Positions 1 through 64,000 of a stretch of 64,000 bases of DNA are shown one piece after another; within the stretch, counting starts at the first letter, position 1; each line of letters opens with the position of its first letter. The DNA comes from an uncultured Methanosarcinales archaeon (GTDB lineage: Archaea > Halobacteriota > Methanosarcinia > Methanotrichales > Methanotrichaceae): contig CAWJKV010000014.1 of NCBI GenBank assembly GCA_963843555.1, positions 64,001 through 128,000 of the forward strand, given 5' to 3'. Both the position numbers and the translations under genes were made by a program. The notes beneath the pieces were generated by a model. It was not told the DNA's origin. It did not search any database and saw only the letters and a list, made by a program, of their open reading frames with translations.

Positions 1-596
1 TCACCGCTCTCCATGCTTTTCAGGTCACTGTAAAGAGAATCAGCGCTCTGGATGCCATCGATCTCGCCCTTGCCGAGCTGGTAGACGTGGAAGAGGTCCG
101 CAACGTTTCCTTCTTTATCTATCAGGATCAGCGTAGGGTTGGCAAAGCCGCCCTCCAGGGTGGAGTAATCGATGTATTTGCTGGTAAGAGGATAGGGCTC
201 AAAGTCCTCAATCCAAGGCCAGGTTACATTGGTGTTCCACCAGAAACTGGCCAGAGTCCGGCCGTCCTCTGAGTATGGGTTCTTCCGGACGTTGAGGGTT
301 ATGATATTAATGCCGGGATCCTTCTGCTTTAAGATGGAAAGCTCCCGGGTCTGGGCGTTCAGTGCGTTCTCGCACTCCCTGCAGAGGGGATTCTCAATGT
401 TGGTGATGTGCAAAAGGACGACCTCACCCCGGTAGTCGCTCAAGGAGACATTCTTTCCATCAAGGTCCACTGCCTGAAAATCAGGAGCTTTAGCCTCCTG
501 TGCCAGGCCTGTTGACAAGCTTAAGAAGAGGGAACATAAGATGACAAAAAGGGTGATTGGTCCCAAAATCAGGGATCTTTTAATTTTGAAAGACAT
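1..596 (-). CDS. Redoxin/TlpA-like thioredoxin-fold membrane protein, 3' end beyond the window
   Basis: Manual translation from ATG 596: N-terminal hydrophobic segment, APDFQAVDLDGKNVSLSDYRGEVVLL, CREC motif, PTLILIDKEG. Frame stays open to position 1; absent from the ORF track. Confidence 0.8.
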   Translation of the reverse strand, partial: MSFKIKRSLILGPITLFVILCSLFLSLSTGLAQEAKAPDFQAVDLDGKNVSLSDYRGEVVLLHITNIENPLCRECENALNAQTRELSILKQKDPGINIITLNVRKNPYSEDGRTLASFWWNTNVTWPWIEDFEPYPLTSKYIDYSTLEGGFANPTLILIDKEGNVADLFHVYQLGKGEIDGIQSADSLYSDLKSMESG

Positions 597-626
597 GGCT
601 GTTTATCCTTTTATTCAGGCCAGACT

Positions 627-1169
627 TCATTTGTTCCAGTTAGCGGAGTTCTCGTTATAGTAGACTAATGCGTCCTCGATATATTTCTTGGTCCAGCTCT
701 CGCCTGTAACCTCATCAGTGCTGTGCCAGACCGGCACGACCTTTCCCTCCGCATTCGGAGCCAGAGTTACAATAACTGTCAATGGCACATACATGCCGCC
801 GCCGTTGGGATCGTATGCCCGCAGGGCTTCTTCTGATCTGGCATCGCTTCCGTCAGCAGATAAATTGAAGTAGGTGAATTCATCTCCCATCTCGTCAACT
901 ATCTTTGTCAGGGCCTCTGTCTGAGGTGCACAGTAGCTGCAGCCTTTGTGAGCGTAGACAACCACAGGCTTGCTTTCTAGAGCGTCCAAAACCCAAGCAG
1001 GATGGTTGACCTCACCGCCTTTACCACTGGATTGATCCGGATATGTTGTCCACCAGTCATTATTTCCCGATCCTACTGAATATTCAGCACCCATGACATT
1101 AACGCTGAACGCCAGAATGAAGACCGCAATCAAAGATGCTACGCAAACTGTTTTCTTGATTATGCCCAT
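627..1169 (-). CDS. Secreted thioredoxin-like protein
   Basis: Signal peptide, CSYC motif, cis-Pro-like YVP motif. Confidence 0.75.
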   Translation of the reverse strand: MGIIKKTVCVASLIAVFILAFSVNVMGAEYSVGSGNNDWWTTYPDQSSGKGGEVNHPAWVLDALESKPVVVYAHKGCSYCAPQTEALTKIVDEMGDEFTYFNLSADGSDARSEEALRAYDPNGGGMYVPLTVIVTLAPNAEGKVVPVWHSTDEVTGESWTKKYIEDALVYYNENSANWNK

Positions 1170-1344
1170 GATACACTCTCCTTTAGCTCCATTTTTTCAT
1201 CTTGACGAAATCCTACTATGAGGTCTGAGGCTGCAAATTGTCCTCGATAATAGCTCTCGCTTCAAGTTTTCAAGTCGCCTTAACTGAGTTCTTTTCAGAT
1301 CAGATCATCTGAATTGCCCGTTAACAGGGCAAGCCTAGAACGGC

Positions 1345-1364
1345 ATATCGACATTATTGGATAT
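1345..1364. promoter_or_regulatory. Putative ArsR operator, copy 1 (ATATCGACATTATTGGATAT)
   Basis: ATATC-N10-GATAT palindrome overlapping a minus-strand TATA-like box; 17/20 identical to the copy at 1573-1592. Confidence 0.6.
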
Positions 1365-1572
1365 AAGTCTTTCGACTTTATGATCTATATAGTCTTACAT
1401 AGGAAAAATTTTTGTTAGAATCCCTTTCATCTAACAGCATTTCGGCGAACATACATATTTTCAATTGTTAATTTCGGCCATCTTGTTACCTAATTATGTG
1501 GAAAATGTTTAATATATTTAATTAAAGACAGATGTCGTAATTGGATTTAACTGTATGACGGGAAAATCTTAT

Positions 1573-1592
1573 ATATCGAAATAACTGGATAT
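1573..1592. promoter_or_regulatory. Putative ArsR operator, copy 2 (ATATCGAAATAACTGGATAT)
   Basis: Overlaps TATA box TTATATAT (1569-1576) upstream of the small Cys-rich ORF/ArsR operon. Confidence 0.6.
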
Positions 1593-1703
1593 GGATAGCC
1601 GGATTAACCTGCGGTATGGACGGACCGGTATACGCTAAATCAGAAGAAATACTGTATACAGCCAGCAGTCAACAGAGAAGGCACAAGAGGGTGAAATGCC
1701 AAA

Positions 1704-1856
1704 ATGAGCACGGTGAAATGCGAAATATGCAATAAAGAAGCGGAATCCCTATTCATCGTAAGTCACAAAAAGAGGGGTAGAATAAGAATATGCTGCGACT
1801 GTCTGAAGCAAGAGGGGCCAAAGCTTCTAAATCAAAAAAGCTGCAGTTGCTGTTGA
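1704..1856 (+). CDS. Small Cys-rich putative metal-binding protein (50 aa)
   Basis: MSTVKCEICNKEAESLFIVSHKKRGRIRICCDCLKQEGPKLLNQKSCSCC*; 8 Cys; GAGGGTGA SD-like sequence upstream; precedes arsR. Confidence 0.7.
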   Translation: MSTVKCEICNKEAESLFIVSHKKRGRIRICCDCLKQEGPKLLNQKSCSCC

Positions 1857-1881
1857 AAGTTGCTGCTAAAGAGAGGAGTCC

Positions 1882-2274
1882 ATGACATGCGTTACGGAAG
1901 AAGCTGTTAACAGGATGACACGGCTGATCGGCGATGCCGATAAAGCCGAATGCAAGGTCGACAAGATCCGTTCCATAGTGAACAGCATAGACGAGCTGGA
2001 GATCGAGGAGGAGGCTGAGATATTTCAGGCTATGGCCGATCCCTGCCGACTCAAGATCCTCATGCTCCTGAGAGAAGGAGAGTTATGCGTCTGCGAGATC
2101 ATGATCGGTCTCGACAGACCCCAATCCAGCACATCTCATCACCTTTCCATCCTCAAGGATGCAGGGCTCATCAAAGAGCGCAAGGATGGGAGATGGTCCA
2201 GATACCGGCTGTCCGAGGGCGCTGTTATTGAGATGCTCAATATGGTAAAGCTGATGAAAGAAGCTAAAATCTGA
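1882..2274 (+). CDS. ArsR/SmtB family metalloregulator
   Basis: ADPCRLKIL..ELCVCEI..QSSTSHHLSILKDAGLI. Confidence 0.93.
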   Translation: MTCVTEEAVNRMTRLIGDADKAECKVDKIRSIVNSIDELEIEEEAEIFQAMADPCRLKILMLLREGELCVCEIMIGLDRPQSSTSHHLSILKDAGLIKERKDGRWSRYRLSEGAVIEMLNMVKLMKEAKI

Positions 2275-2290
2275 GAGAGGGCAAAAACAA

Positions 2291-3388
2291 ATGACCAAAT
2301 TCGATACTATTCACAATGATAACGCCAGCTCAACTCTTGACCGAAAGAGATCAGGCTCAAGAGGGTTCTATGTTCTGGGAATTCTGATAATTTCCTTGAT
2401 GGCTTTTGCGCCCGTAGTTGACGCGGGCTGCAGTTGCGGCGGAGGCACCTGGGATCCTAGCGGTTTCCTCAACTCTGAACCTGGAACCGGCCAGCCCGTC
2501 CAGCCAGGCAGCGCCCAAAACAACGCTGCTGGATATTCCGGTAACAGCACGCAGAATTCCGGTATAAACACAGAGAAGCCGTTGGATAGGGCGGCCTCTT
2601 TTCCTAATGGTGGGATCCTTAAGTCCATGAAGAGCGTTTCCAGCTCAGATGTGGTAGTGGACGTATCCAACGGCGACAGCTACGCGAAGTCTCATATCGA
2701 GAATGCCATTCACATTCAAACCAGAGACTTCTTAGATGGCGCTGGCAACCTAAAAACAGATGAGGAACTAGCCTCGATCTTGGGCGATAAAGGCATCTCC
2801 AGAGATGATTCAGTAGTCCTTTACGGGAATAAAGAGAGCTCTGGGGAAGCCGAATTTGCCTTCCTGGTGCTACAACACTTGGGACAAAAGGATGTCAGAC
2901 TCCTGGATGGAAGCCTGGCAGACTGGAAAGCTGCAGGCTTGCCTGAGGCGGCTTTGGAGAATATAAAGCCTAGCGTTGTGTACAACCCCGAAGTCAACCC
3001 CAAGGTTATAGCCGAATTCGAATACGTGAAGTCCAAACAGGCCCAGATCGTGGATGCCCGGCCCTTTGTGGAGTTTGGCAAAGGCCGCATACCAGGCTCT
3101 GTCGCTCTGGATCCAGCCAATATAATTAAAGGAGATCGTATCAAGAATGGAGACGAACTGGGTATGGTATTCGGCAGGCTGAGCAAAGACCAGCCGATCG
3201 TAGTTTATTCCAGCGATTACAGCCGCTCATCTCTGGTCTGGTATGCTCTGCAGCTCATGGGATATGAGGCCAGCATCTACACCTGGGAGGATTGGAAGGC
3301 GAACGAGGCAACGGGGGAGCAGGCCGCTACGACTCCGGCTGGAGGAGGCACTGCCAGCACGAAATACACAAAGCTGGGCAATACGTGA
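2291..3388 (+). CDS. Exported tandem rhodanese-domain protein lacking the catalytic Cys
   Basis: Two rhodanese repeats (SHIENAI; VDARP..GRIPGS), hydrophobic N-terminal segment followed by GCSCGG; active-site loop reads VVYSSDYSRSS. Confidence 0.8.
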   Translation: MTKFDTIHNDNASSTLDRKRSGSRGFYVLGILIISLMAFAPVVDAGCSCGGGTWDPSGFLNSEPGTGQPVQPGSAQNNAAGYSGNSTQNSGINTEKPLDRAASFPNGGILKSMKSVSSSDVVVDVSNGDSYAKSHIENAIHIQTRDFLDGAGNLKTDEELASILGDKGISRDDSVVLYGNKESSGEAEFAFLVLQHLGQKDVRLLDGSLADWKAAGLPEAALENIKPSVVYNPEVNPKVIAEFEYVKSKQAQIVDARPFVEFGKGRIPGSVALDPANIIKGDRIKNGDELGMVFGRLSKDQPIVVYSSDYSRSSLVWYALQLMGYEASIYTWEDWKANEATGEQAATTPAGGGTASTKYTKLGNT

Positions 3389-3574
3389 TCGTCTAAGTAT
3401 TATGCCATTGGGAGGAGAGTTCTAACTACAAACTGGGAGTGAACTATGAGAACACGGCGGCTCTCTCCTTCACCGCGGCCAGCAACAACTTCGAGCTGAA
3501 GCTGAGGGATAAGTACTATCCCGGTGCGCCCTGATAAGATATTTGCGAAACTAATAGTTAGCATGGTGAGATAG

Positions 3575-4372
3575 ATGACTGGATCGCCCGCTGAGGTAAA
3601 GCTCGTGAGCAACGCAATGGCCAACGCCACGAGGAGAAAGATAATGGCCATGCTGGTGGAGAAGGACAGAACAAGAGCAGAGATCGAGCAAGAGATAGGA
3701 GGCTCCATGCTGGACTACCACATGCAAATGCTGCAGCAAGCCGGCTTGATCGACATCAAGGAAGACGCTATGGTTCTAACCGATTTTGGAAAGAACTTCA
3801 TGGAGACCAAGGCCGAGAAGCCGGCCGAGGCCAAGAAAGATCTTGCAGGCACAAAGCCCCTGGAAGTCGTCGAGCTCAGACAGCTCTTGCCCTGCATTGC
3901 CGACAGCACCAAGTTCAGGATTATTGCCCGTTTTGAGCCACCTTTGGGCGGTGCCCTAAAACTCCTGGAGCCCCTATTCCCTAGGGCCAGGTACTCGGAG
4001 AGGATTGGAGCGCTCATCATCCAGAAGGGCAATATTCTCATCACCGTCTATTCCACCGGCAATGTTACCATGACCATGATCAAGAGCGAGGCAGAGGCTC
4101 GAGAGACTATGGAGGATCTGAAGAGGACCATCAACGAGGCCATAGCTAAGGGGGTGACTCCAGTTCCAAGAGAGAAGATCAAGGTAGATCACGCTGAGAT
4201 CTATGAGTACCTTCCCAAGACCAATTGCCAGATCTGTGGAGAGCAGAGCTGCTACGCTTTCGCCATCAAGCTGGTGGGAAGGGAGACAGCTCTGGATAAA
4301 TGCACTCCGCTGCTGGAGGCCAAATACGCCACCAATCTGGAGCATGTCAGGGCATTGCTCGAATACCTCTGA
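3575..4372 (+). CDS. ArsR-type HTH + TBP-like + C-terminal Fe-S binding domain protein (copy 1)
   Basis: N-terminal HTH (LDYHMQMLQQAGLI); C-terminal LPKTNCQICGEQSCYAFA..C motif; paralog at 27215-28021. Confidence 0.8.
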   Translation: MTGSPAEVKLVSNAMANATRRKIMAMLVEKDRTRAEIEQEIGGSMLDYHMQMLQQAGLIDIKEDAMVLTDFGKNFMETKAEKPAEAKKDLAGTKPLEVVELRQLLPCIADSTKFRIIARFEPPLGGALKLLEPLFPRARYSERIGALIIQKGNILITVYSTGNVTMTMIKSEAEARETMEDLKRTINEAIAKGVTPVPREKIKVDHAEIYEYLPKTNCQICGEQSCYAFAIKLVGRETALDKCTPLLEAKYATNLEHVRALLEYL

Positions 4373-4384
4373 AGGAGGAACACC

Positions 4385-4771
4385 TTGAAGACGCTGACCA
4401 TCATCCTCACGGACGGTCCCTACATCTCAGAATATGCCGAGATGGCCTACAAGATCGCATCAGAGTCGCTGAAAGATTTCAGGTTAATATATATTTCTTC
4501 ACCTGGATGCGGTGCATATTCCCAAGCTCGGGCAAAAGCCTTCTCTTTTTGGAAATGCTGGCCTGTTATTCCAGGAGCAGGCCGAGAGGGGAGCTGTGGT
4601 CAGGGCCTGTGCCAGGTGTGCCACAGCCAGAGGCTACCTGGCCGGGGAAGATGGCGTCTGCGCGGATTATCATCCGGGGAAAAGATCACCAGCCTCTACG
4701 ATCTGGCAGAGATGATGGAGAAGAGCGACAGGGCAATTGCCATTCGAAGACAGGTGAAGCATGGACAATAA
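4385..4771 (+). pseudogene. DsrE/TusD-like sulfurtransferase, frameshifted (copy 1)
   Basis: Colinear with 26823-27191 but carries three indels (about 4473, 4490 and 4680); middle part lies in ORF 4512-4715. Confidence 0.8.
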
Positions 4772-5013
4772 AAGAGATCTTCCTTCTGACCAAGACGCCT
4801 CAAAATGACCGCACGAAGCTATGCCTTGACCTCATGGAGCTTTCGGAAAATGGCGTTCTGTATATCGCCGGAGACGGGGTCTACAATTTGCTTGAAGAGA
4901 CAACTCTCGAAGTCCTACCAAGGGGGAGGATTCTGGACCTAAAAGATCTCTTGAATGCAAAGCAAAAAGACCTATGTAGGATTAAAGTGTCTGCATCGAT
5001 GCAATATCATTGA
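4761..5013 (+). pseudogene. DsrH/TusB-like 5' part fused by deletion to the 3' remnant of the downstream hypothetical gene
   Basis: KEIFLLTKTPQNDRTKLCL..GDGVYNLL..RGRIL then DLKDLL, matching the gene at 25559-26122; junction GATTCTGG at 4929-4936. Confidence 0.75.
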
Positions 5014-5358
5014 GTCTTCGTGCTGTTAGGATCGGGAAAGAATCGCCTTCTAGTTATCACTCAAAGGCTTATTCAGTATGGCGGGAAACATCTGCGATAA
5101 GATAAAGAGGCATCACTATATTGGAACAAAGACAGATTTCCTTTTAAAGAACCATACCGCTAGAGCCGCATCCATCTCTCCTTGTAGCCTCCGAGCCTCC
5201 CTGCGAGCTGCATGAATATGCCTGGCGGCCTTCCGCAGTGACTTGGCATCCTTGAGTTCACGCGGATGGAAGTAGGCGAGAGGAAATATTTACCGGTATT
5301 TTGTTCTACGCAGCACGCTGCTAGGTATTCATTTTAAAATAAGAAAAGTTAAATGTTT

Positions 5359-5823
5359 TTAGAAACCACGACTTGAAGGCAGGAACTTCCAGTCATCAGT
5401 GCCGTTGGTATCTCTTCCATCCGGGTCCCTTGTCCAGGCGCCCTCGTTATCCTCTCCATCGCTCAAGGCTGGAGTCCTATCAACCTCTCGGCCGGACGCG
5501 TCCATAAGCCTCAGAACCTCGCCGCCGTGAGCCAGCCATTTTGGCGGCACATCCAGAACATAGTAATCGATGGCTTTGACCATCGTTCCTTTGGGAAAAG
5601 TCATCGATCTTCCAATAGAATTATTTATGCTCCATCCGCCGATATCGACATCTTTGTTGTCGTTATTGAAGAGCTCAAACCATGCTGTTACCACCGCTTT
5701 GAAAGCATCCTCCTTCCCGGCCGGGTTTTGCTCTACCTCATTGATTACAACGCTGGCGAGCGACGTTCCCAGCAAGAAAACGATAGAGGTCATTATAAGA
5801 AGAAACATTTTACCTGATATCAT
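5359..5823 (-). CDS. Lamin-tail domain secreted protein
   Basis: Signal peptide; VVINEVEQNPAG..WFELFN..VDIGGWSI. Confidence 0.8.
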   Translation of the reverse strand: MISGKMFLLIMTSIVFLLGTSLASVVINEVEQNPAGKEDAFKAVVTAWFELFNNDNKDVDIGGWSINNSIGRSMTFPKGTMVKAIDYYVLDVPPKWLAHGGEVLRLMDASGREVDRTPALSDGEDNEGAWTRDPDGRDTNGTDDWKFLPSSRGF

Positions 5824-5902
5824 GCAAATTCTCCATTTAGGTGAAATCTCCATCCGTGCTAATATCAGTGTCGCCTGATTGGTGCTATTGGTTTTGATTG
5901 AA

Positions 5903-6232
5903 TCATCTGAACATGGTCTTCATCTCATAGACTCCCGACTCGTTTCTCTTGCTGGCGGCAAACCCCATCTTGTTGAAGAGCCGGAAGACGATATGAGCGA
6001 TGGCGATGAGATCCATGGCCCTCTTCTGCTGCCGTCTCAGATGAAGAAGGAGTTGAGGCGAAGGTTATCTCTGAACTTTTCATCTGTGCAGGGTGCCACA
6101 CCAAGGTTAACGAGGACGAATTTCCTTGAAGATGAAGCGCTCTTGATCCCTGAACTTACAGGGCCATTTTTTTCGGATTTTGTCCCACGAAGCAACGCAT
6201 CTAATCGATTCGGAATTTGTGGATTCCTGCAT
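5903..6232 (-). pseudogene. Internally deleted acetyl-CoA hydrolase/transferase-GNAT fusion remnant
   Basis: Stitched segments: MQEST..IFKEIRP / NLGVAPCTDEKFRDNLRLNSFFI / RAMDLIAIAH / VFRLFNKMGF..GVYEMKTMFR*. Confidence 0.6.
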
Positions 6233-6254
6233 TTAGGCTCCTTCGAATCCCGTC

Positions 6255-7952
6255 TTATTGAATCAAAGGCAGGATCTTCAGCCTCCACCTCAAACGATTC
6301 CTCCGTTCGTATTTTATGCTGAAGGCCTCCGTGCCCTTCGGACTGCCTATCAGAGCCAGAATATCGTCTCCCTGCACAATCGTATTGGAGTCAGGCACTG
6401 CAATCGCCTGGCCCATTCGCTCCAGAGCGACCACCCGGCAGCCGAAATTATGGGGCAGATCCAGCTCCGCCAGAGTCTTTCCCGTCAGTCCAGACCTCTT
6501 CCCTACTTGGAAGATCTTGAGATCCAGATCCTCATAAAGCAGATCCAGCTCCTCTTCATCTCCCTGGATGATTTTGGCCAGCATGTGGCTGGCGACAATG
6601 GGCATTGATGCCACATAATCCGCACCAGCCCGGTAGATCTTCTCTGCAGACTTGAGACGGTTTGCCCTCACCACCACAAAGGCATGCGGGTTGAGGTTCT
6701 TGGCCATTAGTGTGGCATAAATAGCATCGGAGTCCTGATTGAGCATGATCAGGACGCTCACCGCCTCTTTGATTCCAGCCTGCAACAAAATGGCCTCTCT
6801 TGTAGCGTCGCCGGTTATTTGCTTAAAACCTATATCTCCCAGATCGTGATGATCTACAATCAAGGGTTTTATTCCGCAGACAGACTGCACTGTGGCTACA
6901 CGCCTTCCCACGTCCCCGTATCCCAGGATGATCTGAGGTCCCTCCTTGCGAGTGCCTATAGTTAGATCTCGAATTTTGGAGAGCTGATCGATATTTCCTA
7001 CTGCCATCAAGACCGAGTTTGACCGCACCACATCATCGGATCCAGGGCTGGAATGGAAGACTCCTCGCTGCCAGATGCCGACAATGCCAGCGCCCGTCTC
7101 CACAATCACCTTCTCCTCCAGCTTCTCTCCAATCAGCTCCGCTCCTGGATAGATGGGCAGCTCGATCAGCAGAAGATCTCCAAAGAGCCGGATGGCTCCC
7201 GGGAATACGTCCTTCAGTGGGGGCGAGGTGATCTGGGCGATGAAGGTTCCGAGGAGCGTCTTTGGCGATATGATCCTGGAGGCCCCGGCATACTTCAAGA
7301 ACCTGGATCTGGTCTGGTCGTCTACCAGAGCGATTATCTCGATATCCGAGATCTCTCGCAGGGTTAGAATGACTTCGGCATTCATCTCCTCAGTTTCGTT
7401 GGCAATAAAGAGGCGGGCAGAGCTGATGTTCGCCCTTTGCAGCACTTCCTCCTCGGAAGGATCCCCCGAGAGAACAGGATAATTTCGATAAATAGTTCTG
7501 GCAGTATTCTCAGAGCGTTCGATGATCAGGAAAGGTATCTGCAACAGAGAAAATCGCTCTGCCAGAGTCTCCACTACAGGATTGAAGCCGGAAATTATTA
7601 TGTGACCGGATATGTTCTTCGGAGTGGAGCTGGGGTCAGATCTGACAAGATGCTCCAGCCGGGGTGTGATTATTAGAGGCATGATCACTGCCCAGAGTAT
7701 GGCGATACCGGAGAGGGCCACTAAAATGCTGAAGATGCGACCCAATTGGCTGCGGAAGACTATATCTCCGTAGCCCAGTGTTGTTATGGTGGCGGCAACC
7801 CAATAAAAGGCTGTGATAAGGTTTGCATTCTGGTACTGGCCCTCCTGATTCATCAAAGCCATGAAGACCAGGCTGTAAAATACAACTAAAATCAGTATTC
7901 CAGAAATGAGCTTGAAGGCCTTTTGCAATCCTGTTCCCCACATACCATCCAC
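6255..7952 (-). CDS. Potassium channel with tandem RCK (TrkA-N/C) domains
   Basis: Selectivity filter TITTLGYGD, two TM helices, two RCK N/C pairs (ILGYGDVG). Confidence 0.92.
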   Translation of the reverse strand: MDGMWGTGLQKAFKLISGILILVVFYSLVFMALMNQEGQYQNANLITAFYWVAATITTLGYGDIVFRSQLGRIFSILVALSGIAILWAVIMPLIITPRLEHLVRSDPSSTPKNISGHIIISGFNPVVETLAERFSLLQIPFLIIERSENTARTIYRNYPVLSGDPSEEEVLQRANISSARLFIANETEEMNAEVILTLREISDIEIIALVDDQTRSRFLKYAGASRIISPKTLLGTFIAQITSPPLKDVFPGAIRLFGDLLLIELPIYPGAELIGEKLEEKVIVETGAGIVGIWQRGVFHSSPGSDDVVRSNSVLMAVGNIDQLSKIRDLTIGTRKEGPQIILGYGDVGRRVATVQSVCGIKPLIVDHHDLGDIGFKQITGDATREAILLQAGIKEAVSVLIMLNQDSDAIYATLMAKNLNPHAFVVVRANRLKSAEKIYRAGADYVASMPIVASHMLAKIIQGDEEELDLLYEDLDLKIFQVGKRSGLTGKTLAELDLPHNFGCRVVALERMGQAIAVPDSNTIVQGDDILALIGSPKGTEAFSIKYERRNRLRWRLKILPLIQ

Positions 7953-8029
7953 CTCCTTTAATTAAAAAGGTTCCGAGGGCGATGAATTGAAAGCGAGAAA
8001 TCCTAAGCAACGAATTCAAAGCTTTGAAT

Positions 8030-8830
8030 TCAAAGCGATAAATCGAATTTGCGAATTGTCTTCAGAAACTCTCCGATTCTTCCTTCCATGCGGCTCATCA
8101 GAGAATCGCTTGGGCAGGCCAAGGCAACGGCGCAGCCTTTCGCGCCGTCGTAGTCCAGCCCAATCTGGGTGAACCGGATCGAGAATTCATGGAAAGATTC
8201 AATGAGACGACTCTCCGGAAGAAACTCTCTACCAAACGTATCGATCGTATCCACCATATGCCAGCAGAGAACTGTCCATCCCAATTCATGAGCATTATCA
8301 AACAGCTTTTCTGATGCATTTACGTCTTTGGGATCAAGAAAAGGTGGATCTATAAGCAGAAGTCCGGGTGCCCTTTGGTTCAGCAGAGATGTAACTCCTG
8401 AAAAACCGTCGCCCAATTGGATGGAAGAGAAGGGGATTTCAATCTGATCGGGATTTTTGCGCCAGGTCGCAATGACTTCGGCATCGATGTCCCAGGCCTC
8501 GAACTCCAGCTTGGCCCCCTTCCGCCTGGCCAGTTCCCATACCAACCGGGCCGATCCAGGATAACACATCAGGCCGTGAGGATTCAAATCTGCCAAGATT
8601 TTAGAATAGGAAAAATTTCTGAGGGACGGCAGAACAGGCCAGATTTTGCCTATTCCGCCCTCCCAATCACCGGGCACCTTCAGGGAATACTCCGGGCGTC
8701 CTACGTGGCTTTCCGCATAAACCAGGCTGCTATCGGGGGTGAGGAGGCAATCTGCCGCCTCGAGCAGGAGGAAATGCTTCCAGACATCGCCTGCATTGCC
8801 TGCATGCACTCTGTGATCGTAATGGCGCAT
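8030..8830 (-). CDS. RlmJ-like adenine-N6 methyltransferase
   Basis: N-terminal YDHRVHAGNAGDVWKH, YPGS and LLIDPPF motifs typical of RlmJ. Confidence 0.75.
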   Translation of the reverse strand: MRHYDHRVHAGNAGDVWKHFLLLEAADCLLTPDSSLVYAESHVGRPEYSLKVPGDWEGGIGKIWPVLPSLRNFSYSKILADLNPHGLMCYPGSARLVWELARRKGAKLEFEAWDIDAEVIATWRKNPDQIEIPFSSIQLGDGFSGVTSLLNQRAPGLLLIDPPFLDPKDVNASEKLFDNAHELGWTVLCWHMVDTIDTFGREFLPESRLIESFHEFSIRFTQIGLDYDGAKGCAVALACPSDSLMSRMEGRIGEFLKTIRKFDLSL

Positions 8831-8843
8831 CTAGCCAAGGGTT

Positions 8844-9314
8844 TTAGTCGTTCTGGTACATCTTCTTGGCGATATTGAAGGCCTGGGCCGGAGTCGCTAT
8901 GGCTATCCTCTGGGAGTCATCGAAGCTAGCCTTGGAGGCAGCGGCCGTTGCGGCAGCAGTTCGGAGCAGCTTTTTATCCACCTCATTGGTCAGCCAGCGG
9001 GCTCCGCCTATGCCAACCAGAAGGGCGCCGGCAATGGAAGAGATGGTGACTGTGACCTCTTCCGTTCCTACTCCGGTAGCAGTCCCAAAAAGGACCGTAT
9101 TGGCGAAGGCTCCGTAGAGTCCCCAGGAGATAAAGGCAGCAACAGCTCCCAGGAGAATGTTGCCTGCAAAACCAGGGCGGATGATGGTGACCTCGCCCGC
9201 AGTCTCCTCACTGGGCTTGATGAAGCCATTATCGCTCACAAGTGCATTTATGATTCCGCCTATGGCACCGCTCAACATGATTACTCCTATCGGTATTAAC
9301 ATCGGCATCGGCAT
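8844..9314 (-). CDS. Small integral membrane protein (Gly-rich TM helices)
   Basis: Three hydrophobic helices (GAIGGIINAL, GNILLGAVAAF, GALLVGIGGARW). Confidence 0.7.
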   Translation of the reverse strand: MPMPMLIPIGVIMLSGAIGGIINALVSDNGFIKPSEETAGEVTIIRPGFAGNILLGAVAAFISWGLYGAFANTVLFGTATGVGTEEVTVTISSIAGALLVGIGGARWLTNEVDKKLLRTAAATAAASKASFDDSQRIAIATPAQAFNIAKKMYQND

Positions 9315-9522
9315 TTATGTCCTCCCTCATATTTTATCAGATTCGGGAAAGCTGCATCCATCCCCTCGAATGGCTGAAGAGACCCGGACCCTCACTATTT
9401 CTCACTAATTTTTTTAAGACTGATTTATCGCCATACTATTTGAACTTTATTGTTCTGATTGCAGAAAGGAGTCCTGAAAGGATCATATCCCCTTTTATTC
9501 TTTGGCAGGATTATGATTATCC

Positions 9523-10326
9523 ATGGTCGAAGATCTTAAGAGAGCTATCCGGAAAAGATGCAAGAAGATGGAGATACCGCTTGTAGGAGTGGCCAGTGTG
9601 GAACAGTGGAAGGACCCCCCGTTTCTCCCCTGGATGCCAGAGGAGTTCTTTCCGCAGTCGATATATCCTGAAGCACGGTCGGTGATAGTCATAGGCCTGC
9701 CGGTCAGCCTGCCGGTGCTGGAGACCTCGCCCTCCATTTTCTACCGGGAGCTGTACAATACTGTGAACGGCTTGCTGGACCAGTACACCTACCGTCTGGC
9801 CAATTTTCTCAATGATTCAGGCCACCCATCCGTCTTCGTCCCTAGAGACGGATATTTCGGCATCAAGGCGTTGCTGAAAAATCCGGTGGCATTCTTCTCA
9901 CACCGCCATGCTGCCTATCTGGCAGGCCTGGGCACCTTCGGTGTGAATAACATGCTGCTCACATCAGAGTTCGGACCGCGGGTGCGCTTTGGCTCCGTTT
10001 TCACGTCAGCCGAGCTGGAGCCGGATCTACTCCAGGAAGGCCAGCTCTGCACCAGATGCATGCGCTGCGTGAAGATGTGCCCGGCAAACGCGCTGAATGA
10101 GAAGGACTATCCTCGAGGATTGACCGACAAGAAGACCTGCGCTGAGCACAGCAATGAGCTGAACCGGCAGGGCATCTCTCCCTGCGGAATCTGCATCAAG
10201 GTCTGTCCGGTGGGCGAAGACCGCAGGCTTTACAATCGGATGGATGCTTCGATCTACTCCAAGAGAGACCGATTCCTGGATAAGCATAGGGCATGGGAAC
10301 ATGTCAGGTCCTATGGCGGGATTTGA
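9523..10326 (+). CDS. QueG/reductive-dehalogenase-like 4Fe-4S protein
   Basis: FSHRHAAYLAGLG..FGPRVRF; CTRCMRCVKMCP and CGICIKVCP. Confidence 0.85.
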   Translation: MVEDLKRAIRKRCKKMEIPLVGVASVEQWKDPPFLPWMPEEFFPQSIYPEARSVIVIGLPVSLPVLETSPSIFYRELYNTVNGLLDQYTYRLANFLNDSGHPSVFVPRDGYFGIKALLKNPVAFFSHRHAAYLAGLGTFGVNNMLLTSEFGPRVRFGSVFTSAELEPDLLQEGQLCTRCMRCVKMCPANALNEKDYPRGLTDKKTCAEHSNELNRQGISPCGICIKVCPVGEDRRLYNRMDASIYSKRDRFLDKHRAWEHVRSYGGI

Positions 10327-10596
10327 ATGGCCCTGGAAGTGCAAGATCTATTCTGTATAAATTGCTTTTCTCTGTGGTGCCATGTCTCTCCGAGCTTCCC
10401 TCGGGCTCCAGCGGCTTCGCCCTCGCGGCAGCGGAAGCTCATGCCCAACGCGCGTCTGGCAACCAGGCACTCTTCTTCGGCCCGAATCCTGAGGCGAATG
10501 ATTTGCTCCAAAATATCATAATTAATCAACATTCTTCTCAAGCGAAAGATATGGCGACAGATAAGACCAAATACAAGGAGCGAAGATGAATACTCA

Positions 10597-11355
10597 ATGA
10601 AAAGGCTAACAGCCTACATCTCGGGCAATATACAGAAAGTGGGCTATCGCAAGAGAATTATCGATATTGCCAGAGCCTTCGGCCTCAAAGGAATGATTGA
10701 GAATCTTGATGACGGTAGAGTTAAGATTATCGCTGAAGGAGATGATGAAAAGCTCGAATGGTTTGAACATGCCATCGAAATCAAGAACACTCTCATTCAG
10801 GTATCTCAGGTAGAGAAAACATATAGCTCATCAGGTGGCGACTTTGCCAAATTTGGCAAATTAGTGGACGAAGGGGAGACGGACTCTCGACTTGATAAGG
10901 GCATTGGGGTCATGAATGAGATGCTTGTTGCCATTAAGCAAGTAAATACGACCCTGGTTGATATGAACTTAAATCTGGGTGGAAAAATGGATGATCTCAG
11001 CTGCAAAATGGACGAAGTAAATGAGAATCTGGGCGGCAAGATAGATCGATTGGATGGAAATCTGGGCGGCAAGATAGATAGCCTGGGCGGCAAGATGGAC
11101 AAAGTAAATGAAAACCTAGGCAGCAAGATAGACCGATTGGATGGAAATCTGGGCGGCAAGTTGAATCGCATGCTTCAAAACCAGGATGATTTTCTCTTGG
11201 AAGTCAAAGAAATCGGCCTAAATGGGGATGAGCTTCTTGTCGAAGTTAGGGATATTAACAAGAAGATCGATAAGGTCCGAGACAATGAAATCATTGAAAT
11301 GAAAAACGATATTGCAGAAGTTAAAGCCGCATTGAGGGCCAAAGGAATTATCTAA
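10597..11355 (+). CDS. Acylphosphatase with C-terminal coiled-coil repeats (paralog 1)
   Basis: GNIQKVGYR..GMIENLDDGRV; NLGGKIDRLDG repeats. Confidence 0.85.
   Translation: MKRLTAYISGNIQKVGYRKRIIDIARAFGLKGMIENLDDGRVKIIAEGDDEKLEWFEHAIEIKNTLIQVSQVEKTYSSSGGDFAKFGKLVDEGETDSRLDKGIGVMNEMLVAIKQVNTTLVDMNLNLGGKMDDLSCKMDEVNENLGGKIDRLDGNLGGKIDSLGGKMDKVNENLGSKIDRLDGNLGGKLNRMLQNQDDFLLEVKEIGLNGDELLVEVRDINKKIDKVRDNEIIEMKNDIAEVKAALRAKGII
10972..11160 (+). repeat. Intragenic imperfect tandem repeat (18+11 aa units, 87-bp superperiod)
   Basis: AATCTGGGCGGCAAG-like motif recurs about 6 times. Confidence 0.8.
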
Positions 11356-11504
11356 GGTCTGTACCTGGACTCGCATGCATATGAAACTGCAAGCCTTATA
11401 CCCACAAATTCTACAATCCCGATTCTCAAATCCAGGTCTTATAAACAAACCTGATCTTGTAAATGAACTTTATCATGCGATCTTAATCATATATCGGAAG
11501 TCGT

Positions 11505-14372
11505 TCACACCGCTCTCTTTCGCCCAGTCGTCAATTTTCTGGAACAGGAAGGGGCCTTTGAAAGCCTTCCTTTCAAGAAACTCCCCGTATGGCTCTCTTT
11601 CACTTCAGCCACCTCCTCAGGTGTGCCTGTGGCTACAATCTGCCCGCCCGCATTCCCGCCCTCGGGTCCCATGTCGATAATGTAGTCGGCCGACTTGATC
11701 ACATCCAGATTGTGCTCGATTACAACAACAGTGTTGCCCCTGGCTACCAGGTCGTCCAGCACTGATATGAGCCTCTTCACATCCTCGAAGTGCAGCCCCG
11801 TGGTCGGCTCGTCCAGCAGGTAGATGGTCCTGCCCGTCGCCTTCTTGGCCAGCTCCCGGGTGAGCTTGATCCTCTGGGCCTCTCCTCCGGAAAGGGTCGT
11901 CGAGCTCTGGCCCAGCTTGATGTACCCAAGGCCGACACCCAGCAGAGTGTCGAGCTTGTTTCGAATGCACGGGATGTTCTGGAAATGTTCCCGCCCCTCC
12001 TCGACAGTCATATCCAGGACCTGGGCAATGGACTTTCCTTTATATTTGACCTCCAGGGTCTCCCGGTTGTAGCGGGTTCCTTTGCACTCCTCGCATTCGA
12101 TGTAAACGTCCGGCAAGAAGTTCATCTCGATCTTGATCAGCCCATCCCCATGGCAAGCCTCGCACCGTCCGCCCTGCACATTGAAGGAGAAGCGACCGCC
12201 CTTATAGCCTCTCACTCTGGCCTCCTTGGTCTCGGCAAAGGCTTGCCGGATGGGGTCGAAGACCTTGGTGTAGGTCGCCGGATTGGATCGAGGCGTCCTT
12301 CCGATAGGGCTCTGATCTATGACTATGACTTTGTCGATCTCAGAGTCGAACAAGAGCTCGTCGTACTCCCCTGGAGCCTCGCTAGACCTGTAGATCTTCT
12401 TCATCAGAGCCCGGTAGAGAGTATCGTAGATCAGTGTGGACTTGCCCGATCCCGAGACTCCGGTGATGGCCGTCAGGACGCCGATGGGAATAGCCGCATC
12501 TATATTCTTCAAATTATTCTCCCGGCATCCTATGAGGCGGACGAAGGAGCGGCTTTTTCTTCGGCTGGCCGGAACCTCGATCCTCTTCTGGCCGGATAGG
12601 TACTGGCCTGTCAGTGACGCCGGGTTCTTCTCGATATCCTCAGGAGTCCCCTCAGCCACTACATAGCCACCATGGATTCCTGCCCCCGGTCCAATGTCCA
12701 GCACATGATCTGCGTTGCGAATGGTCTCCTCGTCATGCTCTACTACTATGAGGGTATTTCCGAGCTCACGAAGCTTCTTCAGAGTCTCGATCAGACGGGC
12801 GTTGTCGCGCTGGTGAAGGCCGATGGAGGGCTCATCCAGGACGTAGAGAACGCCGGTGAGGTTTGAGCCGATCTGAGTGGCCAGGCGAATGCGCTGCGCT
12901 TCTCCTCCGGAGAGGGTTCCCGCGTTTCGGGATAGAGTGAGGTAGCCCAGACCCACGTGCTCCAAAAATCCGAGACGGGAGCGGATCTCCTTCATTATCT
13001 GGCGAGCTATCTCCAGCTCTTTTAGAGAGAGCCTGCCCTGCAATGTTTCGAAGAAAGCGATGCAATCACCGATGGAAAGGTCGGTTACATCAACAATGGA
13101 CTTTCCGGCTACGCTCACGGCGAGCACCTTCTCCTTCAACCTCCGGCCGTTGCAGGCCGGGCAGGGCAAGACCCGCATGAACTTCTCCAGCTCTTCACGC
13201 CGGTATTCGGAGTTCGTCTGGCCGTAGAGCCGCAGGCTTTGCGGTATCAGGCCCTCCCACTGAGAATTGTGCGACCAGTAGGCGTCTCCATTCTTCATGC
13301 TCATGTTGAATCGAATGCGTTCATCCGATCCGTACATCAGGGCGTTATTCTGCTCTTCTGTCAGGTTTTTCAATGGCGTGAAGATATCGAAGCCGAAGTG
13401 CTTGGCGACTGCCGTGAGGTGCTGACCCCGCCAGCCGTCGATGGCATTGCGATAGAGGGCCACAGCCCCATCAGCGATACATAGCTCCCTATCGGGTATG
13501 ATCAGATCCGGATCAAACTCCATGCGAATGCCCAGACCGTTGCAGGACTCGCAGGCTCCAAAGGGGCTGTTGAAGGAGAACATGCGGGGCTGCAGCTCTT
13601 CGAAGGCCATACCGCAGACCGGGCAGGCCATCTTTGCCGAGTAGAGGCGCTCGTTCCCTTTTGCATCCAGGACTATGACCAGACCTTCGGCCTTCTTGAG
13701 AGCATTCTCAATGGACTCCACCAGACGCGATCTATCCTCGGACGGATCCAAACGATCCATGACAACTTCTATATCATGCTTCTTGTAGCGGTCGAGCTCG
13801 ATCTCCTCGTCGGTCCTCTGGATAACGCCGTTCACCCGCACCCTGGCGAAACCCTCTCCATTCAGGTCTATTAGGAGCTGGCCGTAGGTTCCCTTCTTCT
13901 GCCGGACCACGGGAGCGAGAATTGTGACCTGACCTCCGCTGCCGGTCTCGCTGAGGACACTATCGGCGATCCTATCCGGCGACTGGGATTCGATGCGAAT
14001 GCCGTGCACGGGGCAATGGGGAATGCCGATGCGGGCAAAGAGCAGCCGCAAGTAGTCATAGATCTCAGTAACGGTTCCCACAGTGCTGCGAGGGTTCTTG
14101 GAGGTCGTCTTCTGTTCGATGGAGATGGCCGGGGAAAGCCCTTCAATGCTATCGACATCCGGCTTGTCCATCTGCCCCAGGAACTGGCGAGCGTAAGCCG
14201 ATAGAGATTCGACGTAGCGGCGCTGGCCCTCGGCGTAGATGGTGTCGAATGCCAATGTGGATTTGCCCGAGCCTGATACGCCGGTGATGACGATGAAACG
14301 GTCTCGGGGAAGCTCGACGGTGATATCCTTCAGGTTGTGCTCGCGGGCACCTTTGATTAATATCGATTTCAT
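11505..14372 (-). CDS. uvrA: Excinuclease ABC subunit A
   Basis: GAREHNLK, two GVSGSGKS Walker A motifs, LSGGEAQR twice, zinc fingers. Confidence 0.99.
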
Positions 14373-14504
14373 TTTAGCTTCTCACTGGATTCTGCGAATT
14401 GAAGAGCTAATGAGGACTTATGGGACTAATCCTTTTCGGCCATCCATAAATCGGCATTTAACCGTGAACGTGAACTCAATCAATTGAAAAATATGCGAAT
14501 CAAG

Positions 14505-15497
14505 TCAAATATCTCGATGGGATGCAATATCGCAACCCGTGCACGGCAGGCACATGGTCTCTGCCAGATCTGCCCTCAGGTCGTAATCTTTCAGCACTTT
14601 TCTGGTTATCCTGGCAAGCTTGAGAAGCCTATCGGCTGACGGCCTCTTGACTTCAGCTTCCCCCTTTCTTAATGGATGAGGCGATATTGGCCTCAAATTA
14701 GGTATGACGCCCATCTTTGCCAGTTTGGTTACTCCCGCCTCAACGCAATCGTCACTCTCGCCCAGGCCCAGGATGATGTTAGAGGAGACTCTGTTTTTCC
14801 CGAATATCTCCACGGCCTTCTTCAGGGACTTGAGTAGATATTCTAGAGATAAACCAGGGCAAATCCTGGCGAAGATCTCCGAATCCATGGTCTCCACGTT
14901 ATATTTAATCTCCGTTGCACCGGCTTGCTTCAGCTCCTCTGAGGATGTATCAGTAGGATAAACCGAAACGCCAATTGGCAAGTCATATCGCGCCCTCAGG
15001 ATCTTCACAATCGACACCGCTTTCCTGACCTCGTCTTCAGGCGACCTCTCCACTCCGCTGGTGAGAGAAATAGCTTTCAGCTGCCCTGTACGTTTGGCCT
15101 CCTCTACGAGTTGCAGGATTTCATCCGGGACCTTTACCTCTCCGTTGAGTTTAGGAACCGGGCAGAACTTGCAGTCATAAATGCAGCATCCGCTTATGGT
15201 CAGGTAGGCCTGCTCAGGGCAGTGGCTGAGAGCCGGCTCCAGCTTGCCGGTGACAATGGGTCTTCCATCTTTAATCACCACAACATCCGTGTAGCATCTG
15301 ATCACCTTGAAGGGAGAGTCCTTGTTGATGGAAAGCCTCACCCTGTGGCCGCCTGATTTGAGGAAGAAAGACTCCAGACCGGCTCCGGGTCCCGCGCTGG
15401 GTGTGGTTGTCCTGATAGCCTCCCGCAGCAAATCCTCGTCTATATCAGCGCTGCCGATGCTTACCAGCATTGCTTTAATCTCGGCATTCATCTCCAT
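14505..15497 (-). CDS. Radical SAM protein (biotin-synthase-related family)
   Basis: CxxxCxxC (CIYDCKFC); C-terminal CLPCTGC. Confidence 0.88.
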   Translation of the reverse strand: MEMNAEIKAMLVSIGSADIDEDLLREAIRTTTPSAGPGAGLESFFLKSGGHRVRLSINKDSPFKVIRCYTDVVVIKDGRPIVTGKLEPALSHCPEQAYLTISGCCIYDCKFCPVPKLNGEVKVPDEILQLVEEAKRTGQLKAISLTSGVERSPEDEVRKAVSIVKILRARYDLPIGVSVYPTDTSSEELKQAGATEIKYNVETMDSEIFARICPGLSLEYLLKSLKKAVEIFGKNRVSSNIILGLGESDDCVEAGVTKLAKMGVIPNLRPISPHPLRKGEAEVKRPSADRLLKLARITRKVLKDYDLRADLAETMCLPCTGCDIASHRDI

Positions 15498-15687
15498 GTT
15501 TGGGCCTCAAAATCAGTTTCCTGGATGGAATACAATTGATTCACAATTGTGAATGGATCATTTGAAGTGGATTGATATTTAAATAACGGCAATGCGGCAA
15601 AAACAAAAAGAGTTCAGTGACGGCTCTGCACCCCAACCTCTGCAGGACTGCAGCTCAGCCAAAAGCAGCGAAAATTGCCGCTACCCG

Positions 15688-15699
15688 TAAGTATTAAAG
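15688..15699 (+). promoter_or_regulatory. Putative TATA box for the tRNA-Cys/cysS transcript
   Basis: TAAGTATTAAAG about 30-40 nt upstream of the tRNA 5' end. Confidence 0.45.
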
Positions 15700-15729
15700 C
15701 ATCCTATTCTTCAGTTGAGAGATAGAGGT

Positions 15730-15800
15730 GCCGGGGTGACTGACCGGCTAAGTGCGCGGCTGCAGACCGCGAGAATTGGGTTCGACTCCCAACCCCGGCC
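15730..15800 (+). tRNA. tRNA-Cys(GCA) or tRNA-Cys-like element
   Basis: Acceptor GCCGGGG/CCCCGGC; D-arm ACT/AGT; anticodon arm CGCGG-CTGCAGA-CCGCG; T-arm TTGGG-TTCGACT-CCCAA; no encoded CCA. Confidence 0.88.
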
Positions 15801-15802
15801 TC

Positions 15803-17206
15803 ATGAAGATCCAAAGTACCATGACTGGAAACAAGGAGAATTTCCAGCCCATTCATAATAATCGCATCAATCTATTTGTCTGCGGTCCCACTGTCTATGA
15901 CGATTCACATATAGGCCACGCCAGAACCTACATCGCCTTCGATGTGGTGGCACGCTATCTCGAGTTCAAGGGCTATAGCGTCTTCTACCTGCAGAACATC
16001 ACCGATGTAGACGACAAGATCATCAAGAGGGCCATAGAGAGGGGCGAAAGTCCACGGTCGCTGGCGAGGAGGTTCGAAGAGAGATATCTGGAAGACATGC
16101 GTAGGCTGGGCGTTACCAACGTCAACTATTATGCTCGCGCCACAGAACATATCCCTGAGATCATCAGTCAGATAGAGAGATTGGTCGAGTTGGGTTTTGC
16201 CTACGAGACAAAGACCGGCATCTACTTCGATGAATCCCGTTTCGAAGATTTTGGAAAGCTCTCCCATCAGACGGCTGATGACCTGGAGAAGCACAGAATT
16301 GAGCCGGATCCGACGAAGAGAAATCCGGGAGACTTCTCTCTCTGGAAAAAGCGGCAGGACGGAGAGGAGGTGACCTGGAATTCTCCCTGGGGACCGGGCC
16401 GGCCCGGATGGCATATAGAGGACACGGCTATTACCGAGACCTATTTCGGAGCGCAGTATGATATCCATGGCGGTGCTATGGACCTGATCTTCCCTCATCA
16501 CGAGGCGGAGATCGCCCAGATGGAGGCGACTTCAGGGAAAAAGCCGCTGGTGAGATACTGGATGCACACCGGCTTTCTCAATGTCAGGGGCGAGAAGATG
16601 TCCAAGTCCCTGGGAAACTTCACAACCATTCGGGATATGCTGCAAAAATATGATGCGGATTCTTTCCGATTCTTCGTTCTTCTGGCCCACTACAGAAGCC
16701 CCATAGACTTCTCTGAGGAGGCTTTAGAGCAGGCTAAGAAGAGCCTGGAGCGGATAAAACAGGCCGCGAAGATCATTGAGGAGCAATTGGAAAGGGCCCC
16801 CGAGATGGAGTTTGAATCCATCGCTCCCGGAGAGGTAGATCCCATCGTGGCCCTGGCCAAAGCCAAATTCCTGGAATCCATGGATAACGATTTCAATACG
16901 CCTTACGCCCTGAGAGCCGTTTTCGACATGGTAAGGGAAGTAAATCGTCGCATCAATGAGAAGACCATTTCTCGAAAGGGATTGCAAGATGCCAGCCTTC
17001 AGCTTCGGGAATTTGGAGAGACACTCGGGCTGGGCTTCCATGCAGCAGGCAAAAAGCCAGCGGAAAAGGCAGATGATGTGACTGGCAATCTGATCGAGCT
17101 CCTGACCGAAACAAGGCAAAAGCTCCGCGAGAAAAAGGAGTGGCAGCTTGCTGATGAGATTCGAGCCAGGTTGAATGAGCTGAATATAGTCATTGAGGAC
17201 GCATAG
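15803..17206 (+). CDS. cysS: Cysteinyl-tRNA synthetase
   Basis: CGPTVY..HIGHAR, GRPGWHIED, FPHHEAE, KMSKS. True start is ATG 15803 (MKIQSTMTG matches the usual MKIYNTLT N-terminus). Confidence 0.98.
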   Translation: MKIQSTMTGNKENFQPIHNNRINLFVCGPTVYDDSHIGHARTYIAFDVVARYLEFKGYSVFYLQNITDVDDKIIKRAIERGESPRSLARRFEERYLEDMRRLGVTNVNYYARATEHIPEIISQIERLVELGFAYETKTGIYFDESRFEDFGKLSHQTADDLEKHRIEPDPTKRNPGDFSLWKKRQDGEEVTWNSPWGPGRPGWHIEDTAITETYFGAQYDIHGGAMDLIFPHHEAEIAQMEATSGKKPLVRYWMHTGFLNVRGEKMSKSLGNFTTIRDMLQKYDADSFRFFVLLAHYRSPIDFSEEALEQAKKSLERIKQAAKIIEEQLERAPEMEFESIAPGEVDPIVALAKAKFLESMDNDFNTPYALRAVFDMVREVNRRINEKTISRKGLQDASLQLREFGETLGLGFHAAGKKPAEKADDVTGNLIELLTETRQKLREKKEWQLADEIRARLNELNIVIEDA

Positions 17207-17453
17207 AAGGCAATGGAAGTACGCGATTGAAGGTAGACGATGGATTAGAGAGAAGAGTCAAGGAGAATTGACACTCAATCTGATATTCTCAAGTCCGATT
17301 CTGCTATAGATGCAATTCCTCATTTTCCGGTATTCAGTATGCAGATCGAACAAAAGGATTTGAAGGATGATGCAATTTCTGCCGCAAAAAATAGCATAAT
17401 AGTGCTCTTGATATATGATATCATTCAAGCGGCTCCGAATATCTAAGAGTCAA

Positions 17454-17717
17454 CTACATCTTTTCCATCATCTTTAGAGCATCTTCAAGCGGCAATGCAG
17501 GAGTTACGTGTGCTATTCCCAGCTCCGCGAAAGCATGTGTTATCCTCAGGATGGATTCTTCGCTTGGAGCTTCGAATATTGCTACAGAGATGTGCCTGCC
17601 GATAAGGAGATATCTCCCTATGACTTTTACTTCTTCTGGGAACTTGAATTCTCTCCAGCGCGCCAGCAGTTTTGCTTTATTTTCCGGTTTCCATTCGAAC
17701 CACAGTACAAACAGCAT
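17454..17717 (-). CDS. DUF3303/GYD-like small protein
   Basis: KFPEEVKVIGRY..AIFEAPSEE..HVTPAL pattern. Confidence 0.65.
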   Translation of the reverse strand: MLFVLWFEWKPENKAKLLARWREFKFPEEVKVIGRYLLIGRHISVAIFEAPSEESILRITHAFAELGIAHVTPALPLEDALKMMEKM

Positions 17718-17958
17718 TATTTCATCTCCCATTGAGTTATATAATGTTTATATGTTATAGATAGTCTATTAAACTTTCGGTGTAAATCGCATGTGAATAA
17801 TCAAACTTGATTATTGTTCGCGTTTGAAGTCAATAAAATTGCCTCATTAAAAAGTTATATATACCACTTGAGTTAACAATTGTGATCGGTGAGATGAAAA
17901 ATGAGGGATCGTTTTTGCTGACGCTGAATTCGAATCGCACAGCTCGAACCTAGACCGC

Positions 17959-18180
17959 TTGCCGCCATCGGCCAAGCTGGTTATCAAGGTTCTGGAATCA
18001 GGAAGCCTTTTGACCCAAAAGGAGATCATAAACAAGACCTACCTTCCAGCTAGAACCGTAAGATACGCCTTATCCAGGCTTAAGGAAGAGAACCTTCTCC
18101 TGCGAAGATTTTACTTCAGAGACGCGCGACAGAGCCTTTATGGCCTTAACGCACCCTCCCTTGAGGTGATGACTGCATAG
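17959..18180 (+). CDS. Small winged-HTH regulator; the true 5' end near 17893-17901 appears frameshifted
   Basis: LPPSAKLV..LTQKEI..LPARTVRYALSRL..DARQSLY; the frame is open upstream to about 17905, next to ATGAGGGATC. Confidence 0.8.
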   Translation: MPPSAKLVIKVLESGSLLTQKEIINKTYLPARTVRYALSRLKEENLLLRRFYFRDARQSLYGLNAPSLEVMTA

Positions 18181-18322
18181 CTATAGCTATAACTTCATCA
18201 CATATAACACATATAACTAATCTTTTTTTAAAAAAAAATACATAAAAATGACTCGAAATGCCTTGTGCAATTTTATTTATCATGACATCCAGATAATGAT
18301 TGGAGAAGATGGGAGAAATGAT

Positions 18323-18622
18323 ATGGATCATATAAAGGTGCAGTTAACTGGAAAGCAGGCAGATGGATACGTGATACCTCTGGGGCCAGTAGGTCTCATC
18401 AACGTGGTTACAGATGTAGGAATGGTGGGCTGCGGGGCCTTCGATGTCGCGGCCCTAAACAACTTCGGCTACCCGGCCGCGAAGGTCAGGCCCGCGAAAG
18501 GTAGCTCGATTGCCACTATCGAGGACCTTCTGCAGGGCATCGTCAAGGAAGTGAATCCCAGTGCGGAGAAGCTGGGATTGAAGGTTGGACTAACCGGAAG
18601 AGAAGCTCTCGAATTGCTTTAG
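18323..18622 (+). CDS. YunC/DUF1805 family protein
   Basis: GMVGCGAFDV..AAKV..DLL..GLTGREAL; followed by a T10 terminator-like tract. Confidence 0.8.
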   Translation: MDHIKVQLTGKQADGYVIPLGPVGLINVVTDVGMVGCGAFDVAALNNFGYPAAKVRPAKGSSIATIEDLLQGIVKEVNPSAEKLGLKVGLTGREALELL

Positions 18623-18667
18623 GGCATTTTTTTTTCTGAAACTGAGCGAATTCCTGGCACGGCTTGC

Positions 18668-19120
18668 TTACATTCCAGTCAGGTTCTTCACGTATGTGTT
18701 CATTTCCTTAACTTCTCCAATCACGTCTTTTACTTCCCATTTAATCTCCTTGACATCCTCTTTTATAGATTTTATGTCATCTTTCATCTCCAGAAGGATG
18801 GGTACAGCCTTTTCAACTATTTGGAATGTGGCAAAAATCTTGATATACTCTTCTATCCTCATCACCTCTCCTTCGTAGTCCTCTGTGACAGTATTTGATA
18901 CAATTGCTCTCGCTGGGGATTTTGTCTCGGCAAGCTTCCTGAAAGCATCAACCTCCTTCTCACCTCCATCTACTATGATCATCACTTGCTGCTCCTTCTC
19001 TCCTTCGAAGTTGTAGGCCTCGAACATTTTGATGCTGCATGCTATGGCTTTATTCATCAAAAAGTGCCTGTAGTCCACATTATGAACTCTTGGGCCATTG
19101 ATTACAATTTTGAGCTTCAT
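18668..19120 (-). CDS. Acylphosphatase-like protein with C-terminal coiled coil (paralog 2)
   Basis: GPRVHNVDYR; heptads MKDDIKSIKEDVKEIKWEVKDV. Confidence 0.75.
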   Translation of the reverse strand: MKLKIVINGPRVHNVDYRHFLMNKAIACSIKMFEAYNFEGEKEQQVMIIVDGGEKEVDAFRKLAETKSPARAIVSNTVTEDYEGEVMRIEEYIKIFATFQIVEKAVPILLEMKDDIKSIKEDVKEIKWEVKDVIGEVKEMNTYVKNLTGM

Positions 19121-19269
19121 TATCCTTTTTGATTGCAGTTTTAGGCAATAATCGTTTTGGATTGCCTGGCAGCAGTGTGGGCTGGATGGCTACATATTTT
19201 CTATTTTTCGCTTAATCCAGGCAAGTTTTGCCTTGATGCGAGTCTTTAAGGAGTTTTGCAGTAGTAATA

Positions 19270-19487
19270 GAAGATGGTGACCTAAAATGAGGTTTTATGT
19301 AGTTCCCTACACCGATACGACCAAGAGACTCCTTTTTTGAAGCAACCGGATTAAAGCGCGATTCTGTCATAAAGCTAAGCGTGTTGATAACCTTAAGGAA
19401 TGGTTCATTGATGGACTTTCGGAGATGTTGACAGCACTCTGAAAATTGAGATCAATGCGAAGCCTGGCTTCATGTTACAGACTCTGA
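19270..19487 (+). pseudogene. PemK/MazF-type toxin remnant
   Basis: Across frames: FFEATGLKRDSVIKLSVLITL..IDGL(F)GDVDSTLKIEINAK(L)ASCYRL*; upstream in-frame stops. Confidence 0.5.
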
Positions 19488-19574
19488 TTTACAAAATAGT
19501 GTCAAAGATGCAAAGCCTGGTCTTTATTTTCTGGATGTTCGGCCCAACAGTGTAAGTTCCAATTCCCGGTTCCT

Positions 19575-19710
19575 GGACTCGATCTCGGAAAATTGCATTT
19601 TGCTTACTGCTCATTACGTTGAGGCACCACGCGCGCAGGTGTTACGCGCGGGGGAAGGGGGCACCTCAACGCCGGGCAGGTTTGGTAGGATTTAAGGTGG
19701 TTATCTATCG
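19575..19710 (+). repeat. Dispersed GC-rich repeat, copy A
   Basis: Core CGCGCGCAGGTGTTACGCGCGGGGGAAGGGGGCACCTCAAC; stems CGTTGAGG/CCTCAACG and CGCGCG/CGCGCG. Confidence 0.6.
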
Positions 19711-19759
19711 GATATGGAATATATTTAGATCGTATTCTAAAGCCGAAGCCCCAAATGTT

Positions 19760-20122
19760 TCAGCGATATCCACTGACATTACCATTTTCTGCCGAAGGAC
19801 CCTCATCAGAACCGCTCAGAAGGTATGAATAATTTGGAGCAATTTTCTCCAAGACATGTGCCGCCTTATCATATGCCTGGTCATGATGATCAAACCACAG
19901 GAATACGATTTTATCTCCAGCGATCATATAGACGATGACAAAGGGATTGATGTGAACTCCCCCTGTCATCTTCAATCTGTGCTTTTTCGGCACCCCTATT
20001 TCAGGGTTAATAAGTATTTGATCGATCTTCTTGATCGCCTTCTCTCGCAGAGCCTTATCTTTTCTGGTTAGCTTCTCGAACTGCTCGGCAAAATCTGGAA
20101 CGAACTCATATTCGAATTTCAT
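19760..20122 (-). CDS. RelE/ParE family toxin
   Basis: FAEQFEKL..KKIDQILINPEIG..VHINPFVIVY..FDHHDQAY. Confidence 0.8.
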   Translation of the reverse strand: MKFEYEFVPDFAEQFEKLTRKDKALREKAIKKIDQILINPEIGVPKKHRLKMTGGVHINPFVIVYMIAGDKIVFLWFDHHDQAYDKAAHVLEKIAPNYSYLLSGSDEGPSAENGNVSGYR

Positions 20123-20136
20123 AGAAAAGACGATAG

Positions 20137-20331
20137 CTAGAGGTTTCGAAGATAATTCAGGAAATCCTCTTTATCCTTAAATGTCTTGCCGAGACCTGCT
20201 TCAAACTGCTCTATCCCCTTTCGTATATGGTCTTCAAATTCGGCGAGCTTTTGCGCCTCTTCATCTTTTAGGTGCTCTTCGTTCTCATGGGCGTTTCTCG
20301 CTTGCTTTGCATTAAGGCAATCTGAGCACAT
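20137..20331 (-). CDS. Putative antitoxin
   Basis: Small acidic ORF directly upstream of the toxin; IRKGIEQFEAG..KTF..EDFLNYL. Confidence 0.7.
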   Translation of the reverse strand: MCSDCLNAKQARNAHENEEHLKDEEAQKLAEFEDHIRKGIEQFEAGLGKTFKDKEDFLNYLRNL

Positions 20332-20844
20332 TGTCTATTCGTTCTCCGTATCTTTGAGGTCTGCTGTGACCATTAACATGAACAGCTTGATACATGAACT
20401 TTTCCAAAGACCTCAATGGATTATCCAGCGTCTATCCATCCCGTATCAAAATGTTCATCCACCGTATGTAATCGCCCCTGTCCTCCTGCAATCCCTGGAT
20501 CGAGATATTGACCCCTGGATTTAGCAATATTTCGATGAATGTTTTGCATGTGGAACTCGAATGCGGTTTTGTACTTCGATTCCAAAGCGGGCGAGGGAAA
20601 TCGGTGTCGCCCAGCTATCAGGGCATCTTTGAGCAAGAGACATGCCTGAACCGGTTATGCTGATCTTTTCAGCGGGCACTGCGTGGGGTTTATGCGCTGG
20701 CGGGTTCCGGCACCGGATTATGGCTCCCTTAGCTCTCTGGAGCGCCGGGAAGTCTTGGATAGATTGGCTCTTGCGGAAGATCGGTTAGTGATTGATCAGT
20801 TTCTTGTCTATCACATTCGTGCTTTTTTCCGGGGTGCCGCGAGT

Positions 20845-20966
20845 CGGCCTGCTGGCCTCCCGCGCTATGTTGAGGGCGCCCCTTCCCACCCGCGCGTTTC
20901 ACCGCGCGCGGCCTCCCGGCAGAAAAAGCAACAGTAGCAGATTCGATTCTTCCCAAATCGTATCCT
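20845..20966 (-). repeat. Dispersed GC-rich repeat, copy B (inverted relative to A)
   Basis: Reverse complement CGCGCGCGGTGAAACGCGCGGGTGGGAAGGGGCGCCCTCAAC; upstream flank also resembles copy A. Confidence 0.6.
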
Positions 20967-21219
20967 CGATAGTGAAATACGGAGTGGAGGGACGGAGACC
21001 GAATCATCATCATCCGTCCTGAAGTGGAGTTGGACGCGCGCGGTCTGCCCGCAAAGCCAGCAACGAGAGCAGATGGGTACAGAATGCAACCGACTCGATG
21101 CCGCAAGAGATATTTGGATGCAAAGAGATTGTATCTAAACGCTCCTCTGATCGATGATTTGCATACAGATGAAGCCTGTAAAAGTTCTTTAGCGGTATTC
21201 TCCTATTCTCTTATCTTTT

Positions 21220-21456
21220 TCATTTCTTCAATTTTTTAATTATTGCCAGTCGTGCTCCGCATTTGGCGCAGTCGCCACGCTTTATGTTGCCCTCCATCCT
21301 GATGTTTCTCATTCCGGCTTTGGTATCCTTGCAAACAGGGCAATGTGGTCTACCATGGGCTCTTACCCATTCATCCAGTTCGTCTTGATAGATCACCCAT
21401 TCACCTTCGATCTCAGCCCAGTTAAGATCAATTAATTCCGTCGTATGGATCACCAA
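21220..21456 (-). CDS. Small zinc-ribbon protein
   Basis: CPVC..CAKC. Confidence 0.65.
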   Translation of the reverse strand: MVIHTTELIDLNWAEIEGEWVIYQDELDEWVRAHGRPHCPVCKDTKAGMRNIRMEGNIKRGDCAKCGARLAIIKKLKK

Positions 21457-21881
21457 TCTCCGCCACTATCCCAACCGTCGCCTCCGAAGTCAGAACCTGA
21501 GTCATATCCCGAGTCATATCCTGAGTCATAATCAGAGTCATAACCGGAGTCAGATCCAGAATCATAGTCCGAGCCTGAATCGAAGAAATCTCCGTAGCTC
21601 GATTCACCACCAGAGCTGGATTCATAAAAGTCTCCGTAACTCGATTCGCCCCCTGAATCGGTTCCAAAAAAATCTTCGTAGGATGTTGTTCCTTGTGAAG
21701 ATTCTCCCTGCTCATCGGATGATGGCGAATTTGTATAATCCGACGAGCCAAAATCAATACCGCTATCCCCTTGAAAATCTGCAGTACTCCTTACGGTATC
21801 ATGCGGTTTTATGAAATAAAATGAGAGAGCAATTATTATCAGGATTGCTGCAATCAGGAGGATCTTATTTAATTTATTCAT
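21450..21881 (-). CDS. Membrane-anchored acidic low-complexity (D/S/G/Y) protein
   Basis: One N-terminal TM helix; 14-aa GGESSYGDF repeats and DSGY repeats. Confidence 0.65.
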   Translation of the reverse strand: MNKLNKILLIAAILIIIALSFYFIKPHDTVRSTADFQGDSGIDFGSSDYTNSPSSDEQGESSQGTTSYEDFFGTDSGGESSYGDFYESSSGGESSYGDFFDSGSDYDSGSDSGYDSDYDSGYDSGYDSGSDFGGDGWDSGGDW

Positions 21882-22149
21882 ATGGACAACCTTCAATATC
21901 AATAATTATTGAATCTCGTCAAGCTCTCGCAGTACCCAACCAGCAGGTGAAATCTATTAATATTTAATGGTATTATGAGCATATAAACTTTTTTTTGTGG
22001 AAGCAGTTTCTGCTCTTGCGAAGATATGCACCATAGCAGGAAAAAAAATGCCTTTGCGTAGCAAATGAATCCGATACAGATAGAACTGCAGGCTTTTTTA
22101 AAAGACATCGATCCCACTCTGCCGTACTTGACAAAACCTGGCTCAGCAA

Positions 22150-22244
22150 GGCCAATCCGAACATCAGCCGCTCACGCCCAATTCTCCAAGCCCGCCGGAG
22201 TTGACGATGCTCCGTTCTTCCCCCGTGCGCATCACCCCTGCAGG
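22150..22244 (-). repeat. Dispersed GC-rich repeat, copy D
   Basis: Reverse complement GGTGATGCGCACGGGGGAAGAACGGAGCATCGTCAACTCCGGCGGGCTTGG aligns with copy A. Confidence 0.55.
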
Positions 22245-22288
22245 AGATATATAGGAAAAATTTAAGAAGTTAGGGTGAGAATCATGGG

Positions 22289-23227
22289 ATGAGAATCATC
22301 TCGAAAGGAGTCTCCTCCATGATAAGCCCATCAAGGATTTCCAACCTCATCTTGCTACTTGTGTTGTCGCTGGCAACACAGAATTGCATCGGAATGGACT
22401 ACAGAGAAGAGAAGGACCATAGCATAGCGGAAGTTGAGAGAGTTCCCGTGGGAGATATCAACATCTCTTACAAAGTCCTGGGCCAGGGAGACCCGATAGT
22501 GCTGATCATGGGCTCCGGCTCAACGATGGATATGTGGGACCCTCGTTTCCTCGATAACCTCTCCTCCAAATACAAGGTAATAATATTCGACAACCGGGGC
22601 ATGGGAAATACCACAGCGCCACCAGGGAATTTTTCTATTGCACAGTTTGCCAATGACACCGCAGGCCTTATGGAAGCCCTGGGCATAGAAAAGGCGCATA
22701 TAATGGGCTGGTCCATGGGTTCGTTCGTGGCTCAGGAGCTGGCCATCCGCTACCCCGAAAGAGTGAATAAAATCATTCTATATGCAGGCGATTGCGGAGG
22801 AGAAGAGGCGGTCATGCCTTCCCCCCAGGTTCTAAAAGATCTAACCAATACCTCGGGTTCCCCGGAAGAGAGAGGCATGAGGCTATTCAACCTGCTCTTC
22901 CCAAAGGATTGGCTATCCGGGCAGCCGGCCTTCTATGAGTGGTTCCCAATACCCAAAGAGACATCACTTCCCGAGAATATCGAACGCCAGGCCCAGGCCA
23001 TTGCAACGTGGCCCGGCAGCTTCGACCGGCTCGGCTCGATAGAGTCTCCCGCCCTTGTAGTTACCGGCACAAAGGATGTCATAGCCCCTCCTGAAAATGC
23101 GTTTATTCTGGCCCAAAATATGAACGCCTCCTGGCTGGTCCAGTTCGAAGGGGCAGGCCACGGCCTGATGTATCAGTATCCTGATCGGCTTGCCAAGGTT
23201 GTCGCAGACTTTATCGAGCTGTCCTAG
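22289..23227 (+). CDS. Secreted alpha/beta hydrolase
   Basis: FDNRGMG, GWSMG nucleophile elbow, Asp (GTKD) and His (AGHG). Confidence 0.9.
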   Translation: MRIISKGVSSMISPSRISNLILLLVLSLATQNCIGMDYREEKDHSIAEVERVPVGDINISYKVLGQGDPIVLIMGSGSTMDMWDPRFLDNLSSKYKVIIFDNRGMGNTTAPPGNFSIAQFANDTAGLMEALGIEKAHIMGWSMGSFVAQELAIRYPERVNKIILYAGDCGGEEAVMPSPQVLKDLTNTSGSPEERGMRLFNLLFPKDWLSGQPAFYEWFPIPKETSLPENIERQAQAIATWPGSFDRLGSIESPALVVTGTKDVIAPPENAFILAQNMNASWLVQFEGAGHGLMYQYPDRLAKVVADFIELS

Positions 23228-23353
23228 GAAGAGATATATAGATGAGAAAGATTGTATTTAATAAGAGTTGCGGGTAACGCTGAACAGGAAGATTCTCTTT
23301 CGATCTGGATCGCAAGAAAAACTTATAACCCAAGCCACATATCCATCATAACA

Positions 23354-24010
23354 ATGAAGCGACTGACGGCTACGATCTCGGGCAGAGTGCAAAGAGTCGG
23401 CTACCGGGCCAAAGTGCTCTCCATGGCCCAGGAGCTGGGCCTGACGGGCTTTGTCCAGAACCGGCCTAATGGCCAGGTTCTCATAATCGCAGAGGGTAAC
23501 ATGGCGAATTTGGAGAGATTGGCCTCTGCAATACAGATCAAAAATGCCCTCATCGACGTGCAGAGCGTTGAATCTGAGTTCACAAATGGATCTGGTGCCT
23601 ACTCAAGCTTCCGCAAGGTGACAGGTCCAGAAGAGGTGGGTGAGCGACTCGACGATGGCATAGAAATATTGAAGGAATTGGTCGTGGGCGTCAGGGAGAT
23701 AGCAACTAGCGTGAATAATCTTACCGCGATAACTGTCAAAGGCTTTGGGGATTTAAATGGAAAGATGGATCAGATGCTTGGCAAACAGGATCAGATGATC
23801 GATAAGCAGGATCAGATGATCGATAAGCAGGATCAGATGATCGATAAGCAGGATCAAATGCTGGATAAGCAGGATTCAACCATTGGAGAAATCCAGGGAT
23901 TGAGGGTTGACATGAAGAGCCATCTGGATCAAAGGTTTGATCGTATCGAGGATTATCTCTCCGAGCCAAAAGAGCGGAATACTGCCTTCAGGGAAAAAGG
24001 TACCGGCTAA
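23354..24010 (+). CDS. Acylphosphatase with DQMIDKQ heptad repeats (paralog 3)
   Basis: GRVQRVGYR..GFVQNRPNG; start ATG 23354. Confidence 0.88.
   Translation: MKRLTATISGRVQRVGYRAKVLSMAQELGLTGFVQNRPNGQVLIIAEGNMANLERLASAIQIKNALIDVQSVESEFTNGSGAYSSFRKVTGPEEVGERLDDGIEILKELVVGVREIATSVNNLTAITVKGFGDLNGKMDQMLGKQDQMIDKQDQMIDKQDQMIDKQDQMLDKQDSTIGEIQGLRVDMKSHLDQRFDRIEDYLSEPKERNTAFREKGTG
23768..23872 (+). repeat. 21-bp intragenic tandem repeat x5
   Basis: GATCAGATGATCGATAAGCAG; three perfect and two variant units. Confidence 0.9.
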
Positions 24011-24397
24011 TGAGAACTGATAGGCGAGGGGCCGCAAAATATTGAGGAAGCATTTTCCGATTCAGGCGTCTCTCTCTTTCCAGGAAGAGATAGTTGAGAA
24101 CATGCGCAGTATGCGCGTCGTCGGTGCGAGGGAGGAATCCGAGCCATATCCCACCCACCCGGCCTCCCTGACGTGGATAAGGCTATGCCTCTGGAAGAAT
24201 GCCTGGATTGCTTCTGGCAAAAGGGAAGTCGGCTTGATTCTCTGGAAATAAATCCTAGAAGACCGGAGGTGGAGAACTCAGTCTTAAAACGGCTCGGAGA
24301 TGCACCGTTCACTATCCGTCAGGCCAATTTAGCCGTCTTGCTATCAAAGGCTTATGACATAGCCAGTTGCTCCGCGCTCCAGAAGGCAGAAGGTTAA
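24010..24397 (+). pseudogene. Hypothetical gene, 5' part disrupted
   Basis: ORF 24173-24397 frame extends upstream through one TGA towards an ATG at 24010. Confidence 0.35.
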
Positions 24398-24528
24398 TAC
24401 AAAACAGCAACCTTCCAATTGCCAACAGGCTATAAATAGTTCGAAAACCAACTTTGTATGTATCTGTATCTAACCAAACCAAAAAGCTCAATTATCGACC
24501 ACAAGCCAAAAAAAAAGGAGAGTATGAT

Positions 24529-25224
24529 ATGGGTTTCTTAGATCGTATGAGCACAGTTGTGCAGGCAAAGATGAATAAGATCATGGACAGGATCGAAGAC
24601 CCCAGGGAGACCCTGGATGTGTCCTACGAAAAGCAGCTCCAGCTTTTGCAGAATGTCAAGAGAGGCGTCGCCGAGGTCACCACCTCCAAGAAGAGAATCG
24701 AGCTGCAAAAGGCCAAGCTGCAGATGAGCATCGACAAGCTGGACTCCCAGGCAAAAGAGGCCATCCAGGCGGACCGCGAGGACCTGGCAAGAAAGGCTTT
24801 GGAAAACAAAGCCCTCCTGATAGCCCAATCTAACGCACTGGACCAGCAGATCGCAGACCTGAACGAACAGCAGCAGAAGCTGATGGCCGCTGAGAGCCGC
24901 CTGGCAACGAAGGTGGAGGCCTTCCGCACCAAGAAGGAGACCATCAAGGCTCAGTACTCGGCAGCCGACGCCCAGGTCAAGATTACGGAGTCTGTGACGG
25001 GCATCAGCGAAGAGATGGCCGACGTGGGCATGGCCGTCCAGAGGGCGGAAGAGAAGACCGAGAACATGAAAGCCCGCTCCGCAGCCTTGGACGAGCTACT
25101 GGAATCTGGAACTCTGACCGACCTCTCAGGTGGCGACGAGATCGAGAACGAACTGGCCAAGGTCAAGGCCAAGAGCACCGTTGAAGATGAGCTTGCCAAA
25201 ATGAAGGCGGAGATGAAGAAATGA
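24529..25224 (+). CDS. pspA: PspA/IM30 family protein
   Basis: MGFLDRM..EDPRETL..REDLARKAL..ARSAALDEL; SD GGAG upstream. Confidence 0.92.
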   Translation: MGFLDRMSTVVQAKMNKIMDRIEDPRETLDVSYEKQLQLLQNVKRGVAEVTTSKKRIELQKAKLQMSIDKLDSQAKEAIQADREDLARKALENKALLIAQSNALDQQIADLNEQQQKLMAAESRLATKVEAFRTKKETIKAQYSAADAQVKITESVTGISEEMADVGMAVQRAEEKTENMKARSAALDELLESGTLTDLSGGDEIENELAKVKAKSTVEDELAKMKAEMKK

Positions 25225-25499
25225 TTGTCAGGATCCTGGGAGAGGGTCAGTTCCGGCTGGATGACAATCAGATCAACAGGGTCAACAAGATCGACAATCA
25301 GATAGTTGAACACGTCCAAAAGAGCAATAAGGCCGAGTTTCGCCGGGATCTGGCCAACCTGATCTCCACAGTCAAAGAGCTGGGCGAACCCCTTGACCCG
25401 GTCGATATCATTCCTTCGGACATAATCATCCCTCCAGAGGACCTCTCCCTTGAGGAGGCCAGGAAGGTCTTTTGCGAGGAAGGCTTGATCAAGGGCTAG
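25221..25499 (+). CDS. PspA-associated protein (PspAA-like)
   Basis: MIVRILGEGQF..SDIIIPP.D.SLEEA..EGLI; ATGA overlap with pspA. Confidence 0.8.
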   Translation: MIVRILGEGQFRLDDNQINRVNKIDNQIVEHVQKSNKAEFRRDLANLISTVKELGEPLDPVDIIPSDIIIPPEDLSLEEARKVFCEEGLIKG

Positions 25500-25558
25500 A
25501 AAGACCTGGCCGGGCGAAATCCGGGCCCCTAATTTTTTATTCTCTATTTTGGATGATA

Positions 25559-26122
25559 TTATGAATACTCTCTTTTTTCCTTCATCTGCTCCATAAAGGA
25601 CCGCCATTTTCTGGCGTCTTCAACCTTTTTCCTGATCATCTCTTCCTGAGCTTCCGATTTATTTCTATTTTTCAGGAGATCCTTCAGATCCAGAATCGCC
25701 CTGATTATTCCTGTGGTTTCTTCATGAATCCGCTTTGCCTCACCGTGAGTCAATTTCATTTCCTTCAGCAGGTTCTCATCATATCTCTCTTTCGACCCGA
25801 TAACATGAATCAACTCCTCTATCTCTGATCTCTCTTTCTCGGTAAGGTCCGTCTTATGTATCAACGTCCAGATGAGCGCTTGAAGATCCACTGTTCCATT
25901 TTTTATGTGCACTTCAGGCGGCTGATCCTTTTCCGTAAGACCGTGCTCCTCCATCTCCTTGCTAAGTACGTCTCTGTCCACATTGATATTCTCAGGAATC
26001 TTCACACCCACCCATGCACAGGCCAGATGCAGATCAGACAGCAAGCACTTGCGCTCCTCCTCTGTGAGATAGGCGCCAATATCTTCTGAGATATCCTCTA
26101 CAATATTTCTTCTGCCAGTCAT
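25559..26122 (-). CDS. Conserved archaeal hypothetical protein (DUF5788-like)
   Basis: WVGVKIPE..GIIRAILDL..EDARKW; last gene of the Dsr cassette. Confidence 0.7.
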   Translation of the reverse strand: MTGRRNIVEDISEDIGAYLTEEERKCLLSDLHLACAWVGVKIPENINVDRDVLSKEMEEHGLTEKDQPPEVHIKNGTVDLQALIWTLIHKTDLTEKERSEIEELIHVIGSKERYDENLLKEMKLTHGEAKRIHEETTGIIRAILDLKDLLKNRNKSEAQEEMIRKKVEDARKWRSFMEQMKEKREYS

Positions 26123-26135
26123 ATCAGGTTCCTGC

Positions 26136-26435
26136 TTAGAATGTATAGATTCGACTGCCCTCTGAAATCATTTCCTCCATCAGGAGCTCGTAGAAGTTCT
26201 CGAGAATGGTAGCTTTCTCCCCTGCCTGCACTCCTCTTGCCTCCAGGTCCTCCTTGCAGGCCAGAATCCTATCTCGTGGTAGGGTTCCGAGAGTCTCCTC
26301 CTCAAGCAAATTGTAGACCCCGTCTCCGGCCATGTACAGAACCCCATTTTCCGCCAGCCTCATGAGATGGAGACACAGCTCCGTTCGGTCACTATGGGGC
26401 GGCTTGGTCAAAAGGAAGATCTCTTTTTTCTCCAT
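26136..26435 (-). CDS. DsrH/TusB-like protein
   Basis: GDGVY..CKEDLEARGV. Confidence 0.85.
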   Translation of the reverse strand: MEKKEIFLLTKPPHSDRTELCLHLMRLAENGVLYMAGDGVYNLLEEETLGTLPRDRILACKEDLEARGVQAGEKATILENFYELLMEEMISEGSRIYTF

Positions 26436-26462
26436 TGCTTCACCTGTTATACTTCGCCTGTA

Positions 26463-26804
26463 TTACAGCATTATGATGCAGTCCGCTGCCTTAATCCGAT
26501 CCATGAATGCGTCCTCATCCATAAGCTCCACCCTCTCGATCAGACCCTGGTTCATAAGGCCTCTCTTTGCCAGGGAAGGCTCGTGAGCCAGGACCCGTAT
26601 CTCCGGGTAGGCATAAATCATGTCGGAAAGGTTCGGCACTCCCAGAGCCCTGCTCTCCTGGCCGGCCAGAGCGAGGAAGACGCCCTCTGCATAAAGACCC
26701 AGAGTCACATCCATCTTGAGGCTCACTGCTGCCAAATTTAGCACTCCGTAGGCCTTCTCGCTGCCATAGGGCGCACTGTCAAGGAGATAGAAGACGGATC
26801 TCAT
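26463..26804 (-). CDS. DsrF/TusC-like protein
   Basis: SAPYGSE..EGVFLALAGQ..SLAKRGL. Confidence 0.85.
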   Translation of the reverse strand: MRSVFYLLDSAPYGSEKAYGVLNLAAVSLKMDVTLGLYAEGVFLALAGQESRALGVPNLSDMIYAYPEIRVLAHEPSLAKRGLMNQGLIERVELMDEDAFMDRIKAADCIIML

Positions 26805-26822
26805 CTCGACCTCATCCCGACC

Positions 26823-27191
26823 TCATCCCGAAAGAGCAATTACCCTGTCGCTCTCTTTCAGCATCTCGGCCAGATCGTAGAGGCTCGTGATCTTTATCCC
26901 CGGGTGATAATCCGGGCAAATGCCGTTCTCTTTTCCCTGGTAGCCTCTGGCTGCAGCACACCTGGCACAGGCCCTGACCACAGCTCCCTTCCCGGCCAGC
27001 TCCTGAAATAGCAGGCCCGCATTTCCAAAAAGGGAGGGTTTCTGCCCGAGCTTTGGTATATGCACCGCATCCAGGTAAAGAAATATATTCACCTCGCATC
27101 TTTTCAGAGCAACTGATGCGATCTTGTAGGCCATCTCCGCATATTCTGAGATGTAGGGACCGTCCGTGAGGATGATAGTCAGCGTCTTCAT
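26823..27191 (-). CDS. DsrE/TusD-like sulfurtransferase (intact)
   Basis: DGPY..FLYLDAV..ACARCAAARG..LAEMLKESDRVI. Confidence 0.88.
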   Translation of the reverse strand: MKTLTIILTDGPYISEYAEMAYKIASVALKRCEVNIFLYLDAVHIPKLGQKPSLFGNAGLLFQELAGKGAVVRACARCAAARGYQGKENGICPDYHPGIKITSLYDLAEMLKESDRVIALSG

Positions 27192-27214
27192 GACAAGAGC
27201 CACTCCTTACTCCC

Positions 27215-28021
27215 TCAAAGGTATTCGAGCAATGCCCGGATGTGTTCCAGATTAGTTGTATATCTGGCCTCCAGCAGCGGAGTGCATCTGTCCAGAGCCG
27301 TCTCCCTTCCTACCAGCTTTATGGCGAAAGCGTAGCAGCTCTGCTCTCCACAGATCTGGCAATCGGTCTTGGGAAGATATTGGTAGATCTCGGCATGGTC
27401 TACTTTGATCTTCTCTCTGGGAACAGGAGTCACACCTTTGACTATGGCCTCGTTGATGGTCCTCTTCAAATCCTCTAAAGTCTCACGGGCTTCTGCCTCA
27501 CTCCTGATCATGGTCATGGTAACGCTGCCAGTGGAATAGATAGTGATGAGGACATTTCCCTTCTGGATGATCAGAGCTCCAATCTTCTCCGAGTATCTGG
27601 CCCGCGGAAACAGAGGCTCCAGGAGATTGAGGGCACCGCCAAGAGGAGGCTCAAAGCGGGCGATTATCCTGAACTTAGTGCTATCGGCTATGCAGGGCAA
27701 GAGCTGGCGCAACTCGACGACTTCCAGGGGCTTTGTACCTGCCAGGTCCTTCTTTACCTCTGCCGGCTTATCGACCTTGGTTTCCATAAAGTTCTTTCCA
27801 AAATCGGTTAGGACTACAGCATCTTCCTTTATCTCAATCAAGCCAGCCTGCTGCAGCATTTGCAGGTGATAGTCCAGCATGGAGCCTCCTGCAGCCTGCT
27901 CGACCTCTTCTCTTGTTCTATCCTTTTCCACCAGCGCGGCCATGATCTTTCTTCTCGTGGCATTGGCCATGGCATTGCTCACGAGCTTGACATCTGTCTG
28001 TCCTCCAACCATACTGTCCAC
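27215..28021 (-). CDS. ArsR-type HTH + TBP-like + Fe-S binding domain protein (copy 2)
   Basis: Highly similar to 3575-4372; LPKTDCQICGEQSCYAFA; start may be ATG 28012. Confidence 0.82.
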   Translation of the reverse strand: MDSMVGGQTDVKLVSNAMANATRRKIMAALVEKDRTREEVEQAAGGSMLDYHLQMLQQAGLIEIKEDAVVLTDFGKNFMETKVDKPAEVKKDLAGTKPLEVVELRQLLPCIADSTKFRIIARFEPPLGGALNLLEPLFPRARYSEKIGALIIQKGNVLITIYSTGSVTMTMIRSEAEARETLEDLKRTINEAIVKGVTPVPREKIKVDHAEIYQYLPKTDCQICGEQSCYAFAIKLVGRETALDRCTPLLEARYTTNLEHIRALLEYL

Positions 28022-28068
28022 CCGGGTTTACAAATCAATCTTGAAAGAGCGCTCTTTTCCTCATAGCA

Positions 28069-28530
28069 TCATTTTATCTTCAACAGACGGGCCAAATTGA
28101 CCATATCCATAACTGCCCCATCCGAGATCCTGTAAAAGCACCATTTCCCTTGCTTTCTCTCCTTTATCAGGCCTGCGTCCTCAAGTATGGATAGATTATG
28201 GGATATGGAGGACTGCGGTTTTTTGAGAGCCAGCATTATCTCACAAACGCAAAGCTCCCCTCCAGTCAGAAGTTTGAGAATCTTGAGCCTGGTTGCATCT
28301 GCTGCAGCCTTAAAGACCTTTATCTCGGTGGTTAGTTCATCTTCATCCATATTTTTTACTTGTGAGCATACATGAAGACATCGCTCTCTAGCTATGCTAC
28401 CATCACCATAAAGCCGGAGAAGGGTTCTTTCTGCTTCACAGCAAGCGCCTTCGTCCTGGCAGGATTCCTTTGCTCCTCCCGGCAATCTTTTGCGAGGGAT
28501 TACTGGCATTTCCTTATCCACCAATAGCAC
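28069..28530 (-). CDS. ArsR/SmtB family metalloregulator with Cys-rich N-terminus
   Basis: ELCVCEI, QSSISHNL; N-terminal SCQDEGACC. Confidence 0.9.
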   Translation of the reverse strand: MLLVDKEMPVIPRKRLPGGAKESCQDEGACCEAERTLLRLYGDGSIARERCLHVCSQVKNMDEDELTTEIKVFKAAADATRLKILKLLTGGELCVCEIMLALKKPQSSISHNLSILEDAGLIKERKQGKWCFYRISDGAVMDMVNLARLLKIK

Positions 28531-28564
28531 AGCCTAAGAGAGCGATTATTGATTCAACAGGTAG

Positions 28565-28600
28565 TCAATCCATTTAATCAATCCATTTATTCATATATAA
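28565..28600 (-). promoter_or_regulatory. TATA box plus 12-bp direct repeat (TAAATGGATTGA x2)
   Basis: TCAATCCATTTA at 28565 and 28578; minus-strand TTATATAT at 28593-28600. Confidence 0.55.
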
Positions 28601-28735
28601 GGATTTCTTGATTCGAAGTGAAATCGCTTCGTTTCGACTCAATTGTCGAGTGGGGCATGCATTATAGTAGTGGGGTCCCATCAGTATTCTATAAATGAAC
28701 TGACTTTGGGTAAACTACAGTTTCGAGGTTGAACT

Positions 28736-29878
28736 ATGCTCTACAGAAAGATGAAAAGAGTGGATTCCAAGCTCTCGATCTTGGGATTCGGATGCATGCG
28801 CCTTCCAATGAAGGAGAACGGCCAGATCGACGAAGAGCATGCTACAAAGATGCTGAGGTATGCCATCGACAACGGGGTGAACTACGTTGACACCGCCTAT
28901 CCCTATCATAATGGAGAGAGCGAGCCGTTCGTGGGACGCGCTCTTCAGGGCGGATACCGTGAAAAGGTCAGTCTTGCCACGAAGCTTCCCAGCTGGCTGA
29001 TCAAATCACGTGAGGACATGGACAGGTATCTGAATGAGCAACTTCTGCGTCTGCAGACCGATCACATCGACTTCTACCTTGTGCACGGACTCATGAAACC
29101 CTTCTGGGACAACCTTCGCAGGCTTCAGGTCACAAAGTTTCTGGATGAAGCTATAAATGACGGCAGAATACGATATGCTGGATTCTCGTTCCACGACGAA
29201 GTGGGATTGTTCAAGGAGATTGTGGATGCCTACGACTGGAGCTTCTGCCAGATCCAGTACAACTTCATGGATGAAGAGTACCAGGCGGGAACCGAGGGGC
29301 TCAGGTACGCGGCCGGGAAGGGATTGGGGATCGTTGTCATGGAACCATTAAGGGGAGGTATGCTCAGCAAAGAGATACCAGCTGTCAGTGATACATGGAA
29401 GACTGCTCCAGTCCCCCGAAGCCCAACCGAATGGGCGCTGCTGTGGGTCTGGAACCATCCCCAAGTTGCAGTGGTCCTCTCCGGCATGTCGGACTGCGAG
29501 CAGGTCGTGCAGAACATTGCTTATGCTGAAAAGGGACTTCCAGACTCGCTTTCCCCGACAGAACTCGATCTCTTTGATAAGGTCAAGGCCGAATACGGGA
29601 AAAGAATCAAGATTCCCTGCACAGGCTGCAGGTATTGCATGCCCTGTCCCTCCGGCGTCAGCATCCCCGAATGCTTTGAGATGTACAATACCGCCTGCAT
29701 GTTTGATGCCCCTGAAGTTGCCAAGTTTAACTACAATATAGTCCTGGGCGGCATGCTGACGGGGAATCCCGAATTCGCATCTCAATGCCAGGAATGTGGA
29801 GAGTGTGAGGAGAAATGCCCGCAAAAGATCCCCATACGCGATCATTTAAAGGAGGTAGTCAAGTACTTTGGAAAGTAG
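28736..29878 (+). CDS. Aldo/keto reductase with C-terminal 4Fe-4S dicluster
   Basis: LGFGCMRLP, DTAYPYH, ATKLP; CTGCRYCMPCP and CQECGECEEKCP. Confidence 0.93.
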   Translation: MLYRKMKRVDSKLSILGFGCMRLPMKENGQIDEEHATKMLRYAIDNGVNYVDTAYPYHNGESEPFVGRALQGGYREKVSLATKLPSWLIKSREDMDRYLNEQLLRLQTDHIDFYLVHGLMKPFWDNLRRLQVTKFLDEAINDGRIRYAGFSFHDEVGLFKEIVDAYDWSFCQIQYNFMDEEYQAGTEGLRYAAGKGLGIVVMEPLRGGMLSKEIPAVSDTWKTAPVPRSPTEWALLWVWNHPQVAVVLSGMSDCEQVVQNIAYAEKGLPDSLSPTELDLFDKVKAEYGKRIKIPCTGCRYCMPCPSGVSIPECFEMYNTACMFDAPEVAKFNYNIVLGGMLTGNPEFASQCQECGECEEKCPQKIPIRDHLKEVVKYFGK

Positions 29879-29987
29879 GAAAAGGAGGAAATCAGCGGAA
29901 GCAGGAAAGTACCAGAAACAGGAAAGTACCAAGAGTAGCAAAACAGCATTGCCTCGGATAGACTGCCCCCTGGTCGCAGAGGGCAGC

Positions 29988-30824
29988 TTACAGCCAATCA
30001 CCGTTGCCGTTGCCCATACTGGATTCAAAACCCCCTGAGTCTGTTCCCATAGCTCTATCGAAAGCCGCCGCTGACTCGTCATATCTGCCTAGAATTGAAA
30101 GAGCCTCTGCTTTCGCTGATAGGGCTTCGAGGTTATCGGGATCTGTCATCAATGCCCTGTTCAATGCCTGAAGGGATTCGTCAGCCCTTCCTGTATTCAA
30201 TAGAAGATTGCCTTTATCCAGCCAGGCCTGTCCGTAGAGAGGATTTAACTCGATGGCTCTATCCAAGGCTGCGAGGGCTTTATCCTGGGCCCCCAAATAT
30301 GAGTAAACCAGGGCCTGACCCCTCCAGGCTTCGGCATTATCGGGATCCAAGTCCAGAGCTCTTTGGAACGCCTGAAGTGATTTATTGTACATATTTGCTT
30401 CATCTATGGGATAGCGCTCCGCCATGGTTATGAGAGTGAAACCTTTGTTGCACCAGGCCGAAGGATTATTGGAATCATTCTCGGTCGCTTCATCGAGTGT
30501 CGAAACTGCCTCTTCAATCCTGCCCAGGTTCAGGAGAACGAGGCTCCTGTTCTCCAGGGCATTGAGATCTCCTGGATTGGCCATAAGATCCTCGTTGTAG
30601 ATCTCCAGGGCCCTTTCAAAGCTCTTATTAGCCTCCTCAAGCGACCCGCTCCATTTTAGTTTGTAGCCGTCTTTGATCAATTTTTCTGCAGGGTCCTCTT
30701 TTGCCGCGGCCATGATACACAGCCCTGCCAGGATTGCCAGAATGAGTGTAGCCCTCATCCATCCATTCAACTTATGATTATTGTCGAAACGCCCAACATC
30801 CGATAAATCATTATGTTTATCCAT
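29988..30824 (-). CDS. Exported TPR protein
   Basis: Signal-like segment and about 6 TPR motifs (AWCNKG, AWRGQA, AWLDKG). Confidence 0.85.
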   Translation of the reverse strand: MDKHNDLSDVGRFDNNHKLNGWMRATLILAILAGLCIMAAAKEDPAEKLIKDGYKLKWSGSLEEANKSFERALEIYNEDLMANPGDLNALENRSLVLLNLGRIEEAVSTLDEATENDSNNPSAWCNKGFTLITMAERYPIDEANMYNKSLQAFQRALDLDPDNAEAWRGQALVYSYLGAQDKALAALDRAIELNPLYGQAWLDKGNLLLNTGRADESLQALNRALMTDPDNLEALSAKAEALSILGRYDESAAAFDRAMGTDSGGFESSMGNGNGDWL

Positions 30825-31054
30825 CTAACCACCTGATTCTGAGTCCTGAAATTAGGCCAAAAGTTGAAATTGAGCCAAAGGCGATAATTCGAAGGGAGAC
30901 CGAGTTTACTGTTTTTTCCACATTTGCCGTATCCATTCACGGCATTTGACGAGATTCGATGTTATTAGTCTTGCGGTCGGCGAACGTGTTGGATTTCGTT
31001 TCTATCCATGGTTGCGCCCTTTCGATCCAAAAAATGCGAAATTATCAAATACCA

Positions 31055-33694
31055 TCAATCGCCAAACCTCCTTATGAACCAGGTCTTCACTACTTGGGTC
31101 AGAATCACATAGCACACCATCATGACCGCCAAGAGCAGCCAATACTCCGACGGCAGGGGGACAAAACCGAGGGTATCGGCCAGAGGCGAGACCGTCAGCC
31201 ATGCACCGAAGGCAACAATAATCAAGGAACTGACGATCAATGGCCAGCTCGCCCGGCTTTCGATGAATGGGATCTTGTTGGTGCGGATGACATGAATGAT
31301 CAGAGTCTGGGTAAAGAGCGACTCTACAAACCAACCGGTGTGAAATAGTTCGGGATTGGTCCAGGCATTGAAGATGTAGAGCATAATGAAGAATGTCAGG
31401 TAATCGAAGATCGAGCTGATGGGTCCGATAAACAGAATGAAACGCTGGATATCGCCAATCGCCCACTTACGCGGCTTGGCCAGCCATTCGGGGTCGACAT
31501 CGTCCGTAGGAATGGTGGTCTGCGAAAAATCGTACAGCAGATTGTTCGTCAGCACCTGGATGGGTAGCATGGGCAGGAAGGGCAGGAAGGCACTGGCACC
31601 CACAACGCTTAACATATTGCCGAAGCTGGAAGAGGCCGCCATCTTGATGTACTTGATGATGTTGCCGAAGACTCGCCGCCCTTCCAATACACCCTGCTCC
31701 AGTATGAGCAGACTATTTTCCAGCAGAATGATGTCGGATGACTCCTTGGCGATGTCCACGGCGCTATCGACAGAAATGCCCACATCGGCAGCCTTCAAAG
31801 CCGGGGCGTCGTTGATGCCATCTCCCATGAAGCCGACGACGTGACCATTGCTTTGCAACGCGTGGACAACTCGCTCCTTGTGGGCAGGGACGAGCCTTGC
31901 AAAGACGCTTGCAGAGAGGACAGCTTCCGAAAGTTGTTGCTCATTCATCTTCTCGATTTGGGAACCGAGCAAGAGATTCTCGACAGGCATGCCTACTTGC
32001 TTGCAGATGTAGGTGGTAATGATTTCATTATCGCCGGTCAGGATCTTGACGTCGACGTTCAAAGCATGCAGCCGTTTCAGTGCCTCCGAGGCGGTCTCCT
32101 TGGGCGGGTCGAGGAAGGCCAGGAAACCCAGCAGTATCAGATCTGATTCATCCTTGACCGAGTAAACCGGTTCGTCCTTCGCTCCCGGCATTTCTTTGTA
32201 CGCCAGAGCTATTACGCGAAAGCCCTCACCGTTCAGAACGCCTGCCATCTGCCGGCTCTTGGCGTCGTGTTCGGGCGACATGCTGGCGACTTCGCCGTTG
32301 ATTTCCACCCGGCTGCACTGGCTCATCACTTCATCCAGTGCGCCTTTGCAGATGAGCGTGTTCAGACCGGTCTCATCTTCGATCACCACCGACATCCTAC
32401 GCCGTACAAAATCGAAGGGGATCTCGTCAATCTTGCGGTACTTTTCATTGGCTTTCAGGCGATCTTCCAGCTCCTCGTGATCGAGAATCGCCTCGTCGAG
32501 CAGGTTCTTGAGCCCGGTATGGTGGTAGCTGTTCAGGTAGCCATAGTGCAGCACCTTCTCGCTGGGCTCACCCAAGACGTCAAGGTGCTTTTCCAGCACG
32601 ATCTTTCCTTTGGTAATGGTCCCAGTTTTATCCGTGCACAGGACATCCATGGCACCGAAGTTTTGGATGGCGTTCAGGCGTTTGACTATCACCTTCTTGG
32701 CCGACATCATGACTGCGCCCTGGGATAGATTGACAGTCACGATCATGGGCAGCATCTCAGGTGTCAGACCTACGGCCACTGCTACGGCAAAGAGGAATGC
32801 TTCCGCCCAGTTGTGTTTGGTCAGTCCGTTGATCAGGAAGACGGCTGGCACCATCACCGCCATGAAGCGGATCATCAGCCAGGTGAATTGGCTGATGCCC
32901 TTGTCGAAACTGGTGAGCTCACGAGGGGCCACGATACTAGCAGCCAGCGATCCAAAATAAGTCCGGTCTCCAGTGTGCACCACTACTGCGGTCGCGGATC
33001 CGCTTTCCACATTTGAGCCCAGAAAGCAGATGTTGGCAAGGTCCAGAGGGCTCTGTTCCCCGGCCGGCTGGGATGCGGCTTTTTTCTCCACAGGCAGTGA
33101 TTCGCCGGTAAGGGCCGATTGATTCAGGAAAAGGTCTTTGGCAAGCAGCAACCGCACGTCTGCTGGCACCAGATCGCCGGCAGCAAGCAAAATGATGTCG
33201 CCCGGCACCAACATCTTGAGTGGAACCTCTGATTCCTTGCCGCCCCTCACCAGTGTGGCAGTGCTGCTGACCATCGCTTTGAGCTTTTCAGCCGCATTAT
33301 CAGCACGCATCTCCTGATAAAAACGCAGCACGACACCCAGCAGCACCATCACGAAGATGACCGCTGTCGCCCGTATGTCGCCGGTGAGAAAAGAGATCAC
33401 GCCTAAAGCCGTTAGAAGAATGACCAGTGGATTCTTGACGTTACTGAGCAGACGCATGAGCCCAGACTGGCGTTTTTCTCGGGCGACCTCATTGGGGCCA
33501 TACTTTTTCAGGCGAGAATCGGCTTCCGACTGGCTCAAGCCTTCAAGGCCAGTTTCAAGATCCTGCAGGACGGTATCGTTGCTCTGACGCGACTTTTCCA
33601 GCAGCTCTGCCGAGACTTCTGCCTCTTTTTCGCTCGCTGGTTTGCCGGAAGGCTGAGGTGAGTTAGGAGTGGTCTTGGTTTTTACAGGTTCCAT
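31055..33694 (-). CDS. mgtA: Magnesium-translocating P-type ATPase
   Basis: TGES, GLTPEMLP, DKTGT, GDGINDAP, NNLLYDFSQ. Confidence 0.95.
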   Translation of the reverse strand: MEPVKTKTTPNSPQPSGKPASEKEAEVSAELLEKSRQSNDTVLQDLETGLEGLSQSEADSRLKKYGPNEVAREKRQSGLMRLLSNVKNPLVILLTALGVISFLTGDIRATAVIFVMVLLGVVLRFYQEMRADNAAEKLKAMVSSTATLVRGGKESEVPLKMLVPGDIILLAAGDLVPADVRLLLAKDLFLNQSALTGESLPVEKKAASQPAGEQSPLDLANICFLGSNVESGSATAVVVHTGDRTYFGSLAASIVAPRELTSFDKGISQFTWLMIRFMAVMVPAVFLINGLTKHNWAEAFLFAVAVAVGLTPEMLPMIVTVNLSQGAVMMSAKKVIVKRLNAIQNFGAMDVLCTDKTGTITKGKIVLEKHLDVLGEPSEKVLHYGYLNSYHHTGLKNLLDEAILDHEELEDRLKANEKYRKIDEIPFDFVRRRMSVVIEDETGLNTLICKGALDEVMSQCSRVEINGEVASMSPEHDAKSRQMAGVLNGEGFRVIALAYKEMPGAKDEPVYSVKDESDLILLGFLAFLDPPKETASEALKRLHALNVDVKILTGDNEIITTYICKQVGMPVENLLLGSQIEKMNEQQLSEAVLSASVFARLVPAHKERVVHALQSNGHVVGFMGDGINDAPALKAADVGISVDSAVDIAKESSDIILLENSLLILEQGVLEGRRVFGNIIKYIKMAASSSFGNMLSVVGASAFLPFLPMLPIQVLTNNLLYDFSQTTIPTDDVDPEWLAKPRKWAIGDIQRFILFIGPISSIFDYLTFFIMLYIFNAWTNPELFHTGWFVESLFTQTLIIHVIRTNKIPFIESRASWPLIVSSLIIVAFGAWLTVSPLADTLGFVPLPSEYWLLLAVMMVCYVILTQVVKTWFIRRFGD

Positions 33695-33839
33695 TCTATT
33701 ATATCATCATATTGAATCGTATAAGGAATTATTGATTGATGATCCTCCAATTGACAAGAAAGATTTCATGAGAAAAATTGAGATATATGGTGCCAATTGC
33801 TTTCCATTCTGCAATCGTCATACTCTAGCCAGCATTTTT

Positions 33840-34592
33840 TTAGCCGCATCTTCCCTCTGCATCACAATCATGGTCGCAGCAATCAATATCCAGACATTTT
33901 GTGCAGCCCCCAACGGGTGGGATACAGATGTTCCTATATTCAGGATTTAATTGCACGGAATTAAATGCCTGAAGAAGCCGGGAAGAATCGGCATCAAATT
34001 GATCAAAAGGCGCATAGATTCCCAGGACATAATCGACTATGGTTCCATAACCGTACAGATCTCTAGTTTCGATTACAAAAGATCCCTGGGATGGAATGCC
34101 GTTTATAGAGAACTCGCAGCGAATCGCCTTCGCAGAAGAGGGCGCTGTGGAATAGGCAAATCCGCTTAATAAGGTAGCTATGTCTTGATTATTATAGAAA
34201 CTCGAGTCCTCGTAACTGATAATTTCCAAACCTTCAATCTTGCTCTCCCCCAGGCTGAAATCCTGAGCCATATAGTTCTCCAGGTAAGACTCGGGTGTGG
34301 TGCCGGAAGGAAGCATAAGATAGCCTTCATGTAGCCGGCTCAGGTAAACAACTCCCCGGGCTGCATTGGAGCCATCCTGGGCAGTGATGCCATTGCACTC
34401 ATTACCGGAGACAGTCCATCCCTCAGGCAGAGAAATGGTGTAATAGTTATCAGAGGAATAGTAATTATTTAAGTCTCCTCCGTCTACCTGACCGGAGCTT
34501 ATGCCCATTAACATAATCAGCAAGGGAACTAAAATTGATTGTGATGACGACGATCTCAAGGTCTTCCCCCACCTAAGAGAAAATATCAACAA
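33840..34592 (-). CDS. Secreted hypothetical protein with Cys-rich C-terminal tail
   Basis: PsbP-like YTISLPEGW; tail CIPPVGGCTKCLDIDCCDHDCDAEGRCG. Confidence 0.6.
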   Translation of the reverse strand: MLIFSLRWGKTLRSSSSQSILVPLLIMLMGISSGQVDGGDLNNYYSSDNYYTISLPEGWTVSGNECNGITAQDGSNAARGVVYLSRLHEGYLMLPSGTTPESYLENYMAQDFSLGESKIEGLEIISYEDSSFYNNQDIATLLSGFAYSTAPSSAKAIRCEFSINGIPSQGSFVIETRDLYGYGTIVDYVLGIYAPFDQFDADSSRLLQAFNSVQLNPEYRNICIPPVGGCTKCLDIDCCDHDCDAEGRCG

Positions 34593-34894
34593 CTTTGATA
34601 TAAATAACCATCGCAGGATGAAGGTAATGGATGGCAGAAAGAAGGAACTCGGAGACTAAGTAGAGCCGGATGGAGTTGAGCTAATTTGGGCGGTTTCATT
34701 TTATATCGACTGCCCAAGCCTGTAACCGATATGGCGAAAGCTATTCGATATTTATGCAATATGTTTTTGCACTTCATCGAGAGGGGTTCCCGGCGTTATA
34801 GAGGTAAAGTGACATGCGTATTTTTCAAATAGTATGAGATACAGTTGTTACCAATTAGGATTGGTAGAGTATTAAGATCCAAGGAGAGGATATT

Positions 34895-35344
34895 ATGGGA
34901 AAGAATAGAGTCCTTTCGATAATGCTGGCACTAATTTTGTTAACATGCTGCTCAGGAGTTCAAGGGACAGCAACTAACCTCTTAAGGCTGGAGGGATCAA
35001 GTGGCTGGACACAACAGATAACTGTTAACCAGGGAACAACGGCGTATCTCGTTGTGCTCGCAGAAAAAGAAGGAATCGGCACTCTCAATGAACTATCTCC
35101 GGATGGCCGCGTACGTAAATACAACTATTTCTTCCGGATCTATGATCGTCTGCCATACTACGCAAATGAGCCTGGGCGACACGTCCTGTCCTATACTATA
35201 GATGGTAGGAAGAGCAATCCGGTGGTAATCGATGTAGCAGGCACGAGCCAGCCAATCCCTTACCCAGTGCCATATGTTGCGTCCCCGATGGGAGCTTACC
35301 AACCTGCCGATCGAGCACCAAATTATGTGGGTGCCCATTATTGA
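34895..35344 (+). CDS. Secreted hypothetical protein (Ig-like, related to the domain in 46856-47849)
   Basis: Signal peptide; YYANEPGRHVL..SNPVVIDV resembles FYADSVGQHIL..SNSIVIDV. Confidence 0.65.
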   Translation: MGKNRVLSIMLALILLTCCSGVQGTATNLLRLEGSSGWTQQITVNQGTTAYLVVLAEKEGIGTLNELSPDGRVRKYNYFFRIYDRLPYYANEPGRHVLSYTIDGRKSNPVVIDVAGTSQPIPYPVPYVASPMGAYQPADRAPNYVGAHY

Positions 35345-35438
35345 TACCGTCAAGTTCCAACTCAGATGATAGAGGGATAAATTGATATGGGAATACCCAA
35401 TGTATTACCATTAATCGTTATGTAAGCAGGGAGAGGTT

Positions 35439-35555
35439 ATGTTCAACTTGTTCAAGAGAGGTACGGAAACCACTGCGAAGGTGGACAAGAAGAAAGAGAA
35501 ACAAGAGGATAGAAGACAGAGAGCGCAGGCCAGAGGACAGAAACCCATAAAATAG
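35439..35555 (+). CDS. Small basic ORF (38 aa)
   Basis: MFNLFKRGTETTAKVDKKKEKQEDRRQRAQARGQKPIK*; SD GGGAGAGG immediately upstream. Confidence 0.45.
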   Translation: MFNLFKRGTETTAKVDKKKEKQEDRRQRAQARGQKPIK

Positions 35556-35599
35556 TCGCCTGGAATTATAAAGGAACATGAATTGGTGGGAGAATAGAT

Positions 35600-35796
35600 G
35601 ATCATAAGATCATAAGATCATAAGATCATAAGATCATAAGATCATAAGATCATAAGATCATAAGATCATAAGATCATAAGATCATAAGATCATAAGATCA
35701 TAAGATCATAAGATCATAAGATCATAAGATCATAAGATCATAAGATCATAAGATCATAAGATCATAAGATCATAAGATCATAAGATCATAAGATCA
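35600..35796. repeat. Perfect tandem repeat (GATCATAA)x24.6
   Basis: 197 bp with no mismatches; 25 GATC sites at 8-bp spacing. Confidence 0.97.
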
Positions 35797-35975
35797 GCTT
35801 GCACGCGCCCGGTCATGGTTCCAATCATGGATTTACAGTCGAAGTCTTAAATTGACTTCGCCGGTTTGAACACTTAACATAGTTCTTTGGCAATCGTTTT
35901 TTATCTCCCCGCGCCTGTAGGCTTTGGCCAGAATCTTCCCACCGATACCTTTTCGCCCTTGCGCCCAAAAAAATC

Positions 35976-36581
35976 TCATCCGCACCCAATTCCAGGGAAA
36001 TATTCGTTAACCGTGTCCTGAACTTCATCCAGCCAGGCCTGTCTCTGCGAGGGGGCGCTCGTCACCACAACTGAGAACGTTTTTCTGTAGAATTCAGTGA
36101 CGCCACATAGACCAAATATGCAGTCCTCCCAGATCCTCTGCAAAGGATCTCCAAAGCTATTCCGTTCTCGCCTGGCATCAGTATTGGACGTATTGAAGAC
36201 GAGAGCCTTCCCGGCCCGGAGCCGCCCGCAGGGCACTCCTTCTCCGCTATCGCCTTCCAAAAACTCGTAGGCAACTCCCGGACGCATGACTCTGTCCACC
36301 CAACCCTTGAGGATGGCAGGCGGCATGCCCCACCAATTGGGATGAACTATTATTATTCCGTCAGCATTATGGAGCTCATGGCAGTGACTCTGGATCAGAG
36401 GACCAACAGTTGCGGATTTGGGAATCTCCTCCCAGGGAAGGATGGGGTCGAAGCCCTCCAGATAGAGGTCATGGAACGCTACTTCATAGCCATTCCCTTC
36501 CAGGGTTTCCAGGGCTTTTCCTGCAATGGCATGGTTGAAGCTTCCAGTGCAGGGGTGGGCGAGAATCAGTGAGACTTTCAT
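35976..36581 (-). CDS. Flavodoxin-like NAD(P)H dehydrogenase (quinone), MdaB/KefF family
   Basis: AHPCTGSFNHA, DLYLEGFDP, PNWWGMPPAILKGWVDRV. Confidence 0.92.
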   Translation of the reverse strand: MKVSLILAHPCTGSFNHAIAGKALETLEGNGYEVAFHDLYLEGFDPILPWEEIPKSATVGPLIQSHCHELHNADGIIIVHPNWWGMPPAILKGWVDRVMRPGVAYEFLEGDSGEGVPCGRLRAGKALVFNTSNTDARRERNSFGDPLQRIWEDCIFGLCGVTEFYRKTFSVVVTSAPSQRQAWLDEVQDTVNEYFPGIGCG

Positions 36582-36730
36582 TATAATCATTCCTTTTCTT
36601 ATTCTGGCCTCGGAGAGTTTAATTGATTTTGCATCTCGCACTATGGAAGCTATTTGAATATCAGGCTTGCTTTACTTTGGAAATCTTTATATATTTTAAA
36701 TGACTATCAACGCATGTGATCGGTGATCGT

Positions 36731-39700
36731 ATGAAGCAGAATCTGGCTATCTTCTTCGTCTGCTTAGTGTGTCTGTTCTCTTGTACCGGTCTATCATTTG
36801 GTGATGGATCTGATATAGTGAACAGCAGCAGCACTTGGCAGGATGCATCGCTGTTGAATAAAGATCCAGGGACAGATAACGCCGCAGCGGATCCCAATAG
36901 CCTTCCACCAGGCATTCCCTCCAATCTGGAAGGATCCGAATTTATCATAAACGGCACAAAATTCGATGATCTGAACGGGGACGGTTTAAGATCTAAGGAC
37001 GAAAACGGCATTCCCGGCTGGACTATAGTCCTGAAGACCGACGGCATGGATTATCTCCAAACCACCACGGACGATGAAGGAGGGTATTCTTTCCCGAACC
37101 TGTCGCCAGGGATTTATACAGTTTCAGAGATCAACCCGGCGGGATGGAACCAGACCGCTCCAGGCGGAGGCAGCTATACAATCAACCTCATTGATAAAGA
37201 TGCAATAAACTATGATTTTGGCAACCATCCGGGCCCAGTAAGATCAGCCCCGAGAACGTATCCGATTATGTCCAGAAATGCCTGGCTCATTCATTCTCAA
37301 GGGGTGAAAAGGCTGAGCGAGGCGGAAGGATATAACACTACCGACCTTAAAGCCCAGGCAAATGCCAGCTTCCCTGCATCTATGAGTCTTTTAAGCCATG
37401 TTCCCTATATTCCAGATGAAAGAGACCAGGGCGTTTGTGGCAACTGCTGGGTTTGGGGTTGCACAGTGCCAGTTGAGATTGCCAATTATTTCCAGAATAA
37501 TGTATCCGACCGTCTCTCCATCCAGTACTTTAATTCCAACTATAACGGAGGAACTGGATCCTGGGCTTGCTGCGGTGGTTGGGAAGGAATTTTTGCAAGT
37601 TTCTACAATGCACAGAAAAAGTTCATTCCCTGGTCTAACACGAATGCTAATTATCGTGATGGAAATCGCCAGTGTGGCAGCTCAACCGGCGTTCCTGCGG
37701 GATCTATTTCCACCGCTCCTAGCTATCCAATTACATCCATACAATGGCATCTCATTCCCACCAGAGGCAGCGGCATCACTCAGGATCAGGCCATCAATAA
37801 CATCAAGGCCATACTCAACCAGAACAAAGCTGTAACACTGGGCTTCTACCTGCCCGACTTCAGTCCGTTCTTTTCCTACTGGAGCAGCAATTCAGGGGTC
37901 TGGAATCCAGACTTGTACTGTGGCCAGCCTGACGGAGCATATCCAGGCGGGCACGAAGTCACGATTGTCGGCTATAATGATACAAGCCCAACCGACCATT
38001 ACTGGATTGTGTTGAACAGTTGGGGTACCAACAATGCACACCCTGACGGCACCTACAAAGTCAACATGCATATGAATTACGGCTGCACGAATAGCGGTTA
38101 TTATTCATATGACTTCGGATACTTCGATGTAGTCTTTAGTACCATAAATACAGCACCGAACAAGCCTTTAGCACCATCAGGGCCTGGTAACGGCACTACT
38201 GGGATCTCCTACATCTATGTTACGTCTGCAACTGATCCTGATGGGGATCAGGTGTTGTACACATTCGACTGGGGAGACGGAACAACTCAGTCCCAAACGA
38301 GCCTGGTCAACTCAGGATCGAATGCAAGCGCATCTCATGTCTGGAACTCAGGAGGTATGTACCAGGTCAGAGCCTTTGCTACGGACAACAAAAGTGCATC
38401 CTCAGGATGGTCCGAGGCGTTAACAGTTGCTATAAATGAGACAATCAATACTCCACCGCAAATGCCCCTGGTGCCCATTGGTCCGAATTCCGGCACAACA
38501 GAGACCGCCTACTCCTACATTACGTCTGCAACTGATCCTGATGGAGACCGGGTGTTGTACATATTCGACTGGGGAGACGGAACAACTCAGTCCCAGACGG
38601 GTTTGGTAGATTCAGGATCGAATGCAAGCGCATCTCATATCTGGGACGCGGCAGGGACCTACCAGATAAGCGCTTTCGCCATGGATAGCAGAGGTGCATC
38701 GTCTGATCGGTCGAATGCAACGGAGATCGTCATAGATGAGATGCCAAACAGACCTCCAGAAACACCCTCCGCGCCGACAGGACCCAATTCCGGAACCATA
38801 GAGACCTCCTACCTCTATGCTACGTCTGCAACGGATCCTGACGGAGACCGAATAATATACACTTTCGATTGGGGAGATGGTTCTGCAGAGTCACAGACGG
38901 GATCGGTGAACTCAGGTTCAAATGCCTATGCATCTCACAGCTGGAACGCGGCAGGAACGTATCAGTTGAAAGCATTTGCAACAGATAGCGAAGGTGCGGA
39001 CTCTGGATGGTCAGATTCAACAACTGTTATCGTAAATGAGCCGCCTAATTCGCCCCCTAATACACCATCGGCACCTTATGGAATTGCATCAGGAAAAGCA
39101 GGAAACGCTTACAGTTATGCCACATATGTATCCGATCCCAATAGCGATCAGGTGAAGTGCACATTTGACTGGGGAGATGGAACAACCTCTGAAACGGATT
39201 ATATCGCCTCAGGAACCCAGGCAACTGGATCTCACACCTGGAACAGCGGAGGAACATATCGGGTCAAAGTCATGGCAACCGATAGCAAAGATGCAAATTC
39301 GGGATGGTCGGCTGCAAAGACGGTAATCATTGCCGGGAATAGTCCTCCCAGAACACCGGCAAAACCCACAGGACTCTCTTCGGGCAAGATAGGAACCTCT
39401 TACGGCTTTGCTACATACGCAGCTGATCCGGATAGAGATCGGGTAATGTATACATTTGACTGGGGAGATGGAACAACCTCTGAAACGGGTTACGTCGCCT
39501 CTGGAGCGCGGGCTAGTGGATCACACATCTGGAGCAATGGAGGATCATATCCGGTCAAAGCCATGGCTACCGATAGCAATGGTGCAAATTCGGGATGGTC
39601 AGCTGCAAAGACGGTCGTCATAAATGCTCCACCTGATTCGCCACAAGCGCCTTCCGGCCCGGGTTCCGGCGCTCGGGGAGCATACTATACCTACACCACC

Positions 39701-39913
39701 TCGGCAACTGACCCCGATGGGAACAGGGTGAAGTGTACATTCGATTGGGGAGATGGAACAATCTCCACCACAGGTCTGGTAAACAGTGGAGCGAGCGTCA
39801 GTGCATCCCACAGATGGACCAGAGCAAAAGAGTATCAGGTCAAAGCGAAAGCTATTGATACTCAGGGTGCAATTTCAGAGTGGTCGAATTCGTTATCGGT
39901 CACGATAACCTGA
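36731..39913 (+). CDS. Secreted papain-like (C1A) cysteine protease with SdrD-B-like and six PKD domains
   Basis: DQGVCGNCW, GGHEV, NSWG catalytic motifs; FDWGDG six times. Confidence 0.88.
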   Translation: MKQNLAIFFVCLVCLFSCTGLSFGDGSDIVNSSSTWQDASLLNKDPGTDNAAADPNSLPPGIPSNLEGSEFIINGTKFDDLNGDGLRSKDENGIPGWTIVLKTDGMDYLQTTTDDEGGYSFPNLSPGIYTVSEINPAGWNQTAPGGGSYTINLIDKDAINYDFGNHPGPVRSAPRTYPIMSRNAWLIHSQGVKRLSEAEGYNTTDLKAQANASFPASMSLLSHVPYIPDERDQGVCGNCWVWGCTVPVEIANYFQNNVSDRLSIQYFNSNYNGGTGSWACCGGWEGIFASFYNAQKKFIPWSNTNANYRDGNRQCGSSTGVPAGSISTAPSYPITSIQWHLIPTRGSGITQDQAINNIKAILNQNKAVTLGFYLPDFSPFFSYWSSNSGVWNPDLYCGQPDGAYPGGHEVTIVGYNDTSPTDHYWIVLNSWGTNNAHPDGTYKVNMHMNYGCTNSGYYSYDFGYFDVVFSTINTAPNKPLAPSGPGNGTTGISYIYVTSATDPDGDQVLYTFDWGDGTTQSQTSLVNSGSNASASHVWNSGGMYQVRAFATDNKSASSGWSEALTVAINETINTPPQMPLVPIGPNSGTTETAYSYITSATDPDGDRVLYIFDWGDGTTQSQTGLVDSGSNASASHIWDAAGTYQISAFAMDSRGASSDRSNATEIVIDEMPNRPPETPSAPTGPNSGTIETSYLYATSATDPDGDRIIYTFDWGDGSAESQTGSVNSGSNAYASHSWNAAGTYQLKAFATDSEGADSGWSDSTTVIVNEPPNSPPNTPSAPYGIASGKAGNAYSYATYVSDPNSDQVKCTFDWGDGTTSETDYIASGTQATGSHTWNSGGTYRVKVMATDSKDANSGWSAAKTVIIAGNSPPRTPAKPTGLSSGKIGTSYGFATYAADPDRDRVMYTFDWGDGTTSETGYVASGARASGSHIWSNGGSYPVKAMATDSNGANSGWSAAKTVVINAPPDSPQAPSGPGSGARGAYYTYTTSATDPDGNRVKCTFDWGDGTISTTGLVNSGASVSASHRWTRAKEYQVKAKAIDTQGAISEWSNSLSVTIT
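38150..39910 (+). repeat. Six ~300-bp PKD-coding repeats
   Basis: Recurring GACTGGGGAGA/GATTGGGGAGA at about 300-bp spacing. Confidence 0.8.
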
Positions 39914-39952
39914 AGTGAACAGGGCAGGGAGCTGGATGAATCCGGCAGACCC

Positions 39953-39970
39953 GGGCTCCCGGTTTTTTTT
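39953..39970 (+). terminator. Hairpin plus T-tract between convergent genes
   Basis: CCGGG-CT-CCCGG core followed by T8. Confidence 0.5.
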
Positions 39971-42900
39971 AGCTGTCGGCCTTTGTTATCGCCAGCCATC
40001 TGGCGAGCATTTCCGCCAGTTCCTTTTGTTGGACTGGTTTGGCAATAAAATCGTTCATTCCGGCCTGAATACACTTATCTCTATCACCTCGCATGGTAAA
40101 GGCGGTCATGGCGATGATGGGAATTTTCGGGTTGAGGATCTTTGATCCTTCCCGGCGGATGCTGCGAGTCGCCTCGAAACCGTCCATCTCGGGCATCTGG
40201 CAGTCCATCAGCACCAGGTCGTAGGGAATGATCCGGAGCGCATTGATGGCTTCCTGACCATTGGCCACCACATCAGCCCGGAAGCCTATCTTTTTCAGCA
40301 TGGCCTGTGCCACTTTCTGGTTTATGGGATTATCCTCCGCCACAAGGATGCGTATTTTACGCTTGTCGGATTCGGAAATGGCAGGCACGACGGCGGAAGA
40401 GCGTTCTCTTGGTCCCTCGCCCTCAATTTCGGTGAGCGATGCGGCGTTTAAAGGCTGCTTCTCAAACACGGCAGTGAACCAGAAGGTCGATCCTTTGCCT
40501 TCTTCGCTTTCTACACCGATCCTTCCTCCCATCAATTCCGCTAGCTGTTTGGAGATGGCCAGTCCCAAACCGGTTCCTCCGTACTTGCGTGTGGTCGAGC
40601 CATCGACTTGAGTGAAGGGGGAGAAAAGAATATCCTGCCGGTCTGCAGGGATGCCTATGCCTGTGTCACTCACAGAAAACCGCAGCACAACATTTTTTTC
40701 ATCTTCACTCTCCAGCATAGCTTGAATCGTGATCTTGCCAGAAGACGTGAACTTCACCGCATTGGTTCCCAGATTGACTAAAATCTGGCGCAGCCTTCCA
40801 GGATCACCTCGCAGTAGCATTGGCACCCCGGGCAGTACCCGGCAGACCAGCTCCAGCCCTTTCTCATGAGCTCCAATGGCCAAAAAATCGAATGTATCCT
40901 TCAGCGTAGAGCCCAGGTCGAAGCTCAGGATCTCCAGCTCCAGTTTGCCGGCCTCGATCTTGGAGGAGTCCAGGATGTCGTTGACGAGGGAGAGCAGTGT
41001 CTCGCTGCTAATACGAGCCATTTGCGCATATTCACGAGCTTCTGCATTCAGGTTCATATCCATCAGCAATCCGATCATGCCGATGACGCCGTTCAAAGGG
41101 GTCCGGATCTCATGGCTCATATTAGCCAGGAATTCGCTCTTAGCAGCATTGGCCTCCCTGGCCTGCCTGGCCATCTCGTTGGCTCGTGCTGTCTGCTCCA
41201 CGAGATCATCGTTGAGCCGGTTGGCTTCGATCAGAGATTCAAGCAGCTCTTCGTCCACATGGGCTGTCTGGATGACCTGGGTGGTCATGTTGCTCAGGTT
41301 GTCAAGTTGCGCATCATCTTCGAAGGTGATAGGTCGTTTGCTGAAAAGGGCCAGGACTCCTAAGGTGTCTCCGCCTGGTGGACGCAGCTGGTAGCCGGCA
41401 AACGAAACGAGGCCGATCTCCTTTGCCCATGCGCGATTATGAACCCGGGGCTCGTTCTGCACATCATTGGTAAGGAACCTGTGTTCCTGCCCCGAAGCTA
41501 AGAGTCCGATCTTGTAGCAACCGAAAGGCACGCGCCCGTGAACCTCACCGTTAGTATGCGGATACCGCCCTGAACTCGCAATAAGTCGAAGACATTGGTC
41601 TCTATAAAGGCAGACATGCGGCCCATCCTTCACCTCCGCGTGCTTGCATCCCGTCTCGCAGAGGTCTCCGGAACCGGTGATCCAAATACGGCAAAAGTCG
41701 GCCTCGAAGATATCTACCACACCGTCGGTGATCCTCTTGAGTTTCTGCTCCAATCTGCCAGGACTCAGTAAAGTCTGCTGAAGTTGATTCAACCTTTCCT
41801 GGCGTATAAAAGATTGCTCGCGGCTTAATTCGGCCTGTTTGCGCTTGGTTATATCCAGCATTACTCCCACGATGCCTGCTATCTCGCCGGCAAAATTTTT
41901 AAAAGTTGATTTGGTGAAATGGAATTCTCGATTCTCACCGTCAGAGCATCGCACCTGCCCTTCGTACACCTGGACGCCTAACTCCCGGAATAGTTCCTGG
42001 TCCTGCTCGTAATACCTATCTGCCAGGTCAAGAGGAATCCCTTCCGGTAATTCATAAACGGATTTGCCGATGATATTCTCTTTAGGCAGGCCAACGATTT
42101 GCCTGGCAAATGCATCGTTGCAGCCCAGATATCGGCCCTGCCTATCTTTGAAGAAGATTGGGCTGGGGATTGTTTCAATCAATGTTTCCAGGAATTTCAG
42201 GTTGTTTTGTAGAACTTCCTGCTCTCGTTTGCGCTCAGATACATCGCGGATGGACTCTATGGCACCTATTCTTTCTCCCAGAACATCAAAGATCGGTCCT
42301 GCCGTTGCCCAAACGTATGCCCCTTTACCCCTACGCAATGCGGATGCAAATGTCTCTGCATAGAGAGTGTTCCCAATCCTCTTTACATATTGATAATTCG
42401 AGGCGATCTCATTATCATCTTTATCCAGGAGATCCAGCAACTGCTTCCTTCGGAAACCATAAAAAGGAACTGTGTAGGCATGGTCTCCCTGCCCGATCAT
42501 CTCGTTCCTGCAAACACCTGTCATATCCTCCATGGCCCGGTTCCAGGCGATCACCAAACCAGCTTTATCCACAGCGAATGTGGCATCGGGAAGGAAATCA
42601 ATGATATCGGCCAGGCGTTGTTCTGATTCCCGCAATGCATTTTCCGCTCGTTTGCGCTCGGTGATGTCCCGCAACTGCTCAATAATGAAAACGATCTCCC
42701 CCTTTTCATTCAATACGGGATTAGATCGGCAGTCAAGATAGGTTCCATATTCTGGCAGATACTTCTCGCTCTGTTCCAACCTCTTCGTCTTCAGCGCCTT
42801 TTCGGTTGCACATTCTTCGCAGGGAATGTTTCGCCCGATCAGTTCATAGCATCGTCGCCCATGGACCTCCTCAGGAGAAAGGTTCAAAAATTCGTATCCG

Positions 42901-44045
42901 GCGCGGTTATAACGTACTATAGTGTGGTCCATATTTTGTATTCCGATGATATCAGGTATGGAGTCGAGGGTAGCATTCAGAAGTGCTTCTGAGGAGGCAG
43001 TTTTCTCCTCCGCCCTCTTGCGCATCAGCGCCACTCCGATATGTGATGCGATTCCTTCCAGGAGTTCAACTGTATCGAGGGTGAAACGTCCTTTGCGCCG
43101 ATCATTGAACTGGATCAGACCAACAATCCTATCCACGTTCCTGATGGGCACCAGGGCCATGGAGGCATAACCTTGATGTTTGCATTGGTTGCGTGGATGA
43201 AGCCGGGGGTCCTTGTCTGGTGGGATATCCAGGAACAGTGATGAATCGTTCGTCCAGGCGCTTCCCCCGGGAGTGAAGTGCGGATTCGCCGGGTCGGTCT
43301 TGCCGGAAATTATCAGACCGCAGGTACATTCCAGACTGACATTGCCGTCTTTGTCCCGGCACACTCCGCCGTCTTTGGCACGTTCGATCAGCGTGTTTTC
43401 CGTCAGCAGAAAATCACTGGAAAAGCCTTCCTGGGCTAAATATGGAAAGTCATCCCCTTCTTGCAGACGAATGCCAACGGCATCGAACCCGGTCCGAGTC
43501 TTCAATTCGACGAGGACGCGCCGGATAGAATCCAGCAGATCTCCCGGCTCGTTCAGTATCTGCAGGACCGCCCTGCCCATTTCTCTATATGCTCCCGCCC
43601 ACTTGCGTTCGGTGATGTCAGTTGTCGTGCCAAAGGCGGCGACCCGGCCATCCGGTTGGGAATAAGCCGAACCCATGGAACGAACCCAAATCGTTGTGCC
43701 GTCAGCTTTTAGCAGACGATATTCTGCGGTCTTGTCCTTTCCAAGCACCCGTATCCCTTCGGAAAGCATCTCCTGCACGGCCGGCAAGTCATCTGGGTGA
43801 ATATATGAAAAGAATTTTTCGAAACTGTTTGCGATGGTCCCATCCGGTAAGCCAATTATCCTGTCGGCAACCGGCGAAATAAATGAGTCGACATGCTCAC
43901 CACTGGCCTCGACATCATAGCTCCAGATGATATCGGATATCATCGAAATAGCTCGTTCATACTTTGCATTGCTAGCTTGCGCTGCTTGCAAGGCTCTTTG
44001 CAGCTCTTTCTCAGCCTGGAGGTGATCGATGAGGTCATTACCCAT
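39969..44045 (-). CDS. Hybrid sensor histidine kinase (PAS/GAF - HisKA - HATPase - REC)
   Basis: [42 protein letters not shown]. Confidence 0.95.
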
Positions 44046-44206
44046 TATTATAACCAAATGAATAGTCTTGATTGATAGAGCTTTGGGAAGATTTGCCAGA
44101 GCTTCAGCCTACCTATCGCTGCCCTCTGCCTGGAGCAACGGCATCCGTCTTCCAGGCTTCAACCGATTGATATTGCGCGTTTTATCGCCCTCATGCCAGA
44201 AGGCAT

Positions 44207-45796
44207 TCATAACGTTAAATCCTCAGACTTGAGCTCACCCCAGGCGTGGCTAATTCGTTCTGAGATAATAGTGGCCAGAGCCATTACTGTTAGCTGAGGG
44301 TTAACTCCGATTGCAGTTGGAAATACGCTTGCATCGCAAACGAAGAGGTTCCTGAACCCGTAGACTTTGCAGTTCGAGTCAACCACACAGATTTCAGGAT
44401 CATTCCCCATGCGATTTCCTCCTTGAGGATGGGCAGACCCCAAGAGCATCCCCTTGCGATCGTTCTTTATGACTTTAATGAGCTCTGGGATCTCATCTGG
44501 GCTCTCAAGGATCGGCTTGGCCATGTGTGGAGTCACTACCCTGGATGCGCCCAATCTGAACCACATCCTGGAGATCACCTCAACGCCCCTTGCTATGTTG
44601 TCGATCTCTTTCTGCTTGAGAGAGTAATCTACCCTGGGGAGCCCGCGTGTCTGTCAGTGTTATCTCGCCATTTGATCCATCTCTAACCAGGACGCCAGCC
44701 ATCGCATAATGATTGTACCTCATCATCAGCTCCCCATGCCGCCCTCCCGATATTGGCAAAAGCAGGGAGAGCTGCAGAGGCGGAAGGAATGTGCCTTCGA
44801 TCAGGAATCCGCCGTCCTCTACTCCATTGGTCACCCCAAAATCGTGCAAAGTATAGGTCATGGGAATGCCTTGAATTCCCTTTATCTCGAAGGGGAAGTC
44901 TCCCAGGACGAATGGAACCGGGTGGAGTGCAAGGCCTTTGCCTGCCTTTGCCTTCTGCTATTGAGCTCTTAAGAAGAAGCTCTGTCGAGGCTATGGACCC
45001 GGCAGCTATCACCACAAGGCGCGCGGTTACCCGCATCTTGTGAAGAACATTTCCGGAACTGTCCAGAAAGTCTCCATCGACCCCATCGACGGTATCACCA
45101 GAGTGCGTAATCCTTTCCGCCGAGCAGTTGCAGTAAATTTTTATGTTCGATCTGGGATTGTTCAGAGCCTTGTGAAGGTATGTGACCCTCATGTCCTGCT
45201 TTGTCTCGTAATGGCATCCCAGGTGGCACAGGCCGCACTGCATGCAACTGAAGCAGTTCCTGGAGTTGGGGTGGTGCTTGGAAAAGCCCATTAGCTCACA
45301 TCCCTTTCTGAACATGAGGCTGTTGTTACTCAGCTCGTCCTCTCTCACCCGAGTGATATGAATCTCGGAGGATACCTCGCTAAAGGCCTCATTCCATTCG
45401 TCATCGGAGATGCTCAACGCCCATATTCCTCCACTGTCTCCTGACGATATCAGGCAATTGAAAGCAGACAGCATCGTTAATGACCGTGGAACCCCCCAGG
45501 CAGGAGCCCTGAGATATGGCTATCCTGAGGTTGCTTGTGAAGTTGGCAGCGCAGTTTTTCCAGAGGAGGGGTATCATGTCCTCGTCCCTCTGGTTCATGT
45601 CCTCCCCCTCGAAGTAACCCCCGCGCTCCAGAAGCACTACCGATTTGCCGGAATCACTGAGCTTCTTTGCAATTACTGCGCCTGCAGCACCGGAACCTAT
45701 CACGCAGACATCGCAATGCTCCATCACATCTCCTTCGACCATCGAGTAGCGTTCTTTCCTGGCAGGAAGTCTCTCTACGCCGTATATCATATTCAT
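44207..45796 (-). pseudogene. GMC family oxidoreductase split by three frameshifts
   Basis: GSGAAG, GGSTVIN, CMQCGLCHLGC, SAHPQG, DASVFPT..NPQLTVMAL in four consecutive frames; breaks near 45415, 44940 and 44635. Confidence 0.85.
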
Positions 45797-45888
45797 TCAG
45801 AATTCTCCCTTCTGGTCAATAGGCTGCAGCGACCAATTTTGCATCGGGCAATGGGCTACGCCAGGGAAGATCTGTTGATCATCTCTAT

Positions 45889-46529
45889 CTACAAAGTCCG
45901 ATCAACAATTGGCAGGATTGGCTTGTCCCATCTTGTGATATGATGATGCTTTACCCATCTGGGGTACTGAGGGACCTGGATGGCGTCATATCCTGCGAAC
46001 CTGGCGAGACCGTCTCTGTATATAACCCAGCTGGCGATAGCTCTGGATAACACCTCGACTACGGTGCTGGCATCGCTATTCGACAGGTTCTCCGGGTCGA
46101 AAAGAACCCTGAAGGCCGAGATCATCCTGGCGAGGTTACCTCATAGAGGTCGGGTTCAAGAGCATTGGCATCTATTCGGCCCAGCTTTATCTGGAAATCC
46201 ATCCATCTGGTTGTGTTCTCCTTCTCGTGGGTAATTATCAGAACCATACCATTATGATCTGAGACTTTCAGATAGACCTCCGGGCTGCCCTCAAGCCAGT
46301 CTGCAAAGGCCTTTTCATCAAAGACTATCTCAAAGGAGCCATCTTCATCTGTCATAGCTTCGCCTAATCTGTTGTCAGGATGGAGGTAAGAGACAGGATC
46401 CTTATCGTAAGCCAGCACCTTATATCCCATGACAGGCAGATTATTTTCGTCCCTTATCCGGCCTGTTATTCTATAAGTGGACTTGGATGGCCTGGTGAGT
46501 TCGACCGGGACCTGTGAGCCATCTTTCAT
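45889..46529 (-). pseudogene. Transthyretin-like/carboxypeptidase-regulatory domain protein with one frameshift (~46140)
   Basis: V.AYDKD..LGEAMTDEDGSFEI.F..PEVYLKV; continues in the frame of ORF 45889-46125. Confidence 0.55.
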
Positions 46530-46855
46530 AATCTTAACTGTATTTGATGGAATTTATATATGGCGGTTTGACGCCCGGCTTTCGAAAAGTATTGTACCAG
46601 GATATCGCTTGCGATAGATCAATTGAACGATGAAAAGAGAAGGAGAAGAGGAGAAGAAAAGAGAAGAAGAAGTCTGGGGTGAGAAACAAACCGGATCATA
46701 TATATATCGACCTTACATGAAGAATAAGGCTTTATCTTTATACGATGCATTTACTCAAGCGAGATCCAGGGAAGAGACTATTCGGATCTTGGTGGAAAAG
46801 ATGCGCAAAATAAATGCAAGTCATTCTATTGGTCAATAGTATATGGGTGAAGAAT

Positions 46856-47849
46856 ATGAATAAAATTTGGAGATCAATTGCTCTCATCGTATCTGTTCTC
46901 ATCATATCGTTGATGGGATGTGTCTATGCACAGAAACGGTGTTGCAATGCGGCCTGGAGAGGCAACCGCAGAGCAGCTGTATAATTATGGAATCGGCGAA
47001 GCATGGGTAGGCGGCAATCCACCGTCTGATTTCACCATATATTCTCAATATTATTCGATTTATCAAGGATCTACTCCAAAGAAGCATATTGAAGCTCCGA
47101 AGAAGAGCGATATAAAATACAAGACACCTGCTACAGTTTACTTCAGCTATCAAATGCAGGCAATGCCGTATACTCAATACCAGACTTATGCCACATACAC
47201 AGGTGGCAATTCACTGTGGATACAGGGCTCTTCCAGCTGGACTCAGTATGCCAAAGTTCCACAGGGATCAAGCCTGTCGTTGATGGCGACATCTTCAACA
47301 GGAGGTAATGGCTATCTCTACGAGATAAATCCTGATGGAAAGTTGTATAAGAATGCCTTCTACTTCTATCCAGGATATAATCAGATAGACTTCTATGCAG
47401 ATTCGGTTGGTCAGCACATACTGCTCTTCGATATTGGCAGTCAGGTCAGCAACTCAATAGTCATCGATGTTACGAGCTACTATCCGCCACCAACGTATCA
47501 GCAGCCAGTTCCCACTTATCCGCCCACTCAAACTCTACCCACTCAGGCACCGCCCACCCAGACTCCGCCCCCGGTAACAACGCCACCTCAACATATGGAG
47601 ACACGCCAGGCACAATAGTATCCCAGGGCATGCGTGGATATCAGGTATTTTTGGATGACACATATATCGGAACTGAAGGCTCCGGAGGAGATGCCTCTGG
47701 ACGGAAGGTTCAGCTTCAGCGTCGTTGGCAATCAGAACCATACCGTGAGAGTTTACGATGGCCAGTTCAATTACATCAAGACCATGTACTTCGAGAAGGG
47801 AGTCCAGAAGATAATCAATGTGGAGCCGGGAACGGCGGTCTACTACTAG
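46856..47849 (+). pseudogene. Secreted Pro-rich protein with C-terminal PEGA-like domain, frameshifted
   Basis: Signal MNKIWRSIALIVSVLIISLMGCVYAQ shifts into ORF 46920-47618, then 47630-47878 and 47634-47849. Confidence 0.65.
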
Positions 47850-47960
47850 ATCGTCATTTTTTTTACACTCTAGCTTGAGAGATTGAGTTGAGAAGATAGG
47901 AAGACGAAGTTTCACAAGATGTGATGGGCCGGGCGCCATCAAGAGAAAGGTTTTGCAGAT

Positions 47961-48677
47961 ATGAGATTCAAGAATCTGTTCGTGGTGATTGCAGTCCTGA
48001 TTGCTCTATATGCCAGCAATGCTCACGCTATCGGGGACTCCATAGGCAAGTCGGTGGATCAACTGATCGATGAGAGCAATGGAATCCGTACCCACGATAT
48101 ATATCACCCAGAAAATCCCCAGGAAGCAAGAATGCTCTGGAGCCTGGAGCGCGGGATCAACTTCACCAGCCCTGGCAAGGTATTGGGGAGCAGCACCAGT
48201 CCCAGAGCACCTGATTTCTCTGCTGAGATAAACGAGGAAATTCAAAGCCAGAGTGCAAGCTCCACAAACGCAGCCCAAACCCCGTCTTCTCAAGAGAACA
48301 CAGCCACGCAGGTGGCATCATCACAGGCAGAATCGCAGGTTGAAGCATCGCAAGATGCAAGTGTGGCTGGGAACTGGTCTTTTCGATTGAGAGACAGCAA
48401 GAATAGGGTCATGGCTCTTTCGCTTTTCCAATCATATAATGCAGTCTATGGAACCGGGACCATTAATGATGGTGGGGATACACTCCCTGTTTCGGCTTCC
48501 GGGTCGGTCGAAGGAGACAAACTTCACCTGGATGCTACATCCTCAGGAAATGTCACCCTTTACAGGCTTGCTCTTACGACGAGCGGCAACTCTGCTTCTG
48601 GCGAATACGGGGCGTTTTCGAATGGCAGGGAGCCCTGGATCGGGCTGGCGGAGGGAGTGCGAATTGCGGCTGGGTAG
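47961..48677 (+). CDS. Secreted hypothetical protein
   Basis: Signal peptide; domain VAGNWSF..GTGTI..ASGSVEGDKL shared with 54653-55429. Confidence 0.7.
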   Translation: MRFKNLFVVIAVLIALYASNAHAIGDSIGKSVDQLIDESNGIRTHDIYHPENPQEARMLWSLERGINFTSPGKVLGSSTSPRAPDFSAEINEEIQSQSASSTNAAQTPSSQENTATQVASSQAESQVEASQDASVAGNWSFRLRDSKNRVMALSLFQSYNAVYGTGTINDGGDTLPVSASGSVEGDKLHLDATSSGNVTLYRLALTTSGNSASGEYGAFSNGREPWIGLAEGVRIAAG

Positions 48678-48789
48678 TGATAATAGTGCAAAGGCCAAAA
48701 CGCTGTCGAGAAGAGCTTCCTGTTCTCAGGAGATAAGATTGCCAGAGTTGCAAAAGTCTATCAAAAAAAGAATGGGATAGAAGTCCTTT

Positions 48790-51700
48790 CTATGGGCATG
48801 GGCAAGAGACCAGGATCTTGGCAATTCCCTGATACCTTGCCTCGCAGACACCATTAGTTGCACTGTACTTGAATTGTACATATGTGCCTGTTTTAATGGT
48901 GGGCAGAGGATTGAAGACAAAAGACCCATCTTCATGAACTTCTATGGAACCATACTTGGGATCAATCGTTATCCCTCCCGGATTCAGCACTGCAGTGGCG
49001 ACAGCATCGTTCGCTAGAATTCCCTCGCTTGCCGGAACTACCTTCTGGACTCCGCACTGCCCGGAATAAAGTTCGTTCACGATAGACCAGGGGCATTTAG
49101 CCACGCGGACCGTCACCGTTGCCGGATCTGAGGGGCATTCGCCGTCGAAGGCTTTGTAGGTGAAGGTGTCTATGCCGGTGAAGCCTGTCGCAGGCTTGTA
49201 GCTGAAGGACCCGTCGGGATTCGGTGTGAGAGTGCCGTGACTTGGCCCTGCGAATTGCTCCGCAATGAGACTGTCGCCATCATCGTCTTCGTCGTTGAGA
49301 AGGATGCTGTCAGCAACACCCACGACCAGGAGCTTGCCATAGATAACACCGTACTCGTCATCTGTTGCCACTGGGCAGGCATTGTCCTCAACGCATTCCA
49401 CGTAGATGGTTACCGTTCCAACGTCCTGGCTCTCTGGAGTGCATTTACCGTCGGTCACCTTGTAGGTGAAGGTGTCATCGCCGCAGAAGTCTGCTGCAGG
49501 TGTGTAAACGAAGGACCCATCAGTGCTCAATGCAACTGTTCCGCCGTTTACGGAAGTCGTATCAAAGCTTGCTACGGTGAGAGTGTCTCCAACATTGGCA
49601 TCCTCGTCGTTATCGAGCACTCCTGTATCGACTGGTACATTCAGAGGTGTATCCTCGATGGCGTCGTACTCGTCATCTGTTGCCACCGGGCAAATGTTGT
49701 CCTCAACGCATTCCACATAGATGGTTACCTCTCCAACGTCCTGGCTCTCGCAGATGCCGTCGGTCACCTTGTAGGTGAAGGTGTCATCGCCGCAGAAGTC
49801 TGCTGCAGGCGTGTACACGAAGGACCCATCGCCGCTCAATGCAACTGTTCCGCCGTTTACGGAGGTCGCATCGAAGCTTGCTACAGTCAGAGTCGCTGAG
49901 TCCTCATCCTCGTCGTTCAACAGAACTCCGAGATCGGCAGTTACTGTCAGAGTCTGATCCTCGACAGCATCATATCCGTCATTCACTGCCACCGGGCAGT
50001 CGTTGACAGGTGTAACTGTGATGGTGACTGTTGCTTCCTCGCAATCGCCATCAACGTCGCATATCTCGTAAGTAAAGCTGTCTATGCCACTCCAGCCTGC
50101 TTCAGGCGTATAGGTGTATGTGCCGTCTGGATTGAAGACCACACCGCCGTTTGCCGGATCCGTTAACTTGGACCAGGTGTTTCCGCCGTCACCGGAGAGT
50201 ACATCGTTTCCGGTTACGCTATCGCTTACGGGTGTATCCTCGGGTGTGGTGACCTCGTCATCTTCTGCTATGGGCATCTCATCGACAGAAGTCACTGTGA
50301 TGGTGACTGTAGCTTCATCACAATCATCGTCCGCGTCGCATATCTTGTAAGTAAAGCTGTCTATGCCACTCCAGCCTGCATTAGGCGTGTAGGTGTATGT
50401 GCCGTCTGGATTGAAGACCACACCGCCGTTTGCCGGATCCGTTAACTTGGACCAGGTGTTTCCGCCGTCACCGGAGAGTACATCGTTTCCGGTTACGCTA
50501 TCGCTTACGGGTGTATCCTCGGGTGTGGTGACCTCGTCATCTTCTGCAACAGGCATCTCATCGACAGAAGTCACTGTGATGGTGACTGTAGCTTCATCAC
50601 AATCATCGTCCGCGTCGCAGATCTTGTAAGTAAAGCTGTCTATGCCACTCCAGTCTGCATTAGGCGTGTAGGTGTATGTGCCGTCTGCATTAAAGACCAA
50701 AGCTCCGTTTGCGGGATCCGTTAACTTGGACCAGGTGTTTCCGCCGTCACCGGAGAGTACATCGTTTCCGGTTACGCTATCGCTTACAGGTGTATCCTCG
50801 AGTGTTGTGACCTCGTCATCTTCTGCAACAGGCATCTCATCGACAGATGTCACTGTGATGGTGACTGTAGCTGGGTCACAATCGCCGTCGACGTCGCAGA
50901 TCTTGTAGGTAAAGCTGTCTTGGCCATTCCAGTTTGCTGCAGGCGTGTAGGTGTATGTGCCATCGGAATTAAAGACCACTGTTCCGTGTGCGGGATCTGT
51001 CAGTTTCGACCAGGTATTACCTCCGTCACCGGAGAGTACATCGTTTCCAGTAACGCTTCCGCTTACGGGAGTATCTTCATTCGTGGCTTTTGCGTCATCG
51101 TTTGCTATGGGAATATCATCTACTGATGACACTGTGATGGTAACCGTAGCTGGGTCACAATCCCCATCGACATCGCAGATCTTGTAGGTGAAGCTGTCCT
51201 GACCGTTCCAGTTTGCTGCAGGCGTGTAGGTGTATGTGCCATCGGAATTAAAGACCACTGTTCCGTGTGCGGGATCTGTCAGTTTCGACCAGGTATTGCC
51301 TCCGTCACCGGAGAGTACATCGTTTCCAGTAACGCTTCCGCTTACGGGAGTATCTTCATTCGTGGCTTTTGCGTCATCGTTTGCTATGGGAATATCATCT
51401 ACTGATGACACTGTGATGGTAACCGTAGCTGGGTCACAATCCCCATCGACATCGCAGATCTTGTAGGTGAAGCTGTCCTGACCGTTCCAGTTTGCTGCAG
51501 GCGTGTAGGTGTATGTGCCATCGGAATTAAAGACCACTGTTCCGTGTGCGGGATCTGTCAATTTGGACCAGGTATGAACGCCTTCACCGGTTTGTTGATC
51601 GTTTCCGGTTACGCTTGCGGTTACAGGTGTATCCTCGGGTGTGGTAACTGAGTCATCGTTTGCAACTGGCAGATCGTTTACGGGGGTCACTGTGACTGTT

Positions 51701-52653
51701 ACTACGGCTGGGTCGCAGCTTCCATCAACGTCGCAGATCTTGTAATTAAAGGTGTCTACGCCGCTCCAGCCTGCTCCAGGCGTGTAGGTGTATGTGCCAT
51801 CTGCAGTTATGGTCACCGTACCGTGTGCAGCGCCGCCATTTGCGCCAACCAGCGACCAGACGTTTCCGCCGTCACTGGAGGGTATATCGTTGCCTGTTGC
51901 GCTTGCGGTTACAGGTACATCTTCAGGTGTGGTGATTGCGTCGTCGTTTGCTACAGGTACACTGACGCGCACGATCTTGCCCACAAGATATCCCTCGTTA
52001 GTCAGCCCTTCTTGAGTTATGAAATCTGTCTTTAGACTGCCTGAAGGGCATACATCCTTGATACCCACGATTTGCAGGGTGTATGTGTCACTGCCGATGG
52101 TGAAGACCTGATTGGCAGGGGGGATCGCAGGCCATGATATTTTGTCCGGACACGGAACTGAGCACGGGCTATATGCGCATCTTGAACATGTCCCGCTGTT
52201 GGTTGTTTCGTCAATAGCCATATTATAAGTGAAGAAAACATCGCCTATTGACGGATTGGTGAAGTGCATTTTGACCTTCAGAGTAGCTCCACTGGCCGCA
52301 TCAGTGATCGGATAGTTGAAATGAGTAAGCTTTCCCAGGCAGAATTCCTGCCCAAAGGTGGAGCTGACAGACTGCCCATCAAAGCGCAATCCGCTCTTAT
52401 AAGTCTCTGCTGGGATGCCCCAGCGAACCTCCAGAGTGTTAATTCCTGTGACACCAGAGCCACCATTTACCGCCGTCCAGACACCAGAAGAGCTTGCCTG
52501 AACAGCCTGCCCCATGGCCGGGCCGATACTGATAGCAGCCAGAATGAATATAATGGCCACTATCATAATTCTTAAATGATTCTTTCCTCCTGTTACAGGA
52601 GCCTTTAAACGAGTGCATCTCGAATTTTCTTTTGGTCTGATTTTGTCTTTCAT
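48790..52653 (-). CDS. Large cell-surface adhesin-like protein with tandem Ig-like (Big_9/cadherin-like) repeats
   Basis: Signal peptide; choice-of-anchor-K-like N-terminal domain; about 11 repeats PVANDD..TPED..GTYTYTP..DSFTYKICD. Confidence 0.88.
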   Translation of the reverse strand: MKDKIRPKENSRCTRLKAPVTGGKNHLRIMIVAIIFILAAISIGPAMGQAVQASSSGVWTAVNGGSGVTGINTLEVRWGIPAETYKSGLRFDGQSVSSTFGQEFCLGKLTHFNYPITDAASGATLKVKMHFTNPSIGDVFFTYNMAIDETTNSGTCSRCAYSPCSVPCPDKISWPAIPPANQVFTIGSDTYTLQIVGIKDVCPSGSLKTDFITQEGLTNEGYLVGKIVRVSVPVANDDAITTPEDVPVTASATGNDIPSSDGGNVWSLVGANGGAAHGTVTITADGTYTYTPGAGWSGVDTFNYKICDVDGSCDPAVVTVTVTPVNDLPVANDDSVTTPEDTPVTASVTGNDQQTGEGVHTWSKLTDPAHGTVVFNSDGTYTYTPAANWNGQDSFTYKICDVDGDCDPATVTITVSSVDDIPIANDDAKATNEDTPVSGSVTGNDVLSGDGGNTWSKLTDPAHGTVVFNSDGTYTYTPAANWNGQDSFTYKICDVDGDCDPATVTITVSSVDDIPIANDDAKATNEDTPVSGSVTGNDVLSGDGGNTWSKLTDPAHGTVVFNSDGTYTYTPAANWNGQDSFTYKICDVDGDCDPATVTITVTSVDEMPVAEDDEVTTLEDTPVSDSVTGNDVLSGDGGNTWSKLTDPANGALVFNADGTYTYTPNADWSGIDSFTYKICDADDDCDEATVTITVTSVDEMPVAEDDEVTTPEDTPVSDSVTGNDVLSGDGGNTWSKLTDPANGGVVFNPDGTYTYTPNAGWSGIDSFTYKICDADDDCDEATVTITVTSVDEMPIAEDDEVTTPEDTPVSDSVTGNDVLSGDGGNTWSKLTDPANGGVVFNPDGTYTYTPEAGWSGIDSFTYEICDVDGDCEEATVTITVTPVNDCPVAVNDGYDAVEDQTLTVTADLGVLLNDEDEDSATLTVASFDATSVNGGTVALSGDGSFVYTPAADFCGDDTFTYKVTDGICESQDVGEVTIYVECVEDNICPVATDDEYDAIEDTPLNVPVDTGVLDNDEDANVGDTLTVASFDTTSVNGGTVALSTDGSFVYTPAADFCGDDTFTYKVTDGKCTPESQDVGTVTIYVECVEDNACPVATDDEYGVIYGKLLVVGVADSILLNDEDDDGDSLIAEQFAGPSHGTLTPNPDGSFSYKPATGFTGIDTFTYKAFDGECPSDPATVTVRVAKCPWSIVNELYSGQCGVQKVVPASEGILANDAVATAVLNPGGITIDPKYGSIEVHEDGSFVFNPLPTIKTGTYVQFKYSATNGVCEARYQGIAKILVSCPCP
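50000..51960 (-). repeat. 279-bp (93-aa) tandem repeats, about 7 units
   Basis: Shadow ORFs recur at 50114, 50393, 50672, 50951, 51230 and 51788; neighbouring units are nearly identical. Confidence 0.9.
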
Positions 52654-53384
52654 ATCAACACACCTCAAAATCTCCTTGATATTTTTTTACCAATTTCCAT
52701 TATTCAAATCCTTTAATTCTAAATCTAAAATATTTCTATTTCATCACCTCTGCGGTCTTTCAGCCAACTTCAGGATTATGCCTCCATTGAGCTCAGCTAG
52801 TGCATCATCTTCCAATTCATATATAGATATCGCCAAAATTCATACATTTTGTAAGAACTTAAGATAAACATTTGTGTTAAGAGGTATAATAAATATGAAT
52901 CTTAACTCAGAATTGAATGTCTGATTCGTTTTGGTCAAACTATCTGGAATGTTCGCCGCTGTGAAAATCTATATCATCTGTATATCAAAGTACCTTAAAT
53001 CCAAAAAAGTCAGATGTTATTGGATCTGAACATTTGAGCCTTCAGATATATTATTAGAGCGATATGCAAATGTTGTCCTCGGTCCTGCATCTGAATTCCT
53101 TCAAGGGGGAATCTGCTCGCGCATTCATTGAAGAGGTTGCCGATATCTAGCAGTCCAACGATCCTTCCCGTCTGATATACCTTGAGCCGCGCTCAGGGTG
53201 GCTTCGGATGGAGGCACCACAAGAATATTGTTCTTCACCGTTCTGTTTGAATTCGTGCGTTAGCCTGGGATAGTGCACCCTATTTCTGGACCGCATTCCA
53301 TCCGTATGCGTCCACCCTGCAACACAATAGTCCTTGATATGGCAAGTCCAATCGATGTACATTATCAACAAAACGGCGTGATAT

Positions 53385-53525
53385 CTACCCCAGCGCCCTT
53401 ATCGTTCCTGAGACAGTATTATACAACTCCATCCACTTCGCGTCCTCTCCTGGTGAATGGAGTTCTAATTCATTTAGGACCACATTCGCTAATCCTGATG
53501 TGGGCCATAATAGCGGGCAGCAGTA
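53385..53525 (-). pseudogene. Lamin-tail domain gene remnant
   Basis: SGLANVVLNELELHSPGEDAKWMELYNT resembles ASVVINEVEQNPAG..WFELFNN of 5359-5823; premature stop. Confidence 0.5.
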
Positions 53526-53564
53526 AGGCGATTTAAGATGAGCTTGATATATTTTGAGAGACGA

Positions 53565-54200
53565 TCAATCAATTACTATCCATCTATTTCTATTGCAGCC
53601 CAGACATAAGCCCATCTCTTTAGCCTTATCGTAGGTATCATTGGCTTCTGAGGTCTCACCAAGCAATTTGAGGGCCCTTCCTTTATTATTATAAGCAGAG
53701 ACCTCATCAGGATCGAGCTGCATGACTCTGTCAAACGCCTGTACGGCTTCCTCATAATTGCCCTGAATGGCGAGAATGACACCTTTGTTGTTCCAGGCAG
53801 CTGCATATTTTGGATCCTGCTGGATGGCTTCGTTGAACGCCTGCAAGGCATCATCATATTTGCTCATTATCTCATAAGATTTGGCCTGATTCTTAAGGGC
53901 AATTCCTTTTTTGTTCCAGGCGGAGGCATTACCAGGATCCAGCTCGAGAACCCTATCATAAGCCTTTATTGCCTCATCATATTTGCTCTGAGAATTAAGA
54001 ACCATCCCTTTATTGTTCCAGGCCGCCACATATTTTGGATTAAGCTCAATAGCTTTATCATAAGCAGCAATGGCGTCAGTATAATTCCTTTGATCAGCGA
54101 GAACAACGCCTTCATTAAACCAATCTTCGGCAGTTATTTGGCCAAATGCAGAGGTACATAATATCCAAAAAACCATCGAACCAATTGCTAATTTGATCAT
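53565..54200 (-). CDS. Exported TPR protein
   Basis: GQITAEDWFNEG; repeated AAWNNKG motifs. Confidence 0.88.
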   Translation of the reverse strand: MIKLAIGSMVFWILCTSAFGQITAEDWFNEGVVLADQRNYTDAIAAYDKAIELNPKYVAAWNNKGMVLNSQSKYDEAIKAYDRVLELDPGNASAWNKKGIALKNQAKSYEIMSKYDDALQAFNEAIQQDPKYAAAWNNKGVILAIQGNYEEAVQAFDRVMQLDPDEVSAYNNKGRALKLLGETSEANDTYDKAKEMGLCLGCNRNRWIVID

Positions 54201-54652
54201 TTTGATATCCCCTGGAGAACATCCCCCTGAATAATATAAGAATTTTGTGGTTCTCTCATCAGCAGATTGCCATGTGGAGAGCTGTTCGGCCAAGCTCATG
54301 CCAGTATTGAACTTGTGAATAAAAGCGAACAGACCTATTCAGGGTCTTTCCAAACTCAAAAGAAGATTAAGTTCGATGTTTCTCCCACAATTTAACCACA
54401 AAGAGCCCCTGATCCTTAGGCAGGGATCATGCCCAAAGCATGAAAAATCAGTATTCCTTAAGAGTTTTTCATGTGGAGACGCAAACGCAATCGCACATAA
54501 GACTTTGGAAAAACTGTTGGATTCCTGCGCCCAAGCGCATGAACCCAAGCAAAACAGCGATGAGCCATCTAATTGATGTTGCTAACGCATCGTCTGTAAA
54601 CTCATTATCTGCTCATAGGTTTTTGCTCAATCCATTGCACGTCGCCGAACCT

Positions 54653-55429
54653 TTACATAATGGAGCCAGAGTATGAAGAGCTGGATGATCCGCCCATGGA
54701 TCCACCGCCAGATGACATGCTGGTGGATGTTGAGGAGCTAATTCTCCCGCTTGATCCCTGAGATCCAGAAAGCTGGACAGGCATGGCGGTAGCGGCTGAC
54801 GGGTTCGTGGCTGCACTTACGCTGGGCTCAGCTACTGAGACAGCAGATTGGGGCTTGAAAACATTTGATGAGACCGAGAATGTGACCTCTCCTGACCGGC
54901 TGCTCCCATCGGTCTCATGAACAGTATACGTACCCGTAGACAAGGCGGATAATGACAGATTGAGCTCATACAGGTCCGTAGTGCCAACTGGCATCACGAC
55001 TACCCTTAGCTTATCCCCGGATATTGAGCCGTTGGCGGTGGCATTTTCTGTTTCATTGCCTCTATTTATAACTCCCCGACCCATTACCACGCCCTCCTTC
55101 TGGATCAGATAAAGTTCCATTTGCTCAGGGGCTTCGCCATTGAGATCCAAGGACCAGGTGCCGGTCACGTTTACATTATCCATAGAATTGACCGCATCTG
55201 CTTCCGTCTGAGGTGCGACTGAAAAAGACGATTTTTGGCTGTCCGGTTCATTGAGTGGATTTGATCCCGTTATCACTCCCGCATTCCTGGCTTCTTGAAG
55301 GAGCTCCTGGGACAAGGGCATGGACATGGATTCTCCCAGCTGGCTGGGACTGAGCGGGTCGCCTGCCCCTGCCGATACCAGGAAGAAAGCTATAATCGTC
55401 ATGCTAAGTAATAATTTTTGGTATATCAT
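54653..55429 (-). CDS. Secreted hypothetical protein with Ser-rich tail
   Basis: SD GGAGAGG, signal peptide; paralogous domain to 47961-48677. Confidence 0.7.
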   Translation of the reverse strand: MIYQKLLLSMTIIAFFLVSAGAGDPLSPSQLGESMSMPLSQELLQEARNAGVITGSNPLNEPDSQKSSFSVAPQTEADAVNSMDNVNVTGTWSLDLNGEAPEQMELYLIQKEGVVMGRGVINRGNETENATANGSISGDKLRVVVMPVGTTDLYELNLSLSALSTGTYTVHETDGSSRSGEVTFSVSSNVFKPQSAVSVAEPSVSAATNPSAATAMPVQLSGSQGSSGRISSSTSTSMSSGGGSMGGSSSSSYSGSIM

Positions 55430-55730
55430 ATCAACCTCTCCTGGATCCAACTTATGAGTGCCCATTGCTCCTGGTTGAACCTCGACCTTAGAAGCCAAGA
55501 ACACTCCCTTGTGCGTCTAATGCACAGATCCTCAGAATCCAACTATCCTCATCCTTTGTTACTATATGACGATTTCGGTTTAGCCAAATGTCGAAGCCCG
55601 GAAGCCTCTGTGACCATAGTAACTGATCAGTCCTGCATTTCTGGCATGGTCCTTGTTCTGGTTTCCGTTTCCGCTGAACGCTTTTTCGAGGTTCTTGGCC
55701 AATTCATCTCTCCGCCGGGAAGGTAGATCG

Positions 55731-56249
55731 TCACCACTTTTCACAGGCCACGATCTCTCCCAGCCTCTTGCGTGGCCTGGCAGCAGGGGTCTCCGCCGGA
55801 TAGCCCATGGTGAGCATCACAACCACCCGGATATTTTCTGGGATCCCCAGGATCTGTTTGACCTGGTCTTCATAGAAGGCTCCAATCCAGCAGCTTCCCA
55901 GGCCCAGACCAGTAGCCATCAAGCTCATGTGGTCCACAGCTATAGTCACATCAATTGGATAGCATTGCTGGCCGCAAGTCATGACGTATTCCGTCTCTGT
56001 TCCGCAGGCGGCGATGATTACCGGTGCCTGAGCTACAAATGGCTGGCCTCTGGCGGCTCTCGATAGCTCTTGCCGCTTATCTTTATCCTGGACTACGACA
56101 AACCTCCAGTCCTGGAGGTTACGGGCCGAAGGAGCCAGCCTTCCTGCTTCCAGAATACGGTTGAGTTTATCCTTTTCCACCGGGCGGTCCTGATAAGAGC
56201 GGATGCTCCTCCTTGACCTGATAGCTTCCATGATATCCACGATCGGCAC
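55731..56249 (-). CDS. Nitroreductase family protein
   Basis: RRSIRSY, APSARNLQDW, GLGSCWIG. Confidence 0.93.
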   Translation of the reverse strand: MPIVDIMEAIRSRRSIRSYQDRPVEKDKLNRILEAGRLAPSARNLQDWRFVVVQDKDKRQELSRAARGQPFVAQAPVIIAACGTETEYVMTCGQQCYPIDVTIAVDHMSLMATGLGLGSCWIGAFYEDQVKQILGIPENIRVVVMLTMGYPAETPAARPRKRLGEIVACEKW

Positions 56250-56641
56250 CTCACTTCTTGCTTTGGTCTCTTGATAGATATAAGCTGATTTGGCGAAGAG
56301 CCTACCTCACCTCCTCGACAGGTTGGTCAGCCATGAATGCAAATCCGCCAGCACATTTCTCCAATTGGTCCCAGTTGAGTGCTAATGGGCAGGATGCCGT
56401 TCTCAATCTCATGTTCGGGCCCTTCGAAGGGGATTGCGGACCCGCAAGATGCCGTTCTGGCCGGGTATATGATTAAGGGGGGAGAGATGAATCCAATATC
56501 TTCAATGGATTGGGAAAAGCGGAAAAGAGCCACCGAACTGCCAGAGCCAATGGCTTCTGCGAGTTATAGACCATTTTTGGAGTCGATATAAACTTGGTCA
56601 GAGCAAGAGAGAAATCGTCCACATCCAGTGTATTTTTTAAT

Positions 56642-56750
56642 ATTACCCCCGCAACTTCTTCCGGGTCCCGCGCGGTGAGACGCGCTTCTGTAACGGGGGT
56701 CCACTCCAGGCCGTGGCGGCCCCCCTAACCCCGCGTCCGCGGGGGATAAT
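56642..56750 (+). repeat. Dispersed GC-rich repeat, copy C, within a 109-nt stem-closed structure
   Basis: CCGCGCGGTGAGACGCGC core; terminal stem ATTACCCCCGC/GCGGGGGATAAT. Confidence 0.55.
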
Positions 56751-56930
56751 CTATGAAGCTCTGCCCTTTATCCTTGAATGTTTTGAGAATGTCCCAGACC
56801 GACAGCCGTAGTGAGCCTTCAGAAAACCAGAGCGCAATTTGTCAGAGGGCGAGTTACACAGGACAAGGCTTGTGACACTTCAAATGATTTCCTTACTCAT
56901 CGACGCTTGTCGGAATAGCATACCACAATC

Positions 56931-56963
56931 TTTATTAACCTGACGTTACTAACTCAAAGTTTA
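56931..56963 (+). promoter_or_regulatory. TATA box with two tandem HSR1-type heat-shock operator boxes
   Basis: TTAAC-CTGAC-GTTAC (56935-56949) and CTAAC-TCAAA-GTTTA (56949-56963) versus the CTAAC-N5-GTTAG consensus; TATA TTTATTAA at 56931-56938. Confidence 0.65.
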
Positions 56964-56976
56964 ATAACTATTCCGA

Positions 56977-57618
56977 GTGATGACATTGGATCCTGTTGAG
57001 CTCCTGGACATTCTGGGAAATGAAAATCGGAGGCGTATCCTCCAGCTTCTCTCCTTCCGTCCCTTTTACTTCAATGAGATGGCTAAAAGGCTGGATGTGG
57101 GGCCCAAGGCGGTCATCGACCATCTGGAGATGCTGGAGCGGGCCGGGCTGGTGGAATGCTATCAGGATCAGGGACGGAGAAAATACTTCCGCATAGCCCG
57201 AAAGACGATCCTTGAGGTAGCAGTCTCGCCGCACTCCTATGGTGTCCGAGCCTATCTTTCTGAAGATGCGCCAAAGGTAGAATATACCGGACCAGAAGAC
57301 GCAGGACCTATTCATGATATGAAGCTGCTCCGGGATGAGCTCACTCTCCTGGAGGATAAACGCCGCGAACTGCGCGGGCTCCTCTCTGAGATCGAGTCCC
57401 GTGAGATGGAGATCAAACAGATAGCATCCGGTGCTGCCGAGGTTTTTGCCGAAGACATGCTGGAGTCTGAGATCCTATCTGCATTGCTCTGCGGCGACGC
57501 GAAAGCCTCGGATCTGGCCATGAGGCTGGAGGTGCCGGAGATTGTAGTCCTGGACCGGCTGCAGAGATTGAAAGAGCGCGGCGCTGTGCATTTGAGAAGC
57601 CAGGAGTGGAGCATCTGA
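56977..57618 (+). CDS. HSR1/Phr-like heat-shock transcriptional repressor (ArsR-type HTH)
   Basis: [29 protein letters not shown]; coiled coil; directly upstream of cdc48. Confidence 0.85.
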
Positions 57619-59933
57619 CACCCCATACAGCAGTACAGAACGAGACGGAGACCGGGACCGTCCAGGATACAGAGACAAAAGAGCCTGTGCAGGATACAAA
57701 AGTACATGCTGAAGTGCATCCAGAAGTGCAAACAGAAGCGCATGCCCAGGATGCAAATGAGCTCGCCAAAGAGGATTCCCTGCAGCTTCGCGTGGCCGAG
57801 GCTTATCATAAAGATGCAGGAAAAGGCGTGGCTAGGATCGGCACGACTGCACTAGCCAGCCTGGGTGTGGAAAACGGCGGTGTGGTAGAGCTTAAAGGAA
57901 AAGACAAAGTCTATGCCATCGCCTGGCCCGGAACCCCGGATGACCCCCAGGATCTCATCAGAATCGACGGAAACACCAGAGCCAACCTGGGTTCAGGGAT
58001 TGACACAAAGGTGCAGGTCTCGCGCGCCCTGGCCAGGCCAGCCAGGAAGATAGTAGTCGCTCCCACGCGCCAGATCCGGCTCATGGGCGGGGCCCAGTAT
58101 CTGCTGCGCATGCTTCAAGGAAGGGCGGTCGTAAAGGGGGAGATGCTGCGCATAGAGATGATCAACAACAGCCTCAACCTTGCTGTGGTCAGCACACTGC
58201 CAGCCGGCCCGGTGCTCATAACTCAAGAGACCATCATCAGCATCACCAGGGAGACACTGGAAGAGCTGGAACTGCATGTAAGAGAGATCTCCTACGAGGA
58301 CATCGGCGGCCTCTCCCGGGAGATCAGGGAGATCAGGGAGATGATCGAGGTTCCCCTGCGCCATCCCGAGCTCTTCAGCCGCCTGGGCATCAACCCGCCC
58401 AGCGGAGTCCTCTTGCACGGCCCTCCGGGAACCGGCAAGACGCTCATCGCGAGAGCAGTGGCAAGCGAGACCGACGCCAACTTCATCTCCATCTCCGGTC
58501 CCGAGATCGTCTCCAAGTTCTATGGAGAGAGCGAGCAGCGGCTGCGCCAGATCTTCGAGGAAGCAGCGAAGACTGCCCCGTCCATCATCTTCATCGATGA
58601 GATCGACTCCATCGCCCCTAAACGGGAGGAGGTATCCGGCGACCTGGAAAGGCGCGTCGTGGCTCAGCTCCTGGCGCTCATGGACGGCCTCTCTTCCCGT
58701 GGAGAGGTGATAGTGATAGCCGCCACCAACCGGCCCAACGCCCTCGACCCAGCTATTCGCAGAGGCGGTCGCTTCGATCGGGAGATTGAGATCGGCATCC
58801 CTAACAAAAACGGCCGGCTGGAGGTGCTTTATGTCCATACAAGGGGCATGCCCTTGGACGAATCCCTGGACCTGAAAGAGATCGCAGATTCGACGCATGG
58901 CTTCGTGGGCGCAGACCTTTACTCTCTCTGCAAAGAGGCAGCCATGCGAACTCTGGAGAGGGCGCTGCCCGATCTGGATGTCCAGGAGGACATACCAATG
59001 CAGGTGTTGGAGGACCTCCGGGTCACAGAAGAGGACTTCAGAGCCGCTCTGAAGAAGATCGAGCCCTCTGCCATGAGAGAGGTCTTCGTCGAGGTGGCCG
59101 AGGTCCATTGGGATGAAGTGGGCGGCCTGGAGGAGGCCAAGCAGTCTCTGGTCGAGGCGGTGGAGTGGCCGCTCAAGTATCCGGAGGCCTTCGCGTCAGT
59201 AGGGGTTCGCCCGCCCCGGGGCATCCTGCTCTACGGCCTGCCGGGAACGGGCAAGACGCTTCTGGTGAGGGCTCTGGCGACAGAGAGCAATGTGAACTTC
59301 ATCAGCGTCAAGGGCCCGGAAATGCTCAGCAAATGGGTAGGCGAATCCGAGCGCGCCGTAAGAGAGATCTTTCGCAAAGCTCGCCAGGCAGCACCCGCGC
59401 TCGTCTTCTTCGATGAGATAGACTCAATAATTCCGGCCCGCGGAAGCGGCTCGGACTCAATGGTCACAGAGCGGGTGGTCAGCCAGTTCCTGACAGAGAT
59501 GGATGGGCTGGTGGAGCTCAAAGACGTGGTGATCATAGCCGCTACCAACCGGCCTGACCTGCTGGACAGCTCAATGCTCCGGCCGGGCAGATTCGATCGT
59601 TTAATTTATATTCCCATGCCGGATAAGGACGCAAGGAAAAGAATACTTGAGATTCATCTCTCTGGAATGGCGGTTTCCGAAGTCTCGCCGCAATGGCTGG
59701 CGGAGATCACTGAAGACTTCAGCGGTGCCGACCTGGAGATGCTCTGCCGGGAGGCGGGAATGCTTGCTTTGCGAGAGCATATTCGACCCGGCGTGAAAAG
59801 AGAAGAATTGATAATTGATAAAATCATGGTTACAAAGGAACATTTCCAGGAAGCTACTGTGCACATCAAGCCACATCTCTCCAAAAGCATTCTGGAAGAA
59901 TATTCAAAGATGCTCCAGGGTTTCAATGCCTAA
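57606..59933 (+). CDS. cdc48: CDC48/VAT family AAA ATPase
   Basis: N-domain plus two AAA modules ([30 protein letters not shown]). Confidence 0.96.
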
Positions 59934-60033
59934 CTTAGCAACAGAACTCCATGTGCAGAGAAATAAGAAATGGCAATAAAGAGAATGAATAAAAAATTGA
60001 TACAATTAAAGGCATCAGAGGACTACGAAGAAT

Positions 60034-62001
60034 ATGGATCCAAAGCAGCAGATATATAGTCAAGAACGACCAAAAGACAATATGAGGGCCGAAAAATTGA
60101 CTTTGGAAGACGGGTCGAAAGAGCTGCTTGGCGATATTGATTTTCAGGACACAAGCAGCATAACCGTGCCTGAGAGCCTCATTGATCAGGTGATCGGCCA
60201 GGAAGAAGCCGTTGAAGTGATCAAGAAGGCAGCGCGCCAAAGAAGGCATGTCATGCTCATCGGGTCGCCGGGAACAGGAAAATCCATGCTCGGTAAGGCC
60301 ATGAGCGAGCTTCTTCCTGTAGAGGAGCTACAGGATGTGCTGGTCTATTCCAATCCGGAGGACAACAATACCCCACGCATCCGCGTCGTGCCTGCCGGCA
60401 GGGGCAAGCAGATCGTCGATGCTCAGAAGATGGAGGCCAGAAAGAAGATCCAGACACGGAACATGTTCTTAATGCTCATAGTAATGGCTCTAATCGTTTA
60501 TGCTTACTACATGGGCCAGCTTCTCTTCGGCATCATAGCCGCAGCGCTTCTATTCATCTCCTTGCGCTACATGCTGCCCAAAGAGGATGCTATGGTTCCG
60601 AAGCTGCTGGTTGACAACAACAGCAAGAAAAAGGCGCCCTATGTCGATGCCACAGGAGCGCACGCAGGAGCCCTTCTGGGCGACGTCCGGCATGACCCCT
60701 TCCAGTCCGGTGGCCTGGAGACACCTTCTCACGAGCGAGTGGAATGCGGCGCCATTCATAAGGCCCACAAAGGCGTCCTCTTCATTGACGAGGTAAACAC
60801 CCTGCGACCGGAATCGCAGCAAAGCCTGCTCACAGCTCTGCAGGAGGGCGAGTATCCTATCACCGGCCAGAGCGAACGCAGCTCGGGTGCCCTGGTCAGA
60901 ACGGAGCCCGTGCCCTGTAACTTTATCATGATAGCAGCCGGAAATCTGGATGCTGTGCAAGGAATGCATCCGGCCTTGAGGTCGCGCATAAAAGGCTACG
61001 GGTATGAGGTCTACATGCGGGATACCATGGACGACACCCTGGAGAATAGAAATAAGCTCATCAGATTCGTGGCCCAGGAGATCGTAAGGGATGGCAAAAT
61101 ACCGCACTTTACAAGGGATGCTGTAGCTGAGATCATGCGAGAAGCCAAGAGGAGGTCCGGCAGGAAAGGCCACCTCACATTGATGCTCCGCGATCTGGGC
61201 GGTTTGATCAGAGTTTCGGGAGATGTTGCCCGGGCCGAAAGTGCAAACCTGACCGAGACGAATCACGTCCTGCAGGCCAAGAAGATGGCCCGGTCGGTGG
61301 AACAGCAGCTCGCAGACAGGTACATGGAAAGGCGCAAGGATTACAGCATGTTCCACTCCACCGGAGATGAGGTGGGAAGAGTCAACGGTCTTGCCGTTAT
61401 GGGCGACTCCGGAATAGTGCTGCCCATCATGGCCGAGGTCACCCCAGCCCAGTCCAAAGAGGAAGGGAAGATCATAGCCACGGGGAAATTGCAGGAGATC
61501 GCCAGGGAAGCAGTGACGAATGTCTCCGTGCTCATCAAGAAGTTCCTGGGAGAAGACATCACCAACAAGGATGTTCATATCCAGTTCATCGGCACCTATG
61601 AGGGAGTGGAAGGCGACAGCGCCTCTATCTCCATCGCCACGGCGGTCATATCCGCTCTGGAAGGCGTGCCTGTGAAGCAGACGGTGGCCATGACCGGCTC
61701 ACTGTCAGTGCGAGGAGACGTCATGCCTGTGGGCGGAGTGACGCAAAAGATCGAGGCCGCAGCCCTCGCAGGCATCAAGACGGTGCTGATACCCAAATCC
61801 AATATGGGAGACGTGCTGATCGATGACGCCATCAAGGGCATGATTGAGATCATCCCGGTATCCAACATCAGCGAGGTCTTTGAGTACGCCATGGGCAGTC
61901 AGAGGACCAGGCTGATCGAGAAGCTGAAGAGGTTTGCCACAGAAAAGAAGATCGGCATCATTCTGCCCGAGACCATCCCAGCTCCCATCCGGAGCGTCTG
62001 A
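60034..62001 (+). CDS. lonB: Membrane-anchored ATP-dependent protease LonB
   Basis: GSPGTGKS, TM hairpin, GDVRHDPFQSGG, EGDSAS (catalytic Ser), VTQKIEAA. Confidence 0.96.
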   Translation: MDPKQQIYSQERPKDNMRAEKLTLEDGSKELLGDIDFQDTSSITVPESLIDQVIGQEEAVEVIKKAARQRRHVMLIGSPGTGKSMLGKAMSELLPVEELQDVLVYSNPEDNNTPRIRVVPAGRGKQIVDAQKMEARKKIQTRNMFLMLIVMALIVYAYYMGQLLFGIIAAALLFISLRYMLPKEDAMVPKLLVDNNSKKKAPYVDATGAHAGALLGDVRHDPFQSGGLETPSHERVECGAIHKAHKGVLFIDEVNTLRPESQQSLLTALQEGEYPITGQSERSSGALVRTEPVPCNFIMIAAGNLDAVQGMHPALRSRIKGYGYEVYMRDTMDDTLENRNKLIRFVAQEIVRDGKIPHFTRDAVAEIMREAKRRSGRKGHLTLMLRDLGGLIRVSGDVARAESANLTETNHVLQAKKMARSVEQQLADRYMERRKDYSMFHSTGDEVGRVNGLAVMGDSGIVLPIMAEVTPAQSKEEGKIIATGKLQEIAREAVTNVSVLIKKFLGEDITNKDVHIQFIGTYEGVEGDSASISIATAVISALEGVPVKQTVAMTGSLSVRGDVMPVGGVTQKIEAAALAGIKTVLIPKSNMGDVLIDDAIKGMIEIIPVSNISEVFEYAMGSQRTRLIEKLKRFATEKKIGIILPETIPAPIRSV

Positions 62002-62005
62002 CCAA

Positions 62006-63326
62006 ATGGCACCGGAGTTCCATGACATCCGCATTTTGCGGGGCAGCAGAACGAGGATTGTCCTGGACAATGGCAAGCTGGAAGAGATATCCCAGGCACC
62101 ATTCCAGGGGGCATCAGTGCGCGCTCTGTACGGAGGTGCCTGGGGTTTTGTTACAACCGATAGCGTAGATGGCCTGGAGGAAGAGATCGATCTGGCCAGG
62201 CGCATAGCCAGGAAGATCGACAGACAGGAGGAGCTGAGGCTGGCAGAGGCGCCAGCCGGTAAGAGCATAGCGGTGCCTGTGAAGAAAGACCCGAAAGACC
62301 TCTCTTTAGAGGAGAAGGTAGGGCTCCTCAGGGAGATTGAGGACTGCGGCAAAAGTTAAAGGCGTCTCCTCAACCCAGGCGGTCTACTCGGAGATGGAAC
62401 TGGTGTCACACTACAGCAGCTCTGAAGGCCTGGATCTGGAATCGAAGACGACCAGAATGGGCTTTATGGTCAGCGCTGTAGCCCACAGAAACGGGCTCTA
62501 CCAGACAGATGGAGAAGGCCGGGCGGGCGTGGGCGGACTCGAGCTCTTTGATCGGGAAGACCCCGTAGCTCTGGCCAGGGTAGTAGGAGAGACGGCCGTT
62601 GCACTCCTGGATGCACAGGCGCCCAGAGGTGGAACCTATCCCGTAGTCCTCGATCAGGAGCTCGCCGGCGTGTTTGTTCATGAGGCCGTGGGCCATGCCA
62701 CGGAAGGGGATATAATTTTGGAGGGGGACTCCTGTCTGGAAGGAAAGCTTGGCGAGACGATCGCGTCAGAAATGGTGACCGTAAAAGATGACCCTAGCCT
62801 GATGCTAAACGGCTATTACCCCTTTGATGATGAGGGAAGCCTGGCCCAGGAGACGGTCTTGGTCGAGAAAGGAGTACTGAGATCGTTTCTCAATACTCGC
62901 GAGACAGCCGCAAGATTGGGTGGGGTGCCGCGTAATGCGCGTGCTGAGGGCACTGACCGGCCGGTGGTGCGCATGAGCAATACCTACATTGCCAACGGGG
63001 ACTGGAAATTAGAAGAAATCCTGGAGGAGCTGGGCAGTGGAGTCTATCTGGCAGGAAGCCGGGGGGGACAGGTGAGCACCGGAGAGGGTGTCTTCCAGTT
63101 CAATGCCAAGAGCGGTTACCTGGTGGAAGATGGAGAGAAGACGAAGCTACTCCGGGACGTGTCCCTGTCCGGCAAGATCTTAGAGACTTTACTGCATGTC
63201 AAGGCTGTAGGAAATGATCTGAAATATAACAGCGGGCGCTGCGGAAAATCCGGTCAGTTAGTGCCCGTGAGCGACGGATCGCCCCATCTGCTAGTCGCCC
63301 AGGCGACAGTTGGCGGAACGGGATAA
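62006..63326 (+). CDS. tldD: TldD family metalloprotease with one frameshift near 62341
   Basis: GASVRALYGGAWGF in the first frame; HEAVGH, VRMSNT and CGKSGQ..GSPH in the second. Confidence 0.85.
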
Positions 63327-63352
63327 GTGTTTCAAGAGCCCTGATCTTTCAA

Positions 63353-64000
63353 TCAGACCTTTATCTGTCCTTTCAGCCAATTCCACCCCTCTCCAGCCGC
63401 TCTGTCGAGCTCTTTTTCAGCATATTCCTGAAGCTTGGGGAGTATATTCTTTTGCAGATCGTTTTTCAGATCACTTTCAGTATTGTTTTTCAGATCAGTT
63501 GGAGTACCGTTTTTCGGATCGTTTTGGGTGTCCTTTTTCGAACTTTGTTGCAGGTTCTCTTGTGGACTCTCTTGCAGATCCGGCAGTGGCCTGACCACAG
63601 AAGGGGTACCCTCTTCGGACCACCAATCCTGAGGATCGAACTCATTATTGGCTGAGTTTTCCAGCTTTGCATGCCCGGCGTCCACCAGCAAGCGGTTGAA
63701 ATTGGGCGAAACCAGCGGCTGGCCATAGAACCCCGTGAGATAGGCTACACAAATGAGGCTTCCATGAATGTCGCGACCACTGCCGCTGCCTGAAAGGTCA
63801 TCGATATCCAGGTACACCCTCTTGTTTATGAGTACCGCAAAGGTGAAATCCCTCGCCGCTGGCCCCTGGAGGGTACCAATCTCTGGAGATTTGACTTCTG
63901 CCAAACGGATGCGCTCCACGCTGTAGGTGATTCTGGGATCAGCCTTTTCAATTGTGACATCGAATGTATTACCATCCACTACATTTGTAACCGTACCATA
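63353..64000 (-). CDS. Thermonuclease (SNase)-like protein with degenerate active site, 5' end beyond the window
   Basis: VTNVVDGNTFDV..IRLAEVKSPE..DIHGSLICVAY..NFNRLLVDAGHA; frame is open to 64000. Confidence 0.7.
   Translation of the reverse strand, partial: YGTVTNVVDGNTFDVTIEKADPRITYSVERIRLAEVKSPEIGTLQGPAARDFTFAVLINKRVYLDIDDLSGSGSGRDIHGSLICVAYLTGFYGQPLVSPNFNRLLVDAGHAKLENSANNEFDPQDWWSEEGTPSVVRPLPDLQESPQENLQQSSKKDTQNDPKNGTPTDLKNNTESDLKNDLQKNILPKLQEYAEKELDRAAGEGWNWLKGQIKV

Follow-up and report, generated by a model that had tools for sequence, protein, structure and literature searches.

The closest described counterparts of the locus analysed here are the non-U73 tRNA-Cys/CysRS pairs of SepRS-using methanogens. 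U73 is presented as a major identity element for both CysRS and SepRS in the consulted portions of two earlier papers (PMC9976931, PMC8762117), and the second of these describes tRNA-Cys with other discriminators, accompanied by matching CysRS changes, from some Methanobacterium (C73), from Methanospirillum and Methanoregula (G73), and from Methanolobus and Methanocella (A73), together with a suggestion that they are orthogonal to SepRS (PMC8762117, citing Perona et al. 2018). The pair in our window (the whole 64,000-nucleotide stretch of DNA that was analysed) is most likely a new lineage of this known kind: here too, a second tRNA-Cys with an altered discriminator occurs in the same genome as SepRS and a U73 tRNA-Cys, and the acceptor-binding region of CysRS is changed (at Glu144, at Gly176 and in a shortened loop). 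Its variant feature is a spacer of 1-3 nt between tRNA and cysS without a Shine-Dalgarno (SD) sequence, whereas the other non-U73 pairs have spacers of 26-301 nt (C73, Methanobacteriaceae), about 18-25 nt (G73) or about 28-60 nt (A73); the non-canonical 15/48 pair of the window's tRNA is a further point of difference. Neither Methanothrix nor Methanosaeta is named in the consulted portion of PMC8762117, and the 2018 chapter may name more lineages. In the literature searched, mostly open-access main texts, there was no report of such a pair from this lineage or of a tRNA abutting an archaeal cysS at 1-3 nt.

Partial parallels exist elsewhere. The PylRS1 and PylRS2 pairs are described as mutually orthogonal, as set by the discriminator base (PMC9071458, PMC9499178). 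They share with our locus two synthetase/tRNA routes per cell separated by base 73, but here the enzymes are unrelated (class I CysRS and class II SepRS) and orthogonality is putative. Mitochondrial mRNAs are almost leaderless. In mitochondrial tRNA punctuation, mRNAs are released by RNase P and RNase Z (PMC10941002). At our locus a tRNA likewise stands directly before a start codon, which follows its 3' end within a few nucleotides and without an SD, and excision would make the mRNA 5' end; unlike in mitochondria, a single archaeal gene is concerned, its mRNA encodes the tRNA's own synthetase, and release by excision is putative. Among archaeal tRNA co-transcripts, a tRNA-Lys of T. kodakarensis lies inside the 159-nt leader of TK0306, and tRNA-snoRNA co-transcripts are also described (PMC4247193). 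In these, as would be the case here, a tRNA is transcribed with a downstream gene, but they involve a long leader or a non-coding partner and no cut beside the AUG. Finally, the E. coli thrS operator is a tRNA-mimicking leader, in which a tRNA-like RNA precedes a synthetase gene. What precedes cysS here is, in contrast, a complete tRNA in which every arm is present; it has been conserved as such, lies up to 301 nt away from the gene in relatives, and is not a partial mimic tied to the start region.

The features of the locus, hereafter the cassette, are collected in Table 1. Both ARAGORN and Rfam (RF00005, 51 bits against a gathering threshold of 29, full length) recover the tRNA, which carries C15 (15744), G37 (15765), A48 (15775) and C73, begins with a G1-C72 pair and has no encoded CCA; C73 is followed by TC and then by the ATG of cysS at 15803. 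These searches and the sequence itself bear out the anatomy given in a first-pass annotation of this DNA (cloverleaf, C73, C15/A48, G37 and 2 nt to the ATG). Only 1 of the 45 ARAGORN tRNA calls in the genome, that of the cassette, has an ORF of at least 120 aa starting less than 30 nt downstream. In an alignment of 19 sequences hand-picked across the cassette (18 of them distinct, and non-independent as kin), 99.7% of cells are paired and 8 of the 20 pairs have changed on both sides; all four stems, the anticodon and the T loop are preserved. We rejected C15/A48 as a fixed feature of the cassette, and its conservation, proposed as a check, did not hold: position 15/48 is C/A, U/A, A/A or G/U in the window's lineage and G/C in most Methanobacteriaceae, and consequently C15/A48 is, on this comparison, local drift and no signature. 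An atypical 15/48 pair is also described for E. coli tRNA-Cys in the consulted part of PMC9976931.

Table 1 Features of the tRNA-Cys/cysS cassette and its upstream region, in window coordinates
Feature	Position	Strand	Evidence
Upstream box, conserved; candidate site for a regulator of the promoter of tRNA and cysS	15675..15684	+	37/41 distinct loci
TATA-like box, ~30 nt upstream of tRNA	15692..15699	+	Sequence; weaker match at same place in relatives
tRNA-Cys(GCA) with C73, C15/A48, G37, G1-C72	15730..15800	+	ARAGORN, Rfam, pairing conservation
Discriminator C73	15800..15800	+	Present in 41/41 distinct loci
2-nt spacer; entire leader if cut behind C73	15801..15802	+	2 nt in 39/41, 1 nt in 2/41; 3 nt in L233
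cysS, encoding the 467-aa CysRS (motifs HIGH and KMSKS)	15803..17206	+	TIGR00435, alignment to solved CysRS, model
Glu144 (Val146 in E. coli enzyme), candidate C73-reading residue	16232..16234	+	Covariation, alignment
Gly176 (E. coli Met179), weaker C73 covariation	16328..16330	+	93/94 C73-linked, 7/32 U73-linked
Asp207 replacing E. coli Cys209 (WHIED for WHIEC), whole-clade trait	16421..16423	+	Alignment

The junction and C73 are a real conserved feature and no assembly artefact. Conservation of C73 and of the spacing in relatives, another check proposed at the outset, holds throughout the 41 distinct related loci, whose spacers are all 1-2 nt, with L233 as a further family member; none of the 41 has an SD 4-mer in the 20 nt upstream of the ATG, in agreement with the earlier remark that there is no room for one. 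Within the genus, the cassette tRNA was matched in 26 of 59 genomes, C73 being read in all 26 and cysS following directly in 25, and a search for both parts in 37 genomes found both in 14, the tRNA only in 1, cysS only in none and neither in 22. Twenty sequencing runs, of which one is RNA (a share of 0.05), cover part of the stretch, all as contigs; an independent DNA contig spans 15630-15841 without a gap (X13 record 10), and no indel is listed at the tRNA-cysS junction in the contigs of four runs. Frameshifts do exist elsewhere in the assembly: the CCA-adding enzyme is split between two frames (G000:C5:106847-107969, minus strand), which fits indel errors, as had been suspected earlier. However, given the identical reading in all 41 loci and the four runs without a listed junction indel, the chance that C73 and the spacing stem from assembly error is negligible, and the caveat that one missing C would restore U73 is refuted by C73 in 26 of 26 genomes and by the gap-free contig. 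Decayed copies of the cassette also occur (L041, L042, L045-L047, L049, L050 and L080), some of which may be sequencing errors; they include lost start codons, deletions fusing the tRNA to mid-cysS (L080), a tRNA without cysS (L045) and a 3' half only (L049). The cassette has apparently been lost often.

In the host genome (82% complete), the other tRNA-Cys, on contig C17, has U73 and G15, and is the one normal tRNA-Cys that the proposed count of further genes revealed. The same genome also encodes SepRS, SepCysS, CysK and RNase Z, and no CysRS other than that of the cassette was found in it. Across the genus, 52 of the 59 genomes, including all 30 of high quality, have a U73 tRNA-Cys, and 53 have SepRS above cut-off; the cassette is accessory in the genus, and the housekeeping route is that of SepRS. 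Genes for cysK, nifS and serine acetyltransferase adjoin the cassette in some loci, and a Methanophagales record (L081) holds both tRNA-Cys genes, nifS, cysS, cysK and a serine acetyltransferase-like gene within 7 kb. Close to the intact SepRS gene lies another copy that is broken (G000:C1:21389-22992, minus strand), perhaps an assembly duplication.

Among the best 80 of 557 protein matches to the window CysRS, those at up to 87% identity are mostly labelled Methanothrix or Methanotrichaceae, and the next relatives after this lineage are Methanobacteriaceae. There, where tRNA-Cys lies at the longer distances given above, most loci have C73 and 4 have U73; in some of the C73 tRNAs (L085-L132), A37 replaces G37, which would remove a second SepRS determinant. 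The distribution of the altered discriminator follows that of the two enzymes. In 151 Methanobacteriales genomes, which are related, so that counts are non-independent events, and among which incomplete ones can hide genes, we found CysRS in 133, SepRS in 80 and a non-U73 tRNA-Cys in 52. All of the latter are C73 and belong to the 62 genomes with both enzymes, and none was found in the 18 SepRS-only or the 71 CysRS-only genomes (0 of 89 together). Only tRNAs with a GGC acceptor end could match the first discriminator pattern; a second one, for the GCC type, gave a single match, which was not tRNA-like, and further variants may have escaped both. Thirty of the 71 SepRS-less loci were inspected, and all 23 with an adjacent tRNA-Cys have U73. 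The switch is nevertheless not required, since C73 is missing from 10 of the 62 genomes that have both enzymes (5 with U73 beside cysS, 5 with no adjacent tRNA). Applied to 401 genomes from the phylum of the window, the pattern matched 32; 30 loci were read, 2 of them chance matches, and the matches include 7 G73 cassettes as well as A73 cassettes, in agreement with the G73 and A73 pairs described in the consulted part of PMC8762117. One cassette (L203, G308:C19) is 86% identical to the window CysRS in a genome assigned to another family, and is either a recent transfer or a mis-binned contig.

The cysS ORF is intact, and its product is identified as CysRS by family score (TIGR00435, 501 bits against a cut-off of 340), by both signature motifs and by its C-terminal domain; the structure model has a pLDDT of 82.8. 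We assembled 142 distinct clade proteins, leaving out duplicates and matches of fewer than 300 residues, of which 16 have no readable adjacent tRNA. Glu144 is present in 94 of 94 C73-linked proteins and in 1 of 32 U73-linked ones, and canonical CysRS enzymes have Val at this position. Gly176 was set aside as a marker of C73, being weaker than Glu144 and also present in 7 of the 32 U73 proteins. In the structure model, which lacks tRNA, Glu144 comes after strand 139-142 and Gly176 before strand 178-183, and we infer a putative contact of Glu144 with base 73. On a FastTree phylogeny, C73 was gained once, together with Glu144, and within the resulting C73 clade U73 reappeared on 4 separate occasions; Glu144 is absent from 3 of these reversions and retained in the other, L110. 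Consequently, the 94 C73/Glu144 proteins are non-independent, because the combination arose once, and the independent evidence for covariation, as read from these sequences, is 3 of 4 reversions. One group inside the C73 clade (L183-L187), with U73, Ile144 and no SepRS by family search, is a natural reversion. On the same tree, Methanotrichaceae CysRS form one clade (support 1.0) nested among Methanobacteriaceae, and the window CysRS lies among their C73 enzymes at 59-65% identity, which suggests transfer of the cassette from Methanobacteriaceae into Methanotrichaceae.

Combining these observations, we consider it probable that the cassette supplies a chargeable C73 tRNA and a CysRS that has co-evolved with it, separate from the SepRS route; charging and orthogonality of the C73 pair are likewise likely. 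The cell would thereby have a second, direct route to Cys-tRNA beside the housekeeping one, in which SepRS and SepCysS would act on the U73 tRNA-Cys. C73 should make the cassette tRNA a poor SepRS substrate, following the published identity rules, and the acceptor-binding region of CysRS would have changed, through Glu144, to accept it. The first-pass annotation had raised, as one of two alternatives, an unchargeable tRNA mimic that would regulate cysS by binding CysRS or SepRS. Such a mimic is in keeping with U73 being a major identity element of both enzymes in the consulted portions of PMC9976931 and PMC8762117, with a tRNA that abuts the start codon and with A48 and C15 forming no normal tertiary pair. 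However, the tRNA has retained its four stems, anticodon and T loop and survives in L045, where cysS is missing; an equivalent C73 tRNA lies 26-301 nt from cysS in Methanobacteriaceae, and C73 depends on the presence of SepRS and covaries with Glu144. Long spacers, the covariation with a residue of CysRS, and the existence of a published class of non-U73 pairs, which the annotation left unmentioned, all speak against the mimic, and we regard it as very unlikely. A different departure from the private pair would be an enzyme that, with the conserved active-site residue Cys209 replaced, charges its own tRNA with some other amino acid or uses it for a different function. Cys209 is presumably a zinc ligand in a canonical set of Cys28, Cys209, His234 and Glu238; the window CysRS keeps the other three and has Asp for Cys209, so that the canonical set is incomplete, and the neighbouring loop, which reads GAR in solved CysRS enzymes, is shortened. 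Against this reading, the same Asp is found in 30 of 30 inspected CysRS of SepRS-less Methanobacteriales, in which no other CysRS was found at E 1e-40 and the clade enzyme appears to be the sole route to Cys-tRNA, and cysteine synthesis genes flank some cassette loci; another substrate or function is accordingly highly improbable. Since SepRS-less genomes carry the same residue, Asp207 is no argument against function, and we dropped it as a sign of a new substrate. Methanobrevibacter and Methanosphaera are described as lacking SepRS in the part of PMC9499178 consulted. The WHIED motif marks a whole archaeal CysRS clade, as noted in Methanobacteriales and G73 cassettes (L133-L211) and including SepRS-less genomes. 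Neither a link between Glu144 and C73 nor a Cys209Asp enzyme is reported in the literature searched (mostly open-access main texts).

How cysS is translated is a separate matter. Very probably, tRNA and cysS are co-transcribed from a single promoter upstream of the tRNA. RNase P and RNase Z would then free the tRNA, and, since archaeal RNase Z usually cuts directly behind the discriminator, the cut behind C73 would leave a cysS mRNA with a 2-nt leader, to be translated as leaderless. The chances for and against translation of this processed product seem to us about equally balanced. Archaeal transcripts with leaders of up to 8 nt count as leaderless in the consulted text of PMC4247193. Of 700 ORFs in our genome, 49 have a TATA-like box some 30 nt upstream of the ATG, a peak over the 16 and 20 counted in control windows; leaderless mRNAs therefore probably exist in it. 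An RNase Z cut would leave a 5'-monophosphate end. For S. solfataricus, the part of PMC11698992 consulted describes a weaker initiation complex on 5'-monophosphate than on triphosphate leaderless mRNA, with an intermediate toeprint signal. The fuller proposal holds that RNase Z excision of the C73 tRNA creates a translatable leaderless cysS mRNA in Methanotrichaceae and a few neighbours, gating CysRS synthesis by tRNA maturation at one mRNA per tRNA, as an archaeal form of tRNA punctuation within a mobile orthogonal pair whose specificity is largely due to Glu144; as a whole we advance it tentatively, as possible and short of probable.

The same private pair could also be expressed from an uncut or 5'-trimmed transcript, translated without an SD, with the short spacer as inherited compaction. 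A clear SD is absent from most genes of this genome (in an approximate set of ORFs, SD 4-mers precede 277 of 700, background 120), and opening the start region in the precursor costs an ordinary 12.5 kcal/mol (median 10.9; among 300 sampled genes, 103 reach or exceed this cost), against 1.7 kcal/mol in the cut product. Occlusion of the precursor by folding is thus unsupported, and folding fails to show that processing is needed, in a test confined to secondary structure that ignores the tRNA tertiary fold; folding of 15720-15860 recovers the cloverleaf with a stability no greater than that of shuffles (z -0.26). For the release of a leaderless cysS mRNA by RNase Z, as first envisaged, the adjacency is conserved and the step plausible, but an unusual block in the precursor is not seen by folding. 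A relative's RNA-library contig, about 91% alike, spans 15724-16006 (X20 record 17), a weak hint of uncut RNA in that contigs show neither ends nor a single transcript. Conversely, the spacer stays at 1-2 nt in the 41 distinct loci while the distance from upstream box to tRNA runs from 48 to 66 nt in the 37 that carry the box, no spacer exceeds 3 nt among 42 loci of the lineage though upstream indels are tolerated, and in-frame GTG or TTG starts inside the tRNA are out of frame in the two loci with 1-nt spacers. The short spacer may owe its conservation in part to descent from a single transfer. We judge translation of the uncut transcript unlikely. A promoter inside the tRNA gene, yielding a primary leaderless transcript, would account for the constant geometry and provide a triphosphate end, and promoters of the leaderless type seem to exist in the genome. 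However, the stretch some 30 nt upstream of the ATG, which falls in the variable loop and T stem, contains no TATA-like run, and such a promoter is decidedly unlikely. Coupling to an upstream ORF was rejected: a TGA overlaps the ATG, but the reading frame it terminates contains no start codon downstream of the preceding stop, and some relatives lack the TGA.

Separation of CysRS and SepRS by the discriminator base is a published suggestion, to which our data add a test by distribution (C73 is confined to genomes that have both enzymes) and, in Glu144, one residue to mutate; given these two, the proposal is directly testable. A natural C73 CysRS/tRNA pair may also serve genetic code expansion, and the metal site of the Cys209Asp clade is worth structural study. 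If RNase Z makes the 2-nt leader, this would be a simple coupling of a synthetase to its tRNA, and the locus would test the use of processed monophosphate leaderless mRNAs by archaeal ribosomes.

Upstream of the tRNA, conservation is low: the preceding 45 nt have a mean identity of 36% over the 41 distinct loci, and the single TATA-like box previously noted is present in the window, but matches weakly in relatives. Divergent from the cassette lies a radical SAM gene (14505-15497, minus strand), for which the best NCBIfam matches fall below cut-off and a homolog of which is found near cysS in 12 of 35 loci. A regulator shared by this gene and the cassette, perhaps related to sulfur, is possible; the promoter region of the radical SAM gene (15576-15601) carries the cassette's box on the minus strand, before a TATA-like run.
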